Virus record (IMG/VR): IMGVR_UViG_3300007143_000050
Coordinates: 1-7,669 of that record
Strand: one strand, 5' to 3'
Source of the DNA: a virus
Length of the DNA: 7,669 nucleotides
The notes under the pieces are model-generated. The model was not told the origin of the DNA. It made no database searches and was given only the letters and a program-made list of their open reading frames with translations. This document shows, in pieces, positions 1-7,669 of this stretch. The first letter of the stretch is position 1. Each line of letters opens with the position of its first letter. The position numbers and the translations under genes are program-made.

Positions 1-83
1 AATGCTGTCAAGCATCTGTTAAGTAACATAATATAAGTTATGCAGAAATCAGATCACTACTCGATTTGCGTACAAGCAAGCTT
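1..83. repeat. Terminal direct repeat, copy 1 (identical to 7587-7669)
   Basis: Base-by-base comparison: aatgctgtcaagcatctgttaagtaacataatataagttatgcagaaatcagatcactactcgatttgcgtacaagcaagctt occurs at both window ends. Confidence 0.97.
21..48 (-). other. dif-like XerC/XerD recombination site B (putative attP half). It is duplicated at 7607-7634 because it lies inside the terminal overlap.
   Basis: The minus strand reads TTTCTGCATAA-CTTATA-TTATGTTACTT. This has the dif architecture (11-nt arm ending CATAA, 6-nt centre, 11-nt arm starting TTATG). Compare E. coli dif GGTGCGCATAA-TGTATA-TTATGTTAAAT: the XerD arm matches at 8 of its first 8 positions, and the XerC arm core GCATAA is conserved. Confidence 0.6.
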
Positions 84-92
84 ACGCAAATC
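63..92 (-). terminator. Perfect 10-bp stem / 10-nt loop hairpin 14 nt downstream of the hicB-like stop codon. It may be a terminator or an origin-type hairpin.
   Basis: gatttgcgta (63-72) is the exact reverse complement of tacgcaaatc (83-92). No U-tract follows on either strand, so the terminator call is weak. Confidence 0.3.
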
Positions 93-106
93 TGCGTGGC
101 TATGAC

Positions 107-301
107 TTATCCACGAGGACTAATTCCATTCTCCATGCAAACTTGTAAGTAAATATTGAGTGACTTTTCTGCTTTCTGGTATAAGTCTTCAAGATTTGCT
201 GCATAACAGTCCGCACCGCTATTCAAACCTATAAATTGGCCATGAAATTGGTGAATATCTGAGTCATATGAAATCTCAAGGATATAACCATTAATATTCA
301 T
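107..301 (-). CDS. HicB-like antitoxin N-terminal domain protein (HicB_lk_antitox-type), lacking the usual C-terminal DNA-binding domain
   Basis: From the ATG at 301 the product is MNINGYILEISYDSDIHQFHGQFIGLNSGADCYAANLEDLYQKAEKSLNIYLQVCMENGISPRG. This fits the HicB-like N-domain pattern as I recall it: Y.G....yD.ed..FHG...G..d...feg....eL......s...YL..C.e.G..P. The ORF-track version (107-364) starts at a TTG with no SD. ATG starts exist at 322 and 301, and 301 is preceded by the purine-rich aagaagag. The protein stops right after the N-domain, with no RHH/HTH tail. Confidence 0.65.
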   Translation of the reverse strand: MNINGYILEISYDSDIHQFHGQFIGLNSGADCYAANLEDLYQKAEKSLNIYLQVCMENGISPRG

Positions 302-430
302 AATATTACTCTTCTTACACATTGTTGTGCGGTTCTTGCTCTGTAGGTAGTTACAACTATTCAATTTATATCAGTTCGCAAGTTTCACTTTATTAACGTC
401 AACTCTTCGAGATTGACCTTAATAAAGCGA

Positions 431-523
431 TTAAATTGTTCCTGGTGACAGAATTTGAACCTGTGATGAGATATAAATAATAAGAAACACTATCACGATT
501 AATATGATATAAATTTTTCTCAT
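431..523 (-). CDS. Unannotated 30-aa hydrophobic (single-TM-like) peptide
   Basis: Hand translation of the minus strand gives ATG (523-521) ... TAA (433-431) = MRKIYIILIVIVFLIIYISSQVQILSPGTI. The ATG lies 1 nt after the stop of the 86-aa ORF (TAAGATG), with GGTGG 9 nt upstream. It has a basic N-terminus followed by about 15 hydrophobic residues. It is below the ORF-track length cut-off. Confidence 0.35.
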   Translation of the reverse strand: MRKIYIILIVIVFLIIYISSQVQILSPGTI

Positions 524-524
524 C

Positions 525-785
525 TTATTTTGCCACCAAGCTGATATGAAGTAATTCAACGCTAAAGTTCTGATTCACAATGTTAATTAAGGACTCAATC
601 GTATTAAATTGCATAGGTTCAAGGTTTGAATTCGCTAAACGACCAGAGCCATATGGTGAGTAAAATCCTAAATACCATTTAGAATATTTTTTAGGCTTAT
701 GTGGAATGGCAAATACCCTAAATTGCTCTTTAGATAGACTGTAAAAGCGCTTAATTTCTTCAAGTTTAAAGTCAGAATGTTCCAT
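525..785 (-). CDS. Hypothetical 86-aa protein immediately downstream of the Zot/pI-like gene
   Basis: ATG start with AGGAAAG 5 nt upstream. It lies 10 nt after the stop of the preceding gene and on the same strand as the phage core. I recognise no family. Confidence 0.55.
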   Translation of the reverse strand: MEHSDFKLEEIKRFYSLSKEQFRVFAIPHKPKKYSKWYLGFYSPYGSGRLANSNLEPMQFNTIESLINIVNQNFSVELLHISLVAK

Positions 786-795
786 TTAATCTTTC

Positions 796-1839
796 CTAGA
801 GATTTTGTTGCGATGTGATAACTTCGGTATTTTCTTGATTACGTTCAATTAATCTTGGATTTCTGGATGAGCTCATATAGATTCCAGGATTTTTGGCATA
901 TTCGAAGCACATGGGTTCATTGTATGAAATAACTTCACCATATCCATTTCTAGCAACACATTGATTTCCACTAACAATGACTGATGCAACCCTAATAACT
1001 TCATGATCTTGATTGCCTTTTATGGTGCTACCATTTGTTTTATTAGAAGAATTCTTAGAAGTAGATGTATTTTCATCATTATTCAAATCAAGATCTGGAG
1101 CTTTGCCAATTGATTTAATTGCTTCGGTGTCCGTAGCTTTTTTTGCAATATCAATAAAACCACTAGCTAAAAACAGTTTTATTGCAAATCCCATCATGAT
1201 AATAATTGCAATCCCTGCATAAATAAATTTTCGCTGAATTTTAAAACTCATTGATGTATGCGCTGATGCGCTAGTGTATGCCTCGTAATATTTTTTATGA
1301 TATTTAAAGATATAACTATCATGATGCTTGCCTGCATTAGCTGCTGAGTATGGGTCGTTGAAATATTTATCAAAGACATAAACTGTTGCAAACGGAGGTT
1401 TATTTTGTGGACGTTTCACATAGTACATTGCATCTAATAAATTGCGAGTAGAGTGCTCTACCCTTTTAAAATCCTGAGTTATCAGATATATATCAATATT
1501 ACGGTGACCATGAATTGTGAGCTCTTTAATCATTGGGTTCTGAGAAGGTCGGCTAGACGTAAATTCATATTCTTTTCTAAAGTGCACCTCATCATAGAAA
1601 ATCACAGAACCGTCAGGGACATCACGCCAATCATCTGGCGATTTGATGACACCATTTAAATTTAAACCATCAATATCAGCATAGACTGGTCTTATTTCCT
1701 CTTTCTTTTCAGGATCTAGTGTACCTCCATCCTCAATTTTCTTTTGGTACTTAGCATTTAACTCTAACTGCTTCATTATCAGTGAAACAGCAAACTGTGT
1801 TTTTCCTTCTCTAGGTTTTCCGCAAATGCCATATAACAT
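796..1839 (-). CDS. Zot / pI-like filamentous phage assembly NTPase (zonula occludens toxin family)
   Basis: N-terminal P-loop GICGKPREGKT, Walker-B-like SVIFYDEVH, a single mid-protein TM segment (FIYAGIAIIIMMGFAIKLFLASGFI) and a C-terminal extracytoplasmic tail. This is the typical pI/Zot architecture and position (after pVI-like). SD AAGGAA lies 7 nt upstream of the ATG. Confidence 0.85.
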   Translation of the reverse strand: MLYGICGKPREGKTQFAVSLIMKQLELNAKYQKKIEDGGTLDPEKKEEIRPVYADIDGLNLNGVIKSPDDWRDVPDGSVIFYDEVHFRKEYEFTSSRPSQNPMIKELTIHGHRNIDIYLITQDFKRVEHSTRNLLDAMYYVKRPQNKPPFATVYVFDKYFNDPYSAANAGKHHDSYIFKYHKKYYEAYTSASAHTSMSFKIQRKFIYAGIAIIIMMGFAIKLFLASGFIDIAKKATDTEAIKSIGKAPDLDLNNDENTSTSKNSSNKTNGSTIKGNQDHEVIRVASVIVSGNQCVARNGYGEVISYNEPMCFEYAKNPGIYMSSSRNPRLIERNQENTEVITSQQNL

Positions 1840-1841
1840 AG

Positions 1842-2141
1842 TTATGTTCCTTTACGGAAAGCTAAATTTTTAGCTCTTAAAGTCATTTTTATAACTAGGG
1901 CACTAAAAACAATAGATAAACCCACATCAAATCCAGCAATTCCTAGTAAACCAATGACATCACCAAGTGAGTTATAAGACTGTTGTGCATATTCAATATA
2001 TTTATGGATTAAAGTTAAACTGATCGTTGTGCTAACGATGCCTATACCAAGCCCTTTTAAGATGGTTTGTCCTGATTTAGATAAAACTACATCCGCAATT
2101 TTTGTAAGCAAGGAAGCTAATGACATAGATTCAATCCTCAC
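1842..2141 (-). CDS. pVI-like hydrophobic minor coat protein
   Basis: Small, strongly hydrophobic protein (GLGIGIVSTTISLTLI, LLGIAGFDVGLSIVFSALVI) located between the pIII-like and pI-like genes. The track start at 2141 is a GTG overlapping the pIII-like stop. An ATG at 2126 preceded by GAGGA (8-nt spacing) is the more likely start, giving 1842-2126 and 94 aa. Confidence 0.65.
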   Translation of the reverse strand: MRIESMSLASLLTKIADVVLSKSGQTILKGLGIGIVSTTISLTLIHKYIEYAQQSYNSLGDVIGLLGIAGFDVGLSIVFSALVIKMTLRAKNLAFRKGT

Positions 2142-3360
2142 TCGCTTTTCTTGAAGTGCCTGTTACGATAAAGGCAGCAACCACCCAAGCTATTAGAATC
2201 ACTGCTGGTCTTGCTTGATTTGCTAAAGCACAGAATGGTTGGTAACTCAATGTAATATGGCTATTTAAATTTGCGATATTTATAGGAATTTTATTGTCTG
2301 CTGGACAATAAGCATTACCTTGAATATATGAGACTTTCATACTATTAAGTAGATGATCTAAGTTTTCTTCTTCAACTTGCTTCTCAGGCTCTTCTACATT
2401 TTCTGGTTCAGCTTTAACCCAATCAATAAATTCACATACCACATTAAACCACTCACACGCTTCGGGTAATTCTGATGTTGATAAGCCTGTTGGATTTCCA
2501 TCAGAATCCAATACTGGTCGTGTTGTGATTTCTTTGCTTACTTGGCTATCAAAGTCTTTTTCTATTTCTGTTTTTACATCCGGATCAGCAAATATATCAT
2601 TCCAGGGAAAGTAAATTTCACCTGCATGATCATCTACGATTTTGTCTATATCAGCATCAGATAATGGTGATGGTTCACTAGATGGATCTGGGTTCGGACT
2701 AGGATTAGTTTTGGTTGGTTTGTAATAGATAGAGAATGTGCCAGTATCAGTTTCACCTGTAATTTTATGTATAGAAGAATAAGGATGTTGGAAATAACCT
2801 TGTCTTGGGAAGTTCGTGATATTTAAGTAGTCATAAGGCTCTAAAGCATAATTTCGATATTGATCGGAAGGAATAAGCGCACATGATGCTGTTTTAAATG
2901 GTGAATTAGTGACACATTTAGGATTGCCAACAGTTCCTGAGTGAAATTGGTAATCACTGTACGTTGTATTTTGATCTGGTTTTTTACCCCACTTACCATT
3001 GAAGAACTCAAAGCCTAGATAACCTAAAAAGGCGACTAATGCTGCTGAACCTACTGCTAACTGTGGATTTCTAAGCACACGAGATCTTAATGATAGCTTT
3101 GCTAAATTGTTTGTTTTTAACGTATTGAGTTTATATGATTTTTGATAAGTACGATCATTTACAGCATCGCCATATTGATCAACTTTGTGGCCACTAACTT
3201 TTAAGGTTTTAGTAGAGTTGTCGATAGCATATTTTAAGTCCCATTTTTCAGCAGCACCTGCATAAATAGAATTAGACCATATTCCAGTAAGTATTAAAGA
3301 TATAGCTAAAAGAGTTTTTAAAATATTTTTAGAGCGACCAGTATCCAAATCAGTAAGCAT
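2131..3360 (-). CDS. pIII-like adsorption / minor coat protein
   Basis: The N-terminus has a signal-peptide-like hydrophobic stretch (LLAISLILTGIWSNSIYAGAAEK). There are three spaced Cys pairs and a Pro/Ser-rich linker (PTKTNPSPNPDPSSEPSPLSD). The C-terminus carries a TM anchor plus charged tail (AVILIAWVVAAFIVTGTSRKASED). It is the largest structural ORF and sits directly after the major coat gene. SD AGGAG lies 7 nt upstream. Confidence 0.7.
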   Translation of the reverse strand: MLTDLDTGRSKNILKTLLAISLILTGIWSNSIYAGAAEKWDLKYAIDNSTKTLKVSGHKVDQYGDAVNDRTYQKSYKLNTLKTNNLAKLSLRSRVLRNPQLAVGSAALVAFLGYLGFEFFNGKWGKKPDQNTTYSDYQFHSGTVGNPKCVTNSPFKTASCALIPSDQYRNYALEPYDYLNITNFPRQGYFQHPYSSIHKITGETDTGTFSIYYKPTKTNPSPNPDPSSEPSPLSDADIDKIVDDHAGEIYFPWNDIFADPDVKTEIEKDFDSQVSKEITTRPVLDSDGNPTGLSTSELPEACEWFNVVCEFIDWVKAEPENVEEPEKQVEEENLDHLLNSMKVSYIQGNAYCPADNKIPINIANLNSHITLSYQPFCALANQARPAVILIAWVVAAFIVTGTSRKASED

Positions 3361-3431
3361 AAGTATGCTCCTAGTGTATCTATATCCATTTCGTTTCTCT
3401 CAATTAATTCATAGAGTTAAGTAGAAATGAG

Positions 3432-3492
3432 ATAAGGGAGAAATTGCTCCGTTGCTGCGAGCCCTCGCAACCATCGCAATTTACTCCCTTAT
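3432..3492 (-). terminator. Long GC-enriched stem-loop between the major coat gene and the pIII-like gene. Likely a terminator/attenuator, analogous to the post-gene-VIII terminator of Ff phages.
   Basis: ataagggag/ctcccttat (3432-3440 / 3484-3492) and aaattgc/gcaattt (3441-3447 / 3476-3482) give 16 bp with one bulged A (3483). An inner tgcga-gccc-tcgca hairpin lies at 3456-3469. The structure begins 8 nt after the coat gene stop. Only a short T-run follows on the minus strand. Confidence 0.5.
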
Positions 3493-3499
3493 AGTTTGA

Positions 3500-3778
3500 T
3501 TACATTGCAGTTTTAACCCATTTAAAGACTTTCGCAGTCACGAACAGAGATAAGACCGCTAGACCAATTGCAGATACAGTTGCAATTGCACCTGTGATGG
3601 TTTGGATTACTGTTGATACATCGACACCGCCCTCAGCTGCAAATACAGAACTTGCAGATAAAGCGATTCCTGTTACGACCATTTTTTTAATGGTCTTTGT
3701 TTGTTTGGGAATCAACTCTACTCTTAAAGATTGAATACCTTGATTCTCTTGTTTTGGATAAGTTCGTACTTGTGACAT
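3500..3778 (-). CDS. Major coat protein precursor (pVIII-like)
   Basis: The predicted mature part after the ...ALSASSVFA|AEGG cleavage-like site is AEGGVDVSTVIQTITGAIATVSAIGLAVLSLFVTAKVFKWVKTAM (45 aa). It has an acidic N-terminus, a hydrophobic core and a Lys-rich C-terminus, which is the classic inovirus coat layout. The ATG at 3778 has a good SD (GGTGGA, 6-nt spacing). An internal ATG at 3682 (MVVTGIALSASSVFA...) would give a conventional short signal peptide but has no SD. Confidence 0.8.
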   Translation of the reverse strand: MSQVRTYPKQENQGIQSLRVELIPKQTKTIKKMVVTGIALSASSVFAAEGGVDVSTVIQTITGAIATVSAIGLAVLSLFVTAKVFKWVKTAM

Positions 3779-3792
3779 AATAAGTCCACCAT

Positions 3793-3981
3793 TTAATAAC
3801 GCCTGATGGCGTTTTTGGTTTGGTTAAAGACGAACACCGTTGCAAATACAAGAAGTATTGCAGCACCGATTGAATTTGCTTCGGTGTAAGTCAACTTAGG
3901 GAGCAACGATGGTTGCTCTACCCACTGAACACATGTTTGTGTTTCATTGATAGTTTTCAAATCTGAACAAACATATGCCAT
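3793..3981 (-). CDS. Small membrane protein, candidate minor coat protein (pVII/pIX analogue)
   Basis: 62 aa with one C-proximal TM segment (IGAAILLVFATVFVF) followed by a basic tail (KNAIRRY). It lies immediately upstream of the major coat gene. SD AAGGAA is 7 nt upstream of the ATG. Confidence 0.55.
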   Translation of the reverse strand: MAYVCSDLKTINETQTCVQWVEQPSLLPKLTYTEANSIGAAILLVFATVFVFNQTKNAIRRY

Positions 3982-3992
3982 TTCTAAATTCC

Positions 3993-4211
3993 TTACATTT
4001 TTTCAAGTTGATGATTTACCTTCCAAATTAATGTCTTAAGATCATTAATTTCTTCATTTGTTGTTTCATCACTGTCTTGAATTTCTTCTAAATAACCTTC
4101 CAGTACAAATTGGATTCTGGTGTAATCATCTTTACGTAATACACCTATCCGTCTGTCATAGTTCACAGATGCATGAAGTGCATTTCGACGCCTAAAATTA
4201 AATTGGTTCAA
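3993..4211 (-). CDS. Hypothetical 72-aa soluble, acidic-tailed protein; start codon uncertain
   Basis: The open frame fills the gap between the pV-like gene and the next gene. Its first codon is TTG (complement of 4209-4211), which overlaps the pV-like gene end by 14 nt. There is no SD and no in-frame ATG except the last codon. Translational coupling is plausible. Confidence 0.4.
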   Translation of the reverse strand: MNQFNFRRRNALHASVNYDRRIGVLRKDDYTRIQFVLEGYLEEIQDSDETTNEEINDLKTLIWKVNHQLEKM

Positions 4212-4479
4212 TATCGGTCAAGATTACTTTTGAAGTTTTTCCATTTGTTACGGTTTTAAATGCAACCTCGGCATTAAATGGGAAGTCGAGATGAGCAATT
4301 TTGTTGTAATTCACTGAGGTGCCCCAGTTATATTCAATGGTGGCAAATCCCATAGCATTCCCAGTACTCGAATCTAATGGCGCCTGTACATATACAACTG
4401 TTTTGTCATATTTATTTCCATTGAAATCACCTACAGAACGTTTTGCACCAGTGATTGTAAGCGTTTGATTATCTGACAT
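4198..4479 (-). CDS. ssDNA-binding protein (gene V-like)
   Basis: 93 aa, beta-rich sequence (LTITGAKRSVGDF, KTVVYVQAP, KTSKVILTDIEP) directly downstream of the replication gene, which is the conserved position of pV/RstB-type proteins. Strong SD GAGGAA lies 5 nt upstream. The assignment is mostly positional. Confidence 0.55.
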   Translation of the reverse strand: MSDNQTLTITGAKRSVGDFNGNKYDKTVVYVQAPLDSSTGNAMGFATIEYNWGTSVNYNKIAHLDFPFNAEVAFKTVTNGKTSKVILTDIEPI

Positions 4480-4539
4480 AATATTTCCTCATTAAACGAC
4501 CTTAAACTTAGTCCCATGCTGGTCTAAATAAACATGGAG

Positions 4540-5814
4540 TTATGCAACTTTCAGGAATTGTGATACTGGTTCCTGATACCAGTCTGGACGTTGTGAACCA
4601 AAGTCCACATCCACAAAGCGAAGCAACGGAACGATATTGGACTGTGCTTCGCCATGTAAATTTTGTAAAAATGCTTTAGAAAAGCCTGCATCTTGTAATT
4701 CTTTGATATGTCTATAGAAAGTTTGATTTCCGTTATGCATTTTCTTTAATGCGCTATATCCTTGTTCTCTCAAGGAAATATAAAATAGAAGTAATTTATG
4801 AGCTTTGGAGTAACTAATATTCCCTTTAGGAGTGAGTTTGAAATGAACAGATTTAAGTTGTTCTAGTACAGAATCATCATCAGTAATTTTCATTGTTTGA
4901 CCCTCGAAAGCGGCAAAGATATCTGACGTGGTTTCTTTCCATAATTCAGCACATAAGGAACGACCTTGATTTTTTAAGTCCTGTTCATATTGAATTAGAT
5001 CAGTTAATAGAAACGGCAATTCACGTCTTTGTAGCCAACGCTTGCAGATAGTAGATTCGAAACGGATAAGACCCTTAGACCACTCAATTAGCCTTGGATC
5101 AGACATTACGTTGTAGACTCTTAAAGCGACTTCATCTCCAGCGTCAGCTTTTTTCTTGTAATCTTGCATTTGTTTTTGATATTCAATTGCTTTGAGATAT
5201 GCCTTTAAGCGTTTTAGTCTAGAATTTTTTGCACCCCAATAAGCTGTAGTTTGATATTCATCGCCCCTCGCCTTTGTTTGCCCATTACTTACTTTTTTCA
5301 GCATGTCCATAACTTGCTGGGCTTCATAATCATTTTTTAAACGAGCTGAATAAGTTGCATCTAGTTCCCATATTTGTGTTGATTCAACTTCAAGCATTGA
5401 AAATAACTTTGGATATGCCTTTTGTAAGGTCGTCAACATTTCAGCAGCCCCTTGAGCAATATCTGTTGGGCCAAATAAGTTATGTCCCTGGAGAAGTTTT
5501 GCTGGAGATGCCTTTATTTCTATATATGGATAATGATTACAGTCATGGAACACTTTAAATGCCAAAGGTGTATATGAGCTTTCAAGGGATTCAAACGGAT
5601 GATAAATTTCATCTATTTGCCAATCTTTCCAGAATCTATCTTCATGCTCTGCTAAAGCGACTGCCCTAGCCCCTAATGGAATTCCAAGTTTAAGAACATC
5701 AAATAGCATTCCTTTATGCTCATGCTCCATGGCATTTTTTGCAGTCAAATAGGCTGATGCCCCAGTTACATACTGAGGCTTAAATGGTGTCATCATTCTT
5801 AGCCTATCCCACAT
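4540..5814 (-). CDS. Rolling-circle replication initiation protein (pII / Phage_CRI family)
   Basis: The motif IEIKASPAKLLQGHNLFG matches the conserved ..NP.K.LQGHN.FG signature I associate with filamentous phage replication proteins (gene II/X, CRI). It is the largest ORF and the first in the core operon. The start could be the ATG at 5814 (no SD) or the ATG-ATG at 5796/5793 (preceded by taggctaaga). Confidence 0.8.
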   Translation of the reverse strand: MWDRLRMMTPFKPQYVTGASAYLTAKNAMEHEHKGMLFDVLKLGIPLGARAVALAEHEDRFWKDWQIDEIYHPFESLESSYTPLAFKVFHDCNHYPYIEIKASPAKLLQGHNLFGPTDIAQGAAEMLTTLQKAYPKLFSMLEVESTQIWELDATYSARLKNDYEAQQVMDMLKKVSNGQTKARGDEYQTTAYWGAKNSRLKRLKAYLKAIEYQKQMQDYKKKADAGDEVALRVYNVMSDPRLIEWSKGLIRFESTICKRWLQRRELPFLLTDLIQYEQDLKNQGRSLCAELWKETTSDIFAAFEGQTMKITDDDSVLEQLKSVHFKLTPKGNISYSKAHKLLLFYISLREQGYSALKKMHNGNQTFYRHIKELQDAGFSKAFLQNLHGEAQSNIVPLLRFVDVDFGSQRPDWYQEPVSQFLKVA

Positions 5815-5938
5815 AATTTACTTGTTTAAAAGTTACCAATAGAAGTAAAACAATTAAAACAATTTAAAAGTAACTTTACAATCTAAAAATAAAGGTAAAA
5901 TGTAAAAAAGTAACTTTGTTTATATGAGTACTATGTGA
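5815..5938. promoter_or_regulatory. Divergent control region between the replication gene and the small plus-strand gene. It carries repeated AAAAGTAACTTT boxes and a tandem 9-mer.
   Basis: AAAAGTAACTTT occurs at 5866-5877 and 5906-5917, exactly 40 bp apart. The inverted core AAAAGTTAC occurs at 5828-5836. A tandem AAAACAATT x2 lies at 5847-5864. The region is extremely AT-rich with many -10-like hexamers, and I cannot assign individual promoters confidently. Confidence 0.5.
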
Positions 5939-6133
5939 ATGGCTAAAGTCTATAAAGTCCGAGATGAAGAAGTAGAGGCAATTAAAGAAGCCTTGATGAA
6001 ATTTGTCATTGATAAAAAAGTCTTAATGAAAGAATCGGATGTGATCCATGCATTGATTAAATATCATCTTAAAAACTTAAAGTCTGAGGAAGTTGTTCGC
6101 TATCGAGAAGATGTTTTAGGTAAAGATGACTAA
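5939..6133 (+). CDS. Small (64 aa) putative transcriptional regulator, transcribed divergently from the replication gene (positional analogue of RstR/phage repressors)
   Basis: MAKVYKVRDEEVEAIKEALMKF...ESDVIHALIKYHL is compatible with a short strand-helix-helix (RHH-like) layout. The position is divergent from rep across a repeat-bearing intergenic region. The SD is weak. No family was recognised with certainty. Confidence 0.4.
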   Translation: MAKVYKVRDEEVEAIKEALMKFVIDKKVLMKESDVIHALIKYHLKNLKSEEVVRYREDVLGKDD

Positions 6134-6146
6134 TCTTAGTCATCTT
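6123..6146. terminator. Perfect 10-bp hairpin between the convergent genes 5939-6133 (+) and 6155-6667 (-)
   Basis: aagatgacta (6123-6132) / tagtcatctt (6137-6146) with loop atct. It overlaps the TAA stop of the plus-strand gene. There is no clear U-tract on either side, so terminator function is uncertain. Confidence 0.35.
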
Positions 6147-6154
6147 CTAACCAA

Positions 6155-6667
6155 TTAAATTGCATGATAATTTTTATTAAATGAACTTGCTAAGTTACGG
6201 TGACAATAAGATATTGCATCAGATTCAAGTTCTTTTGAATTTCCATTTATTCTAATTGCTTCAATTAGTGCGCGATATTCAAGAGCAGTTATACGACGCG
6301 CTAACCTATAAGGCTCTTTCATGCCTTTCAAATGATCTTGAACAGAACTATGATTAAAGTTTTCGTGACCTGTCTCCCAATCCATGTACTGAATTAAATC
6401 AGCATCATTCATATTTTTTATAATGAGAGAGTATTCAGATACTTTTTTTTGGAAATTTTCATCTGTTATTAGGTAATACTGAAAGGATGAGTCTCGCCCA
6501 TCATAATCCACTACATCAAGCTCTTTGATATACAAGGCTTGCAAATCAGTCCCCCACTCTTTGGGGTTGGAATATTCTGAATTTACGAAAGGAGCATTCT
6601 CAAGTTGGTTATTTGTACGCTCAGTGAATTTTAAAAATGCTTCTGTATCAATTGATAAATTAGTCAT
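6155..6667 (-). CDS. Hypothetical 170-aa protein (accessory gene, no family recognised)
   Basis: ATG with strong SD GAGGA 6 nt upstream. A promoter-like element lies upstream. The protein is soluble and rich in acidic residues. It lies outside the conserved inovirus core. Confidence 0.6.
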   Translation of the reverse strand: MTNLSIDTEAFLKFTERTNNQLENAPFVNSEYSNPKEWGTDLQALYIKELDVVDYDGRDSSFQYYLITDENFQKKVSEYSLIIKNMNDADLIQYMDWETGHENFNHSSVQDHLKGMKEPYRLARRITALEYRALIEAIRINGNSKELESDAISYCHRNLASSFNKNYHAI

Positions 6668-6703
6668 AGATAGTCCTCAAAATTATTTTATAAACAACTT
6701 TGA

Positions 6704-6731
6704 ATTATAAAACCAGCTATAAAGACGACAA
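6704..6731 (-). promoter_or_regulatory. Sigma70-like promoter candidate for the 170-aa gene
   Basis: The minus strand reads TTGTCG (6731-6726), a 16-nt spacer, then TATAAT (6709-6704). The -10 lies about 37 nt upstream of the ATG at 6667. Confidence 0.4.
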
Positions 6732-6808
6732 AAGTTTTGTACTAATTTCAACCATAGGAGTTGTTGGAGAAATATGTCTTTTATGGGTGATTAATCTCAA
6801 AATGAGAC

Positions 6809-6843
6809 AAGAGTCCACCATTAGATAACGTGGACTCTTTTTT
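6809..6843 (+). terminator. Rho-independent terminator, plus-strand orientation
   Basis: aagagtccac (6809-6818) / gtggactctt (6830-6839) with an 11-nt loop. The stem runs directly into a T-tract (six consecutive T at 6838-6843). The opposite strand has no T-tract directly after the stem. Confidence 0.6.
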
Positions 6844-6945
6844 GTACAAATAAACATCAACAAAGTAATTTAAAAAAATTAACCACTTGAAAATTAAATT
6901 AATAAACAGATACTAAATATCTCAATAACTTTATAAGGAAAATAA

Positions 6946-7443
6946 GTGGAAATTCAATTAACAGATAAAGAACGTTTATTCTTGGCTAATCAGCATGAGA
7001 TTCTAAGTTTTTTAGACAAAGATAATTCAGAATATCATTCGAAACTTGCCGAGCAATTGAAACGTGGTCATAAATGGTTGTATGAACAGAGTTTTGATTA
7101 TTTCTCTGAAAATCTTTCAGAAGAAAATGCACAATTGGTTTTAGATATTCTTCAAATCTATGAAATGCTTCAAGATGCTTATGATTCTGTTGTAGATAAG
7201 ACAAAAGTCTCCGCAGATGAAATTAAATTCCCTGGATTTGATGGAAATAATGAACCTGAATTCATGGGTTTTGTTGACGCCTTGAAGAAAGATGATCGCT
7301 ATGTTGATGTTATTGAAAATGGATATAGAAACTCTCATTCACAAAAGATTCATAGATATTCAATTATGATCACGAAATGGGAAGAGTTTGGTAAACCTTA
7401 TAGCCTTACAAATGATCAAGTGCTTGAAATTTTGGGTAAATAA
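6946..7443 (+). CDS. yfbU: YfbU / UPF0304 family protein
   Basis: 165 aa, the same length class as E. coli YfbU, with matches to it from memory along the whole length (ERLFLANQ..IL..LD...EY vs QRLILSNQ..MM..LD..NAERY; RG; F.GFD; G.V....RY; Y..M...W....Y.L). GTG start at 6946 with AAGGA 6 nt upstream. The upstream region is AT-rich and contains a TTGAAA hexamer (6887-6892). Confidence 0.7.
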   Translation: MEIQLTDKERLFLANQHEILSFLDKDNSEYHSKLAEQLKRGHKWLYEQSFDYFSENLSEENAQLVLDILQIYEMLQDAYDSVVDKTKVSADEIKFPGFDGNNEPEFMGFVDALKKDDRYVDVIENGYRNSHSQKIHRYSIMITKWEEFGKPYSLTNDQVLEILGK

Positions 7444-7464
7444 TCATTTACACTAGTCATTCTG

Positions 7465-7493
7465 AAGTCGCATAACTTCATTTTATGTTAAAT
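7465..7493 (+). other. dif-like XerC/XerD site A, inverted relative to site B
   Basis: AAGTCGCATAA-CTTCATT-TTATGTTAAAT. The right arm is identical to the 11-nt XerD arm of E. coli dif (TTATGTTAAAT). The left arm shares CGCATAA with the XerC arm. The centre is 7 nt as written, or 6 nt if the right arm is shifted by one. Confidence 0.6.
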
Positions 7494-7502
7494 AACATAT
7501 CT

Positions 7503-7596
7503 ACGACAGCACCCTAATTTAGTTGCGTTACCGCAACTTCATTTCAATCGTTGGTGCTGTGCCTGACAGCTTATGTAACAAGTGACAATGCTGTCA
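7503..7596. other. Cluster of nested hairpins in the large non-coding region. Candidate origin or packaging-signal structures.
   Basis: acagcacc (7506-7513) / ggtgctgt (7553-7560) enclose agttgcg-ttac-cgcaact (7521-7538). tgacagc (7564-7570) pairs with gctgtca (7590-7596). The hexamer GACAGC or its complement recurs four times (7505, 7556 imperfect, 7565, 7590). Confidence 0.45.
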
Positions 7597-7669
7597 AGCA
7601 TCTGTTAAGTAACATAATATAAGTTATGCAGAAATCAGATCACTACTCGATTTGCGTACAAGCAAGCTT
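7587..7669. repeat. Terminal direct repeat, copy 2 (identical to 1-83). The repeat is cut by the window end.
   Basis: Same 83-nt string as 1-83. The hairpin at 63-92 is only half contained in this copy, so the repeat looks like an overlap or permutation boundary rather than a biological repeat end. Confidence 0.97.

Follow-up and report, generated by a model that had tools for sequence, protein, structure and literature searches.

The window, which is the whole 7,669-nucleotide stretch of DNA analyzed here, contains a filamentous phage genome whose last gene before the attachment site encodes a homologue of the N-terminal domain of HicB antitoxins of the COG4226/PF05534 type. The domain stands alone: the DNA-binding tail of HicB is missing from the protein and the HicA toxin gene is missing from the genome. 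The substitution pattern among relatives indicates that this is a real gene, maintained by purifying selection. The protein possibly serves the phage by neutralizing HicA toxins encoded elsewhere in the host cell.

Genome organization

The first and last 83 bp of the window are identical, so the window represents a complete circular inovirus genome of 7,586 bp. Its G+C content is 34.5%. Pfam and PHROG matches identify a core operon, which also encodes small proteins. The operon is followed by the region of interest, and a cargo gene lies on the opposite strand. The main features are as follows.

796 to 5814, minus strand: inovirus core operon (Pfam and PHROG matches)
4540 to 5814, minus strand: Rep, with G2P N- and C-terminal domains (Pfam/PHROG)
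4198 to 4479, minus strand: single-stranded DNA-binding-like protein (Pfam/PHROG)
3500 to 3778, minus strand: Coat B (Pfam/PHROG)
2131 to 3360, minus strand: adsorption protein of 409 aa, a member of the core operon
1842 to 2141, minus strand: DUF2523 pVI-like protein (Pfam/PHROG)
796 to 1839, minus strand: Zot/pI (Pfam/PHROG)
525 to 785, minus strand: conserved phage protein of 86 aa and unknown function, PHROG 22833, located after Zot and before the HicB N-domain gene
431 to 559, minus strand: small hydrophobic open reading frame, 42 aa from a TTG or about 30 aa from an ATG, 5' of the HicB N-domain gene
6946 to 7443, plus strand: YfbU-family cargo gene (PF03887, E=1.6e-33; NF003936), in a second variable slot
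7587 to 7669, strand not assigned: exact repeat of 1 to 83, the assembly overlap of a circular molecule

The whole window has no match among GenBank phages by megablast, and a tblastn search of its core proteins against related small IMG/VR contigs gave zero matches. An 85-aa counterpart of the 86-aa protein is found at the same place after Zot in prophages L092-L097. The 86-aa protein was considered as a HicA and rejected, there being no support from Pfam, tblastn or a custom HMM. The hydrophobic open reading frame is not a HicA, and it may not be a real gene.

The HicB N-domain gene

The gene and its immediate surroundings are defined by the following features.

107 to 322, minus strand: stand-alone HicB N-domain gene, 71 aa (MCKKSNIM...GISPRG), with a TAA stop codon at 107-109
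107 to 301, minus strand: the same gene from the alternative ATG at 299-301, 64 aa (MNINGY...), as given by some gene callers
63 to 92, no strand: perfect 10-bp inverted repeat, GATTTGCGTA / TACGCAAATC, with a 10-nucleotide loop, 15 bases past the stop codon

An earlier note on this DNA had started the gene at 364, at a TTG codon that yields 85 aa in the same frame and with the same stop. The relatives of the protein measure 63-71 aa, and both DNA and protein homology to them starts near window position 313-329. The gene therefore extends from 107 to 322 or to 301, and the start at 364 lies about 40-60 bases too far upstream. An exact-sequence lookup of the protein returned no record.

A scan directly upstream of the gene found no sigma-70-like promoter, and nothing canonical was recognized in a promoter and terminator scan around it. 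The inverted repeat past the stop codon is not a canonical terminator, because it has no T-run. L081-L083, L092 and L098 retain it in part, with mismatches.

Relationship to HicB antitoxins

Residues 6-70 of the protein align with positions 3-67 of the 119-position profile of PHROG 9151, "HicB-like antitoxin" (E=1.3e-6). Searching 1.84 billion representatives exhaustively with a profile yielded 333 matches at E<=1e-3 and 42 at E<=1e-10. Most of the 333 are proteins of 95-165 aa, of which only the N-terminal ~65 residues align. The PF05534 "HicB" domain was found in 31 of 82 aligned relatives. The 51 positions of this model correspond to residues ~54-105 of the full-length relatives, a segment that comprises the helix end, the linker and the ribbon-helix-helix. 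The window protein itself has no match in Pfam, NCBIfam or PADLOC, since the sole model that matches the family, PF05534, covers the tail that it lacks. Plasmid homologues found by tblastn are annotated in RefSeq as HicB antitoxins adjoining HicA toxins, and one close relative is named "HicB family protein" in UniRef. A metagenome scan with the window protein recovered only full-length relatives, at ~50% identity.

The HicB N-domain has a degraded form of the RNase H or dsRBD-like fold. An AlphaFold2 model computed with the 82-sequence alignment (pLDDT 87.5) shows four strands followed by one long helix; a model computed with three sequences (pLDDT 66.9) was too weak for use. Foldseek placed the better model closest, among viral models, to a "nuclease of the RNase H fold, HicB family" (E=9e-5, TM 0.82, rmsd 1.5 Å), and showed the same fold in many uncharacterized phage proteins of 57-99 aa. 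In the PDB the best geometry was found for Burkholderia pseudomallei HicB, as the full-length protein (6g26) and the N-domain (6g1c), with TM 0.63-0.66, rmsd 1.6-1.7 Å over 54-56 residues and a probability of 0.95-0.97; the E values of ~0.7-1 are not significant. Sequence searches of the PDB with the 3-sequence and 82-sequence profiles gave chance matches only. The similarity to the HicB N-domain proposed in the earlier note is thus borne out by PHROG 9151, the profile search and the model with its Foldseek matches, which agree with one another. Of the tests suggested there, the Foldseek comparison pointed to HicB, as did PHROG 9151, and the Pfam search gave no match on the protein itself.

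The missing tail and the missing toxin

The normal setting of the domain was established from 80 IMG/VR loci with relatives, of which 70 encode full-length proteins (105-140 aa) and ten encode short ones (72-86 aa). The full-length relatives, typically of ~105-115 aa, add a PF05534 ribbon-helix-helix tail to the N-domain. In 64 of these 70 loci an 84-aa gene ends within a few bases of the start of the relative. All four of the 84-aa neighbors that were scanned match PF07927 (HicA_toxin) at 36-41 bits, with a cut-off of 27. The ten short relatives all lack a HicA gene upstream (Fisher p=5e-9 against 64 of 70, a value that overstates the independence of the loci, because several are close relatives). 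Among the HicB relatives, tail and toxin are thus lost together. The short relatives without an intact upstream hicA fall into about six groups of tailed-prophage loci. Among them, the truncated relative in L053 is accompanied by HicA-like fragments, and those in L003/5/6 are cut inside the ribbon-helix-helix.

The window protein ends 5-6 residues past its helix, at the linker. It has the N-domain homology and the partial RNase H-like N-domain fold of the HicB family and lacks the PF05534 C-terminal DNA-binding domain. No remnant of the ribbon-helix-helix was found in the flanking DNA or in the genome by tblastn or HMM. The best match, at E=0.03, lies inside an unrelated 72-aa gene at 4164-4205 and was rejected.

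No hicA gene (PF07927) adjoins the HicB N-domain gene, as it would in a HicAB module. A Pfam search for PF07927 among the stop-to-stop open reading frames of 35-149 aa of the circular genome found none; frames of at least 150 aa, apart from the 409-aa gene at 2131-3360, were scanned separately. A tblastn search of the genome with 49 cognate HicA sequences reached a best E of 0.15, which is not a HicA. A custom HMM built from these 49 sequences and 118 HicA homologues gave, against all segments of at least 15 aa, a best E of 0.95 (3.9 bits). Weak tblastn matches recurred at 699-758 in the 86-aa open reading frame ("RVFAIPHKP" against "RVFHRPHP"). A hidden HicA at this place was rejected, since the matches have E >=0.77 and are not collinear with the HicA domain, and both Pfam and the custom HMM are silent. 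The absence of a DNA-binding domain and of a HicA gene, both stated in the earlier note, is confirmed by these searches of the protein and of the complete circle.

Six loci with an integrated prophage and two Acinetobacter bohemicus loci gave the same result, there being no hicA within 10 kb on either side of the gene. Nor was any other gene kept as a fixed partner, YfbU, the 86-aa open reading frame and the small hydrophobic open reading frame having been considered. There is no consistent partner, because the neighbors differ by backbone (the window, L081-L083, L092-L097 and L098).

Conservation and selection

The window protein belongs to a group of 29 distinct sequences of 58-71 aa in three clusters at 90% identity, which occur on ~259 contigs. 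None is longer than 71 aa. The C-terminal end point is the same in all but two of the 29, one of the exceptions being the 58-aa fragment. Compared with relatives that are 73-75% identical, the window gene has a dN/dS of 0.23-0.26 overall and 0.15-0.16 in the core of the domain, at a dS of ~0.75. The N-domains of HicA-paired relatives of similar divergence have a median dN/dS of 0.09, with a 10-90% range of 0.05-0.23. The selective constraint on the orphan domain is therefore comparable to that on the paired ones. As an antitoxin homologue that lacks a cognate toxin, resides on a mobile element and is kept by selection, it can be classed as an orphan antitoxin.

Of the 14 positions that are nearly invariant in the family, 10 are intact in the window protein and most are intact across its clade. 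The changes characteristic of the clade are R27H and F39C, at positions that are at least 90% conserved in the family, and often E29Q. These substitutions may mean that the binding surface has switched to another partner. His-27 is also present in the HicA-paired HicB of an Acinetobacter indicus plasmid, so R27H need not imply loss of HicA binding.

Attachment site and gene position

The HicB N-domain gene borders on a region with two dif-like sites.

21 to 48, minus strand: dif-like site A, TTTCTGCATAA CTTATA TTATGTTACTT, an arm of the folded attachment site
7466 to 7493, minus strand: dif-like site B, ATTTAACATAA AATGAA GTTATGCGACT, inverted relative to site A

Site A recurs at 7607-7634 only because the terminal overlap duplicates it. 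The viral strand between 7455 and 7645 folds as a long forked hairpin (-39.2 kcal/mol, z=-8.0), in which sites A and B pair. CTX phage likewise has paired inverted dif-like sites in a hairpin. When the window is compared with prophages L092, L096 and L098, the phage-host junction falls immediately after ATTTAACATAA, and the host side of the junction, ATTTAACATAA TATACA TTATACGCAAT, is also dif-like. In six longer contigs the phage is integrated, and in L092-L095 it is present as two or three tandem copies. The inverted sites with their hairpin, the dif-like junction and the tandem prophages together identify a CTX-like dif-integrating inovirus. Tandem prophages have also been described for filamentous phages of Acinetobacter baumannii, for which host recombinases were suggested in a 2024 paper that does not mention HicB or antitoxins (PMC11209303).

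In the integrated contigs the HicB N-domain gene is always the last phage gene, ~280 bases from the host genes. The attachment-site region follows it directly in every locus examined, on different backbones. A genome-collection scan with Rep identified a related inovirus in a 7,462-bp contig of Acinetobacter populi PBJ7 (L084), with a Rep that is 85% identical; the same type of scan with the window protein gave no close relative. L084 has a different gene, of 108 aa, in place of the HicB N-domain gene, and its homology with the window resumes one base past the stop codon (window position 106 downwards). The attachment site does not need the gene, since L084 keeps the site without it.

Across the attachment site lies a second slot whose content varies: the window has YfbU there, L081 a gene of 118 aa, L084 one of 161 aa, and L092 three genes. 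Because the slots on both sides vary, and because another gene occupies the position in L084, the earlier description of a moron position at the end of the core operon, before the junction, is apt. In three short metagenome contigs the gene stands behind a different upstream gene. A small element of A. bohemicus combines it with YfbU and some small genes; Pfam recognized no replication or morphogenesis genes there. The gene is thus found on at least two phage backbones and in the small A. bohemicus element.

Possible targets in Acinetobacter

The chromosome of A. populi PBJ7, which carries L084, encodes a hicA (84 aa)-hicB (115 aa, PF05534) pair, and the A. indicus plasmid pCZH-5-2 encodes another hicAB pair. 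The window protein is 44-45% identical to the N-domains of these two HicB proteins. Other HicA entries exist from Acinetobacter and Moraxellaceae. The hosts do therefore encode the cognate toxin family, though Acinetobacter plasmids rarely carry it: in PLSDB, only one of 221 plasmid records of this HicA subfamily is from Acinetobacter.

Proposed function

The N-domain of HicB neutralizes HicA and the C-terminal domain binds the operator (reviewed in PMC11594946). For this reason a free N-domain is expected to sequester HicA without controlling a promoter. Phages and plasmids are known to bear orphan antitoxins for counter-defense or anti-addiction (PMC11825919, PMC11541004). The best reading of the window protein is that it neutralizes HicA in trans in one of these two roles, a reading that approaches an even chance. 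Its ancestor would have been the hicB of a hicA (84 aa)-hicB (~110 aa) module that lost both the toxin gene and the ribbon-helix-helix repressor tail. A protein so reduced could neither poison the cell nor regulate itself, because the parts required for this are gone. The functional N-domain would then have been carried as cargo in the final position ahead of the attachment site. There it would bind and block HicA-family RNase toxins produced from the host chromosome, from plasmids or from other prophages. An infected or lysogenic cell would as a result be shielded from HicA, whether the toxin acts in an abortive-infection type of defense or in post-segregational killing by a competitor. An anti-phage role of HicAB itself was, as of a 2024 review, only a proposal (PMC11594946). 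Against this reading stand the changes R27H, F39C and E29Q in the clade, the rarity of the HicA subfamily on Acinetobacter plasmids, the failure to find an upstream promoter and the lack of a hicA within 10 kb in the prophage and A. bohemicus loci.

The clade-specific changes R27H, F39C and E29Q at nearly invariant positions are also what would be expected if the HicB N-domain fold had been kept for a new job unrelated to HicA, an explanation that is rather unlikely. Such a domain may bind another toxin or host factor, RNA or DNA, or may assist at the attachment site, which lies directly past the gene on different backbones in all loci examined. The scarcity of cognate HicA on Acinetobacter plasmids and the recurrence of the fold in many uncharacterized phage proteins of 57-99 aa would fit with this. 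However, His-27 occurs in a HicA-paired Acinetobacter HicB, most of the nearly invariant positions are kept under a constraint like that of paired relatives, and L084 has the attachment site without the gene. It is very improbable that the gene is a non-functional remnant of a hicAB cassette from which hicA and the 3' half of hicB have been deleted. Remnants of this kind do seem to exist among the tailed prophages, where truncated relatives lack an intact hicA and some (L053, L003/5/6) have apparently recent frameshifts or deletions, and the undetected upstream promoter would be consistent with decay. The gene in the window differs in having a dN/dS of 0.15-0.26 at a dS of ~0.75, an end point common to all but two of the 29 variants on ~259 contigs, a distribution over at least two phage backbones and the small A. 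bohemicus element, and flanking DNA with no trace of hicA or of the tail.

The earlier note had also envisaged addiction in trans, in which the phage domain restrains a chromosomal HicA so that loss of the phage kills the cell. This would be conceivable if the resident hicB were lost or repressed after the arrival of the phage. The data gave it no support, and its probability is slight: the sole hicA examined in a host strain has an intact, full-length hicB as its partner, and no hicA is near the prophages. Insertion of CTX phage by a folded site is not readily reversed. CTX-like prophages that form tandem arrays and do not excise readily would probably have little need for stabilization by addiction. 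A free N-domain might, alternatively, mix with host HicB in a dominant-negative manner, disturbing repression or the stoichiometry with the toxin, and thus tune the host hicAB instead of simply neutralizing HicA. The HicB proteins of Yersinia pestis and B. pseudomallei are tetramers, that of Y. pestis through N-domain contacts (PMC11594946), and the window protein has the N-domain without the DNA-binding part. Such modulation is nevertheless very unlikely, whether as interference with host HicB or as tuning of hicAB: a phage that is produced chronically would injure its own host by releasing HicA, and at 44-45% identity to Acinetobacter HicB N-domains the formation of hetero-oligomers is uncertain.

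Neutralization of HicA in trans is the simplest account of the data. That the whole clade is a dedicated trans-acting HicA inhibitor, adopted by CTX-like inoviruses of Acinetobacter, is a more tentative proposal.

Comparison with known systems

The window protein is 44-55% identical to the N-domains of the closest full-length COG4226/PF05534 HicB proteins, a type to which those of A. populi PBJ7 and A. indicus pCZH-5-2 belong. It shares with them the strand-strand-strand-strand-helix fold and most of the nearly invariant residues. It differs from them in having no ribbon-helix-helix tail, no autoregulation and no hicA in its genome, and in the changes R27H, F39C and E29Q. With the solved structures 6g26 and 6g1c it has a similar geometry, but an identity of only 7-10% and no relation detectable by HMMER.

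Orphan antitoxins, such as the DarG-like enzymes of T4-like phages, directed against DarTG1 (PMC11825919), and those of plasmid leading regions (PMC11541004), likewise lack a toxin and occupy accessory positions on mobile elements. Unlike these, the window protein is of the HicB family, its activity is predicted, and its carrier is a chronic filamentous phage, not a lytic phage or a conjugative plasmid. Toxin-antitoxin cargo of inoviruses includes 15 sets of potential pair families in 181 genomes (PMC6813254) and PfiAT of Pf4 (PMC13048266). These are complete pairs, whereas the phage in the window has only half an antitoxin. In its inverted dif-like sites, viral-strand hairpin, dif-like junction and tandem prophages the phage resembles the CTX-phi-type XerCD/dif phages; it differs from CTX-phi in its Acinetobacter host, and its use of XerCD is putative.

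The earlier note went too far in regarding both roles as new to inovirus cargo, since toxin-antitoxin sets of inoviruses (PMC6813254) and orphan antitoxins (PMC11825919, PMC11541004) had already been described, and PHROGs and UniRef already label the family as HicB-like. Novelty lies in the combined features, namely a HicB clade that is conserved, selected, one-domain and toxin-less and that resides on CTX-like Acinetobacter inoviruses.

Should the proposed neutralization be correct, the protein would be the first factor that serves counter-defense or anti-addiction against HicAB, and filamentous phages would gain their first described orphan-antitoxin countermeasure. HicAB modules would then be expected to restrict chronic phage infection. 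The protein would provide a first direct handle on the action of HicAB against phages or competing mobile elements, and on the means by which a phage that is produced chronically and without lysis deals with toxin-antitoxin systems. At 64-71 residues, it would also be a minimal natural inhibitor of HicA. More widely, antitoxin domains relieved of both toxin and regulator recur as phage cargo.

Attachment site and genome form

The first and last 83 bp of the window (1-83 and 7587-7669) overlap exactly, showing that it is a complete circular genome of 7,586 bp. Two features lie beyond the 3' end of the HicB N-domain gene:

63-92, perfect stem-loop (10-bp stem, 10-nt loop), 15 bases 3' of the stop codon
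21-48 and 7466-7493, minus strand, inverted pair of dif-like sites

On the viral strand the two dif-like sites pair with each other, forming a long forked hairpin at about 7461-7640 (z=-8.0). In the prophage junctions of two contigs with integrated phage (L092 and L096) and of an A. bohemicus locus (L098), the phage-host join lies directly after ATTTAACATAA and adjoins a host dif-like sequence. Prophages occur in tandem, with two to three copies. The dif-like hairpin, the junctions and the tandem prophages of the Acinetobacter phage resemble XerCD integration of the CTX-phage type. The stem-loop at 63-92 is partially conserved among relatives and lacks a T-run; it may mark the transcript end or be a component of the attachment-site structure.

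Second cargo slot

Across the attachment site from the HicB N-domain gene is a second variable slot, occupied in the window by phage cargo of the YfbU family:

6946-7443, plus strand, YfbU-family gene (PF03887, E=1.6e-33)

The occupants differ in related elements, with proteins of 118 aa in a short metagenome contig (L081), 161 aa in the A. populi PBJ7 inovirus (L084) and 218, 186 and 44 aa in L092. The far boundary of the slot appears to be a stretch of 40-50 bp (window 6803-6842), which is 95-96% identical to L081 918-957 and L084 1334-1384, while the adjoining genes differ. For the 218-aa protein of the integrated prophages (L092 2077-2733), HEPN RNase domains score weakly and below threshold (E=0.005 for HEPN_Apea, E=0.03 for RiboL-PSP-HEPN). 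Its gene may be of a toxin or defence type, carried by the same phages.

A small chromosomal element of A. bohemicus, also found in L099, ends in the HicB N-domain gene:

L098 6200-10216 (FOZU01000004.1)

YfbU co-occurs with the HicB N-domain gene here, and the element otherwise holds solely several genes of 64-149 aa. Pfam searches found no Rep, Zot or coat genes in it. It may be a prophage that has decayed, or a satellite-like element that shares the attachment site.

Stand-alone HicB-like domains and a small operon protein

Short HicB relatives of 72-86 aa, cut within or just before the ribbon-helix-helix, turn up repeatedly in tailed prophages, in roughly six groups of IMG/VR loci (L003/L005/L006; L022/L024/L032; L023; L034; L046; L053). 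None of these loci has an intact upstream HicA gene; HicA-like fragments are left in L053, and a 139-aa helix-turn-helix protein takes the place of HicA in L003/L005/L006. A Foldseek search of BFVD with the predicted model showed that the fold is common to many uncharacterised tailed-phage proteins of 57-99 aa (TM 0.6-0.8), for example in Escherichia phage Seurat, Pantoea phage Vid5 and Campylobacter phage F379. Stand-alone HicB-like domains may be common phage cargo.

The core operon also encodes a small protein:

3993-4211, minus strand, 72-aa protein (PHROG 13740)

Its Pfam match to AdfA, "Anti-DarT factor A", is weak and below the cut-off (E=0.013). The N-terminus, QFNFRRRNALHA, bears a weak likeness to part of the HicB ribbon-helix-helix, namely its first strand and the beginning of the helix (E=0.03 by tblastn). 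The homologue in L084 and in the metagenome contig L082 is found at the operon end instead.

What the first reader, a model, noticed from the sequence alone, without database searches (positions are those of the whole stretch)
6155..7443. Accessory island: divergent 170-aa unknown protein and YfbU-family protein with their own promoters and terminator
About 1.3 kb of a 7.6-kb genome is devoted to two genes that are not part of any inovirus core. They are transcribed away from each other from a shared 278-bp intergenic region, which contains a good promoter for the 170-aa gene and a strong plus-strand terminator.

YfbU/UPF0304 is a structurally solved but functionally unassigned family. I am not aware of it being described as filamentous phage cargo. 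The 170-aa protein resembles nothing I recognise.

A compact phage rarely keeps dead weight. The pair is therefore a candidate for a lysogenic-conversion, superinfection-exclusion or defence/anti-defence function, and is the best place in the window for a genuinely undescribed system.
Basis: partly seen in the sequence, partly recalled or inferred. Interest (0 to 1): 0.7.

Follow-up and report, generated by a model that had tools for sequence, protein, structure and literature searches.

The report
Inovirus cargo: YfbU gene plus orphan
The 1.3-kb region holds two real but unrelated accessory genes of an Acinetobacter filamentous phage: a mobile YfbU-type gene of a family already shown to block phages elsewhere, and an orphan gene that always sits beside the phage's likely repressor gene.

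Summary
Both ORFs are real genes under purifying selection (dN/dS 0.06-0.26). They diverge from a 278-bp spacer that carries a promoter-like site and a strong plus-strand terminator.

The reading as a two-gene system does not hold. The genes occur together only in this window.

**YfbU gene (6946-7443).**
- It is a full-length YfbU/PF03887 protein.
- It lies in a roughly 600-bp cassette with its own conserved promoter.
- The cassette fills a variable cargo slot next to a CTXphi-like XerCD attachment site.
- Versions 44-87% identical sit 9-22 nt from Xer sites in other Acinetobacter inoviruses, in a 1.8-kb element at the chromosomal dif site, and in plasmid pdif modules.
- Their neighbours are often defence genes (AbiD, DUF2971, Avs8B-like).
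- A YfbU-domain protein, Kamadhenu, is a published single-gene abortive-infection system.
- Defence-rich cargo hotspots in dif-integrated filamentous prophages are published for Vibrio.

**170-aa gene (6155-6667).**
- It belongs to a tiny family: 5 representatives among 1.84 billion proteins.
- Its confidently predicted fold matches nothing known.
- In all 11 distinct contexts read it is convergent with the 64-aa repressor-like gene, and the two share a hairpin.
- Its function is unknown. I infer a role in the phage immunity module.

Verdict: new member of a known kind, moderate interest.

The parts
5939..6133 (+). 64-aa gene (p64), a probable repressor-type regulator. It is divergent from Rep and convergent with the 170-aa gene.
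   Evidence: It matches phrog_5219 at E 6e-25. It lies 124 nt from Rep on the opposite strand. It is 97% identical to the A. baumannii phage allele but only 48% identical to the allele of L007, the nearest backbone relative, which suggests immunity-type variation. A ribbon-helix-helix fold is only suggested: the single-sequence AF2 model has pLDDT 64, and there is no Pfam or PDB hit.
6125..6146 (.). Conserved hairpin overlapping the p64 stop codon, between the two convergent genes. It is a probable bidirectional terminator.
   Evidence: RNA dG is -14.8 and -15.7 kcal/mol on the two strands, with z -6.5 and -4.6. The motif AGATGACTA-n-TAGTCATCT is kept in all seven 170/p64 pairs compared, even where p64 identity falls to 25%. 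It is lost in L011, which lacks the 170-aa gene.
6155..6667 (-). 170-aa orphan gene encoding a cytoplasmic, acidic (pI 5.0), mainly helical protein.
   Evidence: Only 9 clusters in 5.8 billion proteins and 5 representatives in 1.84 billion are related. AF2 gives pLDDT 84.6. Foldseek finds no match to PDB or BFVD with E <= 0.001; the best E-values are 0.96 and 0.41. dN/dS is 0.14-0.26.
6704..6731 (-). Sigma-70-like promoter for the 170-aa gene.
   Evidence: TTGTCG-16-TATAAT, 10 of 12 matches. The block is conserved in L007, L004, L008 and L181.
6809..6846 (+). Plus-strand intrinsic terminator that shields the YfbU cassette from upstream plus-strand transcription.
   Evidence: dG is -16.1 kcal/mol, z -4.9, with a T6 tail on the plus strand only. 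It is conserved in L007 and L011.
6844..7455 (.). Variable cargo slot, here filled by the YfbU cassette.
   Evidence: Homology to L007 stops at 6843 and resumes at 7456. Homology to the A. baumannii phages stops at 6748 and resumes at 7444. Alternative contents of the slot are a 129-aa multi-transmembrane gene, a 135-aa plus a 99-aa gene, or nothing.
6887..6914 (+). The YfbU cassette's own promoter-like site.
   Evidence: TTGAAA-16-GATACT. The same TTGAAA-16-GATAYN arrangement is present in plasmid L009 and phage L011.
6946..7443 (+). YfbU-family gene of 165 aa.
   Evidence: It is 70% identical to the A. pittii plasmid p2_005046 protein. It is 75-87% identical to copies on other Acinetobacter-like contigs, of which L011-L016 are inovirus-type and L010 is of unknown type.
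7465..7493 (+). attP site A, a dif-like site with a 7-nt spacer, lying 22 nt after the YfbU stop codon.
   Evidence: AAGTCGCATAA-cttcatt-TTATGTTAAAT. It is conserved in the related inovirus loci that reach this region, whatever their cargo.
7607..7634 (-). attP site B, an inverted dif-like site with a 6-nt spacer. It is repeated at 21-48 because of the terminal overlap.
   Evidence: Sites A and B pair in a forked hairpin in single-stranded DNA, with dG -36 to -39 kcal/mol and z -7 to -8.
5820..6490 (.). Swapped immunity block: the p64 operator region, p64, and the C-terminal two-thirds of the 170-aa gene.
   Evidence: In a sliding-window comparison this block is about 90% identical to the A. 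baumannii Rep_trans-type phage and 40-80% identical to L007. Both flanks are mostly 97-100% identical to L007.

Best explanation
The region is the accessory and immunity end of a 7586-nt, CTXphi-like Acinetobacter inovirus that integrates at dif through XerCD. It holds two independent units.

**1. The YfbU cassette (about 6844-7455).**
- It is a single gene with its own promoter. An upstream terminator shields it from plus-strand transcription.
- It sits in the hypervariable cargo slot that ends about 10 nt from attP site A.
- I infer that the lysogen expresses it and that it works like the YfbU-domain system Kamadhenu. In that model a cytoplasmic, oligomeric protein arrests or kills the cell when an unrelated lytic phage infects or when DNA-damage-type stress occurs. 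That would protect the clonal host population and the prophage with it.
- The cassette belongs to a pool of small cassettes found next to Xer sites in inoviruses, dif mini-elements and plasmid pdif modules. I infer that it was gained by exchange within that pool.

**2. The 170-aa gene.**
- It is a lineage-restricted protein with a predicted new fold.
- It is inherited together with the 64-aa repressor-type gene. The two genes are convergent and share a terminator hairpin.
- I infer that it belongs to the phage's own immunity or regulatory module. It most likely modulates p64-dependent repression or superinfection immunity, and is not a partner of YfbU.

**Shown:** gene reality, family membership, cassette boundaries, independent distributions, linkage to Xer sites, linkage of the 170-aa gene to p64, and the mosaic structure.

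**Inferred:** expression in the lysogen, the defence activity of YfbU, the regulatory role of the 170-aa protein, and the route of acquisition.
For: **YfbU membership**
-.

**Cassette boundaries and alternative cargo in the same slot**
-.

**YfbU relatives and Xer sites**
- The stop codon lies 9-22 nt from a Xer site in 8 of 8 loci that have downstream sequence.
- These are phage-type or unclassified loci (window, L010, L011, L013), the dif mini-element L027, and plasmid pdif modules or plasmid-like contigs (L009, L021, L022).
- Homology between the window and L010 ends within 2 nt of the site.

**Defence genes next to close YfbU relatives**
- AbiD at E 3e-62 in L021; its homologue sits in the same position in L022.
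- DUF2971/PDC-S31 and a PD-T4-9_C-like gene in L010, and PD-Lambda-4_B (Avs8B)-like at E 7.6e-56 in L027.
- FRG/PDC-S15 genes beside 6 more distant YfbU genes.

**Published function**
- Kamadhenu is a YfbU-domain single gene with an abortive-infection phenotype (PMC11381338).
- E. coli yfbU is required for death after DNA damage (PMC2646832).
- Accessory hotspots in dif-integrated filamentous prophages are enriched in defence genes (PMC11630473).

**170-aa gene**
- The family is tiny and confined to inovirus contexts.
- A convergent p64-like gene follows it in all 11 distinct contexts, with a conserved hairpin in the seven pairs compared.
- It was co-transferred with p64 in the mosaic swap.
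- It is kept in 2-kb mini-elements that retain only regulatory genes.
- It is under purifying selection.
Against: - No experiment exists on this protein or on any Acinetobacter YfbU.
- Identity to the presumed Kamadhenu protein (P0096) is only 38% over 120 residues. I could not verify that P0096 is identical to pUCCL624_130.
- Acinetobacter also has a chromosomal yfbU (51-61% identical). A housekeeping-type role of the fold is therefore possible.
- PADLOC (2023) has no YfbU model, so 'defence' rests on one paper plus gene neighbourhoods. I ran no matched control for those neighbourhoods.
- In plasmids the Xer site faces the opposite way relative to YfbU, and phage-plasmid homology ends at the stop codon. 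A simple Xer crossover does not explain the transfer.
- For the 170-aa gene, linkage to p64 could reflect plain physical proximity.
- L011 and L012 lack the 170-aa gene, so it may be dispensable.
- No DNA-binding or other recognisable motif was found in the 170-aa protein.
Confidence: 0.6

Rival explanations
1. The 170-aa protein and YfbU form one two-gene system, such as sensor plus effector or toxin plus antidote, run from the shared divergent spacer.
For: The two genes are adjacent and divergent, with promoter-like sites in a single 278-bp spacer. Elsewhere YfbU genes often do have an adjacent partner: a 168-aa transmembrane protein in 14 of 80 loci, FRG in 6, and SocA_Panacea in 1.
Against: The two genes co-occur only in this window. 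The 170-aa gene occurs without YfbU in about 10 distinct contexts, and YfbU occurs without it in inoviruses, a dif mini-element and plasmids. Against L007, the cassette boundary at 6843/6844 falls between the two genes; against the A. baumannii phages it falls at 6748/6749. The 170-aa family is unrelated to the common YfbU partner family, with hhalign probability 0.1%.
Confidence: 0.04
2. YfbU serves the phage or converts host physiology, and does not defend against other phages. It might tune the host's death response to DNA damage so that the lysogen survives or is induced, or it might act as an addiction factor that stabilises the prophage.
For: E. coli yfbU is a 'death gene' acting specifically after DNA damage (PMC2646832). 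The chromosomal A. baumannii yfbU responds to the DdrR/UmuDAb damage regulon (PMC10808703). The toxin-antitoxin system of the filamentous phage Pf4 is cited as aiding phage replication.
Against: The same cassette also sits on small plasmids and on a two-gene dif element that have no phage life cycle. Its neighbours there are defence genes. The only direct test of a mobile YfbU-domain gene gave phage resistance.
Confidence: 0.2
3. The 170-aa gene is itself an independent cargo gene for defence, anti-defence or exclusion of unrelated phages. On this reading its position next to p64 has no regulatory meaning.
For: It has its own promoter. It lies at the edge of the variable region. It is absent from L011 and L012, which carry p64. 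The protein is acidic (pI 5.0, net charge -9), as many anti-restriction proteins are (from my own knowledge).
Against: Cargo in the neighbouring slot turns over freely. The 170-aa gene instead stays with p64 down to 44% identity of its own and 25% identity of p64, with a conserved shared hairpin. It was swapped together with p64. It has no PADLOC hit.
Confidence: 0.25
4. The region is decaying junk, or its ORFs are chance ORFs in AT-rich DNA.
For: GC content is low, at 27-35%. Many short spurious ORFs overlap the region.
Against: dN/dS is 0.06-0.26 across several divergent pairs. The YfbU match covers the full profile. The AF2 model of the 170-aa protein is confident. Promoter-like sites and ribosome-binding sites are conserved.
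Confidence: 0.01

Closest known systems
Kamadhenu (Lactococcus plasmid pUCCL624_130, 180 aa; PMC11381338)
   Same: Both are a single gene on a mobile element that encodes only a YfbU/PF03887 domain. In the Acinetobacter clade there is no fixed partner gene. Kamadhenu was reported to lie beside another antiphage system on its plasmid, and the Acinetobacter relatives sit next to defence genes.
   Different: Identity to the presumed Kamadhenu protein P0096 is only 38% over 120 residues. The host is a Gram-negative bacterium. The carrier is a filamentous phage, and the gene sits next to a Xer site. The phenotype is untested here.
E. coli YfbU / UPF0304 (PDB 1WPB, 4LR3); MazF-pathway 'death protein' (PMC2646832)
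   Same: The same family, matching over its full length (E 4e-16; NCBIfam equivalog score above the cutoff).
   Different: The E. coli gene is a chromosomal core gene. The phage copy is closer to plasmid-borne Acinetobacter copies (70%) than to the chromosomal Acinetobacter yfbU (51-61%).
Accessory-gene hotspot of dif-integrated filamentous prophages in Vibrio (PMC11630473)
   Same: Small inoviruses that integrate at dif without an integrase. They have one defined variable locus whose contents turn over between close relatives and are enriched in defence genes.
   Different: The genus and the cargo set differ. Here the slot is mapped to within about 10 nt of attP site A, and it shares a cassette with plasmid pdif modules.
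CTXphi RS2 region and attP (rstR, ig-2, rstA; two inverted dif-like sites), and the RS1 satellite with rstC. From my own knowledge plus PMC11209303.
   Same: A small repressor-type gene is divergent from Rep, with strongly divergent alleles on otherwise near-identical backbones. The attP is a forked hairpin built from two inverted dif-like sites. Prophages form tandem arrays at dif. Short satellite-like elements keep only the regulatory genes.
   Different: p64 is not an RstR homologue. The 170-aa protein is not related to RstC (74 aa) or RstB. No toxin genes are present.
Acinetobacter plasmid pdif (dif) modules (PMC6449649, PMC13141974)
   Same: The closest annotated YfbU relatives lie in modules of about 1.8-2.1 kb bounded by inversely oriented pdif sites (L009, L021, L022). 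The YfbU stop codon is 15-21 nt from a pdif site.
   Different: In the phage only one side of the cassette abuts a Xer site. That site is the phage attP type, with a 7-nt spacer and the opposite arm order. YfbU or defence modules are not mentioned in the dif-module papers I searched.

Membership tests
YfbU / UPF0304 (Pfam PF03887, NCBIfam NF003936) | Full-length match to the family profile above the curated cutoff | tested here: met
   Pfam gives 116.6 bits against a cutoff of 25, covering profile positions 2-164 of 166. NCBIfam gives 108.1 bits against a cutoff of 90.
YfbU / UPF0304 (Pfam PF03887, NCBIfam NF003936) | Sequence relationship to the solved YfbU structures | tested here: met
   1WPB at E 3.8e-16 and 4LR3 at E 4.8e-16, over residues 3-163.
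YfbU / UPF0304 (Pfam PF03887, NCBIfam NF003936) | Two-domain helical fold and large oligomer | not tested
The oligomeric state cannot be tested with these tools.
Kamadhenu antiphage system | Single gene on a mobile element encoding only a YfbU domain, with no obligatory partner | tested here: met
   One domain covers the whole protein. The neighbours of close relatives differ from locus to locus: the 170-aa gene, a 145-aa secreted protein, AbiD, an Avs8B-like gene and a methyltransferase fragment.
Kamadhenu antiphage system | Close sequence relationship to the validated protein | tested here: inconclusive
   Identity to P0096 is 38% over 120 residues, E 6e-22. P0096 is a 180-aa protein, 95% identical to my reconstruction of the frameshifted pUCCL629C gene. 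I could not confirm that P0096 is pUCCL624_130, because the paper's supplement is not held.
Kamadhenu antiphage system | Confers phage resistance with an abortive-infection phenotype | not testable with these tools
   This needs cloning and phage challenge.
Two-gene system of the 170-aa protein plus YfbU | The two genes co-occur in other genomes | tested here: not met
   They co-occur only in the window.
CTXphi-type Xer-dependent integrating inovirus (context) | Two inverted dif-like sites able to pair as a hairpin in single-stranded DNA | tested here: met
   Site A is at 7465-7493 and site B at 7607-7634. The DNA fold pairs them, with z -7.1 and -8.0.
CTXphi-type Xer-dependent integrating inovirus (context) | Prophage copies lie next to the chromosomal dif site, and the phage has no integrase | tested here: met
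   Relatives lie beside ATTTCGCATAA-tgtata-TTATGTTAAAT at the LrgAB-LysR locus (L003, L027) and form tandem arrays. No integrase-sized ORF or integrase hit was found in the window. The window's own integration was not observed.
Acinetobacter pdif module | Cargo bounded on both sides by inversely oriented 28-bp pdif sites with 6-nt spacers | tested here: not met
   This is met for the plasmid copies (L009, L021, L022). In the window only the right side abuts a Xer site, that site has a 7-nt spacer, and no site lies in 6668-6945.
Ribbon-helix-helix repressor (for p64, the partner of the 170-aa gene) | Recognisable ribbon-helix-helix domain or fold | tested here: inconclusive
   There is no Pfam or PDB sequence hit. 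The single-sequence AF2 model has pLDDT 64. Its extended N-terminal segment followed by helices is compatible with the fold but does not prove it.

The most novel reading that the evidence does not exclude
The cargo slot next to the inovirus attP, the small two-gene elements at the chromosomal dif site, and the plasmid pdif modules of Acinetobacter are one Xer-linked exchange network. This network moves small defence cassettes (YfbU, AbiD, Avs8B-like, DUF2971) between phages, plasmids and the chromosome. Filamentous phages would then be both vehicles for dif-module cargo and a possible source of it. Separately, the 170-aa/p64 convergent pair would be a new type of inovirus immunity switch built on a protein with a new fold.
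Probability: 0.2. Interest if true: 0.65.

Novelty: new member of a known kind. Interest (0 to 1): 0.4.

Why it matters
- It would add a Gram-negative, phage-borne example to the YfbU/Kamadhenu family. That family's mechanism is unknown, and the 2023 PADLOC model set used here has no model for it.
- It extends to Acinetobacter, a priority pathogen and a target of phage therapy, the rule that dif-integrating filamentous prophages carry a defined defence-rich cargo slot.
- The repeated placement of one cassette next to Xer sites in phages, plasmids and the chromosome gives a concrete, testable link between inovirus attP sites and the poorly understood mobility of Acinetobacter dif modules.
- The 170-aa protein is a clean target for learning how these phages control lysogeny.

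Tried and rejected
**Searches that found nothing**
- Megablast of the whole window against INPHARED phages: no match.
- tblastn of the 170-aa protein against phages: no match.
- Single-protein scans of IMG/VR for both proteins: nothing. Alignment-based scans did work later.

**170-aa protein: no family or fold assignment**
- No hit in Pfam, NCBIfam or PADLOC, including a scan of all family members at E <= 5.
- Only weak hits to PHROGs of unknown function.
- No PDB sequence hit.
- No Foldseek hit to PDB or BFVD with E <= 0.001.
- I considered an ADP-ribosyltransferase-like R-S-E motif by eye. I rejected it because the model is mainly helical.
- I tested whether the 170-aa protein is a diverged form of the common 168-aa YfbU partner. 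hhalign rejected this at probability 0.1%, and that partner has an N-terminal transmembrane helix.

**Other tests**
- I considered that the p64 transcript reads antisense through the 170-aa gene to the terminator at 6809-6846. I down-weighted this after finding the conserved hairpin between the two genes.
- A simple Xer crossover between plasmid pdif and phage attP would explain how the cassette was acquired. The data do not support it: the arm order is opposite, and homology ends at the stop codon.
- The p64 structure model is low-confidence, so I ran no fold search on it.
- Rfam gave only a sub-threshold hit to STnc320 on the terminator hairpin, which I take as chance.
- The consensus terminator scan returned zero sites because of its loop-size limit.
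- I planned a PADLOC census of YfbU neighbours with matched controls. I did it only on selected neighbours, so no enrichment statistic is claimed.
Full report
**1. Observation**

The window is a small inovirus. Its core genes lie on the minus strand:
- Rep (Phage_CRI plus G2P_X_C), 4540-5814
- a 93-aa ORF in the position of the single-stranded-DNA-binding protein, 4198-4479
- coat protein, 3500-3778 (assigned from L007, where the same-sized syntenic ORF hits Phage_Coat_B)
- a TspB-like adsorption protein, 2131-3360
- a 99-aa ORF in the position of pVI, 1842-2141
- Zot, 796-1839

Bases 1-83 repeat 7587-7669 exactly, so the genome is a 7586-nt circle.

- A promoter-like site for the 170-aa gene (TTGTCG-16-TATAAT, 6731-6704, minus strand) scores 10 of 12. 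It is conserved in relatives.
- The plus-strand terminator at 6809-6846 is real. It has a 10-bp stem and a T6 tail, with dG -16.1 kcal/mol and z -4.9.
- Both genes are under purifying selection, with dN/dS 0.14-0.26 and 0.06-0.16.

**2. The YfbU gene**

The 165-aa protein is a full-length YfbU.
- PF03887 matches at E 1.6e-33, and NCBIfam NF003936 scores above its cutoff.
- The solved structures 1WPB and 4LR3 match at E 4e-16.

Its nearest relatives (70-87% identical) are on short Acinetobacter-like contigs and small plasmids. The chromosomal Acinetobacter yfbU is more distant, at 51-61%.

DNA comparison defines a cassette.
- Homology to the nearest backbone relative, L007, stops at 6843 and resumes at 7456.
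- Homology to A. baumannii prophages stops at 6748 and resumes at 7444.
- Homology to A. pittii plasmid p2_005046 covers only 6886-7444, that is, the gene plus 60 nt that carry a conserved TTGAAA-16-GATAYN promoter-like site.

In relatives the same slot holds other contents:
- a 129-aa multi-transmembrane gene
- a 135-aa transmembrane gene plus a 99-aa gene
- nothing

**3. Attachment site and Xer linkage**

The slot ends about 10 nt from a dif-like site: site A, AAGTCGCATAA-cttcatt-TTATGTTAAAT, at 7465-7493. An inverted site B (7607-7634) lies 113 nt further on.
- The two sites pair in a forked hairpin in single-stranded DNA, with z -7 to -8.
- Related prophages form tandem arrays next to a consensus dif site at the LrgAB-LysR locus.
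- This is the CTXphi mode of integration, already suspected for some Acinetobacter filamentous prophages (PMC11209303).

In 8 of 8 loci with downstream sequence, the YfbU stop codon lies 9-22 nt from a Xer site.
- Four are phage-type or unclassified loci: the window, L010, L011 and L013.
- One is a 1.8-kb element between phage-type sites at the chromosomal dif site (L027).
- Three are plasmid pdif modules or plasmid-like contigs: L009, L021 and L022.

Homology between the window and L010 ends within 2 nt of the site.

There is a caveat. In plasmids the arm order relative to YfbU is reversed, and phage-plasmid homology stops at the stop codon. One simple Xer crossover therefore does not explain the transfer.

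**4. What YfbU probably does**

Neighbours of close relatives are defence genes:
- AbiD, inside the same pdif module (L021; its homologue occupies the same position in L022)
- DUF2971/PDC-S31 and a PD-T4-9_C-like gene (L010)
- a PD-Lambda-4_B (Avs8B)-like gene (L027)

More distant YfbU genes pair with other partners:
- a 168-aa transmembrane protein in 14 of 80 loci
- FRG/PDC-S15 in 6 loci
- a Panacea antitoxin domain in 1 locus

IMG/VR holds 161 viral contigs with YfbU relatives. The 80 best-scoring ones were examined. Most come from contigs of tailed-phage size, and none carries this phage's hallmark genes.

The literature supports a defence reading.
- Kamadhenu is a 180-aa Lactococcus plasmid protein made only of a YfbU domain. 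It is a single-gene system that behaved like an abortive-infection system (PMC11381338).
- E. coli yfbU is needed for death after DNA damage (PMC2646832).
- The window protein is 38% identical over 120 residues to the presumed Kamadhenu protein P0096.

I infer a prophage-borne defence gene of the abortive-infection type.

**5. The 170-aa gene**

It has no hit in Pfam, NCBIfam or PADLOC.
- Only 9 clusters in 5.8 billion proteins are related, and only 5 representatives in 1.84 billion.
- The AF2 model is confident, at pLDDT 84.6 and pTM 0.77. It shows a mainly helical protein with one beta-hairpin.
- Foldseek finds no match to PDB or BFVD with E <= 0.001.

Every family member I could place lies in an inovirus context. 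Each is followed, 15-24 nt later, by a convergent 64-77-aa gene homologous to window 5939-6133 (phrog_5219). That gene is itself divergent from Rep.

A hairpin overlapping that gene's stop codon (...KDD*) is conserved in all seven pairs compared, even at 25% p64 identity. It is lost in L011, which has p64 but no 170-aa gene.

The window is a mosaic.
- It is mostly 97-100% identical to L007, except for two blocks.
- One block is the YfbU slot.
- The other is 5820-6490, which is about 90% identical to A. baumannii phages that use a different Rep family.
- That second block carries the operator region, p64 and the C-terminal two-thirds of the 170-aa gene.
- p64 is 97% identical to the A. baumannii allele but only 48% identical to L007's, which is the pattern of RstR-type heteroimmunity.

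Two-kilobase mini-elements at dif keep the order 170-aa gene, p64, an 82-aa gene, a truncated Rep and a 72-aa gene.

I infer that the 170-aa protein belongs to the immunity or regulatory module. Its biochemical role is unknown.

**6. Pair or not**

The two genes co-occur only here. The 170-aa family is also unrelated to the common YfbU partner family.

**7. Comparison and novelty**

The closest known things are:
- Kamadhenu and E. coli YfbU
- the defence-rich accessory hotspot of dif-integrated filamentous prophages in Vibrio (PMC11630473)
- the CTXphi rstR/attP architecture
- Acinetobacter pdif modules

I found no paper that mentions YfbU in inoviruses or in dif modules.

The finding is a new member of known kinds. 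It also contains an uncharacterised orphan protein, and it offers a testable link between the cargo next to inovirus attP sites and plasmid dif modules.

Noticed in passing
window 1-83 and 7587-7669: An exact 83-nt terminal direct repeat. The contig is a circle of 7586 nt assembled with an overlap.
   Followed up: yes
window 7465-7493 (+) and 7607-7634 (-), the latter repeated at 21-48: Two inverted dif-like sites 113 nt apart fold into a forked hairpin, as in the CTXphi attP. Related prophages lie in tandem next to a consensus chromosomal dif site (L003 6816-6843; L027 4648-4675).
   Followed up: yes
window 5820-6490, compared with L007 and L004: An immunity block has been swapped between inoviruses that use different Rep families (Phage_CRI and Rep_trans). 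The breakpoint lies inside the 170-aa gene, near codon 57.
   Followed up: yes
L003 2655-6843; L001 9337-11977; L008 9484-11978: Mini-elements of about 2 kb sit at dif, sometimes in tandem. They carry the 170-aa gene, p64, an 82-aa gene, a 139-aa truncated Rep and a 72-aa gene, bounded by sites A and B. They are conserved from A. baumannii to A. halotolerans, and may be RS1-like satellites and not random remnants.
   Followed up: partly
L027 4648-6529: A 1.8-kb element at the chromosomal dif site is bounded by phage-type sites B and A. It carries only an Avs8B (PD-Lambda-4_B)-like gene and a divergent YfbU gene, with no Avs8A.
   Followed up: partly
L021 2685-4838 and L022 48-2202: A plasmid-type pdif module holds AbiD and YfbU together. 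In L010, YfbU lies beside DUF2971/PDC-S31 and a PD-T4-9_C-like gene. Defence cargo in dif modules is not mentioned in the dif-module papers I searched.
   Followed up: partly
L033, L039, L044-L046, L049, L050, L054-L056, L061, L084, L095, L099 (next to the YfbU match): In 14 of 80 species-representative loci from diverse phyla, YfbU is directly adjacent to a conserved 164-172-aa protein. That protein has an N-terminal transmembrane helix and no Pfam or PADLOC hit, so the two may form an unnamed two-gene module. Six other loci have an FRG/PDC-S15 gene just upstream.
   Followed up: partly
window 107-364 (-): An ORF with a HicB-like antitoxin N-terminal region (phrog_9151, E 2e-6; the conserved core is 64 aa in L007). 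It lies just inside attP site B, and no HicA-like partner is evident.
   Followed up: no
window 6125-6146: A hairpin is built from the last codons (KDD and the stop codon) of the 64-aa gene. It is conserved across the whole 170/p64 family.
   Followed up: yes
window 6799-6860 (-): A sub-threshold Rfam hit to Salmonella sRNA STnc320 (32 bits against a gathering score of 50) lies on the terminator hairpin. It is probably a chance match.
   Followed up: no

Follow-up and report, generated by a model that had tools for sequence, protein, structure and literature searches.

The routes by which phages hijack XerC and XerD, recombinases of the host, differ in the form of the attachment site and in the strand that is exchanged. 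The exchange in CTXphi is carried out by XerC on the top strand, at the site's XerC side, and this side has to match dif (PMC9226527, PMC4246890). TLCphi relies on a double-stranded attP with a degenerate XerD arm, encodes XafT, and has its reaction completed by XerC (PMC9226527, PMC6744903). VGJphi possesses a single double-stranded site, at which the exchange takes place on the XerC side (PMC4246890). In Acinetobacter, where dif reads xxTTCG(T/C)ATAA TGTATA TTATGTTAAAT (strain ADP1; PMC2731167), ordinary dif modules are bordered by standard 6-nt sites and were not excisable by Xer in tests (PMC11705084), and the filamentous phages Af and M02 of A. baumannii 'probably' use XerCD (PMC11209303). 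Papers on Acinetobacter pdif sites and on chromosomal dif modules in the literature searched do not mention phages, and no description of the arrangement presented here was found for this genus in that literature. An initial annotation of the locus took it for a possible CTXphi-style attachment site of a kind unknown outside Vibrio; the latter statement was too strong, since the CTX type is listed as including YpfPhi and CUS-1Phi (PMC4246890), and Af/M02 are suspected of XerCD use (PMC11209303).

The locus consists of two inverted dif-like sites, designated A and B, within a filamentous phage genome. It is like CTXphi (with RS1, YpfPhi and CUS-1Phi) in that an integrase-free inovirus carries two such sites about 90–115 nt apart, in that the (+) strand folds (here in silico) into a forked hairpin that imitates dif and has a mispaired spot in the central region, and in that tandem arrays with gene-poor, satellite-like units are found at dif. 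Unlike in CTXphi, however, the crossover lies at the XerD side of the bottom-strand site and the XerC side mismatches dif; the loop is found at the 3' end of the prophage, with the phage (+) strand joined to the dif bottom strand; and an intact 6-nt dif is preserved instead of being rebuilt from phage sequence. With TLCphi and the gonococcal genetic island the locus shares a crossover position compatible with an XerD-first reaction and small satellite-like units at dif, but it differs from TLCphi in its consensus XerD arm, in a second inverted site with a conserved fold, in a single central-region outcome, and in that a Pfam scan of the ORFs of the phage and of its small relatives gave no match to an activator of the XafT/DUF3653 type. 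Site A taken by itself is comparable to the VGJphi attP, being a 29-bp dif-like site with a 7-nt spacer in an inovirus of a group that integrates at dif, whereas the presence of two sites and the junction on the XerD side are not features of VGJphi.

Three features of an IMEX are present, namely a dif-like attachment site, the lack of a recombinase of its own and, for elements with identical sites and for many homologues, integration at dif with hybrid sites. Because the locus fits an IMEX, departs from CTXphi in its catalytic and junction features, has neither the XafT nor the degenerate arm of TLCphi, and is not a single site as in VGJphi, the sequence evidence argues for a variant of its own. 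We consider it probable, at roughly 60%, that positions 7465–7634 are the attachment site of an IMEX whose folded packaged strand is exchanged at the XerD position of site A.

The phage genome and its folded pair of sites

The DNA analysed (hereafter the window; 7,669 nt, 34.5% G+C) comprises a 7585-bp circle plus an 83-nt overlap, positions 1–83 being the same as 7587–7669, and has an Acinetobacter filamentous phage (inovirus) as its source. The inovirus core occupies positions 796–5814, all on the minus strand, and encodes the replication protein G2P (4540–5814; PF05144/PF05155), the major coat protein (3500–3778; PF05356), a TspB-like adsorption protein (2131–3360), a DUF2523 protein (1842–2141) and a Zot-like ATPase (796–1839; PF05707). 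A replication protein, Zot and major coat protein encoded on one strand of a 5–10 kb circle are the hallmarks of the Inoviridae. In this family the packaged (+) strand is the coding strand, and the packaged strand is therefore the minus strand of the window. A cargo gene for a YfbU-family protein (6946–7443, plus strand) adjoins site A, and the slot that it occupies is bounded by a terminator-like hairpin at 6811–6846. No integrase or transposase domain was detected in any scanned ORF of the window with Pfam or PHROGs, in agreement with the initial annotation, and the ORFs of small relatives (mini-elements, see below) likewise yielded no integrase. Searches of genomes, plasmids, IMG/VR and protein contexts supplied the relatives. 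Closest among the genomes is a contig of Acinetobacter populi (7462 bp) whose G2P is 85% identical, obtained in a replication-protein search of genome contigs in which this free form was the sole match; whole-genome and attP-region searches revealed no DNA-level relatives among deposited phages.

Site A lies on the plus strand at 7465–7493 and reads AAGTCGCATAA CTTCATT TTATGTTAAAT. It is composed of an XerC arm (AAGTCGCATAA, 7465–7475), a 7-nt central region (CTTCATT, 7476–7482) and an XerD arm of consensus sequence (TTATGTTAAAT, 7483–7493). It forms the bottom strand of the hairpin adopted by the packaged strand, and is the site in which the crossover falls. Its partner, site B, is located on the minus strand at 7607–7634 and reads TTTCTGCATAA CTTATA TTATGTTACTT, with an XerC arm at 7634–7624, a 6-nt central region at 7623–7618 and an XerD arm at 7617–7607 that deviates from the consensus at two outer positions. 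The two sites are 113 nt apart, and their coordinates and sequences are those given in the initial annotation. Site B is printed a second time at 21–48 (minus strand) by virtue of the 83-nt terminal redundancy, and this copy is not a third site. The dif-like character of both sites is borne out by the pattern GCATAA-N6/7-TTATGTTA, which has three matches in the window against a chance expectation of 0.01; no other dif-like site in the window scores near A and B.

When positions 7440–7669 are folded with DNA parameters, the A:B stem belongs to the minimum-energy fold of either strand, as had been anticipated, with energies of -37.9 kcal/mol for the plus strand and -41.1 kcal/mol for the minus strand. 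The corresponding z values are -6.0 and -6.3, and none of 200 shuffled sequences folds as well. The pairs of the stem have probabilities of 0.89–0.99, and blocking the pairing of B costs 11 kcal/mol. Selection of the strand from folding was attempted and dropped, as both strands fold equally well. The stem is nearly unbroken: a 9-bp stretch (GCATAACTT) is followed by a single-base bulge, a further 2 bp, a mismatch and a final 8-bp stretch (TTATGTTA). A bubble spanning the central region had been proposed; a mispaired spot does exist, but it is smaller than claimed, because AT pairs form within the central region (7619–7620 with 7480–7481) and leave only a single bulge at 7479 and a 7618/7482 mismatch directly beside the XerD arm.

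The stem is extended at both ends. On the outer side, TCTGA (7635–7639) in the flank of B (7635–7669, minus strand) pairs with 7461–7465, and on the inner side 7603–7607 pairs with 7493–7497 at the base of the 113-nt hairpin loop (7494–7606, minus strand). Two hairpins are contained in the loop, the first formed by 7590–7599 with 7561–7570 and the second by 7553–7560 with 7506–7513, the latter enclosing an inner stem of 7532–7538 with 7521–7527. A further hairpin, GATTTGCGTA...TACGCAAATC, is conserved in the flank and occupies positions 63–92 in the duplicated copy. The flank (20–106) is 88.6% identical in mini-elements of A. baumannii and 86.5% identical on plasmid pGX3-1, and the hairpin displays a compensatory change among these relatives.

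Conservation and covariation of the B-loop-A module

The B-loop-A module was found in upwards of 20 inoviruses of Acinetobacter, whose replication proteins are of two unrelated kinds, as well as in gene-poor mini-elements of 1.3–1.7 kb, and no gene is common to all elements of this A/B type. In the A. populi phage both sites are almost unchanged and the loop has diverged with compensating changes. The same holds among relatives at large, in which both loop hairpins are kept by compensatory changes despite the divergence of their sequences. Two A. johnsonii 'plasmids' of 6.4 and 6.7 kb proved to be inovirus replicative forms that carry the module together with an RstA-type replication protein, unrelated to the G2P of the window, and a pattern scan of IMG/VR yielded 17 further inovirus contigs with the module. 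The 28-mer of site B recurs without change in the mini-elements of A. baumannii and in several inoviruses from IMG/VR. The orientation is constant: all 21 elements have the 6-nt site B 5' of the loop and, on the coding strand, running from XerC to XerD, and site A, with a spacer of 7 or 8 nt, is on the opposite strand (21/21). A strand-specific function of the loop, such as that of a minus-strand origin or a packaging signal, is possible and could impose this orientation.

The first three to five bases of the central regions of A and B change jointly between lineages. The pairs observed (B/A) are CTTATA/CTTCATT, CGTATA/CGTAATT, CGAATA/CGAAATT, CGAATA/CGAATCTA, CTTAGA/CTTAAAA and TATTTG/TATCCTA. 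An alignment of 20 sequences gave a consensus fold of 46 pairs, 25 of which show compensatory double changes (11.2 in shuffled alignments), with 95.2% of the cells paired compared with 85.6% after shuffling. Neither value was reached in any of 500 shuffles, and slid registers pair at no more than 44%. The complementarity of A and B is thus conserved and covarying in related phages, and a chance or inert inverted repeat is ruled out by the shuffles and the conservation. Alignment with the host dif supports the initial annotation in part: the arms are dif-like, but CTT on the XerC side of the central region mismatches the TGT of dif, and the other lineages, with CGT, CGA or TAT at this position, mismatch it as well.

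Integrated relatives and the position of the crossover

Examination of the genomic surroundings of a remotely related G2P led to the A. baumannii dif region. There, tandem M02-like prophages have as neighbour a 1.7-kb element that contains four small ORFs and whose sites are identical to A and B of the window. Three loci (L007, L008 and L033) display the order dif(TGTATA)-loop-B-1.55 kb-A-native dif flank, again with sites A and B identical to those of the window. The mini-element is present as a single copy in L008 and L033, and L007 holds a tandem array that reads AGTTCGCATAA TGTATA TTATGTTAAAT-loop-B-ORFs-A-loop-B-ORFs-A-chromosome. A complete phage of the RstA type (L035) has the same two ends as the mini-elements. 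Two references identified the native right flank of dif, namely a strain whose dif is plain (L006) and the M02 record, which contains the flank, and a 29-mer identical to site A lies on this flank in L007, L033 and L035; Acinetobacter plasmids carry the identical 29-mer as well. In mixed arrays (L014 and L022), the site adjoining each loop-B has its XerC arm and central region from the neighbouring element and not from the owner of that B. Exactly at the A. baumannii dif, where insertion had been predicted, there are thus elements, often in tandem, whose sites equal those of the window. None of the refuting outcomes listed in the initial annotation was encountered. The hijacking of XerCD, also put forward in the initial annotation, finds support in these relatives, and their identical sites suggest that the window phage itself would integrate in the same manner.

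A comparison with phages of the M02/Af type reveals both likenesses and an opposite arrangement. They share with the window phage the host genus, a G2P-type replication protein (42% identity) and two inverted dif-like sites, and they form tandem arrays at the same dif, beside elements of the A/B type. In M02-type prophages, however, the phage centre lies beside the loop at the 5' end and the host centre at the far end, a pattern compatible with a CTX-like exchange at the XerC side. The two types also lie oppositely in the chromosome, the (+) strand corresponding to the dif top strand in M02-type prophages and to the bottom strand in A/B-type elements.

In all junctions examined, the XerC arm and central region of the target are situated to the left of loop-B, and site A keeps its own XerC arm and its 7–8 nt central region at the far end. 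Site B is never split in integrated copies. This arrangement, with the host centre beside loop-B, an intact site A at the far end and an unsplit B, locates the crossover between the central region of A and the end of its XerD arm. For the window, the junctions of the relatives and the absence of alternative products predict a crossover at 7482/7483 of the minus (packaged) strand. There the central region meets the XerD arm, which is where XerD cleaves the bottom strand of dif. Products were written out for each possible single-strand exchange on either strand, and the observed layout is produced only by exchange of the A strand at the XerD position in the packaged-strand hairpin; the same exchange on double-stranded A results in identical junctions.

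Counts in IMG/VR agree with this layout. The order B-loop-dif is present in 18 contigs, and a host arm with a 6-nt central region followed by the loop and B in 13. A CTX-like exchange by XerC predicts that B is split or that the central region of A lies beside the loop. A B arm joined to the central region of dif, a host arm with a 7-nt central region followed by the loop and B, and an A arm joined to the central region of dif each had a count of zero, the denominator of these counts being uncertain because the prophage borders in IMG/VR are predictions. A scan of metagenomes for the hybrid with the B arm returned seven matches, none with the A/B flank; six are beside unrelated sequence and one (L056) is beside an M02/CTX-like prophage.

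The identity of the junctions from the two substrates is what gives weight to the strongest alternative, in which double-stranded A alone is the attP and recombines with dif in an XerD-first reaction, either in the manner of TLCphi and the gonococcal genetic island or by XerD exchange followed by replication, with B and the loop serving otherwise. Site A is the one that is cut, and it combines a consensus XerD arm with a near-consensus XerC arm. By itself it constitutes the pdif site beside DUF4145 genes on A. baumannii plasmids, and the loop hairpins fall within the main intergenic region of the phage. A lone site, however, leaves unexplained the covariation of A and B on the XerC side in at least five lineages, as well as the retention of B and the loop in mini-elements that have no replication protein and yet are clearly mobile. 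From a complete two-strand reaction between the 6-nt centre of the target and the 7/8-nt centre of A, two kinds of central region would be expected among the products; a single kind is observed (13 versus 0), which counts against such a reaction. The perfect XerD arm, unlike that of TLCphi, and the lack of an XafT-like factor also speak against the alternative. We regard the use of double-stranded A as a credible but rather unlikely explanation.

The module is also present on plasmids. Site A and its flank are 98–100% identical on plasmids of A. baumannii and A. towneri, and pieces of the module were detected on at least 26 Acinetobacter plasmids. pGX3-1 carries pdif(TATTGA)-loop-B-flank-terminator-DUF4145-A, in which the flank and the terminator match the window and the DUF4145 gene occupies the position of YfbU in the cargo slot. 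pFAHZZU3567hy-3 has the order pdif(TATAGA)-loop-B-1.27 kb-A, and pIC001A of A. johnsonii contains a whole inovirus prophage, riddled with IS elements, beside pdif(GCTCTA)-loop-B. The junction layout at these targets, with central regions TATTGA, GCTCTA and TATAGA, is the same as at dif. A strict need for B to match its target on the XerD side was considered as well and rejected: TATA fits dif and fails for the plasmid targets TATTGA and GCTCTA.

In common with the pdif/xrs sites of plasmids, the locus has the same recombinase arms and inverse neighbouring sites, A is itself a plasmid pdif site, and the elements enter pdif sites whose central regions are unrelated. These likenesses, together with the near-identity of A and its flank on plasmids and the cargo slot and terminator common to the window and pGX3-1, would also be expected if A and B were ordinary borders of a pdif module acquired from Acinetobacter plasmids and not a phage attachment site. 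This origin is highly improbable, since no third dif-like site delimits the YfbU cargo in the window, a structured loop of 113 nt would be all that the 'module' between A and B comprises, the same module is found at the chromosomal dif in tandem with phages, and the plasmid copies resemble insertions of elements, pIC001A holding an entire prophage. The locus further differs from dif modules in its non-consensus B, in the 7–8 nt spacer of A and in the attachment of whole phages.

An attP(+) of the CTXphi type, as first proposed for this locus, in which the hairpin's top strand would be exchanged by XerC on the XerC side, with replication resolving the product, accounts for the two inverted sites about 100 nt apart, the forked fold and the absence of an integrase, and would match a pattern of M02-type inoviruses in the same host that is compatible with an XerC-side crossover, but it is contradicted by junctions that all lie at the XerD side of A, by a top strand (B) that is intact in every integrated copy, by the host central region retained in the site adjoining the loop, by the lack of the predicted hybrids in IMG/VR and of the A/B flank in the seven metagenome matches, and by XerC-side bases that vary with the lineage and mismatch dif, and we consider it extremely improbable.

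Proposed attachment reaction and its implications

The reading that we prefer, exchange of the folded packaged strand at the XerD position of A, can be formulated as follows. In the packaged strand, B (top) would anneal to A (bottom) to give a stem that imitates dif and is closed by the loop with its two hairpins, and host XerC and XerD would bind this folded stem. A single exchange, probably catalysed by XerD, would then occur on the A strand at the border of the XerD arm and the central region, with the bottom strand of chromosomal dif or of a plasmid pdif as the partner, and the resulting intermediate would presumably be resolved, and the insertion fixed, by replication. In the product, loop-B at one end would adjoin a 6-nt dif left untouched, whose XerC arm and central region are those of the host, and at the other end the native right flank of dif would carry site A and its 7-nt spacer. 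A folded single-stranded attP is likely, judging from the covarying fold, and it is the folded single strand, and not double-stranded A, that we take as the probable substrate. In sequence terms, the data fit a reaction that mirrors the one of CTXphi, with the (+)ssDNA hairpin exchanging its bottom strand at the XerD position.

Several properties of the elements would be explained by such a reaction. Retention of a perfect dif would account for serial insertions and arrays. The 7–8 nt spacer of the distal site may protect it from being excised by the machinery of dimer resolution. On its XerC side the stem would be free to drift as long as it remains paired, which would explain the covariation.

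XerD normally requires FtsK or a factor such as XafT. In A. baumannii, there are plasmid sites at which XerD cleaves in the absence of FtsK, apparently according to their central region (PMC11705084). A broader and more speculative proposal, which we would not expect to hold as a whole, is that phages and satellites with a hairpin attP insert by FtsK-independent single-strand exchange by XerD, indifferent to the centre of the target, and are one source of inverse pdif arrays. If this were true, indifference to the target central region would allow a plasmid pdif to be entered as readily as the chromosomal dif. Each insertion would generate a run of sites of the form C/D - D/C - C/D, and the elements would feed the inversely oriented pdif arrays, or 'dif modules', of Acinetobacter resistance plasmids.

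The attachment reaction proposed for A and B would, if true, represent a fourth route of XerCD hijacking, one that combines a folded ssDNA site like that of CTXphi with exchange at the XerD position and that appears to need no activator encoded by the element. It would provide a natural system for the study of how XerD is switched on without FtsK. For annotation, the borders of these prophages are recognised as dif-loop-B at one end and a site with a 7–8 nt spacer on the native dif flank at the other, and the cargo slot offers a lead on the replacement of cargo beside pdif sites. In Acinetobacter, a genus that includes a priority pathogen, filamentous phages and small satellites are linked through a single site to the chromosomal terminus and to resistance plasmids.

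Sequences flanking the paired dif-like sites

Just beyond site B, the window carries a hairpin at 63-92 (within 49-108, also represented at 7635-7669) whose arms read GATTTGCGTA...TACGCAAATC and are followed by TGCGTGGCTATGA. The hairpin is retained in the A. populi phage, in mini-elements of the A. baumannii dif region and in plasmid pGX3-1, and a compensatory change from T-A to C-G is found across these relatives. Its candidate roles are those of an origin or a packaging signal. Further along the same flank, a minus-strand ORF (107-364) gives a match to phrog_9151, a family of HicB-like antitoxins (E 2e-6), and the 86-aa ORF upstream of it, also on the minus strand (525-785), gives one to phrog_22833, a family of unknown function. 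The two genes may constitute a phage-borne toxin-antitoxin pair next to the attachment site.

On the other side, site A adjoins a cargo slot (window 6790-7465; positions 4001-4791 of the pGX3-1 locus, L002): the phage has YfbU there, the plasmid a DUF4145 gene. The slot is delimited by site A and by a terminator-like hairpin (window 6811-6846) that is common to both, with 89% identity. No dif-like site bounds the slot at its far side, and the YfbU/DUF4145 swap is therefore not explained by Xer recombination.

Elements inserted at chromosomal dif sites

A 1.7-kb mini-element with sites identical to A and B of the window is present at the dif of A. baumannii in three loci, L007 (15811-19240, in tandem), L008 (11725-13453) and L033 (2457-4185). 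It encodes four small ORFs of 144, 82, 111 (HTH_3/CI-like) and 85 aa, among which there are neither replication nor structural genes. Because its flank shares 88.6% identity with positions 20-106 of the window, the mini-element may be a satellite mobilised by phages like that of the window.

The same chromosomal site accommodates arrays of M02-like prophages (L006, 9072-14128; L007, 1-15500; and L009), which carry two inverted dif-like sites of their own, the central regions of these being long or odd. The arrays include truncated units consisting only of the replication protein and small ORFs, which resemble the RS1 adjoining CTXphi. Positions 5927-6030 of the deposited "complete genome" of Acinetobacter phage M02 (OQ693633.1; locus L032) comprise a perfect dif of the host, ACTTCGTATAA TGTATA TTATGTTAAAT, and after it the flank that dif natively has in the chromosome; the record thus appears to have been cut out of a prophage rather than to represent the circular form. 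In a low-GC bacterium (BNJT01001600.1, a 478-kb contig with 33% G+C; locus L056), a G2P-type prophage terminates at 12651-12677 in TTCTGCATAA TGTATA TTATGTTAAAT, a junction of the CTX/M02 (XerC-side) kind. The flanks of this junction are unrelated to the A/B flank.

Aberrant and plasmid-borne insertions

On the minus strand of locus L021 (2930-3000), the junction of one B-loop unit is truncated or aberrant: the unit terminates in ATTTAAC and abuts TTATGTTCACC where a full site would otherwise stand.

A whole RstA-type inovirus prophage resides in the 94-kb A. johnsonii plasmid pIC001A (NZ_CP022299.1, 50692-68839), where an IS3-family element, present in three copies, interrupts it; the insertion point of the prophage is a pdif site with the central region GCTCTA. 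About 14 A. baumannii plasmids (matches H66-H79; for example, NZ_CP033769.1, 93797-93857) contain only the XerD arm and the loop's first 60 nt, with 91-92% identity, and these pieces resemble A/B-type insertions at pdif sites that have largely decayed.
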